64,000 nt of DNA from an uncultured Acidobacteriota bacterium (GTDB lineage: Bacteria; Acidobacteriota; UBA6911; RPQK01; JAPXNP01): positions 10,286 to 74,285 of the forward strand of contig CAVRSV010000020.1 in assembly GCA_963723965.1 (NCBI GenBank), in the 5' to 3' direction. Below, piece after piece: positions 1 to 64,000 of the stretch. A program made the translations under genes and the position numbers. The notes below the pieces were generated by a model. The model was not told where the DNA came from. It made no database searches and saw only the letters and a list, made by a program, of their open reading frames with translations. Numbering within the stretch: position 1 is the stretch's first letter; each line of letters opens with the position of its first letter.

Positions 1-65
1 GAGCCGAATTGCTTCTTCTCGAACCGAAACTAGGCAGAACCTCCTGGAATCCCGGCACCCATTGG

Positions 66-761
66 TTACTTCTCAGGCCCGTAGGTATCTTGGGACATCG
101 GATCGGCCATTGCCCCAAAGAGGAGACGAAGCGTCTTCATTGAAACGGTAGGCGCGCGCAGGAGTTCGTCGGCCAGACGATTACCTTCTGCGGTTCCCTG
201 GTCGCCCGCTGCAACTGCTGCCGAGGCCAGACGATGCAGCCCGTCCGGGCGAAGTTCCACGAGTGCGACTCCAATTTCTCCCGCGGAAATATGGCCAGCG
301 ATCACAAACCGGAGGTGCCCCGCGACGGGTGGAAGCGTACGGTACGGTTCGCTGAACTCCCCAATGTAACGAAACCCTTCTGGAGTCCGAAGAAATGCTT
401 CGAAAGCGTGACCGCCCGTGCCCGAGTTCCGATCATCGGCGATGAGCAAATCGGGGATGCCGTCCTGATCCAGATCCCGTTCGCTGGTGAACCACCTCGG
501 CTGGCCGGGGAGGTTTCTGGCGATCCAGTCCTTTATCTGAGCGAGAGTTGCCGTGCCTTTCCGAAACTCCTTCGGGCTCCTCGAGACCTTCTGATTGAGA
601 TCATGTGCCGCCTCCGGAGGCCCGTGACGATCGGTGACGGTCTGTTCTGCCGCTGAAGAACCGGCGACAAAGCCGGACGCGCCCAGCCCAGTGAGGAACA
701 CAGCGAGAACCGCGGCGCACCTTCCTCCAAGTCGACAGGCCTTTGTGTAAAGAGGCGTCAT
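66..761 (-). CDS. hypothetical exported protein
   Basis: 231-aa ORF with a hydrophobic N-terminal segment (CAAVLAVFLTGLGASGFVAG). It has an Asp-rich loop DLDQDGIPDLL of the FG-GAP/VCBS calcium-binding type. No family recognised. Confidence 0.45.
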   Translation of the reverse strand: MTPLYTKACRLGGRCAAVLAVFLTGLGASGFVAGSSAAEQTVTDRHGPPEAAHDLNQKVSRSPKEFRKGTATLAQIKDWIARNLPGQPRWFTSERDLDQDGIPDLLIADDRNSGTGGHAFEAFLRTPEGFRYIGEFSEPYRTLPPVAGHLRFVIAGHISAGEIGVALVELRPDGLHRLASAAVAAGDQGTAEGNRLADELLRAPTVSMKTLRLLFGAMADPMSQDTYGPEK

Positions 762-1055
762 CTCTTTCCCGAAGCAAGACTTAGGTATTTCATTCTAGCC
801 GAGTGCTGCAAACGGACCCAAGCTTTGATTTCAATCTCCTCTGAAGGTTTCTCATGGCCGAGAAGTCAGCGATGAGGGGTTCGTACAGCATCGGTCCTTG
901 ACCATGGACTCGCTTCGGATTTGAAGAGTGAATCTACCATGGAGCTTGAGTTTCCCGCCTCCCCAGGGCTCTTTCTAGGTAGAGGGCAGGAGAACAAAGC
1001 CTTCGTCCCCGGTTCGGTTCGCCGGATCGGGGACATTGCCCTCTTGGCTGAGCTC

Positions 1056-1427
1056 ATGACGGGAAGACTTCGATTGGTGATGGTTCCGGACAGGATTAAG
1101 GATGCCGTTCCCGAAGGGTTTCGGGAGAAGCGGGCCGCTCAGTTTGTGGGTGTTGGGATCCATCTGTTTCGACGGCTCGTCAGGGACGGTCGGATCGTTC
1201 CTCGGCTTTTGGGCAAGACCCGGATCTACCTCCGGTCAGATCTCGAAGGGTTCCTGCGCGCCTTGCCGGTCGATCGGAACGCACAATTGACACCGACCCG
1301 CATTGATCGGGATTCTGAACTGGGGCGCGGTCGGTCTGCACAGTTGCCCGGCGATCCGGAAGCGCTTAAGATGCGGTCTCAAGACCCGGCTAGACTCCAC
1401 CGAAAGGAGGACTCCCTTGGGCATTAA
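1056..1427 (+). CDS. excisionase/AlpA-like helix-turn-helix protein (Xis-like)
   Basis: ATG at 1056 inside ORF 921..1427. The core FVGVGIHLFRRLVRDGRIVPRLLGKTRIYLRSDLEGFL resembles excisionase-type HTH domains. It lies directly upstream of an integrase remnant. The 3-prime part of the ORF reads through the integrase start, so the true stop is uncertain. Confidence 0.5.
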   Translation: MTGRLRLVMVPDRIKDAVPEGFREKRAAQFVGVGIHLFRRLVRDGRIVPRLLGKTRIYLRSDLEGFLRALPVDRNAQLTPTRIDRDSELGRGRSAQLPGDPEALKMRSQDPARLHRKEDSLGH

Positions 1428-1901
1428 GCAACTCCCTAACGGGTCTTGGGAGATTCTCCCATCTCAAAGAGAAAGCGCCGGGGCCTCAGTGCCGCCACGA
1501 TCAACAAGGAACTGGCAGTACTCAAGCACCTGCTGAGCTGGGCGATCGATCAGGAGCTCATCTTCCGCAATCCGATTCCGCGCCTGCGCAAGCTCCACGA
1601 ACGGCACAAGCCCGCGATCGCAGATCGGCATCTGTCGATTCTCGAGAAGGCCATTCAGGAGACCCTGGCGCACCTCCGGCCGGAGTGTGAACCGGTGTTT
1701 CGCTTTCTCTATGAAACGGGTTGCCGGCGGGAAGAGGCGCTCTCTTTGAAGCACGAACAGGTTTTCCTCGAGGATCACCTGGTCGTGCTGCCGAAGACCA
1801 AAGCCGGAGAGCTCCGCTACGTCGCGCTGACACAGCCTGCGAGCGAGGCCATCCGCCGGATGCCGAAGGTTGGCGAGGATCTCGAAGAAGGGGCCGCATG
1901 A
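1417..1901 (+). pseudogene. tyrosine recombinase (phage-type integrase) remnant 1
   Basis: An AAGGAGG ribosome-binding site precedes a TTG start at 1417 giving (M)GIKQLPNGSWEI. The frame then changes. The second frame encodes KRKRRGLSAATINKELAVLKHLLSWAI...ETGCRREEALSL...LPKTKAGELRYVAL, i.e. the end of the SAM-like domain plus the first Arg and the Lys of the catalytic domain. The HxxR and Tyr parts are absent. The N-terminal domain is deleted relative to the paralogue at 40209. Confidence 0.7.
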
Positions 1902-1976
1902 CGGCTCCGCAGGACACAAACAGGAAAGACGGGTTGGGTCGCCGATTCCGCTCTCGCCGTAAGCCATTGAAAAGAA

Positions 1977-2053
<77 letters not shown>

Positions 2054-2105
2054 ACCCTTTGAGAATTGCGAGTGTAGCAGAATCCGCCTTCGATGCGAAA
2101 GGACG

Positions 2106-2150
2106 GTTCGTTCCAAGTTCCAGGTTCCAAGTTCCCAGTTCCAGGTTCCA
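2106..2150. repeat. short tandem GTTCC(A/C)(A/G)-type repeat
   Basis: The sequence gttcgttccaagttccaggttccaagttcccagttccaggttcc lies directly upstream of the tRNA-Arg 5-prime end. It belongs to a GGAAC/GTTCC-rich repeat family seen again at 43.3-44.5 and 48.4 kb. Confidence 0.8.
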
Positions 2151-2429
2151 CGCTCGCTTCTTCAAACGGTGACGTCCCGGACTTCGGAAATCCGACGGCC
2201 TCCCGCGTCTCCGGACGGCACCTGCGGAGGTGACGCCTTCCGCAGAACGCAGGCTCCCGCAGTCCAGGGCGGCTTGGCCGCGGACGCAGCTGCTCCCGGT
2301 CTCGCGCCCTCCGGTTCTCACGTTCTCCTCTTGCCACCCCGCCGAAGACAAGCAGGATGCATGTCACGCCCTCCCGATTTCCGAAGCCAGGATTGCCTTA
2401 TATCCCTATCCGCTAGTATGGTTAGCCAT

Positions 2430-2675
2430 ATGAAAACGACCGTACAGATTCCAGACAGCCTGATGAAGGAGATCCGACAACTGGCGCACGAGGAGCGGAC
2501 CACCCTCAAGGAGCTGATGGAGGAAGGGCTGCGTCACGTCGTCTCGGAGCATCGCCAGCGGGGCAAGTTCAAGTTGCGGAAGGCCTCCTTCAAGGGGAAC
2601 GGACTGCAGCCGCAGGTGGAGGGCGTGGCCTGGAGCAGAGTCCGCGATCTCGGGCAGGAGGGAAGGGGAGCATGA
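2430..2675 (+). CDS. vapB: type II antitoxin, VapB-like
   Basis: MKTTVQIPDSLMKEIRQLAHEERTTLKELMEEGLRHVV is a typical small antitoxin N-terminus. Its stop overlaps the start of the downstream PIN gene (ATGA at 2672). An alternative ATG lies at 2418. Confidence 0.7.
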   Translation: MKTTVQIPDSLMKEIRQLAHEERTTLKELMEEGLRHVVSEHRQRGKFKLRKASFKGNGLQPQVEGVAWSRVRDLGQEGRGA

Positions 2676-3106
2676 TCGCCGTCGACACGAACGTGCTGGT
2701 CTACGCCCATCGGGAGGACTCTTCCTGGCATACTGCGGCCTACTCCCGAGTGCGGGAGCTGGCCGAGGGACGATCGCCCTGGGGAATTCCATGGCCCTGC
2801 ATCCATGAGTTCCTGGCGATCGCGACCCATCCCGGCATCTACGATCCGCCGACGCCGCTCGACCAGGCCATCGACCAGGTGCACGCCTGGCTCGAGTCAC
2901 CGAGCCTGGTGCTGCTTGGCGAGACGGAGAACCACTGGATGCACCTGCGGACGTTCCTGGTGATCGGGCAGATCGCGGGCCCCCTGGTCCAGGATGCCCG
3001 CATCGCCGCGATTTGCAGGGCCCACGGGGTCACCGAGGTCTGGACGGCCGACCGGGACTTCAGTCGTTTCCCGGGACTCAAGTCGCGGAATCCGCTGGTC
3101 GGTTGA
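2672..3106 (+). CDS. vapC: PIN-domain ribonuclease toxin VapC
   Basis: 144 aa. MIAVDTNVLVY..., the internal acidic residues and the C-terminal TADRDFSRF match the PIN/VapC pattern. Translationally coupled to the antitoxin. Confidence 0.85.
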   Translation: MIAVDTNVLVYAHREDSSWHTAAYSRVRELAEGRSPWGIPWPCIHEFLAIATHPGIYDPPTPLDQAIDQVHAWLESPSLVLLGETENHWMHLRTFLVIGQIAGPLVQDARIAAICRAHGVTEVWTADRDFSRFPGLKSRNPLVG

Positions 3107-3114
3107 GCGGTCGC

Positions 3115-3732
3115 TCAGCGGATGTCGAGGCCGTTCCGAATGATCAGGACCCGCAGTGCGACGCGCGCAGACCCGTCGAGCTGCTCCCACATCGAAACGC
3201 AGCCGGCCAGGGTGCCGCTGTGAATCATGCGTCCCACCACGGGAGCATGCGCCCTGGGGATGAATCCGATCTGGCTTCTCCCTTCGCGGTCCCAGACCCC
3301 GATCGCGCCGGGATCGTTGGGATTGTACGGTTCAGGGATGAGCGAAAGGGTCTGGCCCGGCGCGAACGCAGCGGATTGGAGGGCCACTTTGCGGAATTGG
3401 GTCCCGGAGACCGGGACGGACAGGAGCCCGTCGGGAAGCGCCTCCCAGTGAAAGCGCTGTTGGTCGGCGGTGCGGACGACGCAGATCCCACGCCCGACGG
3501 CTTCCTCTTCACCGGACGGCTCCGACCACTCCAAGCGGTAGTCCGAAGGGGGGCGTTCGGGCAAGGCGTAGTCGACGCAGGCCGAGACACTCCTCGAGCT
3601 GCCGAGCAACTTTGCTGTAACGAATCCCCCGGTGGCCAGTAGCCCGATCACGATCAGACCGACGACCGCAACCTCTCCATACTCCATGGTGGACGGTCCG
3701 CCTCCCCCGTTCTGATTCGCGAATTCTTTCAC
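3115..3732 (-). CDS. membrane-anchored HIRAN-domain protein
   Basis: The N-terminal TM helix is VAVVGLIVIGLLATGGFV. The C-terminal PEPYNPNDPGAIGVWDREGRSQIGFIPRAHAPVVGRMIHSG matches the HIRAN motif (NP.D..AI.V....G..IG.IPR). Confidence 0.6.
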   Translation of the reverse strand: MKEFANQNGGGGPSTMEYGEVAVVGLIVIGLLATGGFVTAKLLGSSRSVSACVDYALPERPPSDYRLEWSEPSGEEEAVGRGICVVRTADQQRFHWEALPDGLLSVPVSGTQFRKVALQSAAFAPGQTLSLIPEPYNPNDPGAIGVWDREGRSQIGFIPRAHAPVVGRMIHSGTLAGCVSMWEQLDGSARVALRVLIIRNGLDIR

Positions 3733-4041
3733 GCATGTCGGTACCCGTCAAGGCGGATGTTGATTACTTCGGCCGCCATGACGGGCTTGGCTGACCATGG
3801 GGAGGGGGTGACTTACAGGAGCCGAGAGATGCTCCGGGAGTCGAAGACTCCCTGCCAAGAGTCCTTCCACTCGGGAGCCGGCTTAACCGAAGCGGATGGA
3901 TCCCGGCCGTTTGCGGTCGAGCGGGCTGCGATTCTATGCCATAGCCCGTTCGTACCTTCGCCTATTGGCGACTCAGGAAGTATTGGGAACCCGGCCTTCA
4001 TGAGGGGGCCCGCGCAAGCGCCACGGGCCCCCTCATGCAAG

Positions 4042-7000
4042 TCACTTGTAGTACCGGTTCGGTGCACCGGGCGTCGGCACGTCCCCGGCGACCTGCGCCC
4101 CGGCGGCATGCGCCTTGGTCAACGCGGTGGTCAGGGTGATGCCGGAGCCGGAGACTTCCGCGCCGGCTGCGTGCGCATAGCTGAGCGGCGCCGCCACGGT
4201 GAGAGTGGCGGGTCGACCGGGTCGGCCACGGAAACCGGCCGGGAAGCCGAACTGGGTGGAGACGACGACGGCTGTCTCGAAATTCCTGCCACTGCCGATG
4301 TAAATCGTCTGGCCGTCGCTGAAACCTGCCACGCTTTCGACGGTGATGACCGTCTCACCCACAGCGGCGGCCTTGCCCACCGCGGTGCCGCCTGAGGTGC
4401 CCACCATCGAGATCACGGCGGTCTCGAGGTTCCCGCCCGTGTCGATCCGAATCGTCTGGCCGGCCTCAAAGCCCTCCACGCCGGCGACCTTGATGTTGGC
4501 CGTGCCGGCGATCGAATCGGCCGCCAGGGTGGTGGCCGGCTGCACGAGGAAATCGGTGCAGTTGCTGTCGGTGTCGAAGCCGTCCGGGAAGCGTCCCGCG
4601 CTCCGGTCGGTCGCCGCGGGAGTCGCAGTCGACCACCAGAAGCGTCTGGCCTCGACGGGCGCCGTCACGCTGCAGCCGTCTTCCCCCGTCCCGGAGGCAC
4701 CCTGGTAGCCTTCGGCGGCCCAAGGGTCGACCAGGAGGCCGTAGTTGAGGCTGTCGACGACCAGGCCGGCGGCGTCACGCAGCACCATGCTGCCGGCGTC
4801 GACGGTCCGCTGGGGTCGCGCTTGATCCGGGGTGGAGAACTCCGGGCCTCCAAACCACTGGTCGGGCGCCGGTGTCCCCTGGTATCCCGCGGTCGAGACC
4901 TGGGGGTCCCGCACCACCGCGTTGACCCCGTGATCCCTGGACAGGGGGCTGTCGAGGGTGATGCCGGTACCGAGCGCCTGGACGGGCTCGTTGCTCGAGT
5001 GAGCGAAGGCCGTTGCCGGTTCGAAACTGATTCCCGTCCCCTGGACACTGAAGGGCATGTTCGACGCATGGTCGAACTTCAACGGTGCGGTCAGTTCGAG
5101 ACCGGTTCCTGCATTCTCCGAAGCCGTCAAGGGTCCGCGGAAGGTACTGCGCTCCGAGGCCGTCCCGACTTGTTTGACCGTGACGGTTTCGATCCCGTGT
5201 CCCACGCTGTCGATGTCCAGCCGGATCTTGTCGCCGGGTGAGATGTTTTCGACGGAGGACACCTTGATATTTGTGTCGCCGGCTTTCGCATCGGCCGACA
5301 ACCACGCCTGCGTGCCCGCCTTGCCGACCGCGGTGACCGTGGCCACTTCGTACTGCTCGATGGCTTTGGCCACGGTGGGGTAGGTGGCACCGTAGCCGAG
5401 GGCGATCTTCTGGCCCACTTCGAAGCCTTCGGCGCTCGTGACCGGGACATTGGTCGAGCCGGCGGGGATCGTGATCACCGGACCCTCGGGAAGAGGCTGC
5501 CACAGCGTCGTCGGGCTGCTGGCCGCTGTCCCGACGCTGACGATCTTGTGGGTCTCCGCATCGGAGCCCGTGCCGATCTGGATCGTATTCCCGACCTTCA
5601 TGTCAGCCGTGCTCCGGACGTAGATGCTCGCATCGCCCGCGCGCGCCGGGGCCGCCAGACCGGAATTGGAGAGGCCAAAGAGATAGAAGCCGCCCGGCGC
5701 GAGCTTCGTCCCGGCCGGGACCTTCACTGTCGAGAAAATGGGCTGCTGGGTCGGGTGCTCGGTCAGCGTCCAATTGGAAATGTCGACGGCACTCGTGCCG
5801 GCATTGTAGAGCTCGATGAACGAGTCCGTCATGTTGCTCGGAGGACCGGAGGCGATGCGGAACTCGTTGATCTTGACCGGACTCGCGTTGCGCACCTTCT
5901 CGGTCGTCGTCTCGGATTGCGTCCGGCCGCTCGTGGAGTTCGTCCACGAAGCATGGCCGACGAGGTCGCCGTTGAAGGCCGCGGTGCCCGAGGTGACCTG
6001 GAAGAGCGCGCCCACGCTTCTTCCCGGCGCGACCGGACCGGCGATCGTCTGGGACGAGCTGGTGGTTCCTTTCACGACCGAAGTCCACCCCGTGGGAACG
6101 GAAATACTCAACCGGACGTCCGTCACGGGGGCCCCGGTCGTGTTCGTGAACGTCACGGCCGTGTCCTGGGAGGAACCCGGTGAGAACGTCTGGAGTCCGG
6201 GCGGAGCAGCCATGGCCGAAGCGGGCGTCAGGCTCAGCCGCTGCACGTCGTACCTGGCGGCCACGATGTTGGCCTGCACCAGCTGGTCGGTGGCATCCGA
6301 CGGGAAGGTGCCCGCGGCCGTCATCGCGCCCTCATAGTAAGTTCCCTGTGAGCCGACGCTGTTGTCCCCGCCGTTGCCCAGGAGGATGGCCCCCTGCTTG
6401 CGCATGGGGTCGTAGGTTTCATCGACGCGGGGTCCGTCGAACATGACCGCAAGGTCACCCCGCTGCGCGTCGCCCCCCATGGAGGTCCAGCGGTGCGGCT
6501 CACCCTTGGCGATGGCCGTCGCGAAGCGCCAGGCAATGTTCGGAAGTTGTACGCAGAGCTTGGAACCGTCCGGGTTGACGCAACCGACCAGGTTGTTCTC
6601 CTGGTCCGTCATGATCCACGGACCGGGAGGGTTTCCGTGATACCAGGCGGTGGCGTTGCCGTAATAGGTGGTCTCCATCGTTCCGTTGCCGTCGTCCCGG
6701 CTGTCGGTCTCGGCGTTACCGTAATCGAAGCAGCAGCCGTTGTTGTAGTGATGGCCGCTGATGACCCAGTACTGTCCCTCCGCCTGGTCGTCGACCGCGG
6801 TTCCCCTGGCGTCGTTCCAGCGCAAACCCATGCCCGGCTCGATGAAGACGCCGTAGACCTTGTGGCCCATGATCGTGACGGGGGCCATGTCGGCGACCGG
6901 GAGGTTGTTGAACCCGCCCATGGCCGGGCCGCTGAATCCCCCGCGGGGAGCCTGAACGAGGTCGTTACGCTTGGGGGATTGGTCGTAAATGATGCTGATC

Positions 7001-7326
7001 CAGCAGTACGTATTGGCGCAGAACGCGTCCTGCGCGGCTGCGTCGGCATACCCGCCCGCGTCCGGGACGGGCGACGAGCTGGGCTGGACGACGCCGATGT
7101 CCAGGGTCCTGCCGTCCGACTGGCGCAGGACCTGGTAGAGCGGGCCGTTGTAGGAAGCGTACAGCGCCCGAGTGGTGCTGTGGGCGGCCACGCAGGGGGC
7201 GCCGGCGGCGGCGTAGACATCACAAGGTCCTTCCGGCCTGGCAGGTTGTTGCGCCATCATCCACGTGGTGCTCAGCAAGGTGACCACCGGTATCAGCATT
7301 CGCTTACTTCTCGTTTTCATGTTCAT
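4042..7326 (-). CDS. secreted GH54-like alpha-L-arabinofuranosidase-B-type catalytic domain protein with a lamin-tail domain and C-terminal repeats
   Basis: The signal peptide is MKTRSKRMLIPVVTLLSTTWMMAQQ. GPCDVYAAAGAPCVAAHSTTRALY...IYDQSPKRNDL...CCFDYGNAETDSRDDGNGTMET matches the ArabFuran-catalytic (GH54) signature. INEFRIASGPP..SFIELYNAGTSAVDISNWTL is a lamin-tail domain. The start could be ATG 7326 or 7320; the AGAGGGG ribosome-binding site favours 7320. Confidence 0.8.
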   Translation of the reverse strand: MNMKTRSKRMLIPVVTLLSTTWMMAQQPARPEGPCDVYAAAGAPCVAAHSTTRALYASYNGPLYQVLRQSDGRTLDIGVVQPSSSPVPDAGGYADAAAQDAFCANTYCWISIIYDQSPKRNDLVQAPRGGFSGPAMGGFNNLPVADMAPVTIMGHKVYGVFIEPGMGLRWNDARGTAVDDQAEGQYWVISGHHYNNGCCFDYGNAETDSRDDGNGTMETTYYGNATAWYHGNPPGPWIMTDQENNLVGCVNPDGSKLCVQLPNIAWRFATAIAKGEPHRWTSMGGDAQRGDLAVMFDGPRVDETYDPMRKQGAILLGNGGDNSVGSQGTYYEGAMTAAGTFPSDATDQLVQANIVAARYDVQRLSLTPASAMAAPPGLQTFSPGSSQDTAVTFTNTTGAPVTDVRLSISVPTGWTSVVKGTTSSSQTIAGPVAPGRSVGALFQVTSGTAAFNGDLVGHASWTNSTSGRTQSETTTEKVRNASPVKINEFRIASGPPSNMTDSFIELYNAGTSAVDISNWTLTEHPTQQPIFSTVKVPAGTKLAPGGFYLFGLSNSGLAAPARAGDASIYVRSTADMKVGNTIQIGTGSDAETHKIVSVGTAASSPTTLWQPLPEGPVITIPAGSTNVPVTSAEGFEVGQKIALGYGATYPTVAKAIEQYEVATVTAVGKAGTQAWLSADAKAGDTNIKVSSVENISPGDKIRLDIDSVGHGIETVTVKQVGTASERSTFRGPLTASENAGTGLELTAPLKFDHASNMPFSVQGTGISFEPATAFAHSSNEPVQALGTGITLDSPLSRDHGVNAVVRDPQVSTAGYQGTPAPDQWFGGPEFSTPDQARPQRTVDAGSMVLRDAAGLVVDSLNYGLLVDPWAAEGYQGASGTGEDGCSVTAPVEARRFWWSTATPAATDRSAGRFPDGFDTDSNCTDFLVQPATTLAADSIAGTANIKVAGVEGFEAGQTIRIDTGGNLETAVISMVGTSGGTAVGKAAAVGETVITVESVAGFSDGQTIYIGSGRNFETAVVVSTQFGFPAGFRGRPGRPATLTVAAPLSYAHAAGAEVSGSGITLTTALTKAHAAGAQVAGDVPTPGAPNRYYK

Positions 7327-7831
7327 CCCCTCTTTACCCGTCCCAGGTTCATTGCGGCATCGCTCTCCGGCCTTGCCGACGCCGACGTTCAGACACATCT
7401 ACCGACATGGCACAGGTTAGGTCACGCGCCGGGTACAATCAAGGACCCATCGACGGCTCTCGAAGGTTTTCGCGCTCGCCTTCCGTTCGGCTTCGAGGGA
7501 GGGCAGGACGTGCCGGAAATGGTTCGAGGGGACAGCCAAGGCACCCCAACCAATGTCGGGAGCCGTCCGCTTCACGATGCAACCCGGGTCTTCTCACTGC
7601 CGGGTGATCCGAGAAGGGAAGCACTCCGCCGGCGTTCCCCGGGCAGTAGCTTCAGACCCCCCAGCGTCGGACGTGGACGTCGTGTCACGTCCCGTCCCCC
7701 TTGCGGCGCCGCCTTGTCTGGCGCGCCCAGCTTAAGATACTGTAGTTCCTCGGCCGCCCCGAAAACCGCGGCCGAGTCCCGGGGAAGCCCGTGAACTTCC
7801 ATGAGCACGAGGAGTTACGAAGGAGCGATCG

Positions 7832-8788
7832 ATGCGTAAATCTCTGCTGGTTCTCTGTTGTGTGGTTCTATTCGCGCCACTCTCGGCGCGGGCGGCGGAA
7901 CCCATTCGCGCCATGATTCTCACGGGCGAGCAGGGCGGACCCTACCACGCCTGGGGGCAAACCACGCCGTACCTGTGGAGGATGCTCGAAGAGACCGGTC
8001 TCTTCAGAGTCGATGTGGTCGTCGCGCCGCCGGCCGGCGGCGACTTTGCCAACTTCAAGCCCGTATGGGAGAACTACCAGGTCATCGTCTCCAACTACGA
8101 CGTTCCCGACGAACGCTGGTCCGACGAACTGAAGGCGTCGTTCGACGAGTACATGCGGAACGGCGGCGGCCTTGTCTCCTATCACGCCGCCGACAATGCC
8201 TTCCCGCACTGGAAGGAATACAACCTCATGATCGGCATCGGAGGCTGGCGCGGCCGCGACGAGACGTCCGGCCCCATGTGGTATTTCAAAGACGGTAAGT
8301 TGATCTCCGACGATAGCCCCGGACGCGCGGGCAGCCACGGAGCCCGCAAACTCATTAAGATGGTGAACCGCGCGCCGGAACACCCCATCATGAAGGGCCT
8401 GCCTGAAGTCTTCATGCATGTCGCCGACGAGCTCTATGCCACCCTCCGCGGCCCCGGCAAGAACATGGAGGTTCTCGCCACCGCCTGGTCCGATCCGTCA
8501 AACCGCGGCACCAATCACGATGAACCCCTGCTGATGGCGCTCCACTACGGCAAGGGCCGCATCTTCCACACCGCGCTTGGGCACGACCTGGCGGCGATGA
8601 ACTGTGTGGCTTTCATCACGACGCTGCAACGCGGCACCGAATGGGCCGCCACCGGCGAGGTGACGCAGAAAGTGCCGGAGGATTTTCCCACGGCCGACAA
8701 GACCAGTACGCGCCAGGCATACGAGCCCCCTCCGGGCTGGGTCTCACCCACCGGAAGACCCGGTCCGCCGACCAGGCCGTCGCAGTAG
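7832..8788 (+). CDS. ThuA-domain protein (trehalose-utilisation-like), secreted
   Basis: 318 aa with signal peptide MRKSLLVLCCVVLFAPLSARA. The motifs GGLVSYHAADNAF and GRIFHTALGH are typical of the ThuA family. Confidence 0.8.
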   Translation: MRKSLLVLCCVVLFAPLSARAAEPIRAMILTGEQGGPYHAWGQTTPYLWRMLEETGLFRVDVVVAPPAGGDFANFKPVWENYQVIVSNYDVPDERWSDELKASFDEYMRNGGGLVSYHAADNAFPHWKEYNLMIGIGGWRGRDETSGPMWYFKDGKLISDDSPGRAGSHGARKLIKMVNRAPEHPIMKGLPEVFMHVADELYATLRGPGKNMEVLATAWSDPSNRGTNHDEPLLMALHYGKGRIFHTALGHDLAAMNCVAFITTLQRGTEWAATGEVTQKVPEDFPTADKTSTRQAYEPPPGWVSPTGRPGPPTRPSQ

Positions 8789-8823
8789 CGGCAGCGGCGC
8801 AGGCCGGCCGCAACCCCGGAATC

Positions 8824-9579
8824 ATGGACATCTGGAAATTCTACGACATCACTCACCGTGAACATGTGGTCTGCAATCCTACGAGCGAGGAGAAACTGGC
8901 GCGGCTCGTGGAGCTTCTGCGCCTTCCGACGGACGCGCAGGTGGTCGACATCGCCTGTGGAAAGGGCGAGTTCCTCATTCGCCTGGCGGAAGCCTATGGC
9001 GCTCGTGGCATGGGCATCGACATTTCTCCTTTCTTCATCGCCGATGCAGAGCGAAGGCTCAAGGCGCGGGCACCAAGTGCCGGCATCACCTTCATCCAGA
9101 TGAATGGGGCGGATTTCAAGCCGGACGAGCCGCACAGCCTGGATCTGGCGTCATGTATCGGCGCCAGTTGGATCTTCGGGGGGCATGCCAGGACTCTCGA
9201 AGCTCTCAACAGCATGGTGAAGCCCGGCGGCTGGGTGATCGTGGGAGAGCCATTCTGGCAGCAGGAGCCGTCAGGGGATTACCTGGAGGAATCCGGGTGC
9301 GCGCGCGAGGACTTCGGGAGCCACTCTTCGAATGCAGAAGCCGGAGAGCGGCGAGGAACGGAGCTCGTTCACACCCTCGTGAGCAGCGAGGACGACTGGG
9401 ACAGGTATGAGGGCCTCCAATGGTTCGCGACAGCCGAGTACGCTCGCGCCCATCCAGACGATCCGGACTTGGCGGAGGTGGTGGAGCGCGTGAGCAAGGC
9501 GAAGGCGGCATACCTGCGCTGGGGGCGCGACACGCTGGGTTGGGCGATCTACATGTTCAGATCGCGCTCTACGGCCTGA
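8824..9579 (+). CDS. class I SAM-dependent methyltransferase
   Basis: ATG at 8824 within ORF 8641..9579. Motif I is VVDIACGKGEF and post-I is GMGIDIS. MVKPGGWVIVGEP is also present. Confidence 0.8.
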   Translation: MDIWKFYDITHREHVVCNPTSEEKLARLVELLRLPTDAQVVDIACGKGEFLIRLAEAYGARGMGIDISPFFIADAERRLKARAPSAGITFIQMNGADFKPDEPHSLDLASCIGASWIFGGHARTLEALNSMVKPGGWVIVGEPFWQQEPSGDYLEESGCAREDFGSHSSNAEAGERRGTELVHTLVSSEDDWDRYEGLQWFATAEYARAHPDDPDLAEVVERVSKAKAAYLRWGRDTLGWAIYMFRSRSTA

Positions 9580-9736
9580 CAAGGAAAAACAGCTCGAAAG
9601 CGCCCATCCCTGGATGCGAGGGCGCAGGACCCGCCGTTTTCAGTCACCTGAACAGCCTCGCCACCCTTCGAGGGCATCTTCCAGATCTCCTGCCTGCCGG
9701 TCCGGGTGGATCCGAAAAATCCCCTGTCTCTCATCG

Positions 9737-12158
9737 TTAGAGCTTGACCGATGTTTTCTTGCCCGTATAGGTGATCACCGTGTCAAACGTTTCGACGTCG
9801 CCGTCTCCTGCGCCTTTGCCTTTGGACACCTTGACGATGCGGAATTGACGCTCCTGAAGCATGCCGGGGAACTCGCCCTGACGTTCGCCGATCGTCAACG
9901 TCTTGTTCGCGTCGTCCCAGTTGAAGGTGATGGTCGAGTAGATTCCCTTCTCGTAATCGTAGTTGTCGTTTTCGTCTTCATACAGGGTGAACTCGCCATC
10001 CGCGCCTTCGTACACCCGGATCTGCAGGTCGTCCCATTTCTTTTCTTCCGCGTATTGCACTTTGGGGCCGACCGGAATGATGCTGCCGGCCTTCACGTAC
10101 AGCGGCATGATATCGATGGGGGTCTCCCTGCTGACCGTTTGTCCGCCTGCCAAGGTTTCGCCGGTCCAGAAATCAAACCAGTCGGTGCCTGCAGGCAGGT
10201 AGAGCTCCCTGGATTTGACGGTACTGAAATCCGCCTGCATGTTCCTTGAATACATGCCTTCAGTCACCGGACAGACCAGGATGGATCGGCCGAACATATA
10301 TTCATCGTTGAGGTCCAGGGCCTGCTTGTCCGAGGCAAAATCCATGACCAACGCACGCATCATGCTCGATTGGTGGGCCGTGACGTCCCAGGAGGTTGAA
10401 TAAATATACGGCAGGAGGCTGTAGCGCAGGTTGATGTATCTGGCAATGGCATCGTAGACCGTATCGCCCTTCTCGCCGAACTGGTAGATCTCACGCGGGG
10501 CGTCGGTACCGTGGGACCGCATCATCGGGCAAAACGCGCCGAACTGAATCCACCGGGCATAGAGTTCCCGATAATCCGGATCCTCGAGCTTGCGTTTGAA
10601 CCGTGACAGGAAGAAGCCGCCGATGTCGCTGTTCCAATACGGAATGGCGGTCATCGAAAAATTCAATCCCGCGGAGATCTGGTTTCGCAGGGCATTCCAC
10701 GAGGACGTTACATCGCCCGACCAGGTATTGGCGCCATAGCGCTGCTGACCGGCAAACGCCGACCGGGTCAAAATGAACACCCGTTTGTCGGAGGTCACGG
10801 CCCGCTGGTGGTCGTACACGCCACCCACGGTCATCAAGGGATAGGCGTTGCGCACCTTGCGAAATGAGCCGAGATAGGTCTGGTTGTCGAAGTCCTTCGG
10901 CCTGACGTCCAGGTGATCGGGTTCCGTGGAGTCCATCCACCAGCCATCCATACCCAACGAGAAAAGGCCCTGGTTCAGGTACTTCCAGTAAATGTCACGG
11001 GCTTCAGGGTTAAACGGATCGTAAGGCTTGACACCGGACGGATACTCGCGATTCGGAGGCCAACTGGTCAGCCCGGACTGCGGCCAGGTGCCCATATCGA
11101 GCAGCATGCCCTTGGGTTCCATTTCACGGTACTGCTTGGTCATGGGCCCGAACGACGACCAGATCGAAATGATGATATGCGCGTGCATATCATGGATCTG
11201 ATCCACCATTTGTTGCGGATCTGGGAAATTCCGGATTCAGGAATTCCATGGCATTCCACAGGTAATTATTGCCCCAGTATTGCCAGTCCTGGATGATGCC
11301 GTCGAGCGGTACTCCCAATTCGCGGTACTTCCGCACCACGCCAACGGTCTCATCCTGACTCTTGTATCGCTCCTTACTTTGCCAATACCCATACGTCCAC
11401 AAGGGAAACATGGGGACCTGGCCGGTCAGGTCGCGCATGCAGGCAATCACGCCGTCGGCATTGCCGCCATACATGACGTAATAATCGATACCATCGCCCA
11501 CCTCGGAGCTGAACGACGTCCCGTCTTGATTGTCGACGAAATCCGTGGGGGAATAGTTGTCCCAAAACAGGCCGTACCCCTTGACCGATTGGAAAAATGG
11601 CACGAAGTCTTCGGTATTGCCCTGCACCATGTGCAATTGGATATTGCGCAGGGACATCTTGCCTTTTTGAAGAATCCCCAACCCGTAAATCGTCTCGTCC
11701 CGATCCAACACATAGGACTGCGAAACGCTGTAGGTCTTATCGCCGGCATCGTCGAAATCGGTGAACTTGGCACCTGACGCTTTCTCGCTTAACAGTGGCT
11801 CGCCTTGGGGTGTTTGAAATGACAGTTGGCCGGTTTGCAGATTCAGGACGACCGTCAGGTCTTTACTGGCCAGTGTCAGCTCATCCCCCGTCTGCTTCGC
11901 GGTATAAGCGGTTTGTTGCGGCGTCTTGATAACCGACAGGCTCTTCTTAGTGAACTTCTCTCCATCCGGCCATTTCACGATCCGAACCGTGGAAGGACTG
12001 TAAAATTGGATCTCAATTGCCACCGAATCGATCACGGTGGTAATACCCGTATCGGTCTTCTGGTAGGATTGCGCCTGACTGACGCCGACAGTCGTCAAAA
12101 CCACGAAGGCCATCACGACGAAATGAAACCTATCCATCTTTTTCACGTTCTTCCTCAT
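9737..12158 (-). pseudogene. GH31 alpha-glucosidase/alpha-xylosidase, one frameshift
   Basis: ORF 11190..12158 carries the signal peptide and GH31 N-terminal half (...DWQYWGNNYLWNAMEFLNPEFP). ORF 9737..11209 carries the rest (MVDQIHDMHAHIIISIWSSF...GMDGWWMDSTEPD...). The two frames join if one nucleotide of the G3 run at 11223-11225 is removed, giving EFPDPQQMVDQ. GC is visibly lower (about 48% in sampled lines) than in neighbouring genes. Confidence 0.8.
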
Positions 12159-13414
12159 TGTGTCATGGACATGTCTGCGTTTTGTAGAACCAGGGCATCC
12201 ACGGCCACCGGTCCCGGGCCACGATTGACAATATCAATGGTGTGTTTGCCCGGCTTCAGACCGGCCACCTCGCACACTGCCTGCCGGGCCTGACGCTCGC
12301 CCGTAGTGGACAAGTCCGCCGTCGCCCGGATTTGGCCGTCGATTCGAACCTCGATCCTTCCGGCGGCCGGTTCTCTCGGGGCGATGATCGTGCCGCTGGT
12401 GCCGGTGAAGGAACGTCATGGCCGCATGGGAGCCGATCAGTTCGACCTGGGTGACCTTGCCCAGGGTCGCTCCCCCGGCGTGCAGGGCTGTGAGCGTGAG
12501 CGGGCCGCCGTCCCAATTCAGAAGCGTGGCATACCCGTTGCCGTGGTTGCGCGTGTAACACACGGATGCATCGCCACAGACTTCAAACGGACGCGAGCCA
12601 TAGACCGCTTCGCCGTTGACCTTCAACCAGGCGCCCACGTCTTTGGCCAGTTGAAGCACCTCCGGATCGAGATCGCCCCGACCGTGCTGAGTGAGGTTCA
12701 ATAGCATGGTTCCATTGCCGGGACTGGTTGCAGTAATTCGCGGCCACCTGCGGCCCGAGAAAGCCCAGCCCCATGTGCACGCCCAGGTCCACCTGGGAGT
12801 CGCCCGCGTGCTCGTCAAAGTAAATCACATCGGGATGGTACTGGGTGACCGCGTCGTCCACGCGCCACATGAACTGATTGACAAAAGGCGACAGCAGCGG
12901 ATCGTTCCCCGGCAGGGAACGCGGTCCGCGCGTCAGGGTGTGCGGCGGCCCGTAGAGATCCACCGGGTCCATGCCCTCCCACCATTGACCCTTGCCGTAA
13001 CGCAGGCCGTGCCGGCGTGCGACCTTTTCCCAGGTGCCCACGATGTCCGTCTTGGGGCCGACGCGTACGGAGTTCCAGGGCTGAAAGGCCGAGTCCCAGC
13101 AATCGAAGTTGTCGTGGTGAACGCCCATGGCCATGAAATAGCGTGCGCCCATGTCGACATACAAATCCATCAGCGCGTCGGGGTCCCATCGGTCGATCAC
13201 CCAGTTGTGACAGGTGTCCTTTGAAGTCGATGATCCCCGGATGATTGCCGTCGGACAGCCGTTTCAGGTCCATGATGCTGCCCTTGCACCTCCAGGGGCC
13301 GGACCTGGTCTGGATGATCGGGTTCTCCGCATGGCAGATCGTTCCCACGGCAGCTAGAACGGTCACAGCAGCACATGCCATGAAGGTATGGATTCCGGAT
13401 TTCGTCATCGACAT
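12155..13414 (-). pseudogene. GH29 alpha-L-fucosidase, at least three frameshifts
   Basis: The signal peptide is MSMTKSGIHTFMACAAVTVLAAVG. The GH29 core is YFMAMGVHHDNFDCWDS...VIYFDE. The C-terminal part is spread over four frames. Frame switches lie near 13220-13222 (T3), 12718-12722 and 12408-12413. The terminal TGA overlaps the ATG of the GH31 gene (ATGA at 12155-12158). Confidence 0.75.
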
Positions 13415-13723
13415 CTCCTGGCAGTTCTAGCTCAGAGGGACGAAAACGGCAGGCGTATTATACCCTTCAATCCTGGCCCCACAGGGATTGGCATCCCTCC
13501 AGATAGTCCCGTGAATCTCGACGGTTTCACCAGGATTGATCGCACTGTAATTGTCGCTGTATTCGACGGGCAAGGTTTCGTTTCCTTATTCCAGGACAAT
13601 GCTCGGCGGCGCGCCATGCCGTCGCCCGGTGCAACCGCGGCGGATACCTCTGAACTGCCACGAAAGCCTGCGGGGAAAATCTGTATTTTGCCGTTAAGGA
13701 AATATTGCCAATTAGGCAAATTT

Positions 13724-14386
13724 ATGCGAGTATCGCAGGAAGTGAACGCCCTTGAAACAGATGTCGGCTTGAGAGAACGCAAACGGCGCGAGACGCGAGC
13801 AGCCCTAAGCCTTGCCGCCTTGCGACTTTGCGTTCAGCGTGGGTGGAAGAACGTACGGGTGGACGATATCGCCGCGGCGGCGAACGTCTCGCCTCGGACT
13901 TTTCGGAATTACTTTTCCACAAAGGCGGAGGCGGTTGCGGCCGGACACCTGGAACGCCTGCTGCGCGTTGCGGACGAACTGCGCGCTCGCCCGGCCGGCG
14001 AGCCCCTGTGGACGGCAATCGCAAATTCAGTTGCGGCGCAGTTCGAGTCCCCGGTTGAGAAGAGCGAAACGCTCGCCGACGCCAAGCGTTGGCTGGAGCG
14101 GACTCGATTCGTTGTCACCGAACCGGCGATTCGAGGAGAGGTGCTCAAGGCATCCGTTGCCGCACAAGGTGAGTTGGCCGAGGTCATCGCCGAGCGGCTC
14201 GGAGCCCGGGGCGCGCAGGAGCTCTATCCACAAGTGGCGGCGGCAGTGGTGACCGCCGTTATCGGAACGGTTATGGACCGCTGGATGTTGGATGGCCCCT
14301 CCGGCCCGATCCTTCCACTTTTGCGCGAGGCCTTCGAACTGGTCGCGGCCGGTTTCCCGGAGAGCCAGGCGAAAGCCGGCAAGTAG
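13724..14386 (+). CDS. TetR/AcrR-family transcriptional regulator
   Basis: ATG at 13724 within ORF 13388..14386. The N-terminal HTH is RRETRAALSLAALRLCVQRGWKNVRVDDIAAAANVSPRTFRNYF. Confidence 0.85.
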   Translation: MRVSQEVNALETDVGLRERKRRETRAALSLAALRLCVQRGWKNVRVDDIAAAANVSPRTFRNYFSTKAEAVAAGHLERLLRVADELRARPAGEPLWTAIANSVAAQFESPVEKSETLADAKRWLERTRFVVTEPAIRGEVLKASVAAQGELAEVIAERLGARGAQELYPQVAAAVVTAVIGTVMDRWMLDGPSGPILPLLREAFELVAAGFPESQAKAGK

Positions 14387-14443
14387 GCTCCACAGCTCTC
14401 CATAGAGACTGCGGGTCTGGCTCACGGGAGACGTGCCAACGAG

Positions 14444-15262
14444 GTGCGAACTATGCGATTCAAAGGCATCAACTACGATACAGGCTTCATCAGCGCGGGC
14501 ACTACAACGCGGGAGCCGTTTGACCCGGATGTCGTAAGACGGGAGATGGAGATCATCCGCCATGACCTCCATTGCGACGCCGTCCGCATCACCGGCGGCT
14601 ATCCGGAGCGGCTGGAGATTGCGGCGGCCTGCGCTGCCGATGCGGGCCTCGAAGTGTGGTTCTGCCCGTTCACAAACAACCTGACCGGCGAAGAATTCAT
14701 GGCGTTGCTTCCCGAGTTCGCCGATGGCGCCGAACGCGTGCGCACGCGGGGTGCGGAGGTCGTCTTTCTCACGGGTTCCGAACTCAGCCTGATGACTGCC
14801 GGCATCCTGCCCGGCGACACACTCGCGGATCGGGCGGCGTCTTTGGCCGACCCGCATCGCCTGCGCCCGCTGATTCCGGGCGTTCGTGCCCGAATCAACG
14901 ACTTGTTATGTCAGTCCGTGGACGTGGTTCGCCCGCGATTCGGCGGCAAGCTGAGCTACGCCTCTATTCCGCTGGATGGCGTCGACTGGACGCCCTTCGA
15001 TATCATCTCGACCGATGCCGGTTATCGGACGGCCCAGATGGCCGCGCGGTTCCGCGAGGGTATTCGCGCTTTCGTCTACACGTTCGCGCGCTACGACCTG
15101 GTGGACAGCAGCGAATTGCGCGAAGACTTTGACAGGGCAAGCGCGGGTATCGTTCGAGTGCTCGACGGCGAGCGCCGCGGCCGGCGCTATCCCGACATGC
15201 CTTGGGAGCCCAAGGCCGCGTTCACTGCCCTCGCCGAATACTATCGCGGTCTCCATCGCTAG
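14444..15262 (+). CDS. hypothetical protein (weak TIM-barrel glycosidase-like features)
   Basis: 272-aa ORF with a GTG start, MRFKGINYDTG... The codon usage is consistent with coding. No confident family assignment. Confidence 0.4.
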   Translation: MRTMRFKGINYDTGFISAGTTTREPFDPDVVRREMEIIRHDLHCDAVRITGGYPERLEIAAACAADAGLEVWFCPFTNNLTGEEFMALLPEFADGAERVRTRGAEVVFLTGSELSLMTAGILPGDTLADRAASLADPHRLRPLIPGVRARINDLLCQSVDVVRPRFGGKLSYASIPLDGVDWTPFDIISTDAGYRTAQMAARFREGIRAFVYTFARYDLVDSSELREDFDRASAGIVRVLDGERRGRRYPDMPWEPKAAFTALAEYYRGLHR

Positions 15263-15485
15263 CCGGCCATCGCTCCCGACCCGATCGCCCTACCGGCCGG
15301 CCAACCCGAACGATCCACCTGGCGCGCCGTCGCCGACCCGTTGATCTGCGCCGAAGAGCAGCCCTTCCTGTCCCGGGCGGAATACGCGGCAGCCGGAACT
15401 CCTCCACCGGCCTTCAGAGGAGGCAACAGGAGTAGGGGAGCGCGCGGTAACTCCGGAGCATCTTCCGTTTTCTCTGCTGTGGCAG

Positions 15486-16052
15486 CTAGAATTCGAAATA
15501 GGGTCCCGCAGTCCAGTCGAGGTACAGGGCACCGCCGGAGGGACTGAGGTCGTGTTGAGCCCAGCGGGTCTTCACGTCTCCTCGTAGGCCCCAGTGACGT
15601 CCAATTGGGACTTGCGCGCCAGGTCCCGCCGTCACGTAGCCACTATGGTCGCTACCGAGATCGAACCCAGGTGTGCCCCTAAGCCCCACGACTGGCCGGA
15701 TCCTCCCTCCAAGAGCCGGTTCCAGCTCTGGGGGCTCAAGGAGGTCCACCCGGACCTGGATGCGATGACCTTCAATCTCCTTGCCAAGTCGCCTGCGGCT
15801 GATTATCTGGGCCAGTTGGCCGAGGAACCCTCGCATGGAACGTGGTCGGTGTCGTTCGACCCCGACCTGCTCAACGGTCTCACCTACCTCCTCATCGTCA
15901 GGCCCGGCGAAGATTCCGCAGAACTGGGTGACAAGATCGTTTTGTACGGCAGGCTCGAGGGCAGGTAGGAGAATCGGTTTCTCTGCACACCTTCCTGGGG
16001 ATCTCACCCAGCGCCACTCATCCTGTAAAGACCTCCTGGGTTTCCGCCACAC
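15486..16052 (-). pseudogene. outer-membrane beta-barrel protein C-terminal fragment (possible)
   Basis: The C-terminus GLRGDVKTRWAQHDLSPSGGALYLDWTAGPYFEF ends in an aromatic residue with alternating beta-strand character. No signal peptide is present, and the N-terminal part of the ORF looks non-coding. Confidence 0.3.
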
Positions 16053-16089
16053 TCATTGTGTATTCCGTGCGTACAAAGGGTGGCAGAGC

Positions 16090-16221
16090 ATAGATGTCAG
16101 AGTCGATGCCTCTTCTCCCACCCCTGTCTACCGCCAGATTGCCGATGCGATTCGTGTCGGGCTGGTTGAGAGTGCCCTGGGTCCGGGTGACAGGCTTCCT
16201 CCGGTCCGGCAGCTGGCTGCA
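16090..16221 (+). pseudogene. GntR-family HTH fragment
   Basis: IDVRVDASSPTPVYRQIADAIRVGLVESALGPGDRLPPVRQLAA matches the GntR N-terminal winged-helix pattern. Similarity is lost after this point, and there is no start codon or effector domain. Confidence 0.35.
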
Positions 16222-16349
16222 AGGCGCGCGACGAAGGCCCCGCAGGCGTACTGGACGGTACGTCGAGGAGGACGAGGAGCAGCAACGCCGCAGACGCCTG
16301 TCTCTCCGCCGCCGCAGTAGGAGTCTGCTGAGAAATCCGGGCGTGCACA

Positions 16350-16577
16350 AAACGTCCAGCAACGGTCCGAATCGGTTCCATCAAGGCCGCCATCTGGGCC
16401 AACGACAACTCGGGAGGCACCCGCCACTCGGTCACCTTCGTGCGTCTCTACAGGACTGGCGATGAGTGGAAGACCACTCGCAGCTTCGGCCGCGACGACC
16501 TGCTCGTCCTCGCCAAGGTCGCCGATCTCTCCTACTTACGGATCCTCGAGCTGCAGGAGCAGCCCGAGTCCGCCTGA
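16350..16577 (+). pseudogene. small conserved mobile-element protein, copy 1 (start unclear)
   Basis: One frame reads ...IGSIKAAIWANDNSGGTRHSVTFVRLYRTGDEWKTTRSFGRDDLLVLAKVADLSYLRILELQEQPESA*. I recall proteins of this type from conjugative-element backbones near ArdC. A second copy lies at 35.3 kb. Confidence 0.4.
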
Positions 16578-16586
16578 GCCCTCCCT

Positions 16587-16624
16587 CCGGGCCGGCGACT
16601 CCCGTCGCCGGCCCTTCTTTTTGC
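16587..16624 (+). terminator. rho-independent terminator
   Basis: The GC-rich hairpin ccgggccggcgac-tccc-gtcgccggccc is followed by ttctttttg, directly after the stop at 16575-16577. Confidence 0.6.
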
Positions 16625-16663
16625 TTTACCGCTTCGGACGACGGTGGAATAAACTATGGTTGT

Positions 16664-17890
16664 ATGCGATTCCTACGGCTCTTCCTGCCGGGCCTCCTCT
16701 GCCTGGCCTCGATGTCGCTCCTGATTGGTCGGTCTCAGGAGCCGGAGATCGAGACGACCGTGACACCCGAGAAGAGCTCTTATCTCCCTGGTGAGCCCGT
16801 TTTCGTGGACGTCACCCTGACCAATCGGACCGACCGACCGCTGGCCGAGCAGCGGTTCAATCTGCTTCTGACCAACTGGGCCTGCTCTGATTTGATCTTC
16901 GAGAGCGCTTCGCCCTTCGTGCGAAACACCCACGAAGGAGGCTGCGGTTGGGCGGGGAGCTGTCTCAGTGGCGCCTATGGCCCGGATCGGACCGTGGAGC
17001 CGGGAGGGTCCCGCACGAAGACCGTCCTCCTGAACCAGTGGCTAAGCTTCAACCAGATTGGTCGTTTTCTTGTTCATGTCTACTCTCAACCCTCCGTGAA
17101 GCCTCCCATCGATACGAGTTTCGAAGTTGTAGTCGAACCCGCCCAGACCGGGGAATTCCCAGACATCTATGAGAGGCTCGCTGAAGAACTGGAGACCCGT
17201 TCGCGTCTGCAATCCAGCCAGGGGTGGGATGAACAAAGGCTGCAACAGCTCCGGATCGCCCTTTCGGAGATGCCTCAGCCCTTTCTTGAAGAAGCCTATC
17301 TGAGGTGGACGACCGAGAGGGACCTGCTCGACGTTGGTGTCCAGGGCTGTGCGGGTTTGTGCACGCCGAGGTGTGAGAACCGTCTCGCTCAGCTGATCAC
17401 CGGACCGCTAGTAACAGAGGTCAAAGAACCAGCGCTCATGCACGCACTCCGAGGTCTTGGAGCATGCGGCGATCGCTCCTACCTTTCATTACTGCGCAGC
17501 GTGTCAGGTGAACTTGACGAGTTTCTTCAGCCGGTGGCCATCGAGGCCTACGGCCGACTGGGTGGAGATGCGGCCATTCTCTGGCTGAAGCAACTGGCTT
17601 CCAGCGATGATTTTCGGATCCGCCGACTTGCGATCCAGGGTTTGTTTCACACGGAAACGCGGGCGGCGGTTTCTGTTCTCATTGGGATGCTGACGGATCC
17701 TGAGCCGTCCATAAGGGAATCCGCCGGCAACGCTCTGAGGCTCCTGACTCGCCGCATCGTCAAAGACTCCGCAGAAAAGGACTTCCAGACAGTCGCCGGG
17801 GAGTGGGCGACGTGGTGGGAGGAGTTCGGTCAGGCGGCTCCCGTATACGATCAAAGAGACTGCACCGGCCATTTCGAAGAGATTCCCTGA
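16664..17890 (+). CDS. secreted HEAT-repeat protein
   Basis: ATG at 16664 within ORF 16466..17890. The signal peptide is MRFLRLFLPGLLCLASMSLLIG. The C-terminal HEAT/PBS-lyase-like repeats are AIEAYGRLGGDAAILWLKQLASSDDFRIRRLAIQGL...LTDPEPSIRESAGNALRLL. Confidence 0.65.
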   Translation: MRFLRLFLPGLLCLASMSLLIGRSQEPEIETTVTPEKSSYLPGEPVFVDVTLTNRTDRPLAEQRFNLLLTNWACSDLIFESASPFVRNTHEGGCGWAGSCLSGAYGPDRTVEPGGSRTKTVLLNQWLSFNQIGRFLVHVYSQPSVKPPIDTSFEVVVEPAQTGEFPDIYERLAEELETRSRLQSSQGWDEQRLQQLRIALSEMPQPFLEEAYLRWTTERDLLDVGVQGCAGLCTPRCENRLAQLITGPLVTEVKEPALMHALRGLGACGDRSYLSLLRSVSGELDEFLQPVAIEAYGRLGGDAAILWLKQLASSDDFRIRRLAIQGLFHTETRAAVSVLIGMLTDPEPSIRESAGNALRLLTRRIVKDSAEKDFQTVAGEWATWWEEFGQAAPVYDQRDCTGHFEEIP

Positions 17891-17946
17891 CGAGCCACAC
17901 GGTCTCTGCCCCTCATCTGGCCCGTCTCCGCCAGCTTTCTCAGGAT

Positions 17947-18319
17947 CGGATCGGGACGCCGGATCCGGAGCGATTCACCGCCGGTTCAGAATCCGTCTTC
18001 GCGACCCTGTACCATGAGCTCGGTCATGCGACTGGACACGGCTCACGGCTCGCTCGATTCAGCCTGGACGATCCGGCCATCTTCGGCAGCGAATGCTACT
18101 CGCAGGAAGAGCTGGTTGCGGAACTCACCTCCGCGTTTCCTCTGCGGCGAAGCCGGGATTTCGCCGAACACCATCGATCAGAGTGCCTCCTACCTGTCCG
18201 GCTGGATCGACCGCCTTCGCAGTGACGGAAAGCTGATTGTCATTGCCGCAGCTCAAGCGCAGAAGGCCGCCGACCTGATCCTCCGCAGGACGCAGCCTGA
18301 CGAGATCGACGCGAGTTGA
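17947..18319 (+). pseudogene. ArdC-like zincin metallopeptidase (antirestriction) C-terminal remnant, frameshifted
   Basis: FATLYHELGHATGHGSRLARF...FGSECYSQEELVAELTSAF is in one frame and LCGEAGISPNTIDQSASYLSGWIDRLRSDGKLIVIAAAQAQKAADLIL in the next. This contains the HExxH motif and the ArdC C-terminal signature. The N-terminal ssDNA-binding domain is missing. Confidence 0.65.
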
Positions 18320-18516
18320 CCGCCGCTGATCGGTCAGCCGGCTTCAGGTCGGCTGGGCGAGTTGTCTCTCATCCGTTGGTAGGCTTTCTCCGGTATGCGA
18401 GAGCTGTTTCGTCCCTCGGTTCGCGTCAACCCCTCCCTACAAGTGCCAATCGAAGCGCCGCCGGTGTCCAGTTCGACTCCCTCCAGGGGTCGCTCGACGC
18501 CAGTGCAATCTGAAGC

Positions 18517-19101
18517 CTATTTCCCGCCCAGCGGCACAATGGGCGGTTGACGGAAGGGGCCCTGTCCGATCATCAGCCAACCCATCTGAAAGCCGCCTTC
18601 ATGCGCAATGACCAGCCCCGTCGGCGGATCGCCGGCAGGAAGCGAGAAGGTCCGCGAAATGTCCACCGAATCCCCCGGACCAAGCGGCACGCTGATGGGA
18701 ATGTCGGCAGGATCCGGTCGAGGATCGAAGCGCGTGCCGTTGGCATCGGTCAGGTAGACAACGACACCGTGTTCCCGTTGCGTGATCCGCCGGGCCCGAC
18801 TGATCAAGCGCAGGCGGGCCGTGTAGATCGATTCGATGCCGGCCGTGGTCAGCCCAACGCTTTCGGGGGCGATACACCAGTCGTCGTAACGCAGTTCTTC
18901 GCCCATCGCCACAGTCTGACGTGGCATGAGGGAGGAGACGATCAAAACGACGGCGAAATAGACCCCCACGCCGCTCGCCCACCACTTGAGCAGTTTGACC
19001 GCGCGGGACCGGCGTCCCGCCACGAACAAGCCGCCCGTGACGAGAAGGAGCACAATGCTGAAAAGAAAGAGAAGAATGAACAACAGCTCGAAAACACTCA
19101 T
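18517..19101 (-). CDS. hypothetical membrane protein (two N-terminal TM helices)
   Basis: The probable start is MSVFELLFILLFLFSIVLLLVTGGLFV at 19101. A second TM is GVGVYFAVVLIVSSL. No family recognised. Confidence 0.5.
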   Translation of the reverse strand: MSVFELLFILLFLFSIVLLLVTGGLFVAGRRSRAVKLLKWWASGVGVYFAVVLIVSSLMPRQTVAMGEELRYDDWCIAPESVGLTTAGIESIYTARLRLISRARRITQREHGVVVYLTDANGTRFDPRPDPADIPISVPLGPGDSVDISRTFSLPAGDPPTGLVIAHEGGFQMGWLMIGQGPFRQPPIVPLGGK

Positions 19102-19169
19102 CAGACGTCCTCCTGCAATGCCCCCGATCCATGCTTTTGAAGCCTGCCGCCCCGCTCTGACCCGGCCCA

Positions 19170-19440
19170 CCGCGCTCCGAGACTTCGAGCCTCTCGGAAT
19201 TGCTTCTGGAATGCCCGCGTCAACTCCCGGCCGCCTTCACAGCCCCTCGACGTCGCCGAGCCGTTCGGAAGCCGATGCAGGACGGGATAGAGCAACCCGT
19301 CCGTCCACGCCATCTGCCCTCCGGACAACTCCCGGGCACGCGGGAGGATGCATTGCCGTAACTGCCCCTCCAGAGCCAGGATTGGCAAGGCGATTGGGGT
19401 CGCGGAGGCGGCAATCAGGTCCCTGCTGATTCCCCTGGTT
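19170..19440 (-). pseudogene. PadR-like transcriptional regulator remnant
   Basis: PILALEGQ...ELSGGQMAWTDGLLYPVLHRL resembles the PadR wing-helix core (G.LYP.LHRLE). The continuation ERLGDVEGL is in another frame. The region looks degraded. Confidence 0.35.
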
Positions 19441-19618
19441 TGACCCTTCGCGCGTACCCGGTGGACTCGAACTGAGAAACAATAGCAGTATTATGCATAG
19501 AAGTGTTATGTATATCAACCGAGCCTGCAGAGACGGGAATCAAGAGTCTCCTGTTGCCGGTCCGCCATTGGTCGGACAGGATGGCGCGGTGCCTGTCGAC
19601 TCTGACTCCCAGCCCTCT

Positions 19619-20326
19619 TCAGTCTGACGAAGCCGTTTCAGATCCGGCCTTGACCGCATAGATGAACGCGTGATTTCCGAGACGATCGGCGCTTGGCCTC
19701 GCAATCAGCACAGCATCTACGTAACGTACCGGAAAGAGGAGCCATCCCAACAGGAAGTGAACCAGTCCCCTCCACCAGCGTGCCTCCGACCAAGCTTTCA
19801 CGAACTCCAGCGTGAATGCGATCCAGGTCGCCGCCGGCCCAGTCCGCCAGCCTGACGAGACGCAGTGGAGCCCGCCGCCACAGAATTGCCTCAATCCATC
19901 GAGCGTCAGCCGTCGAAAGTCGCGGGGATATTCGTGAAACGGATGGCAGAAAGGCACAACCAGATGGACGAGACCCCCAACCTCAAGACAACGTTCGATT
20001 TCTGAGACCACCGCCTCAGCATCCTCCACATGTTCGAGCACCGCGTCGCATTCGACCCAGCGGAAAAGGTCATTCCGGAAAGGAAGATGTTCGGCGGAGC
20101 AAACGACATCGACGCCAAAGAGCGGGAAGAGATCGACGTTGACAAAACCGGGGATACGAACTCCGCCCCCTCCAATGTACAGGTTCCACCGTCCCAAGCA
20201 GTAGTTGCGTTCAATGATCCTCTCTGCCGGGTTGTGGTACACAAGCGAAGGTGGCTCGAGCAGCCTGTGCAAACGGCTGCGGCGGCGACGCCACAGCCGT
20301 GAGACTGATTCCGACCCTCCAGCCAT
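19619..20326 (-). CDS. class I SAM-dependent methyltransferase (type 11-like)
   Basis: NLYIGGGGVRIPGFVNVD...CDAVLEHVEDAEAVVSEIERCLEVGGLVHLVVP matches the methyltransferase motif I/II/III layout. The exact start is uncertain. Confidence 0.7.
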   Translation of the reverse strand: MAGGSESVSRLWRRRRSRLHRLLEPPSLVYHNPAERIIERNYCLGRWNLYIGGGGVRIPGFVNVDLFPLFGVDVVCSAEHLPFRNDLFRWVECDAVLEHVEDAEAVVSEIERCLEVGGLVHLVVPFCHPFHEYPRDFRRLTLDGLRQFCGGGLHCVSSGWRTGPAATWIAFTLEFVKAWSEARWWRGLVHFLLGWLLFPVRYVDAVLIARPSADRLGNHAFIYAVKAGSETASSD

Positions 20327-20437
20327 ACAGGCAGATTATGGCATGGTCGGATCCATCACGGCCTTCGGCTGCGGCGAGCAGGGCGTTGCGTCGCGACGCC
20401 TTGTCGTGTTCGAAATGCTCGGCCGCAAACCTGTTGA

Positions 20438-20518
20438 ATCATCGCGATTCGCCTTCTCGATCACATCATCATCGGCAGAAACGGCCACTTCAGCTTTGCC
20501 GACGAAGGATTGCTTTAG
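20438..20518 (+). pseudogene. RadC (JAB/MPN) C-terminal fragment
   Basis: It encodes IIAIRLLDHIIIGRNGHFSFADEGLL*. This is almost identical at DNA level to the 3-prime end of the intact radC-like gene at 39077..39394. Confidence 0.6.
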
Positions 20519-20644
20519 GATAACTGCGACGCTGGCCTTCAGGCATGGCCGATCGATCATCCAACTCGAACTGGCGATTCTTTGCGCCGGGAGAGTCTGG
20601 TTGAATTCAACCCGGGACCGTCTCCGAGCCCCGATGTTTGGGTC

Positions 20645-21202
20645 TCACGGGGCCTCATAGAGGACTTCTGTCTCTTCTGATCCCTTGTCAACCAACCAGC
20701 CGGCAAGGGCCCCGATTCCTCCTCCGAGCATTCCGATAGTGCCACAAAGGCTGAAGCCGGACTCACTGGGTCGATCTCGGGCGACCTTGACACCCTCGCA
20801 GAGAAGCACAGCTCCGCCCGCACCGATCGCCGTTCCAAGCAGGAGTCCGTTCCCCACACTGTCGTTGACCCGCCTCGCAACATTCTCCACGGCTTGTTTC
20901 GGCACACGGATCTCAGTGCCCGCTTCACGGCGCACAGAAAGCGCGGCGGCATCGGACCCGAGATACTCGGCTTCGAAACGTTCGCCGGATTTCAGCGTTA
21001 CGATCAAGGACGTCCCGCTCTCCTGGGCCTCGACCTTCTCCCATCGGCCCGGCGGGACTTCGGCACATAGTAGTCTCCCATTGAAGAGAAGCGCAGCCAG
21101 TACGAGAGAACACCAGAGCCCTCGCGGGAGACAAGACAGCGAGATGCCTCTGATCCTGGTCTTCTCTCGGATTCCAGAACGCTGCATCAGGAATCGCTTC
21201 AT
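20645..21202 (-). CDS. hypothetical exported protein with C-terminal Gly-rich hydrophobic region
   Basis: 185-aa ORF. The hydrophobic segment is LWCSLVLAALLF and the Gly-zipper-like tail is GNGLLLGTAIGAGGAVLL...GMLGGGIGALAGWL. Confidence 0.45.
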   Translation of the reverse strand: MKRFLMQRSGIREKTRIRGISLSCLPRGLWCSLVLAALLFNGRLLCAEVPPGRWEKVEAQESGTSLIVTLKSGERFEAEYLGSDAAALSVRREAGTEIRVPKQAVENVARRVNDSVGNGLLLGTAIGAGGAVLLCEGVKVARDRPSESGFSLCGTIGMLGGGIGALAGWLVDKGSEETEVLYEAP

Positions 21203-21351
21203 GACGACCTCCCGCCGCGTCTAACGCAACACCGGTACCACTTCCGACCGCTCGGCCGCTCGACGGCATGGTCGATCCCCTGGCGCAGCAGTTCCACGGC
21301 CCGGTCCTTCGGTTTACCCTATCAGGTGTCTCACTTCTTGAGGGGGCACTA

Positions 21352-22951
21352 TACCTGCCTTCCCGTCCGCCCTGTCTGGCCCCGCAACCCAGGCGCCCAT
21401 TGCAGGGTCGAATCACCATTTCCGCTCCGATAGACTCACTCCCCGAAAAAGCAAATCCCTATCTGTTATCTGTTCGAACCGGGAGTGTTTCCGCATTGTT
21501 CCTCAAGACGGATCGCGGAGTGTGCCCGTTCCCGGGGCACGACAACTGACCCATTGAGACACGTTCTAGTGCGCCAGCAAGGCAGTGACCAGAAACCCGA
21601 TGTAGGTCCCGGCGGCGTAGCCAAGCGAGCCCACCAGAATGCCGGGCAGGGCAAGATCGTCACGTTCCAAACTGCGAGCCAAGGCGAGGGCGGAAACGCC
21701 GCCGCCAATGTTTGCTTGGGAAGCGACCGAAGCCACCGCCGGATCGACGCGAAAGAGTGCCGCGCCGCCGAACGTGATCAAAGCGTGCACGACAATGATG
21801 GTGGCGACCAAAATGACGAGATGAACTCCGAGTTGTCCCACGCCGGCCAGCGCCCGGACATCACAGAGAGCTCCAATGGCCGCGAGGAAGACCAGGATCG
21901 CAAACCAGCCGATGAGGTAAGCTCCCCTGATTTTGCGAATCAAGGGCACTTGAGCCAGGATCAAGGCGATGGTGGTGAGGATCAGGATCGACGGAACTTC
22001 CATTCCGAACACGGTTCCGGACCAGGCGGCCAGGCGGTCGCTGATCCACACCGATCCCATGCCCAACGCCGTCAAGAGGCCCAAGCCGGTCGCGGTCATG
22101 GTTTCTCCTTGCACTTCGATGCGTTGGTCGATTTTGCCGATTTCGTTTCCCGGCCGCCCGTAACGGGATTTCCAGAGCGGCGCCAACAGGGAGGGAATGG
22201 CCACCGTGGCGGCCATCCAAAGCGTGGTGGCCGCGTTATCGACCACGGCCGCGCCGGCGTAGAGGAGCCCGTCGCGCACTACGCCATAATGCACCGCCAC
22301 GGCATTGAAGTTGACGCTGCCGCCGATGTAGGTGCCGGTGTACATTCCGGCCAGAGCCGCGCCTTCCTCGCCGAAGACCCCGGTTCCACCGGTCACGCGC
22401 ATGCCCAGAAACACGCCCGCTACCGTGCCGGCGGCGCCGAGGGCGAACATGATCAGCATGGGCGCTCCCGCCTTCAGCACACTGTGCAGGTCCACGTGCA
22501 GCAACAGCCAGAAAATGGCCAGAGGAGCCAGCGTGCTGAAGATGGCGTCATAGACGGGCGACCCCTTGGTGACCGAAGGGATCAAGCCCACGTTGGCCAC
22601 GACCGCGGTCAGGACGATGACCAAAAGGGCCGAGCCCAGATGCTTGGCGGCCGTGTTTTGCGCCAGCCATTCGCTCAAGGCCACCATCAGGCCCAAGACG
22701 GCCATGATCCAAAGGGGATTCGACATGGGGACCGAGATTAAGGGGAAACGCCCGATCGAGGCAAGCGCGGGCCAGTCTCATTTCGGGTGGTAGGTGGTCC
22801 CGGCTTCAGCCGGTTGTTGCGGGCCAACGGGCCGAAGCCGGGACACCCAACGAGGGAACATCGAACTGGAAGGCGGGTGGTTTGGTGTCCGCGTTTTGAG
22901 CTGTTGGTGGCTGAAAGACAGCCTAAGGAGTACGGAGATACTCGGCTGGAA
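21352..22951. repeat. 1.6-kb direct repeat, copy A (DUF819 gene plus flanks)
   Basis: Near-identical to 37180..38761. One 7-bp indel lies near 21465, plus scattered substitutions. Similarity starts at cttcccgtccgccct and ends at ggagatactcg. Confidence 0.9.
21566..22726 (-). CDS. DUF819-family polytopic membrane protein, copy A
   Basis: 386 aa and highly hydrophobic throughout (MSNPLWIMAVLGLMVALSEWL...). The family call is from memory of DUF819/YjcL-like proteins. The paralogue at 37383..38543 differs at 11 of 386 residues. Confidence 0.75.
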   Translation of the reverse strand: MSNPLWIMAVLGLMVALSEWLAQNTAAKHLGSALLVIVLTAVVANVGLIPSVTKGSPVYDAIFSTLAPLAIFWLLLHVDLHSVLKAGAPMLIMFALGAAGTVAGVFLGMRVTGGTGVFGEEGAALAGMYTGTYIGGSVNFNAVAVHYGVVRDGLLYAGAAVVDNAATTLWMAATVAIPSLLAPLWKSRYGRPGNEIGKIDQRIEVQGETMTATGLGLLTALGMGSVWISDRLAAWSGTVFGMEVPSILILTTIALILAQVPLIRKIRGAYLIGWFAILVFLAAIGALCDVRALAGVGQLGVHLVILVATIIVVHALITFGGAALFRVDPAVASVASQANIGGGVSALALARSLERDDLALPGILVGSLGYAAGTYIGFLVTALLAH

Positions 22952-23173
22952 GTGTTCCGGAAGGCGTTCACGCCTTCCCGGGAGACTTCATTCGAAGGTT
23001 GTCCTGCCTTCGCGCATCGGCTCCACTACTAGGGAGCCAGACCACCGTGGGATCTCCCACCCCGGTTGGCACCCGGCACAGGCCGGGATTCCTGATGCTG
23101 TCAACAGAGGCCATTATAGCCGGCGACCCCGACCCGGCCCAGCGTTTTCCGTGTCATAGGGCACCCCTGCGGG

Positions 23174-23260
23174 CCGATGGGACCGATGCGATGGGACGGA
23201 TCGGGAACGTGGGACTGGCCGAGGATCATGGGACGGCCTGGGGCGCATGGGACGACCTCG
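23174..23260. repeat. array of (C/G)ATGGGAC motifs (left arm)
   Basis: ccgatgggaccgatgcgatgggacgg ... catgggacggcc ... catgggacgacc. The inverted counterpart lies at 23841..23905. Confidence 0.7.
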
Positions 23261-23374
23261 GTTCGATGAGACGGCCCCGAGTCCGTCGTTGCGCTTCCCT
23301 GGATGAGCGGTCAAACGACCGGCCTGGCGTGATAGCCTGCGCTTCGAGGACGTTGCGTGAACGGAGACCGCTCA

Positions 23375-23923
23375 ATGCTCGAGAAAGCCATTGAGATTGC
23401 CGCGCGGGCCCACACCGGTCAGGTCGACAAGGCTGGAGAGCCGTACATTCTTCATCCGTTGCGGGTGATGTCGCAGGTCACGGGCAGGCACGAGCGGATG
23501 GCCGCCGTGCTCCATGACGTGGTGGAGGACACCTCCGTCACGCTGGAAGATCTTCGCTCCCAGGGATTTCCGGAACCGGTGCTCGAGGCGGTCGAGGCTC
23601 TGACGAAGCGGGACGGCGAGACACGGATCGAAGCGGCCCGGCCGGCCCGTGCCAACCCAATTGCCCGAGAGGTCAAGATCGCCGACGTCCGGGACAACAT
23701 GGACCTGCGCCGGATTCCATATCCGACCGACGTCGACTTTGCCCGCCTGCGCGAGTATGAAGAAGTGCTCGAGCTCCTGAACCGGGCCCGAAACGGGCTG
23801 ATGCAACAAGCCCACGAAGGCCGATCCCCTCCGTCCCGTGGCTTCCATCGGCTCATGGAGGTCCCATCGGTCCCATCGGCTCATCAGTCCCAAGCCGTCC
23901 CAGGATTGGCCGGTCGCCCGTGA
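23375..23923 (+). CDS. stand-alone HD-domain (p)ppGpp-hydrolase-like protein (small alarmone hydrolase type)
   Basis: MLEKAIEIAARAHTGQVDKAGEPYILHPLRVM...AAVLHDVVEDTSVTLEDL... matches the RelA/SpoT hydrolase (Mesh1-like) motifs H..H, HD and ED. No synthetase domain is present. The last 40 or so codons run through the GTCCCAT repeat array. Confidence 0.75.
   Translation: MLEKAIEIAARAHTGQVDKAGEPYILHPLRVMSQVTGRHERMAAVLHDVVEDTSVTLEDLRSQGFPEPVLEAVEALTKRDGETRIEAARPARANPIAREVKIADVRDNMDLRRIPYPTDVDFARLREYEEVLELLNRARNGLMQQAHEGRSPPSRGFHRLMEVPSVPSAHQSQAVPGLAGRP
23841..23905. repeat. array of GTCCCAT/GTCCCAA motifs (right arm, inverted relative to 23174..23260)
   Basis: ccatcggctcatggaggtcccatcggtcccatcggctcatcagtcccaagccgtccc. 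The reverse complement of gtcccatcggtcccatcgg is ccgatgggaccgatgggac, which matches 23174-23197. Confidence 0.7.
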
Positions 23924-24136
23924 TCTCCACCCTGTCGCTTGCGCCACGCCGGGCTCCTCGACGCCGCTCACATCCTCCCCGACCGCAATCCCGAGGGGGT
24001 CCCCACGGTCGAAAACGGTTTAGCCCTCTGCAAACTCCACCACGCCGCGTTCGACCGCCACTTCCTGGGTATCACCCTCGACTCCATCGTCCAGGTCCGC
24101 GATTGGCGCAATTGGCGTAATTCGCTGGCTGTGTAG
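23924..24136 (+). pseudogene. HNH_2-type endonuclease fragment 1
   Basis: CRLRHAGLLDAAHILPDRNPEGVPTVENGLALCKLHHAAFDRHFLGI is the central HNH motif only. There is no N-terminal domain. It begins in frame immediately after the stop of the HD gene. Confidence 0.55.
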
Positions 24137-24171
24137 CCCGGAGAGTCGATCGAAGTCTTGGAACAACGGCG

Positions 24172-24671
24172 TCAGATCAGCTTCGGTCTGACGTCACGAA
24201 CGAGTCCCAGCAACAGGTGGTCCCAATCCGGTTCGAGGGGAACCATGAGATCCTGACGGTCCCAGACCAGCCCGTTCGACGAATCGGTGCTGCGATATGC
24301 CCAGTGTGTAATGCGCCACGACGTCGTCAGGTCGCAGACCACATCCCGGTCGCGGAGAAGCTCATCGACCAGAGTGCCGTCCTGCAAGTTACGGTCAATC
24401 CAGTGATCCAGGTGCCGACGCGAGGCAATCCGATCTCCCTTTGCGGAATTACAGGCGGCGTGAGCAAGCACGAAATTGTGCCCCAGGTTGACAGGATAGC
24501 GGGCCCACGGAATGAAGTGATCGACGTGAGCTGCAGAGGTGACCGGCTTCCTGCAGTAAAAGCACTCACCCTGCTGCAAGTCGCGCAGAACCGCGCGAAC
24601 CGCCCCTCATCCAACAGGCGCTGGATGTTGGTGAGAAACCGGATCTGCGATTCTGCGTCGATGGCTGACAT
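24172..24671 (-). pseudogene. HNH endonuclease, single frameshift in a C4/G4 run
   Basis: ORF 24172..24579 contains GECFYCRKPVTSAAHVDHFIPWARYPVNLGHNFVLAHAACNSAKGD (CxxC...H..H...N...CN HNH core). The ATG at 24671 gives MSAIDAESQIRFLTNIQRLLDEG in another frame. Adding one G to the run at 24603-24606 joins them into a 166-aa protein. The start lies 3 nt after the HIT stop. Confidence 0.7.
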
Positions 24672-24674
24672 GGC

Positions 24675-25076
24675 CTACCAGTAACGCACTTTCGCCGGGA
24701 TGACCCAACGCACGCCGCCGCGTGGATCTTCGACATCTCCGGTCCGCCGGGGAATCACATGAACGTGCGCATGCGCAATCGTCTGCCCGGCTGCTGTTCC
24801 ATCATTTACGCCGATGTTAAACCCGTCGGGTACTTCCTCCTCGGCCAGCTCCCGCCGGACGACACCAACCATCGCCCAGACAGCGACCCACTCCTCCTCA
24901 TTCAGTGTGAAGATGCTGGCAACATGTCGCCGGGGAACGACCAGCGTGTGCCCAGGGCTCACGGGAAAGCCGTCGCGCAAGGCAAGACATTCGGGCCCTG
25001 AGTGGACGATCCGAGCCGGATCGGGCTCACAGAAGGGGCAAGTGTCTGAGGTATTGACGGGTTCAGGCATCGACAA
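24675..25076 (-). CDS. HIT-family (histidine triad) nucleotide hydrolase/transferase
   Basis: 133 aa. It has CPFCEP, a GHTLVVPRRH-type fold and the catalytic triad motif HAHVHVIPR. Confidence 0.9.
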   Translation of the reverse strand: MSMPEPVNTSDTCPFCEPDPARIVHSGPECLALRDGFPVSPGHTLVVPRRHVASIFTLNEEEWVAVWAMVGVVRRELAEEEVPDGFNIGVNDGTAAGQTIAHAHVHVIPRRTGDVEDPRGGVRWVIPAKVRYW

Positions 25077-25234
25077 TGCTCCGCCCGCCGATGCTCACCC
25101 CAGGAATTCCCAGAGTCAACCCTGCTGTGTCACTTCGATTCAAAGCCAAGGCATCTCCAGCGGCTGAAGACCTCTCGGTGTGCAGCCACGCAAGACGCGA
25201 GATGGGGCCCGGCTCGGAGTGTCCGAAGGGACCG

Positions 25235-25864
25235 CTATTCCGAGCCGTCGCTCAACCAGCGCTGGACCTCGAGAAGGTACTCGGATACCTCCATTGTCTG
25301 GATGTCTTCTTTGGAGAACCCTTTCTGCTCGAGCCGCAGCTGCACATCAGCAACGAAATCGGAGAAGCGATAGTAGATTTCGGTCGGGCCGGCCAGGTCG
25401 GATTCCATCGTCGTGACCAGCCAGTTCCGCACCTCTCGAATGAGAGTCTGAACGTCGTCGTTGTGAGCCCGAATGTCGTTTCCCGAGAGGTCTGACAGGA
25501 CCTTCTGAAACCGGTACCTTTCAGTGTCCAACACCAAAGTCACTTTCCGTCGAAGGGAGTCACCCCCGAAATTGCGGCAACCCACGTCAATCCCCAACTC
25601 GAACGGGAGGTTGAAACGGGCGAGTTCGCCACGTCTCCGCGACTCCATTCGGGAAATGTCGTGGATGCTCCAGCGAGACGATCCGATGAGTTCCAGAATC
25701 TTGTGAATCCGGACTTCCCCGGAGTCGGCGCGTTCCAAGGCGATCCGGGGCCGAAGCCCGCAGTCGACGAGGGTGAACAGCAGGGCCTGGAGGAGGGGAA
25801 GGTACGTTTCGTCAAAAGGGCAGTTCACGAAAACGTTTTGTTCGAACCCCTCACCGTCAGTCAT
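25235..25864 (-). CDS. TIR-like / nucleoside 2-deoxyribosyltransferase-like (flavodoxin-fold) domain protein
   Basis: NVFVNCPFDETYLPLLQALLFTLVDCGLRPRIALE...IHKILELIGSSRWSIHDISR...RFNLPFELGI follows the strand-helix pattern of TIR-like/NDT-like domains. This call is by pattern only. The ATG at 25864 overlaps the DUF2188 stop (ATGACTGA). The track ORF extends to 25936. Confidence 0.45.
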   Translation of the reverse strand: MTDGEGFEQNVFVNCPFDETYLPLLQALLFTLVDCGLRPRIALERADSGEVRIHKILELIGSSRWSIHDISRMESRRRGELARFNLPFELGIDVGCRNFGGDSLRRKVTLVLDTERYRFQKVLSDLSGNDIRAHNDDVQTLIREVRNWLVTTMESDLAGPTEIYYRFSDFVADVQLRLEQKGFSKEDIQTMEVSEYLLEVQRWLSDGSE

Positions 25865-26111
25865 CGTCTCGTGAAACGACTTGGTACTGGCGCTGTATTC
25901 TGCCATCGGCCTTGTGCACGATGACTGAACCTCCACCCTTCTTTGTCACGGAATCCTTTGCCTTGGTGACCGCATCCTGTTTCTTTTCGAAGACGGCGCT
26001 GGCTCGTGTAGCGCCCTCACGCCGGACTGCCCAGCCGTCTTGCTTCGGGACGACGTGGATTCGTCTCCGAGACGACTTATCAGTCGACGTTGATGAAGCT
26101 CTTCGTGGCAT
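25857..26111 (-). CDS. DUF2188-domain small protein
   Basis: IHVVPKQDGWAVRREGATRASAVFEKKQDAVTKAKDSVTKKGGGSVIVHKADGRIQ matches the DUF2188 pattern (hV.p...GW.V..eG..ra...f.tq.eA...A......g.el.iH..dG.I). Confidence 0.7.
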   Translation of the reverse strand: MPRRASSTSTDKSSRRRIHVVPKQDGWAVRREGATRASAVFEKKQDAVTKAKDSVTKKGGGSVIVHKADGRIQRQYQVVSRDDD

Positions 26112-26223
26112 GATCTTCGAACCTCAGTCTATCCCATTCCGTTACCGGATGACACCAGTAATTACTCCTCTTGGGCCGGACGGTGCGGAGCACGGATCTT
26201 CCTTCCTCGAGTAGGTTCGATTC

Positions 26224-26841
26224 GTGAAAGTCGCCCTGAACGTCGTCACCGCCCCGGGCTACGACCGCAACGTCCTCCCCCAGCTCCTGAGAACCTGGTT
26301 CGGTCCCGACGCCGGCCTCCCCGGCACGAACCACACGGTCCGCTTCTCGCCCACGGACGCCGGTTGGGAGATGGAGCCGTCGAGAGAACAGCGCGACCGG
26401 CAACTCGAACTCTGGAAAGCCTATTCCCGGGAAGAGATCCCCGGCTTCTTCGGCGTCGAATTCAACCAAGGCAAATGGAACTCGGGCTTCATCACGATCC
26501 CGGGTCACATCTTCCTGCTCGTGACGCTCGAAAAGGACGACATGCAGGCCGACCACCGCTACACGGACCACTTCGAATCAGGCGACACCTTCGTCTGGCA
26601 AAGCCAGAACCAAACCAAACAAGACTCCAAGGACGGCCGAATGCTGAAGAACCACCAGGCGACCGGCGACACAGTCCACCTCTTCGTCCGCAAGACCAAG
26701 AAACGAGGCGGCCGAGCCGCCCCCTTCGTCTACTGCGGCCCCGTGGATTTCGAGTCGTGGGAAGGAGAGCAGCCGACCACGGTGATGTGGAGGCTGGGAG
26801 AATCCGTTCCACAGAGACTCGAATCACGATTCGGCATGTAA
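26224..26841 (+). CDS. stand-alone DUF3427-domain protein
   Basis: GTG start. YSREEIPGFFG...GHIFLLVTLEKDDMQADHRYTDHFESGDTFVWQSQNQT...VHLFVRKTKK...PFVYCGPV...PTTVMWRL matches DUF3427. That domain is normally the C-terminal domain of PLD-nuclease/SF2-helicase restriction-like proteins. The last four codons lie inside a repeat unit also found at 27696. Confidence 0.7.
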   Translation: MKVALNVVTAPGYDRNVLPQLLRTWFGPDAGLPGTNHTVRFSPTDAGWEMEPSREQRDRQLELWKAYSREEIPGFFGVEFNQGKWNSGFITIPGHIFLLVTLEKDDMQADHRYTDHFESGDTFVWQSQNQTKQDSKDGRMLKNHQATGDTVHLFVRKTKKRGGRAAPFVYCGPVDFESWEGEQPTTVMWRLGESVPQRLESRFGM

Positions 26842-26974
26842 TCGGGTCGGCCTTGCTCTTTCGGTCCCGGAAGGGGCCAGATTCCGATAGCCCGGGGTCA
26901 AGCCGAAGGCGCGATCCCGGGTTTGCGACCCAACGAGGAGAGACCGCCCCGGGCAGGGGCGGGATACGGCGGCC
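26826..26974 (+). repeat. REP-like unit, copy a
   Basis: acgattcggcat...ccggaaggggccagattccgatagcccggggtcaagccgaaggcgcgatcccggg...ccccgggcaggggcgggatacggcggcc. Related copies lie at 27584, 27696 and, inverted, at 27361. Confidence 0.8.
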
Positions 26975-27114
26975 GGCGCTCGGCGGCAATCTGGCCCCGT
27001 GACCGATCGGCCCAACGCAATCCCGACTGGTCCACTTGGACAATGGCCCATGACGGTTGTTCTCCCATCGGGATGGACTTTCCCCTATTCCTGGGCTTCC
27101 CTAAACTACACCCC

Positions 27115-27296
27115 ATGCCGCAATCATTCTCCTGCATTTGGATCCATCTAATTTTCTCGACCAAGGAACGCTACTGGACTCGGTCGAGCGGTACATAGAA
27201 AACCAGGAAGAACATCACCGCACGATGAGCTTCAAGGAGGAACTGATGAAGTTTCTCGACGAATACGAAATCGAATACGAGGAGGAATACCTTTAG
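27115..27296 (+). mobile_element. REP-associated tyrosine transposase (RAYT / IS200-like Y1) remnant with internal deletion
   Basis: The N-terminus MPQSFSCIWIHLIFSTKERY (frame 1) is fused out of frame to the C-terminus VERYIENQEEHHRTMSFKEELMKFLDEYEIEYEEEYL* (frame 0). The whole catalytic core (HUH, Tyr) is missing. Confidence 0.75.
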
Positions 27297-27360
27297 CGCA
27301 CGTCTCCGGCCGGGTTCAGTCAGCGAAGACGGAGGGCCGTGAGGTGAATGGGAGGACGTG

Positions 27361-27481
27361 GCCCGCCGTATCGCGCCCCTGCCCGGGGCGCCCAACGTGA
27401 AGGACGAACCTCAACCCGGGGTCGCTCTCTGCCTGCGGCTTCGCTTGACCCCGGGCTAACAGAATCCCGCCCCTTCCGGGG
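27361..27481 (-). repeat. REP-like unit, inverted copy
   Basis: gcccgccgtatcgcgcccctgcccggggcg...cttgaccccgggctaacagaatcccgccccttccgggg is the reverse complement of the unit at 26862-26974, with substitutions. Confidence 0.75.
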
Positions 27482-27583
27482 CTCCCCAATTGCCTTCGCA
27501 GTACACCACCCAAACGAACGATCTTCCCGGCCTGGGAATTGGCCCCCTTGGACCCTTGCGAATTCGCGCGACCCCCGTCAGAG

Positions 27584-27807
27584 GTCCCGGAGGGACCCGA
27601 TTCCGATAGCCTGGGGTCAAGCCGAAGGCGCGACCCCAGGTTCGCGACCGAACGATGAAAAGGGCGCCCCGGCGAGGGGCGCGATACGGTCGCCGACGAT
27701 TCGGCATTTAGGTTGGCCGGCCTTGCTCTCTCGGCACCGGAAGGGGCCAGATTCCGATAGCCCGGGGTCGAGCCGAAGGCACGATCCCGGGTCAGATTGA
27801 GCGACCA
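27584..27807 (+). repeat. REP-like units, tandem copies b and c
   Basis: Copy b is 27584-27694. Copy c is 27696-27807 and is truncated. Both are in the same orientation as copy a, and c again starts with acgattcggcat. Confidence 0.8.
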
Positions 27808-27884
27808 CCTCACGCCGCCAGCAACTCCCGAAACGACTTCAGAGATCGCTCTTGCTGATCCGGATTTCGGTAGCCGAACGGTAG

Positions 27885-28271
27885 AGCAGCCAGAATCAGC
27901 CGAACCTGCCGGCGGCCGGAGGTCACGGTGGCAATCGTGGCGGGAGATCGTTCGCCTCCTCCGTCACGAGAGAACACTCCCTCCCAGCACTGGAGGCGGC
28001 CCACATCCGACCCTATTCAGAAGGAGGCGAGCACCGGGTCTCGAACGGACTCCTCCTTCGGTCAGACATCCACCGTCTCTTGGACCAGGGCTACGTCACG
28101 GTCACCCCGGAACACCGATTCGAGGTCAGTCGGCGATTAAAGGAGGACTTTGAAAACGGCAAGTCCTACTATCCGCTCAACGGGAAGTTGATCATTCCGC
28201 CACAAGACAGACACGACTGGCCCGACCGGCGGGCACTCGAGTGGCATAACTCCGAGCGTTTCTTGGGGTAG
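27885..28271 (+). pseudogene. HNH_2-type endonuclease fragment 2 (C-terminal two thirds)
   Basis: An open frame without a start codon reads ...LEAAHIRPYSEGGEHRVSNGLLLRSDIHRLLDQGYVTVTPEHRFEVSRRLKEDFENGKSYYPLNGKLIIPP...*. The first start codon in frame is at 28080, so the N-terminal domain is absent. Confidence 0.6.
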
Positions 28272-28807
28272 AAATTCCGTAATCCTGATCGATGTGCCCG
28301 CGCCCGGCGCCATGCCGGAGTTCACCCCGGCCGATTATTATGTTGGCGCCTCACGGGCGAAGCAGTTGCTGGCGGTGGTTGCGGCGTGAGTCGCGGGTTG
28401 CCACTGAATGAATGAAGTAGCCCAGGACTGCGCCTGGCGGCTTGTCCTGGGGTGCTTCGTGTCGCCCGACCGGGTCGGGCTCGGCTGCTCGGTGATGGAG
28501 AGGCTCGATGGTGTATTTCGCGTATGGATCGAATTTGTTCCTGCCGCGGCTTTCGGCAGCGAGCGGTCCATCCAGTTGCTCCTTGACGCCGGCGGCCTCG
28601 GCCGACGCGCCGGATCTCGTCCGGCCTACAAACTCACCGGTGTCAACATTGTGAACGTGGTCTTTTCGAAGTCTGTCGTATTCGAGTGTTTCCTCCGCCT
28701 TTTCGGAGGAGAGGCGAGAGAACTACCCGCAGACTCTGCAATGCGCCGAGGAGCCGAGCAAGTGCTAATGATAAGTGTCGCTTTGGTCGATACATGGGTA
28801 GGAGAAA

Positions 28808-29998
28808 ATGTCGGGACCGTTTTGGGGGTGTTTCGTGGTTGAGCCAGCCGATGTGCGAATCCTGATCGTCGACGACGATCCTCTCGTATGTTCTGGTCTT
28901 CAACGTATTCTCAAAGCCGAGAGGTTTCAATGTTCCGTTGCCGACAGCGCGGAGAGCGCCCAGGAAGTGCTGTCGCGCGATGCGATCGACATCGTACTTT
29001 CAGACATTCAGATGCCCGGAGCCTCCGGGCTCGATCTACTCGGCTGGATTCGAGAACAGCGGCGGGACGTGGGCGTTCTGATGATCACCGGACTCAATGA
29101 CCGGGAAACGGCGATCCAGGCTCTACAGATGGGAGCCTTCGGTTACCTCACCAAACCTCTGAACCGGGAGGAACTGCTCATCAACATCTGGAACTCCCTC
29201 GAGCGGCGCCGGCTGAACCTGATAAGTGAACGGTATCAGCGCGAACTGGAGACGGAGGTCCAGCGACGTACCCAGGAACTGCGCGATGCCCAGGAGGAGA
29301 TCGTGGTCCGCCTGATGGAAGCCGTCGAGTGCCGCGACTCGGGCACAGGAGAACACATTCTTCGAACCGGAACGCTGGCAAGTGAAGTGGCACGTGGGCT
29401 CGGTTGGGGCTCGGATGAGGTCGAACTCCTTCGCCTTGCTGCGCCATTGCACGACGTCGGAAAGATCGGCATCCCGGATGACATCCTCCAGAAGCCGGGC
29501 CGGCTGACGGAGGAGGAGTTCGAGGAAATCAAGAAGCACACGACAATCGGCGCGCGGATTCTACAAGGATCCGGCATTCGCGTTCTGCAAATGGCCCGTG
29601 AAATCGCCCTCAATCACCACGAACGATGGGACGGAGCCGGATACCCGAATGGACTCGCCGGTGATGAGATCCCGGAGAGTGCTCGGATTGTGATGATTGT
29701 GGACGTCTACGATGCGCTGACCAGCGATCGCGTCTACCGTCAGCGAATCCCGGAGGAAGAGGCGCTCGAGCTCATGCGGCGTCAACGGGGCTGCCAGTTT
29801 GATCCCAGGGTGTTCGACTGCTTCCTCGAGGTGCGCCTCCGTGTCCCGGCAATTCTCGAGGCGCGGTCGGATCAGGCGTCACCAAACGGGGGCGACGTAT
29901 CGAACTGCGCCGGGGCTTTGTCGTGCGATAGTTTCCCGCTGGAGGTTCAGGGTCACCGCGGCGATAGGACCGGCTCAGAGGGACGAGAGCCGCTCTGA
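28808..29998 (+). CDS. response regulator with HD-GYP domain (RpfG-like c-di-GMP phosphodiesterase)
   Basis: The REC domain is RILIVDDDPLV...DIVLSDIQMPGASGLDLL...LTKP. The HD-GYP motifs are LAAPLHDVGKIGIPD and HHERWDGAGYPNGL. The start may be an internal GTG near 28838. Confidence 0.85.
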   Translation: MSGPFWGCFVVEPADVRILIVDDDPLVCSGLQRILKAERFQCSVADSAESAQEVLSRDAIDIVLSDIQMPGASGLDLLGWIREQRRDVGVLMITGLNDRETAIQALQMGAFGYLTKPLNREELLINIWNSLERRRLNLISERYQRELETEVQRRTQELRDAQEEIVVRLMEAVECRDSGTGEHILRTGTLASEVARGLGWGSDEVELLRLAAPLHDVGKIGIPDDILQKPGRLTEEEFEEIKKHTTIGARILQGSGIRVLQMAREIALNHHERWDGAGYPNGLAGDEIPESARIVMIVDVYDALTSDRVYRQRIPEEEALELMRRQRGCQFDPRVFDCFLEVRLRVPAILEARSDQASPNGGDVSNCAGALSCDSFPLEVQGHRGDRTGSEGREPL

Positions 29999-31144
29999 CC
30001 GTTCCGCTACCTTGATCAGGACCCGGATGGGCTGATCGACACCGACGGTCTCTGCGAATCCCCGCAGCCTGGCCAAAAGCGCACCGGAAATGGTCCTTCC
30101 GCGAGTCGCGAGGAGCACTCCGTTCTGTGCACTCAAATCTTGATCGAGGGTCATACCGGGGGCCAGTTCCCGGATGCTTAGATTCTTGACCACATTGGTC
30201 GATTCGTCGATTTCGAGTGAACGGAACCGATCCAGCAACTTCGGGTTGTAGGTCCCCGGTTTCTTCGCCAGTTTTTCCACTGCTGCCGAGAATGAAAGGC
30301 CGCCGGCGAGGAGAAGATCCGAGTCGATCGCAATGCGGAGGAGTTGGGAACCCAACAGGCGACGTTTCTCGCGATCCGACAGTTCGGTCGCGGCCGGCAT
30401 CGCTGAAAAGTCCTCCGTCTGTCCTCGAATGATCTCTGCTACGAGTTCCATTCGAGGAATCTTCTCCAACAGACCGGCCGCGACGCCGGGGTGTTCCCGA
30501 AACAGTGTCTGTTCACGGGGATCCATCGGTTGCCCGGCATACCCCTTGGAAACCGTTTGCGTCGGCAAAGCAAGACAGCCCACCTGGGAAAGCAGGGCGG
30601 AAACCTCGAACTCCCAGGGATCCACAGGAGCGAGATCCTGGACGACAGCACCCACCAAACGGGAGACGCGACTGGTGTGACTAAACGCTTCAGGGTTCAC
30701 CAGGCTCAGAATCTCCACCAGCACCCGGACCGATTCCTTGAGTGTACGTTCCAGCAAATCTCGCTCTGCGAGGACGAGCTGGTACTGACGAATGCCCTCT
30801 CGGACGGCCTGGACCATCGTCTCGGACGGACAGGGCTTGGTCAGGAAACGAAAAATGTGTCCGTCGTTGACCGCCCGAATCGCCGACTCGAGATCGGCGT
30901 GTCCGGTCAGGATCATCCGAACGGTGTCTGGATTGTGCTCCCGAATCCAACCCAGGAATTCGAGGCCGTCGACACCGGGCATGCGCATGTCGCTGACGAC
31001 CACGGCGAAGGGGCCTCGGTCCTCGACAACTTCCATCGCGGCAGCGCCGCCGAGTGCTGATTCAACCTCAAAAGCTCTCCTCAACTGCCGTTGCAGCCCA
31101 CTCAATACATTGAGCTCATCATCGACGATCAGGATTCTCTCCAT
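29975..31144 (-). CDS. response regulator with degenerate HD-GYP-related output domain
   Basis: The REC domain is MERILIVDDE...VVSDMRMPGVDGLEFL...LTKP. The C-terminal helical domain is of the RpfG type but I could not find HD or GYP motifs. Its 3-prime end overlaps the convergent gene by 24 bp. Confidence 0.75.
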   Translation of the reverse strand: MERILIVDDELNVLSGLQRQLRRAFEVESALGGAAAMEVVEDRGPFAVVVSDMRMPGVDGLEFLGWIREHNPDTVRMILTGHADLESAIRAVNDGHIFRFLTKPCPSETMVQAVREGIRQYQLVLAERDLLERTLKESVRVLVEILSLVNPEAFSHTSRVSRLVGAVVQDLAPVDPWEFEVSALLSQVGCLALPTQTVSKGYAGQPMDPREQTLFREHPGVAAGLLEKIPRMELVAEIIRGQTEDFSAMPAATELSDREKRRLLGSQLLRIAIDSDLLLAGGLSFSAAVEKLAKKPGTYNPKLLDRFRSLEIDESTNVVKNLSIRELAPGMTLDQDLSAQNGVLLATRGRTISGALLARLRGFAETVGVDQPIRVLIKVAERSERLSSL

Positions 31145-33258
31145 GTGGAGTCACCTCCCTTCTGCAGTTCGCCATCGGCGGACGAATCCCCGGCCGCCGG
31201 GCTGAAAGGAAGTTGGATGATAAAGGTCGTTCCACGCCCGGGCTCGGATTCGCATCGGAGTTTGCCTCCGTGCCTTTCCACGATGATCGACCGGGAAATC
31301 GCCAGGCCCTGGCCGGTGCCCTGACCGACTTCTTTCGTCGTAAAGAACGGATCGAAGATCCGGGGAAGCACTTTATCCGGAATCCCGGTCCCCGTGTCCG
31401 CGACACGGACCTCGGCCATCTCACCGTTGGACGCGGTCGTTACCGTGATCACCCCCAGGTTCTTGCTCCCTTCGTTGGCGGATCGAATGGCGTGAGCAGC
31501 GTTCACGACGATATTGAGGAACGCCTGGTTGAACTCACTCGCACGGCACGGAACCAGAGTGAGGTCGGGGTCGAGGTCGAGCTTGACTTCCGCCACGTAT
31601 TTCCACTCGTTTCGGGCCACGGTCAGCGTGCTTTCTACTAGCCTGTTCAGGTCGGAAGGTACTGCTTCTCCTCCTCCGGGGTGGGAGAAGTCCTTCATGG
31701 CCGATACAATTCTCGTAATTCGGTCCACGCCATGCAAGCTTTCCTCGATGCTGGTCGGGAACTCAGAGAGGAGGAACTCAAGGTCGGCCTTCTCGACCTG
31801 ATCGTCGAGAGACTGGAGCTGCTCTCCGAGCTCCGGGACTTTGAGAGCTGCCTTGCGGAACCCCCGAACCGGCTCCACGAGACCTGTCAACGCGGCCGCA
31901 ACGTCCTTCATGAACCTCAAGTTGTCACCGATGAATTGCGTGGGGGTGTTGATCTCGTGGGCGATTCCGGCAGCCAGCTGGCCGATGGACGTCAGCTTTT
32001 GCGCCTGCAGGAGATCTTCTTGCAGCTTCCTGCGTTTCGTAATGTCCGACGCCAAGAGCAGAAAGCCAGGCTGTCCTTCAAGAGCGTCCGAGACCGGACT
32101 GATCGAGACCTCGAGAAAGGCCCCGGTGCCTTTCTTTTCGAAACGCAGGATATTGATAGTTACAGGCTTGAGTCTCTCCCGGCAGTCCCGGATACCCTCC
32201 TGCACAGCAGACCAATCCCACCCGATTGGGCATTCCTCCAGTCGATGTCGTACCGCCCTTTCGCGTTCGATTCCAAAAGTCTCTTCGGCAGCGGCGTTCC
32301 AGAACTCGATCTGGCCATCCCATGTCGAGCTGATCAGAACGGATGGGATCGCTGTCAGGAGCTGAGTCGTGGTGGTATGCGCTCGTTGAACCTCGAGTTC
32401 GAATGTCTTCCTGCTTGTGATGTCGATCTGACACCCCAGCATGCGCGAGGGCCGCTCGGCCACTGAAGCGAAGGCCTGACAGGTCAAGAGCAGCCACCGA
32501 TAGCTGCCGTTGGTGTGCAGGAAGCGAAACTCCCGGCGGAATCCCGTTGTTTCTCCCCTCAGATGGGCCTCGAGGGCCTGAAGTGTCGGACCGCGATCCT
32601 CCGGGTGAAGACGTTCTTTCCACTGGTCGGCCGCGAGGGTATCCCCGTTCAGTGGCCCAATCTGCTTCTCAAAGCCTGAAGACAGTTGGATGCAGCCGGA
32701 ATCTAGGTCCCAGTCCCAACTCACGATCTGCGCTGATTTCAAAGCAAGGGAAAATCGAAGAGTGGTCTCCCTCAGTTTCGTCTCGGTTTCGACTTGCTCG
32801 GTCACATCACGGGATATCCCGAAGAGCCCCACGATGTTTCCACGCTGATCTTTCCACGGAACCTTCGTGGTCGAGACCCACAGTGTCTGTCCATCTTTTT
32901 TCGCTTCGATCTCGACCAGATTCTCGATCACTGCTCCGCGTACCACTCGGAGATCGTCGTCGAACTTCAGGGCCGCCACCTCGGGGAGGAACAGATCGTG
33001 ATCGGTCTTTCCCAACATCTCCTCGGGGGTATAGCCATGCTGCTCCGCCATCGCTCTGCTGACGCAGACGAATCGGGCTTTCCTGTCTTTGAAGTAGATC
33101 TTGTCTGTCATATGTTCCAGTAGGGTGCGGAACATTTGGAGTTGCCAGACCTCAGGCGCATCCTGATTCCCATCCGTTGCCCGGGTCGGAAGGACGGCTT
33201 CTCGGCTCGAGGCATCGTCGCGTTGAATGCTTTTTTGGCTGGAGTCGAATGGGCTCAT
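31129..33258 (-). CDS. multi-PAS sensor histidine kinase
   Basis: 709 aa with several PAS-like segments. The H-box is AAGIAHEINTP. The HATPase N/G boxes are NIVVNAAHAI and DTGTGIP...GTGQGLAISRSIIVERHGG. Overlaps both neighbouring genes. Confidence 0.9.
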   Translation of the reverse strand: MSPFDSSQKSIQRDDASSREAVLPTRATDGNQDAPEVWQLQMFRTLLEHMTDKIYFKDRKARFVCVSRAMAEQHGYTPEEMLGKTDHDLFLPEVAALKFDDDLRVVRGAVIENLVEIEAKKDGQTLWVSTTKVPWKDQRGNIVGLFGISRDVTEQVETETKLRETTLRFSLALKSAQIVSWDWDLDSGCIQLSSGFEKQIGPLNGDTLAADQWKERLHPEDRGPTLQALEAHLRGETTGFRREFRFLHTNGSYRWLLLTCQAFASVAERPSRMLGCQIDITSRKTFELEVQRAHTTTTQLLTAIPSVLISSTWDGQIEFWNAAAEETFGIERERAVRHRLEECPIGWDWSAVQEGIRDCRERLKPVTINILRFEKKGTGAFLEVSISPVSDALEGQPGFLLLASDITKRRKLQEDLLQAQKLTSIGQLAAGIAHEINTPTQFIGDNLRFMKDVAAALTGLVEPVRGFRKAALKVPELGEQLQSLDDQVEKADLEFLLSEFPTSIEESLHGVDRITRIVSAMKDFSHPGGGEAVPSDLNRLVESTLTVARNEWKYVAEVKLDLDPDLTLVPCRASEFNQAFLNIVVNAAHAIRSANEGSKNLGVITVTTASNGEMAEVRVADTGTGIPDKVLPRIFDPFFTTKEVGQGTGQGLAISRSIIVERHGGKLRCESEPGRGTTFIIQLPFSPAAGDSSADGELQKGGDSTWRES

Positions 33259-34529
33259 GATCGCTGGTCCTCCGCAAGTGCTTTTTCGCCATCGGCAGTC
33301 GACACCTCGAACAGTTCCTTCGCAATCTTCCTCCAGCGGTTGATCTGCAGTTCGGCCTGTGTCCCGTCGTCCTGCGCCGGAAACACTTCCGAGACAACCG
33401 CTACGGGATTCCCCGATTGGTAGCCGAATTCTGCGGCTAGAGCGTCGGAGGCGTGAACGAGCAGGATCAGGTCTCTTCCTTCCTTGTCCGGTGCCGACTC
33501 CGGGTCATGGTGCCAGCGGATCGTTTCCACGAGGTCCAACGGAAGTCCCCACAGCCCCAGCAGAAACGCTCCAATGGCCGGATGACCGGTGCCCCAGCGG
33601 CGTTCTTCAGCGGCATTAATGGAGATCCGTTCGGTCTTGGCCTGTGCGACGACGATGCGGTATTCGTTCGGATCGTAGGCTCCAAGTATGAGTTTGCCGA
33701 TATCGTGGAGGAGGCCGGTTGTGTAGGCGCGTTCGTGCAGTTCCCGGTTCCGAGGCCATTCCTGCTCCGCCAAACGGCGCGCAAGCTGAGCACAGGCCAG
33801 ACTGTGGTGCCAAAGCGCAGTCCCGGCGACACCTCCGAGGCCTGCTTCCTCGAACTGCGAGAAGATCTCAACAGAAAGGACCAGCGCGCGGGTGACATCC
33901 AGACCCAGTAGACACACGGCCCGGGTGACGTCATCGATCTGCTTTGGCAGTCCGAAGAATGCTGAGTTCACGAGTTGAAGGATCTTTGCTGCCATCCCAG
34001 GGTCTTGGGAGATGATCTCCCCCACTCTCTGAAGGGACGGCTCTTCGTTCTGCAGTTCCCGTGCGACCTGCATGTGCAACGACGGAACAGCCGGCAACGT
34101 CCGGATGCGGCCGACCAGCGCCTGCAGCCCCGGGTTGCTGTCCAGGAGGTTTTTGACGAAGAGAGCCCTTTGAATCGTCGCCTTCAAGCTCTCGGGGGTG
34201 CACGGCTTCGCCAGAAACTGGTGGGCCAGACCGACTGATCGCAAGACCATCTCAGGGGCGGTCGAGCCGGAGAGAATGATTCTCACGCAGTCCGGATGTT
34301 TGCTGCGCAGATACTCGAGCAATTGGACGCCGTCTGCTCGAGGCATCCGAAGATCGGTGATGACGACGTCGACCGTACAATCCTCGAGAACCTTGACGGC
34401 TTCGTCGCAGCTTTTCGAAAAGAGAAGCTCCCATTCACTACGCTCAGTCCAGAGCGTCCGCTTTAAGCCTCCAAGGACCTCAGGCTGGTCGTCGACGAAC
34501 AGGATCAATCGCCTCGACTCTGCGTTCAC
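33255..34529 (-). CDS. response regulator with HDOD domain
   Basis: The REC domain is LILFVDDQPEVL...VITDLRMPRADGVQLL...LAKP. The HDOD signature is LPAVPSLHMQVAREL...ISQDPGMAAKILQLVNSAFFGLPKQIDDVTRAVCLLGLD...GLLHDIGKL. Confidence 0.85.
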   Translation of the reverse strand: MNAESRRLILFVDDQPEVLGGLKRTLWTERSEWELLFSKSCDEAVKVLEDCTVDVVITDLRMPRADGVQLLEYLRSKHPDCVRIILSGSTAPEMVLRSVGLAHQFLAKPCTPESLKATIQRALFVKNLLDSNPGLQALVGRIRTLPAVPSLHMQVARELQNEEPSLQRVGEIISQDPGMAAKILQLVNSAFFGLPKQIDDVTRAVCLLGLDVTRALVLSVEIFSQFEEAGLGGVAGTALWHHSLACAQLARRLAEQEWPRNRELHERAYTTGLLHDIGKLILGAYDPNEYRIVVAQAKTERISINAAEERRWGTGHPAIGAFLLGLWGLPLDLVETIRWHHDPESAPDKEGRDLILLVHASDALAAEFGYQSGNPVAVVSEVFPAQDDGTQAELQINRWRKIAKELFEVSTADGEKALAEDQRS

Positions 34530-34945
34530 GTGTTCCTCCGCCGGCAGCGCCGATTTCCCGGGTTCGATGACCGACGAGCGTCACGCTATTCGAAGGAAAG
34601 CGCGGTGGCCAACAACAATGCTCGCAAGTCCCGTTCCGGGAATGATTCGCCCGATGTTATGTCAGGTCTCACGTCTGCTCTCCGAGGTCTCGCGTCCTCG
34701 ACCGCAAAAAGCTCCGTACCTTCCGAACTCCCACTGGATGTTCACCGCTATCTATCGGAGAAGCGGAGGCAAGTCTTTACCTTAATACGATCTATTGAGT
34801 TTTATGTGTAATTACTTCCTTATTTAGTCATCCAGAGTGTGGGCCGAGAGACAGCAATTGTCGGGAATAGATAAAGAACGCGGAGATACTGGTTGGTATG
34901 TGGATGCGATATACCTACAGTATTTGCTTACTTCGGATGTAATGT

Positions 34946-35227
34946 GTGACGCAAGATACTAATCAGCTGATCCAGTGCGCCGATATCTCGGAGGTGAGCG
35001 ATCTCAGGTCCCAGCTTTGCCGAGAATACCGACAACGCAGCCTGGTGTTCGACACCGAACGCTGGTCTCGGCTGCCGAAGCGGCTCGCCCGTCTGGCTAT
35101 TGAGACAATGCTGGTCTGGGAGAGTAACAGTGCAGAGTCGGACTGGGTCGCGTTCACGGAACTCCAGAAATCGGATATCGAGCAGATGAGACGGGCGGGA
35201 GCCTGGCCGTGGGATTCATCGGTTTGA
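34946..35227 (+). CDS. hypothetical small protein
   Basis: 93-aa ORF downstream of an AT-rich stretch (34790-34830). No similarity recognised and coding status is uncertain. Confidence 0.3.
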   Translation: MTQDTNQLIQCADISEVSDLRSQLCREYRQRSLVFDTERWSRLPKRLARLAIETMLVWESNSAESDWVAFTELQKSDIEQMRRAGAWPWDSSV

Positions 35228-35319
35228 CAGGGCGATGGTCAGGCGCGGCAGACAGGTCGAGCTCAGAAAGAAGGCCAGTCAGTGCCCTGAGAGGGTACTG
35301 TCAACTTAACGATGAAAAG

Positions 35320-35488
35320 GCGAGTCGGGGCCGCCACTCGGTCACCTTCGAGCGGCTCTACAAGGACGGCGATTCGTGGAAAGTCTACTCGGAGCTTCGG
35401 CCGCGACGATCTGCTCGTCCTGGCCAAGGTCGCCGATCTCGCCTACTCACGGATCCTCGAGCTGCAGGAGCAGCCCGAATCCGCCTGA
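35320..35488 (+). pseudogene. small conserved mobile-element protein, copy 2, frameshifted
   Basis: GRHSVTFERLYKDGDSWK is followed by a frame change. Removing one A from the A3 run at 35380-35382 restores WKSTRSFGRDDLLVLAKVADLAYSRILELQEQPESA*. DNA 35331-35524 parallels 16421-16613, including the hairpin. Confidence 0.5.
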
Positions 35489-35614
35489 GTCCTCCCTCCG
35501 GGCCGGCGGCTCCCGTCGCCGGCCTCGTCCGCCATCGGTCACGACCGCGTTCCGGAATTGGGTCCTCTCCCGATTTTCAATCGGCTTCTGTGACGAGAGC
35601 CCCGCAAGACTGCT

Positions 35615-36682
35615 CTACCAGCCATCCTCGAGAAGTGGCTGTTCCACGGACTCCATCCGCGCCTCCCCGTAGACATGCTCCCAGCTGTCTCCACCGTCCA
35701 CTGTCTTCAGCACACTAAACTGGACAGGGTCGTCACCAGTGACAGCCATCCAACCCACCCACGGGTCGAGGAAGAACGTTCTGATTTCGAAGACGCCGCC
35801 CGGCTCATAAAACCAGTTCCGGCAAGTCCAATCCTCTCCGCCGTCGGTGGTTCGACAAAGACCGAAATAGTGATCCAGGTACTCCCTACCGATCCCTGTG
35901 ATGTCCAAATTCCACCAGGACACCCAGCCGTTCAGGCTGTCGATGAAGAACGTGCTGAGCCCGGCTGCGGTTGGCGGCAGGCCGCGGACATCGACTGGTA
36001 CCCACTCAGGGTCATCGTAGCGATACAGAGACGGAGCCGGCTTCGGGACCGATTGGGCCGCAAGCCAAACGACTCCATGGAACAAGTGGAGCCTGGGTTC
36101 GGAAACAGGTGCGACACCAATCTCCTCCCAATCCAAGCCGCCATCGAGAGTCCGCAGGATCCGCAGCGGCCCCCCAGGACCAGATGAGCACGCGATGGCT
36201 GAAGAAGCATTGAGGACGACGAGACTCTGAGGGAACCACCTGCCCAGTGGAACCACCTGGAAGGAGCTGCCTCCATCTCGAGTCTTGGCAAGAAGCGGCG
36301 TGTCTCCCCTGTCCGAGCCCCGGCGAAAGAAGCGCAAGAGAAACCACCCGTCCGACTCACTGAGGATGCTCATGTCCGTGCATCCCCACTCGCCATTGTC
36401 GCGTCGCAGATCCTCGGGGATTTCCTTGACGACTCTCGGAGTCAAATCCACCCACGTCTCCCCTCCGTCCCTTGTGCGAGCCAGGCCGTGTTCGGTGCCG
36501 TAGAACCCGACGTCGTCGTCGACAAACTGTGCCCATGACGCTGCTCTCGTGTCGACATCTCTCGGACGGGGTCGTCGGTCTTCATTATTCCGTAGCGAGA
36601 CGCGATCACGCGTGAGGAGCGGCATCCAATGAGGTTTGTTCGGCGAAGTGCCGGGCAGAACTTCCCGACGGACCTGGAACAT
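35615..36682 (-). CDS. BNR/Asp-box repeat beta-propeller protein (Ycf48/sialidase-like)
   Basis: Five Asp-box motifs are present: TRDGGETW, TRDGGSSF, TLDGGLDW, TTDGGEDW and TVDGGDSW. No obvious signal peptide. Confidence 0.7.
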   Translation of the reverse strand: MFQVRREVLPGTSPNKPHWMPLLTRDRVSLRNNEDRRPRPRDVDTRAASWAQFVDDDVGFYGTEHGLARTRDGGETWVDLTPRVVKEIPEDLRRDNGEWGCTDMSILSESDGWFLLRFFRRGSDRGDTPLLAKTRDGGSSFQVVPLGRWFPQSLVVLNASSAIACSSGPGGPLRILRTLDGGLDWEEIGVAPVSEPRLHLFHGVVWLAAQSVPKPAPSLYRYDDPEWVPVDVRGLPPTAAGLSTFFIDSLNGWVSWWNLDITGIGREYLDHYFGLCRTTDGGEDWTCRNWFYEPGGVFEIRTFFLDPWVGWMAVTGDDPVQFSVLKTVDGGDSWEHVYGEARMESVEQPLLEDGW

Positions 36683-36985
36683 TTAGTCAGCTAATTCGTG
36701 GCTCACGAGGCGCACCATCGAGGGCAGTTGGTCATGCTCGCTTGCCAGTTGGGCCATCGGTTGCCTGCTGATGTGACGAACGGGCTTCGGCATTGGCTCA
36801 GGCGGTCGCAGGAGTAGTCCCGGGTACATGGAGGAGTCCCTCGATGTGACAAGCAGGTAGTTCGTAGTATTCTCGTTGCAGGCTGCTTCATATCTGCGGG
36901 CAAGGCGGCGGCGATTGAGTCGGAAGGGTCAACCGCTGATTGCCGGAAAGTTTGCCCCCCCAACGAGAGAAGGGGGCACACGCAA

Positions 36986-37150
36986 ATGTCGGGAACACCA
37001 CTGCCCTTCGAAGTACTCCGAGAAATCGCCGGGGCGTGGCCTGAAGTGGAGGAAGGAACCACACATCGTGCGCCGTGCTTGAGCTTCCGGGGAAAGCTTC
37101 TGACGTGTTTGGCGGTTCACAGCTCCGCCGGACCACACTCACCCTCTCCC
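36986..37150 (+). pseudogene. MmcQ/YjbR-like protein N-terminal fragment
   Basis: MSGTPLPFEVLREIAGAWPEVEEGTTHRAPCLSFRGKLLTCLAV resembles the YjbR-family N-terminus. Similarity stops where repeat copy B begins, near 37180. Confidence 0.4.
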
Positions 37151-37179
37151 CACAACTCCGAAACCAGCGCCCATGCCCC

Positions 37180-38761
37180 TTCCTTCCCGTCCGCCCTATC
37201 TGAACCCGCCACCCAGGCGCCCATTGCAGGGTCGAATCACCATTTCCGCTCCAATAGACTCACTCCCGGAAAAAGCAATTTCCTATCTGTTCGATCCGGG
37301 AGTGTTTCCGCGTTGTTTCTCAAAACGGATCGCGGAGTGTGCCCGTCCCCGGGGCACGGCAACTGACCCATTGAGACAGGTTCTAATGCGCCAGCAAGGA
37401 AGTGACCAGAAACCCGATGTAGGTCCCGGCGGCGTAGCCAAGCGAGCCCACCAGAATGCCGGGCACGGCAAGATCGTCACGTTCCAAACTGCGAGCCAAG
37501 GCGAGGGCGGAAACGCCGCCGCCAATGTTTGCTTGGGAAGCGACCGAAGCCACCGCCGGATCGACGCGAAAGAGTGCCGCGCCCCCGAACGTGATCAAAG
37601 CGTGCACGACAATGATGGTGGCGACCAAAATGACGAGATGAACTCCGAGTTGTCCCACGCCGGCCAGCGCCCGGACATCACAGAGAGCTCCAATGGCCGC
37701 GAGGAAGACCAGGATCGCAAACCAGCCAATGAGGTAAGCTCCCTTGATTTTGCGAATCAAGGGCACTTGGGCCAGGATCAAGGCGATGGTGGTGAGGATC
37801 AGGATCGACGGAACTTCCATTCCGAACACGGTTCCGGACCAGGCGGCCAGGCGGTCGCTGATCCACACCGATCCCATGCCCAACGCCGTCAAGAGGCCCA
37901 AGCCGGTCGCGGTCATGGTTTCTCCACGCACTTCAATGCGTTCGTCGATTTTGCCGATTTCTTTCCCCGGCAGCCCGTAACGGGATTTCCAGAGCGGCGC
38001 CAACAGGGAGGGCATGGCCACCGTGGCGGCCATCCAAAGCGTGGTGGCCGCGTTATCGACCACGGCCGCGCCGGCGTAGAGGAGCCCGTCGCGAACCACG
38101 CCATAATGCACCGCCACGGCATTGAAGTTGACGCTGCCGCCGATGTAGGTGCCGGTGTACATTCCGGCCAGAGCCGCGCCTTCCTTGCCGAAGACCGCGG
38201 TTCCACCGGTCACGCGCATGCCCAGAAACACGCCCGCGACCGTGCCGGCGGCGCCGAGAGCGAACATGATCAGCATGGGCGCTCCCGCCTTCAGCACACT
38301 GTGCAGGTCCACGTGCAGCAACAGCCAGAAAATGGCCAGAGGAGCCAGCGTGCTGAAGATGGCGTCATAGACGGGCGACCCCTTGGTGACCGAAGGGATC
38401 AAGCCCAGGTTGGCCACGACCGCGGTCAGGACGATGACCAAAAGGGCCGAGCCCAGATGCTTGGCGGCCGTGTTTTGCGCCAGCCATTCGCTCAAGGCCA
38501 CCATCAGGCCCAAGACGGCCATGATCCAAAGGGGATTCGACATGGGGACCGAGATTAAGGGGAAACGCCCGATCGAGGCAAGCGCGGGCCAATCTCATTT
38601 CGGGTGGTAGGTGGTCCCGGCTTCAGCCGGTTGTTGCGGGCCAACGGGCTGAAGCCGGGACACCCAACGAGGGAACATCGAACTGGAACGCGGGTGGTTT
38701 GGTGTCCGCGTTTTGAGCTGTTGGTGGCTGAAAGACAGCCTAAGGAGTACGGAGATACTCG
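37180..38761. repeat. 1.6-kb direct repeat, copy B (DUF819 gene plus flanks)
   Basis: See copy A (21352..22951). Same orientation. Confidence 0.9.
37383..38543 (-). CDS. DUF819-family polytopic membrane protein, copy B
   Basis: 386 aa with 11 substitutions relative to copy A. Four of them lie in the segment YG(R/L)PG(N/K)EIGKID(Q/E)RIEV(Q/R)GE. Confidence 0.75.
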   Translation of the reverse strand: MSNPLWIMAVLGLMVALSEWLAQNTAAKHLGSALLVIVLTAVVANLGLIPSVTKGSPVYDAIFSTLAPLAIFWLLLHVDLHSVLKAGAPMLIMFALGAAGTVAGVFLGMRVTGGTAVFGKEGAALAGMYTGTYIGGSVNFNAVAVHYGVVRDGLLYAGAAVVDNAATTLWMAATVAMPSLLAPLWKSRYGLPGKEIGKIDERIEVRGETMTATGLGLLTALGMGSVWISDRLAAWSGTVFGMEVPSILILTTIALILAQVPLIRKIKGAYLIGWFAILVFLAAIGALCDVRALAGVGQLGVHLVILVATIIVVHALITFGGAALFRVDPAVASVASQANIGGGVSALALARSLERDDLAVPGILVGSLGYAAGTYIGFLVTSLLAH

Positions 38762-39076
38762 ACGCACCCGCCGGCGTGGGTCATCTCGATCAAATGGCCT
38801 TGAAAACCCTGCAGATTTCATTTGGCCCAGTTCGCGCTATGCAGTTCGCTGCCGAGCGTCAGAGAGACCAGGCAAACGAACAAAACGGAGTGAAGTCTCA
38901 CAGGAGAAGTCAATCACTCGGCAGTGTTCCCTGTCCAGACGGAGCGTGGAGAATCAGACTGAGGTGTCCGACAGAAGGCCGGCAACCCTTCGCTCCCGGT
39001 CGAAATCGAAGCGCTGGCCGGTGTTCAGTTCAGTTCCTCCCAGGTTGTCGCCCGGCTCCTGCGCAACCTGGTCCAG

Positions 39077-39394
39077 ATGGATCAGGAGACCTTCATCGCC
39101 GTTCATCTCAGCGGCGGCTTGAAGATCTCCGCGCTGACCGTTGTCAGCATCGGCACGATCAGCAGCTCACTCGTGCATCCTCGAGAAGTCTTCCGATCCG
39201 CCATCCTCGCCGGCGCGACCGGCATCATCGGGGTTCACAACCATCCCACCGGCGATCCCTCACCAAGCCGCGAAGATCGCGCGATCACCACCCAGTTCCT
39301 TGAAGCCGGAAAGATCATCGGCATTCGCATTCTCGATCACATCATCATCGGCAGAAACGGTCACTTCAGCTTTGCCGACGAGGGTTTGCTTTAG
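39077..39394 (+). CDS. radC: RadC-like JAB/MPN domain protein
   Basis: SLVHPREVFRSAILAGATGIIGVHNHPTGDPSPSREDRAITTQFLEAGKIIGIRILDHIIIG carries the JAMM motif HNHPSGD-type. The frame is open upstream (NPSLPVEIEALAGVQFSSSQVVARLL...) without a start codon, so the 5-prime end is uncertain or truncated. Confidence 0.8.
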   Translation: MDQETFIAVHLSGGLKISALTVVSIGTISSSLVHPREVFRSAILAGATGIIGVHNHPTGDPSPSREDRAITTQFLEAGKIIGIRILDHIIIGRNGHFSFADEGLL

Positions 39395-39537
39395 AATAGC
39401 TGCAACATTCGGGCATGCGCCGTCGTGCCCGTTCCATCGTCGACATCGAATTGGAGTGCCCACGGGTTGGGACCGACGGTGCGGAAGCTCACCACCCGCT
39501 GTTCCTTTTCCAGGAGTCGGTGCGCACCTTAGACAAC

Positions 39538-40088
39538 CTAAAAAGGTAGGAGCCCCTTTGCTCGGTCTTGCCACAGCAGCTGCAGGGTGACGTGCTTGTG
39601 ACGGCGCAGTCCTTGGTGGATCGAAGCAAAGTCGGGTAACGGCCTCGACGTTTCCACCGGCGGCTCCTCGGGCGGAAACAGTCGGTGCTTGAGAGCTTCA
39701 TCGTCCAGGTCCGAGGGCAGCGGCCAACTCAAGCAGGCCTCTCGGGCCCGTCTCAGGTAGTTGCCCACGGCGCTGTGTGAGATGCGGCAACTGCGGGCGA
39801 TCTGCCGATTCTCCAATCCCAGTTCGAACTTCAGTCTGAGGACTTCACGGATTCGTCGCATGGATAACCTCCGGGCCGGCATCGGCACCTCCTTTCCTTA
39901 AGGAGGTCCACCTTACCGGCGATTATCCAGCGCCGCTTCGACTCCGATTCCGCGACCGTGTCCACCGTTCCGGGGAACGTGTCCACCGTTCCGCTGCCCA
40001 CCCCGAACGTGGACACCTTCACGCCGGAATCACTGGACAACTTCCCCCGGAATCCCTGGACACGTTCGATCGGAACGGGTGGTCACCT
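39538..40088 (-). mobile_element. IS21-family element 5-prime stub (IstA N-terminal 116 codons plus terminal repeat region)
   Basis: ORF 39538..39888 encodes MRRIREVLRLKFELGLENRQIARSCRISHSAVGNYLRRAREACLSWPLPSDLDDEALKHRLFPP...HKHVTLQLLWQ, the IstA HTH region. Similarity ends after LLWQ. 39901-40088 holds about six reiterations of a TGTCCAC/GTGGACA-core 20-mer in both orientations, as at IS21 ends. Confidence 0.7.
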
Positions 40089-40208
40089 TGCGGCGCACGA
40101 CGCATTCTGAACCGGGGCGCGATCGGTCTGTGCAGTTGCCCGGCGATCCTGAAGCGCTTAAGATGCGGTCTCAAGACCCGGCTAGACTCCACCGAAAGGA
40201 GGACTCCC

Positions 40209-40595
40209 TTGGGCATTAAAGAACTCCCCAAGGGGTCTTGGGAGGTCAGTATCTAATTGCCTGGAAATCGTCGGGACCGAAATCGAAGATGGAGACGCCG
40301 TTATCCGACCGAGGACATGGCGAAAGCCACCGACCTCCAACTGAAGGTCGCCAAGCTCGAAGGGCGCGTCAAGCAGGTGCTGTCGGACCTGAACCGGAGT
40401 CAGGCCTCGGCCTCGCTCATCAAGGACCTGGCCGACCTGTACCTCGAACAGTATGTCAAGGTGCAGAATCGCCATCCGAAGAGCACGGAAAACCGCGTCA
40501 ACCTGGTCGTCCACGAGCTCGGCCATATCCCGGTGTCGGAACTCACCGTCTTCGACGTGACGTCGTACATGTCAAGAAAGAAGAAGAGGGGGCCG
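40209..40595 (+). pseudogene. tyrosine recombinase (phage-type integrase) remnant 2
   Basis: AAGGAGG precedes a TTG at 40209 giving (M)GIKELPKGSWEVSI. An in-frame TAA follows at 40254. The frame then reads LPGNRRDRNRRWRRRYPTEDMAKATDLQLK...DLADLYLEQYVKVQNRHPKSTENRVNLVVHELGHIPVSELT...SRKKKRG, the N-terminal arm and part of the SAM-like domain. It joins directly to the same junction sequence (ggggccgcatga...) that follows remnant 1. The catalytic domain is absent. Confidence 0.7.
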
Positions 40596-40676
40596 CATGA
40601 GCGGCCGCAGGACACAAACAGGAAAGAGGGTCATGGGACCGGAATCCGTAGGAGGGCTAAGCCATTGAAAACAAAA

Positions 40677-40753
40677 TGGCGCGCCCGGCCCGACTCGAAC
40701 GGGCGACCTGCGGATTCGAAGTCCGACGCTCTATCCAACTGAGCTACGGGCGC
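40677..40753 (-). tRNA. tRNA-Arg (anticodon UCG)
   Basis: The reverse complement is GCGCCCG-UA-GCUC..GAGC-G-UCGGA-CUUCGAA-UCCGC-AGGUC-GCCCG-UUCGAGU-CGGGC-CGGGCGC-G-CCA. There is one 27-43 mismatch in the anticodon stem. Confidence 0.88.
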
Positions 40754-40925
40754 GCGCGATGTCGATTCTAGAACATTGAGGCCGCGTCATCCAAATGGCT
40801 GCGGACATGATGTGGAATGCGGGAAGTTGAAGATTGGACTCTCCGGGAATAGGCTGGAGGAAAGTCACGTTCCTCCAGAGGACTCGCTCTATTCCTCTCT
40901 CAGAGCATAAAAGGAGAGCAAAGAC

Positions 40926-41231
40926 ATGCGTATGCTGCTTTTCGTAACGATGCCGCACGAGCCGTTCAACACGCTCGTGAGGACGGAACAGGTCGGCCCC
41001 ATCCTCCGGCACATTCTCGATGACCTGAAACCGGAAGTCGCCTATTTCACCGAGGAAGACGGTGCCCGGGGCCTGATGTTGGCGGTCGAGGTGGCCGATC
41101 CGTCCCGGGTGCCGGCGCTCGCCGAGCCGTTCTTCCTCAACTTCAATGCCGATTGTCGATTCCGGATCGCCATGACCCCGGCGGATCTCGAGAAGGCGGG
41201 CCTGGACGCTCTCGGGCAGAAGTGGGGGTAA
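40926..41231 (+). CDS. hypothetical small protein
   Basis: 101-aa ORF (MRMLLFVTMPHEPFNTLVRTEQ...) with plausible coding bias. No family recognised with confidence. Confidence 0.45.
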   Translation: MRMLLFVTMPHEPFNTLVRTEQVGPILRHILDDLKPEVAYFTEEDGARGLMLAVEVADPSRVPALAEPFFLNFNADCRFRIAMTPADLEKAGLDALGQKWG

Positions 41232-41268
41232 GAGTCTGGCCGGCTGATCCCGCGGGCGGAGGCGCTCT

Positions 41269-42111
41269 TCACACAGTCTCTTCGGTCCGCGAGGCGCTGG
41301 TCAGATTGATGACCTCGTCGGCGGCTTCCTCGATCTGGCGGTTGGTCATGTTGATGATCGGGAAGCCTTCCCGCCGATAGAGCCGTCGGGCCGTTTCCAC
41401 TTCCTCGACGATCAGCTCGGGGTTGGTGTAGGGCGACCGCCTCCCGACCCGAAGACCCTCCTGGCGTCGCTGGCGGTGGGAGAGGAGCTGCATGGGATCG
41501 ATGGTCAGCCCGACGATTCGGCCGTGGTCCGCCTGCAGGAGCTCCGAAGGCACCGGCAGCTCGTGGACGATGGGAACGTTGGCCACCTTCCATCCGAGAG
41601 TCGAAAGGTAGATGCTCAGGGGCGTCTTGCCCACCCGGGACGGTCCGACCAGGATGAGCTCGGCCTCACCGAGCTCGTCGATCTTCTTGCCGTCGTCGTG
41701 CAGCAGTGTGAACTCGATGGCTTCGACGCGCTGGAAGTAGTCTTCCCGCAACTGTCGATACATGCCGGGACGGCCCAGCGGCCGCTGCCCCAGTTCCGAG
41801 GTCAGGTGGCCGAGGAGTCGGCCGATGAGATCGATGGCCACCACGTTCCGTTCGCGGGCCCGATCGATCATGGCCCGGCGCAGCTTGGGATCGACCAGGG
41901 TGTGCAGAATGGTGCCCCGCTCGCGGCGCGCCGTCTCGACGGCCTCGAAGACCTGCTGCTGGGTGAGGACGTGGGGAATCACCCGAACCTCCACCGCTAC
42001 GCCCGCGATGAACTGGGCCAGGGCGGTCCTCGCCAGCTGCTCTCCGCTGGCACCGTAGCCACCGGAGACGATCAGGATCGGTCCCGGTCGAAACCTGGGT
42101 CGTCGGGGCAT
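41269..42111 (-). CDS. ppsR: pyruvate,phosphate dikinase / PEP synthase regulatory protein (DUF299 kinase-pyrophosphorylase)
   Basis: The P-loop is LILVGPSRVGKTPLSIYL. Overall similarity to the PpsR/PDRP family includes EAIEFTLLHDDG and INMTNRQIEE. Confidence 0.85.
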   Translation of the reverse strand: MPRRPRFRPGPILIVSGGYGASGEQLARTALAQFIAGVAVEVRVIPHVLTQQQVFEAVETARRERGTILHTLVDPKLRRAMIDRARERNVVAIDLIGRLLGHLTSELGQRPLGRPGMYRQLREDYFQRVEAIEFTLLHDDGKKIDELGEAELILVGPSRVGKTPLSIYLSTLGWKVANVPIVHELPVPSELLQADHGRIVGLTIDPMQLLSHRQRRQEGLRVGRRSPYTNPELIVEEVETARRLYRREGFPIINMTNRQIEEAADEVINLTSASRTEETV

Positions 42112-42114
42112 GGC

Positions 42115-43302
42115 TCAGATCAGTCCCACCTCCCGGCCCACCTCGGTGAAGGCCCGGATCGCCCGTTCGAGTTGTTCCCGCGTATGCGCCGCCGACAGCT
42201 GAACCCGGATCCGCGCCTCTCCCCTCGGGACGACGGGGTAGCTGAAGCCGACCACGAAAATGCCCCGCTGGTTGAGCCGGCGGGCCATCTCGACCGTCGG
42301 TGCCTCCTCCCCGATCATGATGGGCACGATGGGATGGATGCCCGGCTGAATCCGAAAGCCGGCCCCGGTCATCTCCTGGCGGAAGAAGCGGGTGTTCTCC
42401 TGCAGTCTCTCGATCAGGTCCCGGCTCTGCTCGATCAGCTCCAGTGCCTTGATGGAAGCGGCCACGACCGGAGGGGCCACGGAATTGGAGAAAAGGTAGG
42501 GACGCGAGCGCTGCCGCAGCAGGTCGACGATCTCGCGCCGGCCGGTCGTGAAGCCTCCCGACGCGCCCCCCACGGCTTTCCCCAGCGTACTGGTGATGAC
42601 ATCGATCCGGCCCTGGACCCCGAAGTGTTCCGGCGTGCCCCGACCGGTGGCTCCGATGAAACCCGTCGCGTGAGACTCATCGATCATCACCATGGCCTCG
42701 TACCTCTCCGCCAGATCACAGATCTGCGGGAGAGGAGCCAGGTCGCCGTGCATGCTGAAGGCCCCGTCGGTGGCGATCAGCCTGATCCGCATATTCGAAG
42801 ATTCCCGCAGGCGCTCCTCGAGCTCCGCCATGTCGGCATGACGGTAGATCTTGCGTTGCGCCTTGCACAGCCGAACGCCGTCGATGATGCTGGCGTGATT
42901 GAGGGCGTCGCTGATGACCACGTCCTCGGGTCCGAGGAGGGTCTCGAAAAGGCCGCCGTTCGCGTCGAAACAGGAGGCGTAGAGGATGGCGCCGTCCGTC
43001 CCGAAGAAATTTGCGATCTTCTCTTCGAGCTCCTTGTGGATGTCCTGGGTGCCGCAGATGAAGCGGACCGAGGCCATCCCGTAGCCCCGGCGATCCAGGG
43101 CTTCTCGGGCGGCGGCGATCAGCTCGGGGTGATCGGCCAGGCCCAGGTAGTTGTTGGCGCATAGGTTCAGCGCCTCACCCTCCGGAGTGTCCACCCGGGC
43201 GCCCTGTGGAGAGAGGATCAGGCGCTCCTCTTTGTAGAGTCCCTTGGCCTGGATGTCGTCGAGTTCTGACTGGTAGATCGTTCTGACCTGGTCGGTGTAC
43301 AT
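42115..43302 (-). CDS. kbl: glycine C-acetyltransferase (2-amino-3-ketobutyrate CoA ligase)
   Basis: Start MYTDQVRTIYQSELDDIQAKGLYKEER at 43302. Motifs are NNYLGLADHP, ASVRFICGTQDIHKELE, DALNHASIIDG, DESHATGF and the PLP lysine in STLGKA. Confidence 0.9.
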   Translation of the reverse strand: MYTDQVRTIYQSELDDIQAKGLYKEERLILSPQGARVDTPEGEALNLCANNYLGLADHPELIAAAREALDRRGYGMASVRFICGTQDIHKELEEKIANFFGTDGAILYASCFDANGGLFETLLGPEDVVISDALNHASIIDGVRLCKAQRKIYRHADMAELEERLRESSNMRIRLIATDGAFSMHGDLAPLPQICDLAERYEAMVMIDESHATGFIGATGRGTPEHFGVQGRIDVITSTLGKAVGGASGGFTTGRREIVDLLRQRSRPYLFSNSVAPPVVAASIKALELIEQSRDLIERLQENTRFFRQEMTGAGFRIQPGIHPIVPIMIGEEAPTVEMARRLNQRGIFVVGFSYPVVPRGEARIRVQLSAAHTREQLERAIRAFTEVGREVGLI

Positions 43303-43323
43303 CGGTTCTTGGGCTCCTCGTGG

Positions 43324-43357
43324 AGTTCCGGGTTTCGAGTTCCGGGTTCCGCGATTC
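43324..43357. repeat. GTTCCG-type short repeat
   Basis: agttccgggtttcgagttccgggttccgcgattc lies immediately upstream of kbl. Confidence 0.7.
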
Positions 43358-43421
43358 TTCGATCGCCCGGACTGCAAACCCTTCTCTCAGCTTATCTTTC
43401 TTTCGGGTGAAAGAGTAGCGT

Positions 43422-43515
43422 TCGGCCGCCCCTCCGGGGCTCGAGAGGGCGTGGGCGGCGGACCCCACCCAGGACTCGAAGTCCTGGGCTAGGGTCGGGA
43501 TGTCCCTCCGGGACG
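43422..43515 (+). repeat. REP-like unit type 2, copy 1
   Basis: tcggccgcccctccgggg...cccaggactcgaagtcctggg...gtccctccgggacg has a perfect 8-bp-stem hairpin core at 43468-43488. The direct copy is at 43961..44054. Confidence 0.8.
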
Positions 43516-43750
43516 TCGACGAACCCCGGAGCCCCCGGAGCCGTGGAACGTCGGAACGTCGGCACTGCGCGGGCCGTTTCGGTGAGGGGGAGAGAGTTGT
43601 AGAAGACAAGCTGGAAGCATGCCCCACCCCGAAAGCCCGAAACCGCGGAACGTCGGAACTGCGAAACGGCGGCCTGGCGGAACCTCGTCCAGCGCCGGAG
43701 GCGCTTTGCGAAAGTAGCCCAGGAGTTCACTCCTGGGTTCCGGTTTCCCG

Positions 43751-43939
43751 ATGGGACCGCAGTTTCGATGGCAGGAAGGATTTGGGGGTTTTTCGGTCGG
43801 GGCGTCGGGCGTTCACAGAACCGTGGAATACATTCGAGGGCAGGAGCAACACCACAAGAGGCGAACCTTCGAGGCGGAGTTCATCGGCTTCCTGAAGAAG
43901 CACGGGATCGAATACGACGAGCGGTATGTATTCGATTGA
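43751..43939 (+). mobile_element. RAYT / IS200-like Y1 transposase C-terminal remnant
   Basis: FRWQEGFGGFSVGASGVHRTVEYIRGQEQHHKRRTFEAEFIGFLKKHGIEYDERYVFD* is the conserved C-terminal third of REP-associated tyrosine transposases. The N-terminal HUH part is absent. Confidence 0.75.
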
Positions 43940-43960
43940 GTCACCTGCGTTGGCACCCGA

Positions 43961-44054
43961 TCCGGCCGCCCCTCCGGGGCTTGGGGGTCGTAGACACGCC
44001 GGACCACCCAGGACTCGAAGTCCTGGGCTAAGCTCGAAACGTCCCTCCGGGACG
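43961..44054 (+). repeat. REP-like unit type 2, copy 2
   Basis: Same unit and orientation as 43422..43515. The hairpin core is at 44007-44027. Confidence 0.8.
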
Positions 44055-44440
44055 CCCCCCGAAACCGCGGAACCCGGAACTCGAAACGCGGAATCGGGCG
44101 CGTGTTGCCAAACGCTCGACGCGTTCCCACGCTCCCTCGCGAGACCCGTCCTCCCGTTCTCCGGGCCGAACGGCGAAGGCCCGACGCCGAAGGGCGGAGG
44201 GCGAAGCCCGAACCCCGAAACCCGGAACTGAAGGGCGTGTCGCCCAGATGGCGGTGGCTCTGGTCTGGCGCACCCGCTGGCACCAGAGAGGTTTCGCGAG
44301 TCTGATCTCACGCCAAGCCGCCAAGTACGCCACGCCGCAAGGGAACTCTTGTGGGCGGCGGCTTCCGTACTGGGTGTCGAATCGATTCTGCATATCGCGA
44401 CGGAGCGGACCGCGCAGAGCTCGAAACCCGCCGGAGCGAT

Positions 44441-44516
44441 CTCGGAACTCGACTCCCGTTTCGACCGTTTCCCGTTTCCCGACTCCCGTTTCCCGTTTCC
44501 CGCGTTCCGCGGAACC
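44441..44516. repeat. degenerate CCCGTTT/GGAAC short tandem repeats
   Basis: ctcggaactcgactcccgtttcgaccgtttcccgtttcccgactcccgtttcccgtttcccgcgttccgcggaac lies upstream of the MFP gene. Confidence 0.75.
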
Positions 44517-44588
44517 CCGGCGATGTTTGTCTTTCGGTGAACTTTCTGGCCGCGGGTTGCGTTTGTGTTCCGTGACAAGGGGAGATGA

Positions 44589-45854
44589 ATGAGCAGAAAG
44601 AACCGTTTCCGATTGAGCTTCTTCGGCGCGCTGGTGGCGATCGTCCTGGTGGCCGGTTACGTCATGTTCAGCAACGTCTTTCATTCCGAGGCCGCCATAC
44701 CCGACGACCGGCTGGCCGAGGTCAAGCGCGGGGACTTTGCCATGAGCGTGGTTGCGACGGGTGCCATCGAGCCGGTGGCGACGGTCGAAATCAAGTCCAA
44801 AGCCAGCGGCCTGATCAAGGAGATCTACGTCGACGACGGAGACACGGTGTCCCAGGGGCAGATCCTGGTGGAACTGGACAAGGAGATGCTCGAAGCCCAG
44901 CTGCGCGAGGCCCAGGCCAACAAGCAGGCGGCGGCGGCCCAGCTGGCCGAGGCCCACTCCGATCACTCCTCGGCCCAGAGCATGAAGAAGAAGCTCGAAA
45001 TGGATCTGCGGAACCTCGAGGACAAGGTGGCCTACCTTCAAAAGCAGGTGGCCCGCTACGAGGCCCTCTTCTCCGAGAAGCTCATTCCCCATTCCGATCT
45101 GGAGTCGCGCGAACGCGAGGTGCAGGACGCTCGGTTCCAGGCCGAATCCCTCAAGTCCGAACTGCTGATGCAGGATGCCAAGATCGACGCCGCTTCCAAA
45201 GCCGTGTCCAGGGTCGAGGCGCAGCTGGCCCAGGCCCAGGCGACGTTGGATCGAGCCGACGAGAATCTCCGTTATTCCACCATCCGCTCGCCTCTGAACG
45301 CGACGGTTCTGAAGCGGCACGTCGAAGTCGGAGACGCCGTCTCCTCGATCCTGCAGCTCGGCTCGCAGGCCACCCTGATCCTCACCCTGGGGGACATGCA
45401 GAGCGTCTACTTCGAGGGTCGCGTCGACGAGACGGATATCGGAAAGGTCTTCGACGGCCAGGAGGCCAGAGTCAAGGTGGATGCCTTCCGCGATCAGCCT
45501 TTCCCCGGAAAGGTCCTCCGCATCGCTCCCCTCGGCGAGGAGCGCGACAACGTGATCGGCTTCGAGGTGCGCGTGGCCATCACCGATCCCCAGAAGATCC
45601 TGCGGGCTCGCATGAGCGCCAACGCGGAGATCATCGTGGAACAGAAGAAGGACGTGCTCCTGATTCCGGAGAGCGCCGTCATCTATGACCAGTCCAGAAA
45701 GACCTTCGTGGATATCTACGATCCGGCTGTGGAGGGGCAGAGCAGACGAGTGCCGGTCGAGATCGGCATCAGCGACGGCACCACCACGGAGGTGATCGCC
45801 GGCGTGGAGGCGGGCAGCCAGGTCGTGCGGTCGGATGCGGGAGGACTCCTCTAG
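44589..45854 (+). CDS. efflux transporter periplasmic adaptor (HlyD/MacA-type membrane fusion protein)
   Basis: 421 aa with an N-terminal TM. The lipoyl-like segment is VEIKSKASGLIKEIYVDDGDTVSQGQILVELD, followed by a long coiled coil and beta-barrel C-terminal domains. Confidence 0.85.
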   Translation: MSRKNRFRLSFFGALVAIVLVAGYVMFSNVFHSEAAIPDDRLAEVKRGDFAMSVVATGAIEPVATVEIKSKASGLIKEIYVDDGDTVSQGQILVELDKEMLEAQLREAQANKQAAAAQLAEAHSDHSSAQSMKKKLEMDLRNLEDKVAYLQKQVARYEALFSEKLIPHSDLESREREVQDARFQAESLKSELLMQDAKIDAASKAVSRVEAQLAQAQATLDRADENLRYSTIRSPLNATVLKRHVEVGDAVSSILQLGSQATLILTLGDMQSVYFEGRVDETDIGKVFDGQEARVKVDAFRDQPFPGKVLRIAPLGEERDNVIGFEVRVAITDPQKILRARMSANAEIIVEQKKDVLLIPESAVIYDQSRKTFVDIYDPAVEGQSRRVPVEIGISDGTTTEVIAGVEAGSQVVRSDAGGLL

Positions 45855-45885
45855 AAGCGGAGTCGGCAAGCGAAGGAGCCCCATC

Positions 45886-47145
45886 ATGTTGCTGGCCATC
45901 CTCGGACAGATCTTTCACACCCTGCGGGCCAACAAGCTGCGCAGCTTCCTGACCATGTTCGGAATCGGCTGGGGCGTGCTCTCGATCATCCTGATGACCG
46001 CCTCCGGCGAGGGATTCAAGCGCGCCCAGCATGAGGGCCTTCGCCAGCTCGGCAAGGACATCATGATCATCTGGGGTGGACGGACGTCGCTGCAGGCGGA
46101 GGGCTTCCAGGCGGGCCGCGACATCCGGCTGGAGTACGCCGACTACGTGGCGATTCGCGACAGGGCCCGGCTCATCAAGTCGGTGAGCCCGGAGCTGATC
46201 CGCTCGGGGCTGGTCGCGAAGACCGATCTCAACTACGGCAACTTCGACGTGCGTGGGGTGATTCCCGAGTACCAGACCCTGAGGACCATCGAGGCGGGCC
46301 GCGGGCGGCTGATGAATCGGGCCGACAACGAGCAGGCGCGCCTGGTCTGCGTGATCGGCGACGAGGTGAACAAGCAGTTGTTCAACGGGGCGAATTCGGT
46401 GGGCCGGACCATCAGTCTCCAGGGCCAGCCCTTCACGGTGATCGGGATCATGCCCCACAAGGAGCTGAATAACAACTACTCGGGACAGGACCACAGCGAC
46501 ATCTTCATCCCCTACTGGACCCTGCGGAGGCTGTTTTCGAACCCCGGTCTGGGAACTTCCCCGGAACGAATCAACAATCTGATTGCGGCGCCCATCCGTC
46601 ATGAGCTGTTCCAGGAGGCGGAGCGCGAAGTCCGGCAGATTCTCGCCGAACGCTGGCAGTTCGATCCGGGGGACGAGGACGCGGTCGCCATCTGGAACAC
46701 GGCCAAACAGGTCGAGATGATGGACATCATGATGGGCTCGATGCAGTGGTTCCTGGGCGCCGTCGGGCTGGTGACGCTCGGCCTGGGCGCCCTCGGGGTG
46801 GTCAACATCATGCTCGTCTCGGTGCGTGAACGAACCATGGAGATCGGCATCCGCAAGTCCATCGGCGCCCGTCGACGGGACATCCTGTTGCAGTTCTTCG
46901 CCGAGTCGCTGGCCATTACGCTGGCGGCCGGGGGAACGGGCCTGCTGCTGGCCTGGGGGGTCTGCGCCGCCATCAACTCGCTGCCCCTGCCCGAGATGGT
47001 CTTCAGCGGGATGATCATCTCTCCCACGATCGCCCTGGTGACGATCGGCGGACTGGCGGTCTCGGGATTGCTGGCCGGCATCTACCCGGCCTGGATCGCC
47101 GCCGACATGAATCCCATCGAGGCCCTGCGCTTCGAAGTGAGCTGA
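45886..47145 (+). CDS. ABC transporter permease, MacB/FtsX-type (1)
   Basis: GAAGGAG ribosome-binding site and ATG at 45886. It has the MacB_PCD-like periplasmic domain and the C-terminal FtsX motif ERTMEIGIRKSIGARRRDILLQF. There is no ATPase domain. Confidence 0.85.
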   Translation: MLLAILGQIFHTLRANKLRSFLTMFGIGWGVLSIILMTASGEGFKRAQHEGLRQLGKDIMIIWGGRTSLQAEGFQAGRDIRLEYADYVAIRDRARLIKSVSPELIRSGLVAKTDLNYGNFDVRGVIPEYQTLRTIEAGRGRLMNRADNEQARLVCVIGDEVNKQLFNGANSVGRTISLQGQPFTVIGIMPHKELNNNYSGQDHSDIFIPYWTLRRLFSNPGLGTSPERINNLIAAPIRHELFQEAEREVRQILAERWQFDPGDEDAVAIWNTAKQVEMMDIMMGSMQWFLGAVGLVTLGLGALGVVNIMLVSVRERTMEIGIRKSIGARRRDILLQFFAESLAITLAAGGTGLLLAWGVCAAINSLPLPEMVFSGMIISPTIALVTIGGLAVSGLLAGIYPAWIAADMNPIEALRFEVS

Positions 47146-47153
47146 GGAACCCC

Positions 47154-48407
47154 ATGACGATCGAAATCCTGAGACGGGCCTTCTCGAGTCTGGCGCGCAA
47201 CCATACGCGGACCTTCCTCACGCTGATGGGCATCACCTGGGGAGTGGCCTGTTTCGTGATCCTGTTCGCCTACGGGGACGGTTTTCAGAATGCCATCAAC
47301 CTCGGGCTGACCCACTACGGGAAGAGCGTCACCGTGATCTGGAACGGGCAGACGAGCCTGCAGGTGGGCGGCCAGCGGGCCGGGCGTGCGGTGCACATGG
47401 AGATGACCGACTACGAGGAGATCCGGGCCAACTGTCCGCTGGTCAGCCGGGTGAGTCCGGAGATCTTTCGTTACTACCCGGTGAAGTCGACGCTGCGGCT
47501 GACCTCGACGGGAATCCGCGGCGTCAATGCCGAGTATGGTGAGATGCGCGGACACTTCATCGAGCAGGGGCGGCTCCTGTCTCCGGAAGATGTGCATTAC
47601 GCCCGCAGGGTCGCGATTCTGGGTCACGATCTCAAACTCAAGTTGTTCTCCGAGGCTCCGGCCGTGGGGGAGGAAGTCCGGATCAACGGACTCGCATTCA
47701 CGGTCGTGGGCGTCATGCAGAAAAAAGTCGCCATGAGCAACTACTTCCAGCCGGACGACCGCTGTGCCTTCATCCCCTACACGGCCATGAATGCGCTGAC
47801 TTCCACCCGCTGGCTGAGCGTCCTGGTCGTCCAGTGTGTCAACCCGGCCCTCGAAGACCAGGCCCTGGCCCAGGTGACCGAAGTGATCGCGCGCAACCAC
47901 CACTTCGACCCGAAGGATCCCAAGGCGCTGATCATGAACCGCTGGAAGCAGATGGCCCAGATCTTTTCGGCCATCACCGTCGGAATGAAGGCACTGCTGG
48001 TCGTGATCGGAGTGCTGACGCTGAGTATCGGTGGCGTCGGCCTCATGAACGTGATGCTCGTGTCGGTCACGGAGCGGACGCGCGAGATCGGCCTGTTGAA
48101 GGCCCTGGGGGCGCGCCGCCGGCACATTCGCCTGCAGTTTCTGATGGAAGCCCTGGCCATCGCGGCGGTCGGAGGCATCAGCGGCTACCTGCTCGCGGAA
48201 CTGGCAGCCTGGATCATCGGGGTGATTCCCTTCTGGAGCACGATCCTGGAGGATCCGACCCGTCAGGCGGATATCCACCTCAATTTCTCCCCCACCGCCG
48301 TCTTGACGGCGATCGTCACGCTCGGGATCGTGGGTATCGCCTCGGGCATGTTTCCGGCGATCCGCGCTTCGCGGCTGAATCCGGTCGAAGCCCTGCGACA
48401 CGAATGA
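47154..48407 (+). CDS. ABC transporter permease, MacB/FtsX-type (2)
   Basis: 417 aa, paralogous to the preceding gene. The FtsX motif is ERTREIGLLKALGARRRHIRLQF. Confidence 0.85.
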   Translation: MTIEILRRAFSSLARNHTRTFLTLMGITWGVACFVILFAYGDGFQNAINLGLTHYGKSVTVIWNGQTSLQVGGQRAGRAVHMEMTDYEEIRANCPLVSRVSPEIFRYYPVKSTLRLTSTGIRGVNAEYGEMRGHFIEQGRLLSPEDVHYARRVAILGHDLKLKLFSEAPAVGEEVRINGLAFTVVGVMQKKVAMSNYFQPDDRCAFIPYTAMNALTSTRWLSVLVVQCVNPALEDQALAQVTEVIARNHHFDPKDPKALIMNRWKQMAQIFSAITVGMKALLVVIGVLTLSIGGVGLMNVMLVSVTERTREIGLLKALGARRRHIRLQFLMEALAIAAVGGISGYLLAELAAWIIGVIPFWSTILEDPTRQADIHLNFSPTAVLTAIVTLGIVGIASGMFPAIRASRLNPVEALRHE

Positions 48408-48410
48408 TCG

Positions 48411-48477
48411 CCGGTTCCGCGGTTCCGCGATTCCGTGGTTCCAAGGCTTGGCGGTTCGTCGGTTCGTGGGCGGGGCG
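48411..48477. repeat. GGTTCCG-type short tandem repeats
   Basis: ccggttccgcggttccgcgattccgtggttccaaggcttggcggttcgtcggttcgtgg lies between the permease and Wzz-like genes. Confidence 0.75.
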
Positions 48478-48500
48478 TTGTGCTATTCTTTGACTTTCCC

Positions 48501-50015
48501 ATGAGCGAAGATCGCGAACGACCCGAAGATCGTGCCATCCAGCCCGCCTACGTTCTAGCTCCGGGCTACTATCCGGACTGGGAGCCCGAAAGTCAGGTCA
48601 GTCTGGGTGACTACATTCGAGTGCTCTGGAAGCGGCGCATGCTGATCGTCGCAGGGACCGCAGGGCTGGCCCTGGCGGCCTTTCTGGTCAGCCTGGCACT
48701 CCCCAAGCAGTACGAGGCCAGCGCCTCGCTCCTCGTCCAGGCGCCGGTGTTCGCCACCGAGTTGAGAGCCGAACCTTTTTCGGTCGAGACCTACCAGGAG
48801 ATCATCAACTCCGATTTCGTGCGGCGCTCCATTGAGACTCGGCTCGCCAATGAAGGGCATGCGGGGCTGGTCAACGGCGGCCTGGGCAATCTCTCGACTC
48901 AGGTCTTCACGAGCAAGCTGAGGGAGGGCGGCTATACCCCGGTCATCCGCCTGATCGTCCGTGCAGGCAGCCCGGAGAACGCCGAACTGGTGGCCAACAC
49001 CTGGGCCGAGGCATCGGTGCAGGAAACGGCGGGTCTGGCCAGCCAGGGCAAGAAGGGGGCCGTCGATTTCATCCAGAAGGAGTACCCGAGCTCGAAGGAG
49101 CGTCTGACCGGACTGGAGACGGATCTCAAGACGACGCAGGACCAGTACGACCATCGGCTGCAGGATCTCCAGAACCGCTGGGACACCCGCATTACGGCAT
49201 TCAAGACCGAGTGGAATCTGGACGTGCTGTCCCAGCAGGCCGATGCCCTGGAGAAGAGCCTGACTGCAAACGTCATGCGCCTCAACGACCTGCAACTGCA
49301 GATCAAAGAAACCCGGGACACCCTGGAGCAGTTGAAGTCACAGATCAAGGAGCAGCCTCAGTTCGTGACCGTCTCCAAGGCCATCACGGACGACGCTTTG
49401 TGGGACCGCATCGGCAGGGACCCGTCGGGGGGGATCTCCAAGGATCTGCAGGGAATCAAGCTCCATTCCGAGTTTCTGAACCCGGTATATCAGAACCTGT
49501 TGCAGCGTCTGGTGGATACGCAGGTCCAGTACGAAACCCTGGGTCCGCAGGAACGACACCTGCAGGATCAGATCACCGAACTGCAGAACGAGGTGCAGTC
49601 CGAGAACAAACTGCTGTTGGACAAGCAGCTGGAACTGGAGCGGCTGACCCGAGGCAAGAGCACCGAACTGGCACTGCTGACCAGGGAGCGGGATTTCAAA
49701 GTGGAACAGCTCCGTCGGGAAGTAGAGAATTCCCAGACGTCGTTCAAGAACCTCGCCGAGAAGTGGGAAGTCGCCAAACTGGCCCAGGTCGAAGAGGAGC
49801 AGGACGTCAAGATCGGGGCCCGGGCTGTTGCCCCCCGCCATGCGGTTTCGCCCCGGCCGCTGCTGAACGCGGCCATCGGCCTGGTCGTGGGGCTGATGCT
49901 GTCGACGGTGCTGGCCTTCGTCGCGGAATTCGTCGGAACGGGGTCCCTGAGCGAGCCGCGCCCCGACGAGCGCGCCCATTCCTTTGTGCCCGGGGTCCTT
50001 CGGCGCGAAGTCTAG
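48501..50015 (+). CDS. polysaccharide chain-length determinant (Wzz/GumC-type PCP) without kinase domain
   Basis: ATG at 48501. The Wzz N-terminal motif and TM are LGDYIRVLWKRRMLIVAGTAGLALAAFLVSLALPKQYEASASLLV. A long coiled coil follows, then the C-terminal TM LLNAAIGLVVGLMLSTVLAFV. Confidence 0.75.
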   Translation: MSEDRERPEDRAIQPAYVLAPGYYPDWEPESQVSLGDYIRVLWKRRMLIVAGTAGLALAAFLVSLALPKQYEASASLLVQAPVFATELRAEPFSVETYQEIINSDFVRRSIETRLANEGHAGLVNGGLGNLSTQVFTSKLREGGYTPVIRLIVRAGSPENAELVANTWAEASVQETAGLASQGKKGAVDFIQKEYPSSKERLTGLETDLKTTQDQYDHRLQDLQNRWDTRITAFKTEWNLDVLSQQADALEKSLTANVMRLNDLQLQIKETRDTLEQLKSQIKEQPQFVTVSKAITDDALWDRIGRDPSGGISKDLQGIKLHSEFLNPVYQNLLQRLVDTQVQYETLGPQERHLQDQITELQNEVQSENKLLLDKQLELERLTRGKSTELALLTRERDFKVEQLRREVENSQTSFKNLAEKWEVAKLAQVEEEQDVKIGARAVAPRHAVSPRPLLNAAIGLVVGLMLSTVLAFVAEFVGTGSLSEPRPDERAHSFVPGVLRREV

Positions 50016-50079
50016 TTCCGGCGCCGGCGTCTTGAAGCCGTATCGGCCTTTCCCATAGAATGAGTGCCTCCAAGCCTGA

Positions 50080-50157
50080 GGTGGGCGTAGCTCAGTTTGG
50101 TAGAGCACAGGGTTGTGGCCCCTGTGGCCGTGGGTTCAAGTCCCATCGCCCACCCCA
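50080..50157 (+). tRNA. tRNA-His (anticodon GUG)
   Basis: G(-1)-GUGGGCG-UA-GCUC..GAGC-A-CAGGG-UUGUGGC-CCCUG-UGGCC-GUGGG-UUCAAGU-CCCAU-CGCCCAC-C-CCA. The extra 5-prime G is typical of tRNA-His. Confidence 0.9.
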
Positions 50158-50258
50158 TCCTTCCTTTCCCCGAAGGGCCCTCGGCCTCCCATGATCGGAT
50201 CCGATTGAGGGCGGGGCAGGCTGGAAGCCCGCGCCACAATCCAGGCTGGAAGTCTGGA

Positions 50259-50864
50259 TCAATCTCGCGGACGGAGGCCGCCGGGTGCGGAACGAGGGGG
50301 CCGGCGGAGTCTCCCCCAGGGGTAGTGCTCCCGACCGACGACACAAGCCACGAAGAGAATCGCCAGCATCCCGGCTGTCAGGTTGACCCCCAGATCGAGG
50401 AGCCCGAAGTGTCGGTCGGGCAGGGAAGCCTGAATCATCTCATCACCAAGACCGATCAAGCCCACCAGTGCGATTGTGGAAACGAAGAGCGGGCGTGAGG
50501 TCAGATGGAAGCGAAGGGCCTCGAAGGCCAGCAGAGCCAGGGGCGCGTATTCGAAGAAGTGGAATCGTTTCGCGGGCACTGTCAGCTTCAGCAGGCAAAC
50601 CGCAACCACGACGGCCATCGCCAATAGCACGGCATAGCCGAACTTCGAAGGCCGGTACGCGACGCGAACCCAAACAACGATGGCCATGCCGGCCACCAGG
50701 AAGGCGAGATTCATCCAGGTCGACACCGTCGCGCGACCGAGCTTCTGATAGATCGACACGTACAGGTCGAAGGCGAGGGAGAGCGTCGAATAGAGGAACA
50801 GCGTGTAGAGTCCAAGCACGATCCAGGCGGTGCGTTCACGGCTGAAGATGCCCTGTTGCCACAT
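50259..50864 (-). CDS. VanZ-like membrane protein
   Basis: The probable start is MWQQGIFSRERTAWIVLGLY at 50864. GDEMIQASLPDRHFGLLDLGVNLTAGMLA matches the VanZ DE..Q....R....D...N..G motif. The longer track ORF is probably 5-prime read-through. Confidence 0.6.
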   Translation of the reverse strand: MWQQGIFSRERTAWIVLGLYTLFLYSTLSLAFDLYVSIYQKLGRATVSTWMNLAFLVAGMAIVVWVRVAYRPSKFGYAVLLAMAVVVAVCLLKLTVPAKRFHFFEYAPLALLAFEALRFHLTSRPLFVSTIALVGLIGLGDEMIQASLPDRHFGLLDLGVNLTAGMLAILFVACVVGREHYPWGRLRRPPRSAPGGLRPRD

Positions 50865-50929
50865 GGGGAGTCCTATCTTGCCATGCCACGGGTGGATGTT
50901 TCCGCGTTCGGTGGTGGAACCATGGGCGG

Positions 50930-51262
50930 TCAGGCCGGCTTTCGCATCAGCTTGAGGAAAACGCCCAGCAGGGTGAAGAAGAGGAAGAAGAACGAAACGA
51001 TCATCAGGACGCCGCTCGGAACGAAGCGATTCGATTCGATGAGCCGGTAGGCGAAGTAGACGGCCATGACGAAGATGACGGCCGCTCCGGCAAAGCCGAA
51101 GGGGACGGAATTCCGGGCGAGCAGGCCGAAAACAGCGACGAGGGCAGCCACGACCACCCCGGCGATGACGGAAGCCAGGCTCCCGGTCCGGGCATAGCCC
51201 AGCCATCCGGAATAGAGCAGCACCAGGGAATAGAGGAGACAGGCAGGAACGGCAACATTCAT
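50930..51262 (-). CDS. small four-TM membrane protein (TMEM14/UPF0136-like)
   Basis: The probable start is MNVAVPACLLYSLVLLY at 51262. It is 111 aa and has four hydrophobic helices. Confidence 0.5.
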   Translation of the reverse strand: MNVAVPACLLYSLVLLYSGWLGYARTGSLASVIAGVVVAALVAVFGLLARNSVPFGFAGAAVIFVMAVYFAYRLIESNRFVPSGVLMIVSFFFLFFTLLGVFLKLMRKPA

Positions 51263-51360
51263 CACTTGACCCTCATGCAATCTCCGACCCGGTCTCCCCG
51301 GATCCTGTTGCGCGGTCGACCGGATCGAACCCGCTCCGGCGAGATCGTCGGAAGGCGTTC

Positions 51361-52293
51361 TCAGCCCAGGCCCGGCCAGTCCTCGGAGTCGGCGGAACGG
51401 GCCGTTTCGAAGGCTTGTCGAAGGGCCTCCTGAATCTCTCGATCCAGCGGACCCTCGGCTGCGTTTTGCAGGTTGATCCGGGCGTTTTCGGGATTTGTGG
51501 TTCCGGCAATCACGCTGTCCACCCCGGGCACGCCGAGAGTGAAGCGCAGCGCCAGACGAGCGAACTCGCGGTGGCGGTCGCCGGGGAAGCCAAGGGCAGA
51601 GGGTTCCAGCTTCATGCAGGACAGTCGCCTGGAATAGGTCTCGGCATATCCCCGATAGATCCCCCGCTGCTGCTCTCCACTCCTCCACGCCGCGTTTGCC
51701 AGGGGCCGCTTGGCCAGCACGCCGAGGTCGTGGGATGCAGCCACCGGCAGGACCGTATCGATGTTCGCCTGGTCACAGAGGTTGACGGATGTCTCGAGCA
51801 CCGCCACATCCGGCAGTCCCGCGGCAAACGCCGCCGCCTCGTTATCCCCGGAGTACCCAATGAACCCGATCTTGCCCGCCTCGCGGGATTCGACCAGGGT
51901 CGCGAGCACCTCCTCGCGTTCGAGGACCTCCCGGGGACACGTGTGAAGGAGCATCACGTCGATGTGATCTGTCTGCAGCAGACGAAGGGAACGATCGACG
52001 GACTGCCTGATCAGTTCCGGAGACCACTCGGGCGAGTCTATGCCTTCGACGCGGTGTCCGCATTTCGTGACCAGTATGTATTCGCCTCGGCGATGTCCGA
52101 CCGATCGCGCGATCAGGGGCTCCGAATCGGGATAGCAGGCGGCCGTGTCGATGAGGTTGACGCCTTCGTCCAACAGCAGATTGAGAACCTGCGCGGTCCT
52201 CTCGACACTCTCCCCAAGATAGCCGACGGGACCGCTGCCGAATCCGATGGTGGACACCTTCAACTCTGTCTTGCCCAGTCTTCGCATTTCCAC
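51361..52293 (-). CDS. aldo/keto reductase
   Basis: MEMRRLGKTELKVSTIGFGSG...GVNLIDTAACYPDSE...ILVTKCGH shows the typical AKR N-terminus and catalytic D/Y/K/H context. Confidence 0.85.
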   Translation of the reverse strand: MEMRRLGKTELKVSTIGFGSGPVGYLGESVERTAQVLNLLLDEGVNLIDTAACYPDSEPLIARSVGHRRGEYILVTKCGHRVEGIDSPEWSPELIRQSVDRSLRLLQTDHIDVMLLHTCPREVLEREEVLATLVESREAGKIGFIGYSGDNEAAAFAAGLPDVAVLETSVNLCDQANIDTVLPVAASHDLGVLAKRPLANAAWRSGEQQRGIYRGYAETYSRRLSCMKLEPSALGFPGDRHREFARLALRFTLGVPGVDSVIAGTTNPENARINLQNAAEGPLDREIQEALRQAFETARSADSEDWPGLG

Positions 52294-52423
52294 GCTTCGA
52301 TTCTACACAACCAAGTCCAACCAATCCGAGCCGCCGCGGTCTATACCCGTGTCAACTGAACATTTGGGGCGCCGGTTGCGTTTATCTGCAGTGACCCGAC
52401 TGAAGGGGAGAGGAGCAAGTCAG

Positions 52424-53386
52424 ATGAGAGTATTTCGAATTGGGACGTTCGTGGCGGTGATGATCCTGGTGTCCGGCTGGCTGGTCGGGGCCGATACGAT
52501 CGAGCAGTCGTTCCAGGTGTCGGCCGGCGGCCGCCTGAATGTCCGGGCGGATCGGGCTTCGATTACGGTGACGACGCGGGCCGGAAACGACGCATCCGTC
52601 ACAATCATCCCCAAGGGGTGGAGCGTCGAGGAAATGCAGGAAGACTTCACCGTGGACCTGCATCAGTCGGGAAACGAGATCTTCGTCGAACTGCTGGCGC
52701 GTCATCGCCTGTCCAACTGGTTCGGCTGGAATTCTCACCGAATCCAGATCGAAGCGGTCATCCCCGAAGACTTCAACGTGGAGCTCAAGACCTCGGGAGG
52801 TGGAATCTCCGTCGCCGACCTGACGGGGGACGTGCGAGCGGAAACCTCCGGCGGCGGCATCTCACTCGGACGAATCGACGGGCCGGTCCATGCCAAGACC
52901 TCCGGCGGGAGTGTCGAACTGACTTCCTCGAAGGGGGACGCCGAGCTCTACACGTCGGGCGGAAACATCAAGATCGGAGACGTCGCGGGCCGGATCGTCT
53001 CGTCGACCTCGGGAGGATCGATCACGGTCGAGCGGGCGGAGGGTGAGATCCAGGCCGAGACTTCAGGGGGCAGCATCCGCGTCAGCGAGGTCTACGGCTC
53101 GATCGACGCCCGGACCTCGGGGGGATCCGTTTCGGCCGAGCTGCGCTCCCAGCCGGAGGGCGACTGCCGGCTGGAAACCTCCGGGGGCAACGTGAACGTA
53201 CGCCTCGCAGCCGGGCTGCAGTTCGATGTGGACGCCAAGACCTCGGGAGGGCGCGTGAGGACCGACGTGCCGGTCACGGTTCAGGGCACGGTCGGCAAGT
53301 CCCATCTCGAAGGTCGCTTGAACGGCGGCGGGCCGGCCCTCTACCTGCGCACCTCGGGAGGGAGCATTTCCATCGAGTCGCTCTAA
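52424..53386 (+). CDS. DUF4097-type beta-strand repeat protein (putative adhesin), exported
   Basis: GGGGAGAGGAG ribosome-binding site and ATG at 52424. The signal/TM is MRVFRIGTFVAVMILVSGWLVG. There are more than eight reiterations of (K/E)TSGG(G/S/N)(I/V). Confidence 0.7.
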   Translation: MRVFRIGTFVAVMILVSGWLVGADTIEQSFQVSAGGRLNVRADRASITVTTRAGNDASVTIIPKGWSVEEMQEDFTVDLHQSGNEIFVELLARHRLSNWFGWNSHRIQIEAVIPEDFNVELKTSGGGISVADLTGDVRAETSGGGISLGRIDGPVHAKTSGGSVELTSSKGDAELYTSGGNIKIGDVAGRIVSSTSGGSITVERAEGEIQAETSGGSIRVSEVYGSIDARTSGGSVSAELRSQPEGDCRLETSGGNVNVRLAAGLQFDVDAKTSGGRVRTDVPVTVQGTVGKSHLEGRLNGGGPALYLRTSGGSISIESL

Positions 53387-53558
53387 CCTCCGGGCCTTTT
53401 CAGACATTCTTCGTTGAGTCTCTCGACGGCCCGGGATATGCTCGGTCACCGGGCCGTGGGACCCCGCCGCCGGACTCCTCCTGCGAGACTCCCCGGGGCG
53501 GGCACGAGCACTCCGCTGGTGGATGCCCTCCAGTCCCCGCGGTCTCGGGGAGACGGCG

Positions 53559-54629
53559 ATGTTGATCATGAGGATTGTCGTGCTGGTCCTTTCGGTGACC
53601 GGTCTCGGGCCGGCCCTGCTCGCCCAGCAGGTGCCCGAGTCGGGACAGCGGGAATGGTGGAACGAGGGCCCTTTTCGGAGACCCCAACCCAATCCCCAGG
53701 CGAAACTGCTCCCACTGATCCGGGTCGAGGGCAACCGCTTCGTCGATCCCGACGGGAAACCGGTCCTGTTTCGCGGCCTGGCGATCGCCGATCCCGACAA
53801 GATCGAGCGCCAGGGACACTGGAATCGGGAGCTGTTCCAGCAGGTCAAGGACATGGGCGCCAGGGTCGTGCGCATCCCGGTGCACCCGGTGGCGTGGCGT
53901 GAGCGGACCCCCTCGAAATACCTGGAACTGCTCGATCAGGCGGTGGCCTGGTCGACGGAGCTCGGCATGTACGTGATGATCGACTGGCACTCCATCGGGA
54001 ACCTGGGCATGGAGCTGTTCCAGAACCCGATGTACAACACGACGCAGCGCGAGACCTTCGCGTTCTGGCGCACCATCGCAGCCCATTTCAGAGGTCACAA
54101 CACGGTCGCGTTCTATGAGTTCTTCAACGAGCCGACGCTGTTTCGGGGAACTCTGGGCAGCATGTCCTGGAGCGAATGGAAGGACCTCAACGAGAAGATG
54201 ATCCGGCTCGTTCGCGCCTACGATCCGGATCCGATTCCCCTGGTGGCGGGTTTCGACTGGGCCTATGACCTGACGCCCCTGCACTTCGACCCGATCAACG
54301 CCGAGGGCATCGGCTACGTCACCCATCCCTACGAACACAAGCGGAAGCCGCCCTGGCCGCCCAAGTGGGAGGAGGACTTCGGATTCGCGGCGGACCGCTA
54401 CCCCGTCATCGCCACCGAGTTCGGCTTCCAGATCCGGGATGCCGACGCCGTGGGACCCGACGACTATCCCAATGCCATCATTCATTACCTGGAAGGGCGG
54501 GGGATCAGCTGGGTCGCCTGGTGCTTCGACCCCCAGTGGGGCCCGCGAATGCTGGAGAGCTGGGAAGGCTTCCAGTTGACCCCGGCCGGCGAATTCTTCA
54601 AGAAGGCGATGCATGGCGAGGTCCAATGA
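53559..54629 (+). CDS. GH5 cellulase-family glycoside hydrolase, secreted
   Basis: The signal peptide is MLIMRIVVLVLSVTGLGPALLAQQ. VRIPVHP...MYVMIDWHS...VAFYEFFNEPT (acid/base NEP) ...VIATEFG (nucleophile) gives the GH5 pattern. Confidence 0.8.
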   Translation: MLIMRIVVLVLSVTGLGPALLAQQVPESGQREWWNEGPFRRPQPNPQAKLLPLIRVEGNRFVDPDGKPVLFRGLAIADPDKIERQGHWNRELFQQVKDMGARVVRIPVHPVAWRERTPSKYLELLDQAVAWSTELGMYVMIDWHSIGNLGMELFQNPMYNTTQRETFAFWRTIAAHFRGHNTVAFYEFFNEPTLFRGTLGSMSWSEWKDLNEKMIRLVRAYDPDPIPLVAGFDWAYDLTPLHFDPINAEGIGYVTHPYEHKRKPPWPPKWEEDFGFAADRYPVIATEFGFQIRDADAVGPDDYPNAIIHYLEGRGISWVAWCFDPQWGPRMLESWEGFQLTPAGEFFKKAMHGEVQ

Positions 54630-54750
54630 GGCACTCTTCGGGTCGTGGGATCTCTCGGTCCTGACCGCAATTCCGGGTCAGGTGCCATAGGGCGATCGCG
54701 GCGCCCACAAGGTTGCATTCCCGGGTCGCCTGGTGCCAGCATGTGGAATT

Positions 54751-55530
54751 ATGCGACTCCCGATCTACCAGGTGGACGCTTTTACGGATGAAGTCTTTCA
54801 CGGTAACCCGGCCGCCGTGGTGCTCCTCGAAAGGGAACTCCCGGCCGCCACGCTGCAGGGCATTGCGGCCGAGAACAACCTCTCCGAGACCGCCTTCGTC
54901 CAGTCCGTGGGCGACCGTTTTCAGTTGCGCTGGTTCACTCCCACGACCGAGGTCGATCTGTGCGGCCACGCGACGTTGGCGACGGCCCACGTGCTGTTCG
55001 AGCTCGATCGTGTTCCCGGGCCCCGGGCCGTCTTCGATACGCTCAGCGGGGAACTGGTCGTCACCCGATCGGACGAGGGATACACTCTCGATTTTCCCTC
55101 CCGACCTCCCGAGCCGGCCGAGATCACCGTCCCCTTGATCCAAGCTCTGGGCAAAACGCCGAGGGAGGTTCTGCAGGCGAGGGACCTGCTGGCGGTCTTC
55201 GACAGTGAGGAGGATGTACAAGGCCTCGAACCCGAGATGGGTCGAATTGCCGCACTCGACGTCTTTGCCGTGACCGTGACCGCCCCCGGCCGCGCGGTCG
55301 ACTTCGTTTCCCGCTTCTTTGCCCCGGCCCGCGGCGTGCCGGAGGATCCGGTGACGGGATCCGCCCATTGCACACTGACCCCCTACTGGTCGCGTCGTCT
55401 GGGCAAGACGAAACTGCGGGCCCGCCAGCTTTCGCGCCGCGGCGGTGAACTGGCCTGCGAGCTGCGGGGGGAGCGGGTCTTGATCACCGGGCGCGCGGTC
55501 CACTACCTCGAAGGGATGATCGACGTCTGA
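54751..55530 (+). CDS. PhzF-family isomerase
   Basis: MRLPIYQVDAFTDEVFHGNPAAVVLL...NLSETAFV...CGHATLA is the canonical PhzF N-terminal signature. Confidence 0.85.
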   Translation: MRLPIYQVDAFTDEVFHGNPAAVVLLERELPAATLQGIAAENNLSETAFVQSVGDRFQLRWFTPTTEVDLCGHATLATAHVLFELDRVPGPRAVFDTLSGELVVTRSDEGYTLDFPSRPPEPAEITVPLIQALGKTPREVLQARDLLAVFDSEEDVQGLEPEMGRIAALDVFAVTVTAPGRAVDFVSRFFAPARGVPEDPVTGSAHCTLTPYWSRRLGKTKLRARQLSRRGGELACELRGERVLITGRAVHYLEGMIDV

Positions 55531-56072
55531 TGCCGATGCCCCCGCGACGCGCGAGACTCACGGTGGGATGCTGCTGTCTGTCGGCGGGGCTGCTGATCCT
55601 TGCCGCCGGGTGCCGGAGCGAGACGGGGCGCAGCCTCTCCGATGTGATGGAGGAAGTCCGGGCCCGGTTCCCGGCCGTCGAACAGGTGTCGACGGACGAT
55701 CTGGCCCGGGAGCTCGCGAGTCCCGAGAGCCCGCGGCCCGTGCTGGTGGACGTGCGGAGCGAGGCCGAGTACGCCGTCAGCCACCTGCGGGGGGCCGAGC
55801 GGGCGGAAACCGTGGGCGAAGTGGAGGCCCTGGTCCATGGCGATAAGAACGCTTCGCTGGTGCTCTACTGCTCGGTCGGCTACCGGTCGTCGCAGCTCGC
55901 GAGCGCCCTGCTCGGGGCCGGATTCCACCACGTTCGGAATCTCGAAGGCTCGATCTTCAAGTGGGCCAACGAAGGCAAGCCCGTCTATCGGGACGGACAT
56001 CCGGTCCGGGCCGTTCATCCCTACAACGACGATTGGGGCCGCCTGCTCGATCGCGAGCTCTGGCAACGGTAG
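55530..56072 (+). CDS. rhodanese-domain lipoprotein
   Basis: The start overlaps the PhzF stop (TGATG). The lipobox-like segment is LLILAAGC. The rhodanese core is VLVDVRSEAEYAVSHLRGA...LVLYCSVGYRSS. Confidence 0.75.
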   Translation: MPMPPRRARLTVGCCCLSAGLLILAAGCRSETGRSLSDVMEEVRARFPAVEQVSTDDLARELASPESPRPVLVDVRSEAEYAVSHLRGAERAETVGEVEALVHGDKNASLVLYCSVGYRSSQLASALLGAGFHHVRNLEGSIFKWANEGKPVYRDGHPVRAVHPYNDDWGRLLDRELWQR

Positions 56073-56089
56073 GACCAGCGTGGGAGGTC

Positions 56090-56920
56090 CTACCCTTCAT
56101 TGGGGCCGGTCTCGAGGGGGTTGGTGAGGCGAAGATACTGTTCCTCCAGATTCCGGCGGAAGGGCTCCAGAGATTGGGCGAGTGAAGGTGGAACGCCGTC
56201 TTGCCACGGAATCCTGTCCGGACGTGCCTCGAGCAGGGTCAGTTCCTGGTCGAGTACTTGTTTCCACGGTTGCCGTGCTGTCAACCGTCCGTTCTCGAGT
56301 GAACGCACGACGACCCGGTGGACCCGTCTCAGAATCAGTGCGCGCCTGCGTTCCGGTACTTCCTCGGCGGGGACGTTCTCCGATCGGTCGCCTTCCCGGA
56401 CGATCAACACCCCCGGCCCGTCCTCGAGCGGCTTCCCGAGAAAAGAATAGTAAGAGACGGCATAGATGTAGAAGTACTCGCCGAAGCCCATGCGGGCATC
56501 CAGCAGCGCCTGGCTGCGGGCGCTGTAGAACTCGGTGAAATGAGGCACCACGTCGACGCCCCGGCCGAACAGTCGCAGGACGCTGAGTAATCCGCCGCCC
56601 TGTTGAACGTTCTCCAGATCGGAGGCAATGTTGTCAAAGGATGCGGCGAGGCGCTTTCGAACCGGGTCGCAATACTCACGAACGCGCAGGAAAGCCTCCA
56701 TCCTTTCGGCCGGAATCGAGCCGTCCGGTGCCGGCACATAGTCCGCAAGGCCTCCGTTGCGGGTCTCGACCTCCTTCTGCAGACGTCCCATTTCGTCGGC
56801 CCGCTGGACGGAATCGCGCACGAAGAGATACCCGACCGCTCCGATGAGGCCGCAGACCACCAGGATGCCCATACATCCGATGGCGATGCCCGTAATCCAA
56901 CTCCAAACCGATTTCTTCAC
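56090..56920 (-). CDS. hypothetical membrane-anchored protein
   Basis: The probable GTG start at 56920 gives VKKSVWSWITGIAIGCMGILVVCGLIGAVGYLF. The rest is a soluble domain of unknown family. The start is uncertain, since the track ORF extends to 57121. Confidence 0.45.
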   Translation of the reverse strand: MKKSVWSWITGIAIGCMGILVVCGLIGAVGYLFVRDSVQRADEMGRLQKEVETRNGGLADYVPAPDGSIPAERMEAFLRVREYCDPVRKRLAASFDNIASDLENVQQGGGLLSVLRLFGRGVDVVPHFTEFYSARSQALLDARMGFGEYFYIYAVSYYSFLGKPLEDGPGVLIVREGDRSENVPAEEVPERRRALILRRVHRVVVRSLENGRLTARQPWKQVLDQELTLLEARPDRIPWQDGVPPSLAQSLEPFRRNLEEQYLRLTNPLETGPNEG

Positions 56921-57095
56921 ACTGAGCCCCGCTTCTGCTCTGATGAATTCTATGCCAGGGCAGGGGGTGACTGCGAGGCATCGCCCCGGGGGACCCGGAA
57001 GTGAAGGCGCATCCGCGAAGCGTGCGGCCCGCCTGGACGGCGGCCACGGCCGGGCACGGTGACCCGGATTTCCGGTACACTCCCAGCAACAGAAC

Positions 57096-59234
57096 ATGCG
57101 AAATGTGGCAGATCGATTCATCAGGGTGGTCTCTCTCGTTGTTCTGATCGGAGCGGCCGGATGCGGCGCTCCGCCTCCGGCTGCGGGAGACTGGCCAGCC
57201 TATCTGGGAGGCCCGGATCGAAATCACTACTCCCGGCTGGAGCAGATCAACGCGGGGAATGTCGCCGGCCTGAAGCGAGTCTGGGAGTTCCATACGGGTG
57301 ACGCCGAATCGTCGAACCGATCTCAAATCCAGTGCAATCCGGTCGTGATCGACGGCATCCTTTACGGCACCTCTCCCCAGATCAAGGTCTTCGCCCTCGA
57401 CGGCACGAGCGGTCGCGAGCTGTGGCGCTTCGATCCGTTTGCCGGCGAGGGAGGGAAGGACTCGCTCGGAGTGAACCGCGGGTTGAGCTATTGGAGCGAC
57501 GATGAGGACCGGCGCATCCTGTTCACCGCCGGAGCCTATCTCTATTGCCTCAATGCCGCCGACGGCCGGCCGGTCCCGGGTTTCGGCGAAGGCGGACGCG
57601 TGGATCTTCGTCAGGGACTGGACCGGGACATCGACGATCTCTATCTGATCGCCACTTCCCCGGGAGCGGTCTACCGGGATCTCCTGATCCTCGGCTCGCG
57701 GGTGGGGGAGGGACCGGGTACGGCGGCACCCGGGCACATTCGCGCCTTCAACATTCGAACGGGAAAGCAGGTCTGGATCTTTCATACCATTCCCCAGCCG
57801 GGTGAGTTCGGCTACGAGACTTGGCCGAAGGACGCCTGGAGGCGGGTCGGGGGTGCCAACTCGTGGAGCGGCATGAGCGTTGACCGGGAGCGGGGAATCG
57901 TCTTCGTTCCGACTGGTTCTGCCGCTTTCGATTTCTGGGGAGGCAACCGCAAGGGATCGAACCTGTTTGCCAACTGCCTGCTCGCCCTGGATGCGACGAC
58001 GGGCAAGCGGATCTGGCATGAGCAGCTGGTGCACCACGATCTCTGGGATCGTGACCTGCCGGCTCCGCCCAACCTGGTCACACTCGAGCGCAACGGGAGC
58101 AGCGTCGATGCCGTTGCCCAAATCACCAAGGCAGGGCAGGTTTTCGTTTTCAACCGGGAAACGGGGAAGCCGCTGTTCCCGATCGAGGAGGTCCCGGTCC
58201 CGGCATCCGACCTGCGGGGTGAGGAGGCCTGGCCGACCCAACCCAGACCGTTGCTGCCTCCTCCGTTCGCCCGCCAGTCCTTCACCGAGTCGGATGCGAC
58301 CGATCGGTCTCCCGAAGCGAATCGCGCCGTCGTGGAACGGCTGCGGCAGGTCCGGACGGGTCGGCAGTTCATTCCTCCCAGCACCGAGGGGACGGTCATC
58401 TTTCCGGGCTTCGATGGCGGCGGGGAATGGGGCGGCGCCGCCTTCGATCCCAAGGCGGGGACGCTGTTCGTCAACGCCAGCGAGATGCCCTGGATCCTGA
58501 CGATGGTCGATCTCGAGGCTGAGCGCCAGAAGAAGTCCCACGGGGGTGAGCTCTATGCCATCCACTGCGGAGTCTGCCACGGAACCGAGCGGCAGGGGGA
58601 TCCGGAGAAGACCTTTCCTCCCCTGACCGCCCTGCACGGGAAATACACCCAGACCGAACTGAAAGACTTCATCCGTCAGGGGAAGGGGTTCATGCCCGCC
58701 TTCGCACAGTTGCCCGCTCCCGACCTCGATGCCCTGGCGGCCTACCTGCTCGATCCGGACGCAGCGGATTCAGGTGACGGGCAGGGACGGACCGAGAAAC
58801 TCGAAGTTCCATACAGTCACACCGGCTACAACCGGTTCCTCGATCCCGACGGCTACCCTGCGGTGCGTCCCCCGTGGGGGACCCTCACGGCACTCGACCT
58901 GAATCACGGAAGAGTGCTCTGGCAGGTGCCGCTCGGGGAGTACCCGGAACTCGCGGCGCAGGGCCTGCCTCCGACCGGGACCGAGAATTACGGCGGACCC
59001 CTGGTCACCGCCGGCGGGCTGGTCTTCATCGCGGCCTCCCGGGACGAAAAATTCCGCGCCTTCGACGGACGGACCGGCAGGATGCTTTGGGAAACGACGC
59101 TTCCTGCGGGCGGTTATGCCACTCCCTGTACCTATCGTGCGGAGGGTCGTCAGTTCATCGTCATTGCCGCAGGGGGCGGGAAGATGGGGACGCCGTCGGG
59201 CGATGCCTACGTGGCCTTCGCCCTGCCCCGCTGA
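57096..59234 (+). CDS. PQQ-dependent dehydrogenase beta-propeller with internal c-type cytochrome domain (quinohemoprotein), lipoprotein
   Basis: The lipobox is LIGAAGC. PQQ-propeller motifs are WPAYLGGPDRNHYS, NPVVIDGILY and W-docking repeats. The haem-binding CGVCH is at 58566-58580, followed by FMPAF. Propeller sequence resumes after the cytochrome insert. Confidence 0.8.
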   Translation: MRNVADRFIRVVSLVVLIGAAGCGAPPPAAGDWPAYLGGPDRNHYSRLEQINAGNVAGLKRVWEFHTGDAESSNRSQIQCNPVVIDGILYGTSPQIKVFALDGTSGRELWRFDPFAGEGGKDSLGVNRGLSYWSDDEDRRILFTAGAYLYCLNAADGRPVPGFGEGGRVDLRQGLDRDIDDLYLIATSPGAVYRDLLILGSRVGEGPGTAAPGHIRAFNIRTGKQVWIFHTIPQPGEFGYETWPKDAWRRVGGANSWSGMSVDRERGIVFVPTGSAAFDFWGGNRKGSNLFANCLLALDATTGKRIWHEQLVHHDLWDRDLPAPPNLVTLERNGSSVDAVAQITKAGQVFVFNRETGKPLFPIEEVPVPASDLRGEEAWPTQPRPLLPPPFARQSFTESDATDRSPEANRAVVERLRQVRTGRQFIPPSTEGTVIFPGFDGGGEWGGAAFDPKAGTLFVNASEMPWILTMVDLEAERQKKSHGGELYAIHCGVCHGTERQGDPEKTFPPLTALHGKYTQTELKDFIRQGKGFMPAFAQLPAPDLDALAAYLLDPDAADSGDGQGRTEKLEVPYSHTGYNRFLDPDGYPAVRPPWGTLTALDLNHGRVLWQVPLGEYPELAAQGLPPTGTENYGGPLVTAGGLVFIAASRDEKFRAFDGRTGRMLWETTLPAGGYATPCTYRAEGRQFIVIAAGGGKMGTPSGDAYVAFALPR

Positions 59235-59376
59235 GTCGTTCCCGCGGAGCCGGCGCGGTTGAACTGATCCGGGCGACATAGTATATAGTCCGCCATTCAG
59301 GTTCCTCCCTGGGACGTGCACGAAGCGCGGGTCCAGGAGAGAGCCGGACCCTTCAGGGAGTTAAGGAGACGAATTC

Positions 59377-60477
59377 ATGGCCACTATCGATTTTGGAGGA
59401 GTTGCAGAAGACGTGATCACCCGGGAAGAGTTCCCGGTCAACAGGGCGCACGAAGTGCTCAAGGACGAGACGATCGCCGTCATCGGATACGGTGTCCAGG
59501 GGCCGGCGCAGGCTCTGAACATGAAGGACAACGGGTTCAAGGTCATCATCGGGCAATCCAGCCAGTTCCGGAAAGACTGGGACCGCGCTGTCGCCGACGG
59601 CTGGGTCCCCGGGGAGACCCTGTTCGAAATCGACGAGGCCGCCCGGCGTGGGACGATTATCCAGATGCTGGTCTCCGACGCCGCCCAGAAGGCGATCTGG
59701 CCCGTCATCGAAGCGGCCCTGAATCCCGGGGACGCGCTCTACTTCTCCCACGGCTTTTCCATCGTCTACAAAGACCAGACCGGCGTCATCCCGCCCAAGA
59801 ACGTCGATGTCATTCTGGTAGCTCCCAAAGGTTCCGGAACCTCCGTGCGGCGCAACTTCCTCTCGGGGGCCGGGATCAACTCCAGTTTCGCCATTGCCCA
59901 GGACGCCACCGGCCGCGCCGAGGAGCGCGCTCTGGCCGTCGGCATCGCCATCGGATCCGGGTTCCTGTTCCCGACGACCTTCGAGAACGAAGTCTATTCC
60001 GACCTGACAGGTGAGCGCGGCGTCCTGATGGGGGCTCTGGCCGGCATCATGGAGGCCCAGTATCAGGTCCTGCGGGAGCACGGGCACAGTCCCAGCGAAG
60101 CCTTCAACGAAACCGTGGAGGAGCTCACGGAGAGTCTGATCCGCCTGGTGGGTGAAAACGGCATGGACTGGATGTACGCGAACTGCTCGGCCACCGCCCA
60201 GCGGGGGGCGCTGGATTGGAAGCCGCGCTTCAAGGCCGCGACGCTGCCCGTCTTCGAAGAGTTGTACCAGCGGGTCAAGGACGGATCGGAAACCCGGCGT
60301 GTCATCGAGGCCTGCGGCACCTCGGACTATCAGCAGCGACTGTCGGCGGAGCTGAAGGAACTGGGCAATTCGGAGATGTGGCGAGCAGGCCGTGCCACCC
60401 GCTCCCTGCGCCCGAAGGAAGCGGCCCGCCAGATCACGACCGACACCAAAGGCGTCCGGGGTCGGGAAGTCGGGTAG
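59377..60477 (+). CDS. ilvC: ketol-acid reductoisomerase
   Basis: The NADP site is IAVIGYGVQGPAQALNMKDNG. Other motifs are VAPKGSGTSVRR, FENEVYSDLTGERGVL and the C-terminal knotted domain. Confidence 0.9.
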   Translation: MATIDFGGVAEDVITREEFPVNRAHEVLKDETIAVIGYGVQGPAQALNMKDNGFKVIIGQSSQFRKDWDRAVADGWVPGETLFEIDEAARRGTIIQMLVSDAAQKAIWPVIEAALNPGDALYFSHGFSIVYKDQTGVIPPKNVDVILVAPKGSGTSVRRNFLSGAGINSSFAIAQDATGRAEERALAVGIAIGSGFLFPTTFENEVYSDLTGERGVLMGALAGIMEAQYQVLREHGHSPSEAFNETVEELTESLIRLVGENGMDWMYANCSATAQRGALDWKPRFKAATLPVFEELYQRVKDGSETRRVIEACGTSDYQQRLSAELKELGNSEMWRAGRATRSLRPKEAARQITTDTKGVRGREVG

Positions 60478-60562
60478 AACAGCGGGAGGGCGCGCCCCTC
60501 GCCCGGGCGATGTCGCGGCGGGTCGTGGTCCCTCGAATTCGAGGGACCATGGCCCGCAGATC

Positions 60563-63742
<3,180 letters not shown>

Positions 63743-63875
63743 TCAATCCGAGGGCACCCACTGTAATCTTAACCGCCGGACATTTCAAACGGAACGGAAC
63801 CGGCCGGAGGAAGGAGTGGTGCTGTCTTTCAGAACCGGATTTCGTTAGAGTAGGCAGCCTCGGCCGGAGGACGAC

Positions 63876-64000
63876 ATGAATCGGAACGACTTGATCGAAC
63901 TGTTCGTCGCACGCTATGGGGAGCAGCCCACGCTCTGGGCCCAGGCACCGGGGAGGGTGAACCTGCTCGGAGAACATACCGACTACAACGACGGGTTCGT
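63876..64000 (+). CDS. galK: galactokinase, 5-prime partial (runs off the window)
   Basis: [42 protein letters not shown] contains the galactokinase signature GRVNL(I/L)GEHTDYN. Confidence 0.8.

Follow-up and report, generated by a model that had tools for sequence, protein, structure and literature searches.

Positions 24172 to 26841 of the 64-kb window, the whole stretch of DNA that was analysed, hold four open reading frames on the minus strand and a fifth that diverges from them on the plus strand (Table 1). The original prediction described these genes as one compact defence module, and its anatomy of the block was in part accurate. All five reading frames are present, the HNH, HIT, DUF2188 and DUF3427 assignments are backed by Pfam models, the HIT motif is intact, and the block lacks ATPase, helicase and methyltransferase genes. 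The spacing of the genes is likewise as described. The stop codon of the DUF2188 gene overlaps the ATG of its downstream partner, which encodes a 209-aa protein, by 8 nt (ATGACTGA); the HIT stop codon, TAG, and the ATG of the HNH gene are separated by 3 nt, GCC; and the divergent gap between the DUF2188 and DUF3427 frames is 112 nt long (26112-26223). A gap of 158 nt lies between the stop of the 209-aa gene and the start of the HIT frame. The likely start codon of HIT is the ATG at 25070, giving a protein of 131 aa, the length also called on an independent contig.

Table 1. Genes, gene remnants and repeats of the island, in window coordinates
Feature	Position	Strand	Evidence and remarks
HNH_2 / phosphorothioate-DNA restriction endonuclease-like fragment	23939-24136	+	PF13391, 2.2e-10; NF045808 positions 193-240 of 284
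HNH ORF	24172-24579	-	Pfam PF01844, 3.4e-7
HNH C-terminal part (HNH motif and C-terminal region)	24172-24603	-	tblastn: residues ~217-350 of homologs on 24603-24199, frame -1
HNH N-terminal stub, 25 codons	24597-24671	-	tblastn: residues 1-25/27 of six full-length (~350 aa) homologs, frame -2
HIT ORF	24675-25076	-	Pfam PF01230, 2.2e-22; AHAHVHVIP intact
209-aa protein ORF	25235-25864	-	TIR-like (flavodoxin-fold), C-terminal helical domain; downstream member of intact pair
DUF2188 ORF, 84 aa	25857-26111	-	Pfam PF09954, 4.5e-19; upstream member of intact pair
DUF3427 ORF	26224-26841	+ (divergent)	Pfam PF11907, 3.6e-26
3' remnant of a helicase/PLD-type DUF3427 gene (Type IV restriction-like)	26404-26838	+	inside ORF 26224-26841
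Repeat-rich stretch closing the island	26826-27810	.	73-97-nt direct and inverted copies; families D1, D2; inverted pairs I1-I4
Second HNH_2-like fragment	27990-28262	+	tblastn with HNH_2-like protein from L158, E 4.6e-4

The block is a patchwork within a variable island of about 6 kb, not a single operon-encoded system. A DUF819 membrane-protein gene flanks the island on one side and a response-regulator gene on the other. The two decayed HNH_2 genes that had been noted here were recovered as fragments, the second of which has no Pfam match at E<=0.01. A dead REP/RAYT locus had also been proposed; its repeats are real, but Pfam did not confirm the RAYT reading.

Three units can be told apart in the block: an intact pair made up of the DUF2188 and 209-aa genes (25235-26111), the HIT and HNH genes (24172-25076), and what is left of the 3' end of a large restriction-type DUF3427 gene. 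The last had been taken for a stand-alone gene, but its reading frame covers only positions 121-275 of the 280 in the Pfam profile, and its match to the PADLOC mREase_IV model is confined to positions 830-933 of 945. Only its last ~145 residues (~60-205) can be aligned, and they fall at the extreme C-terminus of helicase-DUF3427 proteins of 949-1112 aa (residues 804-946 in one of 949 aa, 971-1105 in one of 1112 aa). The 64-kb window contains no other fragments of a helicase/PLD-DUF3427 gene. The full-length PLD/helicase plus DUF3427 architecture of mREase_IV (Type IV restriction) is thus absent, and likeness to that system stops at the C-terminal match.

The HIT and HNH genes

A 1-nt correction had been thought sufficient to restore the HNH gene, but comparison with its ~350-aa relatives tells a different story. 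Since only residues 1-25 and ~217-350 are present, in two frames, about 190 codons (~570 bp) of the N-terminal domain are missing, with the junction at about 24597-24603. There is little doubt that the HNH gene has undergone a deletion and the DUF3427 gene a truncation. An intact ~350-aa HNH protein with its N-terminal FxATYKFALL domain is not found downstream of HIT in the window. The HIT-HNH unit is dead here, its HNH gene lacking ~570 bp and having lost its frame; HIT alone is still intact.

Elsewhere the two genes form a recurrent cassette. Among 83 loci collected using the HNH family, 33 have the long form of the gene and room for HIT, and in 25 of these HIT lies directly upstream, in keeping with the synteny expected for the two. 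Close HIT homologs (E 1e-19 to 1e-53) are found directly upstream of long-form HNH genes in 40 metagenomic loci. The pair is annotated as 'HIT family protein' and 'HNH endonuclease' on plasmid 2 of Aromatoleum EbN1, and copies of the cassette are plasmid-borne, flanked by IS elements or next to BREX. Either HIT or a SAM methyltransferase accompanies the long HNH, and this exchange of partners suggests a protection-plus-nuclease logic. The HNH motif region does match the HNH motifs of Septu PtuB, PDC-M01B and Cas9, but the similarity to Septu or retron-type nucleases is limited to the catalytic motif, the true relatives being the distinct ~350-aa family, and the PtuA ATPase gene of Septu (PtuA/PtuB) is lacking.

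The synteny data also bear on the unity of the block. HIT and HNH were found at none of the 80 loci that carry the DUF2188/209-aa pair, and neither DUF2188 nor the 209-aa protein at any of the 83 loci with a gene of the HNH family. The four-gene block very probably splits into independent units, namely two neighbouring cassettes of two genes each that are unrelated to one another.

Two other accounts of these genes have to be set against this one. The HNH deletion could be an assembly artefact or a minority allele, in an organism with a functional HIT-HNH cassette. An independent Logan contig (L171), which matches the window at 99.94%, ends exactly at the junction (24596) and carries a G-to-A change 5 nt short of its end, the pattern expected of an assembly-graph branch, and there is a GCGGTTC micro-repeat at the junction. 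Yet the window sequence runs uninterrupted across that point, degraded HIT-HNH loci are known elsewhere (L092, L095) and gene fragments abound in the surrounding island, making an artefact unlikely. Far less probable again is the account with which the locus was first put forward, in which the HNH, HIT, TIR-like 209-aa and DUF2188 proteins, together with the divergent DUF3427 protein, are one compact uncharacterised defence system whose nucleotide enzyme, nuclease and TIR-like protein act together. The genes are co-directional and tightly packed, and the adjacency of the 209-aa and HIT genes recurs in a second sequencing run, on an independent contig. Moreover, a HIT protein (ThsC) accompanies 2.4% of Thoeris (TIR) systems (PADLOC 2021, PMC8565338), and the window HIT matches the ThsC2 model of PADLOC Thoeris type II over part of its length (1.2e-12). 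That system (ThsA/ThsB/ThsC-HIT) has a ThsA, however, which is missing here, and HIT is absent from all 80 of the other TIR-like loci. The failure of the two pairs to co-occur at any of the 80 plus 83 related loci largely refutes a single system, and the 158-nt gap, the remnant state of HNH and DUF3427, and the strong conservation of the long HNH as the other partner of HIT all argue in the same direction.

The DUF2188 gene and its partner

The DUF2188 and 209-aa genes form a pair that is widespread, unstudied and, in the window, intact. Across 80 genome loci collected using the 209-aa family, with many phyla represented, a DUF2188 homolog lies directly upstream on the same strand (78 loci by phmmer, 80 by BLAST clustering), so that the synteny proposed for the two genes is kept in full; no third gene beside the pair is conserved across these loci. 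The distance from the DUF2188 stop codon to the NCPFD motif of the partner, about 13 codons into that protein, ranges from 24 to 76 nt, with a median of 40. Pairwise identities of DUF2188 and of the 209-aa partner correlate (r=0.63, a value reached in 0 of 999 Mantel permutations). As in type II toxin-antitoxin (TA) systems, these are two adjacent small genes, co-directional, translationally coupled and inherited together.

At least 583 species-representative genomes carry the pair, which has a sparse and patchy distribution over the phyla and a variable genomic context. It is carried on 17 plasmids and in one case lies beside TniABQ; it was not found in phages. Identity of the pair across phyla is unusually high, with a median of 46%. 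Most of its flanking genes (n=112) are housekeeping genes, and about 10 of the 112, as a raw count, match PADLOC models (AbiO, Nhi, MTases, capP, SoFic and AriA). Because the pair elsewhere lies mostly among housekeeping genes, a defence-island setting does not seem to be one of its general properties; the setting originally proposed describes the decayed, variable island of the window. The high conservation across phyla and the mostly housekeeping flanks are also compatible with a metabolic role.

The DUF2188 protein matches both models of the PADLOC candidate PDC-S16 (1.8e-16 and 1.2e-15), and the domain has been linked to defence operons (10.1101/2022.04.27.489752). PDC-S16 is a single-gene candidate, however, whereas DUF2188 is here always found with a 209-aa partner that is absent from PADLOC v2. 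A similarity of DUF2188 to the HicB N-terminal antitoxin domain has been reported from HHpred and structural comparison (PMC13621843). A single-sequence AF2 model (pLDDT 79.5) is beta-beta-beta-alpha-beta-beta, and its beta-beta-beta-alpha core is the same as in that HicB-like comparison; a structural search with the model gave E=2.3 against the HicB-like antitoxin 3k6q, which is not significant. The protein is a single domain of about 60 aa with no HTH, RHH or AbrB match in Pfam. The DNA-binding domain typical of type II antitoxins is missing, which sets DUF2188 apart from autoregulating antitoxins.

The resemblance to HicAB and other type II TA systems is therefore partial. Shared features are the small, adjacent, co-directional and overlapping genes, a small partner with a HicB-N-like beta-beta-beta-alpha fold (PMC13621843), and scattered copies on plasmids and mobile elements in variable context. 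But there is no HicA (PF07927) in the window block or among the conserved neighbours, DUF2188 is without HTH or RHH, the putative toxin is a TIR-like enzyme, and the small partner comes first, the opposite of the typical hicAB order.

The 209-aa protein founds a large family that has no Pfam model. It has no Pfam (E<=0.1), NCBIfam, PADLOC or PDB sequence match, yet its close homologs number 435 and the family comprises 3315 clusters at 50% identity. The TIR/NDT-like, flavodoxin-type fold that had been anticipated is borne out by an AF2 model (pLDDT 85, pTM 0.86) with five beta-alpha units. Foldseek returns weak but consistent matches (E-values of 1e-3 to 4e-2, TM 0.4-0.5), which in the PDB are to the IL-1RAcP TIR, TIR-STING, the SPARTA TIR, NDT and DNPH1, and in BFVD to NDT, CMP hydrolase and the Cap12/Pycsar TIR; CheY/receiver domains are also among the matches. 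In a Pfam scan of 150 diverse representatives of the family, 28 matched PF10137 (best 4.7e-4, the gathering score of 24.7 bits never being reached) and 5 matched PF01582 below threshold, while no other Pfam family was matched by more than 2. Alignment of the family profile to canonical TIR alignments with hhalign revealed no similarity. Residues R52, N85, E89 and G91 are invariant over the 150 representatives. The motif 'pRfNMPFELGldlG' of the family profile aligns to 'PRDNVVFEFGLFLG' of Cap12/TIR-STING 7UN8, placing E89 opposite the Glu of the FEFG motif, and the family thus combines the flavodoxin-like fold with the conserved glutamate after strand C that marks the TIR superfamily. Judging from the predicted structure and these alignments, the N-terminal domain is probably a flavodoxin fold of a divergent TIR-like (Cap12/Pycsar-type) kind, centred on the invariant R..N..E.G motif.

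The closest known counterparts in this respect are the NADase effectors of the Cap12/PycTIR type (PF10137) in CBASS and Pycsar. They share with the 209-aa family its fold class and an 'R-x-N-x-x-F-E-x-G' motif that opens the helix following strand 3, and PF10137 alone among Pfam families is matched repeatedly by members of the 209-aa family. Several features separate them, nonetheless: no family member reaches the Pfam threshold, the 209-aa protein has a C-terminal helical domain of ~55 aa instead of a fused SAVED, STING or cNMP sensor, and it is partnered by a small DUF2188 protein in place of a cyclase, with no CD-NTase or cyclase in the neighbourhood. The two-gene layout of a TIR-class protein and DUF2188 recalls the predicted 'DUF2188-type' Thoeris (Yirmiya et al. 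2025, bioRxiv 10.64898/2025.12.03.692087). The TIRs in that case are canonical TIR_2 proteins from defence-island-enriched clusters, to which the 209-aa protein, without a Pfam annotation, has no profile similarity; its flanks suggest that the pair would fail the defence-score filter of that study. Nor do a ThsB-type TIR and a recognised Thoeris effector occur here, the 84-aa DUF2188 partner having no other domain and the conserved neighbours of the pair including no SIR2/SLOG, Macro or TM effector of the Thoeris type.

Candidate roles of the DUF2188 pair

The role that we tentatively favour for the pair is that of a toxin-antitoxin-like or abortive-infection system with an NADase or nucleotide glycosidase. 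The TIR-like protein would act as an N-glycosidase, destroying either NAD+ or a nucleotide; DUF2188, with its minimal HicB-like antitoxin fold, would bind the TIR-like protein and keep the enzyme inactive, and stress or infection might then free the enzyme from DUF2188.

This proposal competes with two others, each of which we consider improbable. In Thoeris-like signalling, the TIR-like protein would sense infection and make an NAD+-derived signal, with DUF2188 acting as effector or binding the signal. A DUF2188 protein is the predicted Thoeris effector of 33 canonical TIR proteins listed by Yirmiya et al. (10.64898/2025.12.03.692087), and DUF2188 has also been described near nucleotide cyclases and near a TIR protein that binds cNMP, so that this domain recurs next to nucleotide-signal enzymes. 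However, neither a killing nor a ligand-binding domain can be recognised in the 84-aa protein, the closest Pfam signal of its partner is PF10137 (effector-type NADase TIRs) and not ThsB, the family profile is unlike the canonical TIRs associated with DUF2188, and the flanks are mostly non-defence genes. Those same flanks, together with the strong conservation between phyla, would fit a housekeeping or accessory enzyme of nucleotide metabolism (an NDT or a DNPH1/CMP-hydrolase-like N-glycosidase) with a small regulatory subunit and no part in conflict. NDT, DNPH1 and CMP hydrolase are all among the Foldseek matches, and the ELG motif of the 209-aa family resembles the catalytic Glu motif of the NDT/DNPH1/CMP-hydrolase-like family. 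A metabolic enzyme is harder to reconcile with the sparse, patchy distribution and lack of conserved context, with copies on plasmids and as transposon-adjacent cargo, with the standing of DUF2188 as a PADLOC defence candidate, and with the absence of any member reaching an NDT Pfam model against 28 of 150 touching PF10137.

For our explanation of the locus as a whole the probability is roughly 0.55, a figure that blends the confidences of its individual steps. A more speculative and less likely extension takes in both cassettes, each separately. The DUF2188/TIR-like pair would be a new, very widespread minimal immune or TA system, in which a HicB-like protein of ~80 aa gates a Cap12-type TIR NADase without a cyclase or sensor domain; it would have escaped the catalogues because Pfam does not see its TIR and because most copies of the pair lie outside defence islands. 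HIT and the long HNH would form an uncharacterised system of modification or immunity plus nuclease, in which a small SAM methyltransferase can stand in for HIT.

Tight packing of genes on one strand of a decaying island does not by itself make an operon, a lesson for annotation in general. The HIT-HNH genes are a second conserved, mobile and uncharacterised cassette beside the DUF2188 pair. If that pair is a gated NADase, a large unannotated family of TIR-like proteins would join the known repertoire, and DUF2188, a recurring and unexplained resident of defence loci, would acquire a concrete role. It would also follow that screens based on defence-island enrichment miss conserved two-gene conflict modules scattered among housekeeping genes.

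Architecture of the block

All of the open reading frames named in the original prediction are present in the block, and its HNH, HIT, DUF2188 and DUF3427 assignments were confirmed by Pfam. The finer anatomy was also borne out: the TGA of the DUF2188 gene overlaps the ATG of the gene for the 209-aa TIR-like protein (ATGACTGA), the TAG of HIT is followed by GCC and then by the ATG of HNH, a spacing of 3 nt, and the DUF2188 and DUF3427 genes diverge from a 112-nt gap (26112-26223). The ATG at 25070 is the more likely start of HIT, giving a protein of 131 aa, and the same call was made on an independent contig. No sigma-70-like promoter or terminator was found between the units, a result that is uninformative for this kind of organism.

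Features of the block and its surroundings in window coordinates
Feature	Position	Strand	Match or content
HNH	24172-24579	-	Pfam PF01844, 3.4e-7
HIT	24675-25076	-	Pfam PF01230, 2.2e-22; AHAHVHVIP intact
209-aa TIR-like protein	25235-25864	-	
DUF2188	25857-26111	-	Pfam PF09954, 4.5e-19
DUF3427	26224-26841	+	Pfam PF11907, 3.6e-26
Repeats	26826-27810		three direct copies of a 73-nt element, one 97-nt pair, several inverted copies
tRNA gene	1980-2053	-	
tRNA gene	40680-40753	-	
tRNA gene	50081-50154	+	

What did not hold up is the reading of these genes as a single four- or five-gene module. In a scan for the 209-aa family across one genome per GTDB species, which yielded at least 583 loci, neither HIT nor HNH lay near the family in any of the best 80, which were the ones analysed (0/80), and a DUF3427 protein did so once (1/80), 5 kb off. 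Likewise, neither DUF2188 nor the 209-aa protein occurred in any of the 83 HNH-family loci analysed, a set to which a metagenome scan had contributed 80 (L084-L163). The original prediction stands in part as observation; its one-module interpretation is unsupported. The block is made up of two independent cassettes and one remnant, the DUF2188/TIR-like unit being intact and coupled and the HIT/HNH unit disabled.

The DUF2188/TIR-like pair

The 209-aa protein gave no usable match in Pfam, NCBIfam, PADLOC or the PDB sequences. In its AF2 model, built from a 28-sequence alignment (pLDDT 85, pTM 0.86), five beta-alpha units lead into a helical domain at the C-terminus. Foldseek matches to this model are weak (E>=1e-3, TM 0.4-0.5), yet consistently of one class: CheY receivers, the IL-1RAcP TIR, TIR-STING, the SPARTA TIR, nucleoside 2-deoxyribosyltransferase and DNPH1 in the PDB, and NDTs, a CMP hydrolase and one Cap12/Pycsar TIR protein in BFVD. 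Model and matches agree with the TIR/NDT-like fold that had been proposed. Among 150 diverse family representatives, a Pfam scan touched PF10137, the Cap12/Pycsar effector TIR family, in 28 (best 4.7e-4) and PF01582 in five, in both cases below the gathering score, and every other family in two at most. The family motif pRfNMPFELGldlG aligns with PRDNVVFEFGLFLG of Cap12/TIR-STING 7UN8, a likeness limited to the motif (overall E=2), and hhalign found no similarity between the family profile and the canonical TIR alignments of Yirmiya et al. (10.64898/2025.12.03.692087, Table S1). Taken on sequence and model, the protein probably carries a divergent TIR-like domain, nearest to the effector-type PF10137 family. 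R52, N85, E89 and G91 are invariant across the 150 representatives, and we infer E89 as a candidate catalytic residue.

The family is large: its close homologs, about 205-215 aa long, number 435, and an exhaustive profile search gave 3315 clusters (50% identity) at E<=1e-3 and 742 at E<=1e-30. Hosts of the best 80 of the at least 583 loci include Acidobacteriota, Alpha-, Beta-, Gamma- and Deltaproteobacteria, Bacteroidota, Cyanobacteria, Chlorobi, Gemmatimonadota, Latescibacterota, Verrucomicrobiota, Halanaerobium, Atribacterota, Thermotogaceae and one archaeal MAG. Synteny, which had been put forward as a check on the pairing, is nearly complete in these 80, with DUF2188 directly upstream on the same strand in 78 by phmmer and in all 80 by BLAST clustering. 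An NCPFD motif lies about 13 codons into the 209-aa partner, 24-76 nt (median 40) after the DUF2188 stop. Pairwise identities of the two proteins are correlated (r=0.63), a value reached by 0 of 999 Mantel permutations. No third conserved gene accompanies the pair in the best 80 loci, the remaining clusters that recur there being shadow ORFs on the antisense strand.

A few rare members of the family have additional domains. P0240 (406 aa) has a C-terminal extension that is weakly Mrr_cat-like (PD-(D/E)xK), and in P0365 (291 aa) a partial canonical TIR_2 domain precedes the family domain. DUF2188 fusions were sought among long members with extra N-terminal residues and rejected; only P0265 matched, and it resembles a frameshifted read-through.

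The idea that the pair resides in defence islands as a rule was not sustained. Elsewhere it is flanked chiefly by housekeeping genes (PGI, GlyRS, thymidylate synthase, enolase, transporters, sigma-54 activators), and about 10 of 112 flanking genes have PADLOC matches (AbiO, Nhi, methyltransferases, capP, SoFic, AriA). Seventeen large plasmids carry the pair, always annotated 'hypothetical protein', TniABQ adjoins it once, and it was not found in the phage collection. The pattern is that of a scattered accessory cassette and not of a constant defence-island resident. On the Sphingomonas aliaeris plasmid NZ_CP061036.1 (L165:393-5609), Mu-transposase/TniB/TniQ, HU and serine protease genes lie just upstream of a small ORF and the TIR-like gene, placing the pair as if it were transposon cargo.

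The HIT/HNH unit and the DUF3427 remnant

HNH homologs take two forms, one stand-alone of about 220 aa and one of about 350 aa with an N-terminal FxATYKFALLxALAD motif. Of the 83 HNH-family loci, 40 contain a HIT homolog (E 1e-19 to 1e-53 against the window HIT), and the expected HIT/HNH synteny was found: among the 33 long-form loci with room for the gene, 25 have HIT directly upstream, either overlapping HNH or abutting it. Plasmid 2 of Aromatoleum EbN1 carries the pair between IS elements, with a 4-nt overlap and under the annotations 'HIT family protein' and 'HNH endonuclease'. In some loci a small class I SAM methyltransferase takes the place of HIT upstream of the long HNH, a swap that suggests, as a lead only, a protective or modifying enzyme partnered with a nuclease. 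The methyltransferase (about 195-228 aa) overlaps the start of the long HNH in L153:992-2729 and on an Acinetobacter plasmid (NZ_CP090068.1, L170:5412-7008), where BrxR and a BREX-1 system come directly after the pair. A helicase-DUF3427 gene of about 1050 aa adjoins HIT-HNH or long HNH in two metagenomic loci (L116:168-4821, L150:1154-3416) and in one Pseudoalteromonas replicon (NZ_CP077771.1, L168:6989-11233), and lies within about 7 kb in three more. Assignment of HNH to PtuB/Septu, Cas9-like or retron systems was rejected, the matches being confined to the motif, as was a ThsC-like role for HIT alongside the TIR-like gene, with which it does not co-occur.

The window HNH had been thought intact after a 1-nt correction, a repair that would give a 166-aa protein without the N-terminal domain. 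In tblastn, six full-length HNH proteins map to the window in two pieces: residues 1-25 fall in frame -2, on 24671-24597, and residues ~217-350 in frame -1, on 24603-24199. The N-terminal domain has thus lost about 190 codons (~570 bp), and the two pieces meet out of frame. The junction (24596-24603) bears a GCGGTTC direct micro-repeat. It may also reflect allele heterogeneity or an assembly branch: an independent Logan contig (L171, ERR11523667), 99.94% identical to window 26259-24596, ends exactly there (its 1589-1664), with a G-to-A mismatch 5 nt before the end.

Nor does DUF3427 appear as the stand-alone gene first described. The ORF covers only positions 121-275 of the 280 in the Pfam profile, PADLOC mREase_IV models match it at their C-terminal end only, and its residues ~60-205 align near the ends of two longer proteins (804-946 of 949 aa; 971-1105 of 1112 aa). 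Nothing matched the ~60 residues ahead of that stretch, and no other parts of a large DUF3427 gene were found within the 64-kb window. Judged by these alignments, the ORF is a remnant; together with the HIT and truncated HNH genes it may be a relic of one older defence locus.

Elsewhere in the island (~22.8-28.7 kb), the short ORFs between the repeats (26923-27198, 27138-27296) have no Pfam match, leaving the putative RAYT remnants unconfirmed. Only the first ~100 residues of a 188-aa ORF (23357-23923) match a RelA/SpoT-type HD hydrolase domain (HD_4 4.7e-9; TIGR00691 positions 1-81), and its C-terminal third has no HD, Pfam or NCBIfam match. None of the three tRNA genes adjoins the island, which therefore lacks an obvious site of tRNA-linked integration.

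Possible roles of the pair

The DUF2188 protein matches PDC-S16, PADLOC's untested single-gene candidate. Lau et al. place DUF2188 in operons under CapH/CapP control, with nucleotide cyclases and a cNMP-binding TIR protein as neighbours, and cite Burroughs & Aravind 2020 (PMC7685563) for its link to defence; in the tables of Yirmiya et al., 33 canonical TIRs are paired with a predicted, untested DUF2188 'effector'. A 2026 mSphere paper (PMC13621843) found a DUF2188 protein similar to the N-terminal, toxin-neutralising domain of HicB, the common element being a beta-beta-beta-alpha core of simplified RNase H-like type; its authors regard the protein as a possible minimal antitoxin. The single-sequence model of the window DUF2188 shares the order of elements of this HicB-like core; it had no significant neighbour among PDB structures, and the DUF2188 profile did not recover 5JN6 from the PDB sequences.

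With a probability of roughly 0.35, the unit would act as a toxin-antitoxin or abortive-infection pair: DUF2188 would bind the TIR-like protein, an N-glycosidase on this reading, and keep it silent. A Thoeris-like signalling pair, towards which the predicted DUF2188 'effectors' point and away from which the lack of similarity to canonical TIR alignments points, seems unlikely. We are equally doubtful of the metabolic reading, an NDT-like enzyme plus a small subunit, to which the NDT and CMP hydrolase matches point and from which the PF10137 matches point away. Intact here, DUF2188 and the cryptic TIR-like protein make up a real family pair, large and uncharacterised, that is best classed as a variant of the known conflict modules of TIR-based or toxin-antitoxin-like kind.
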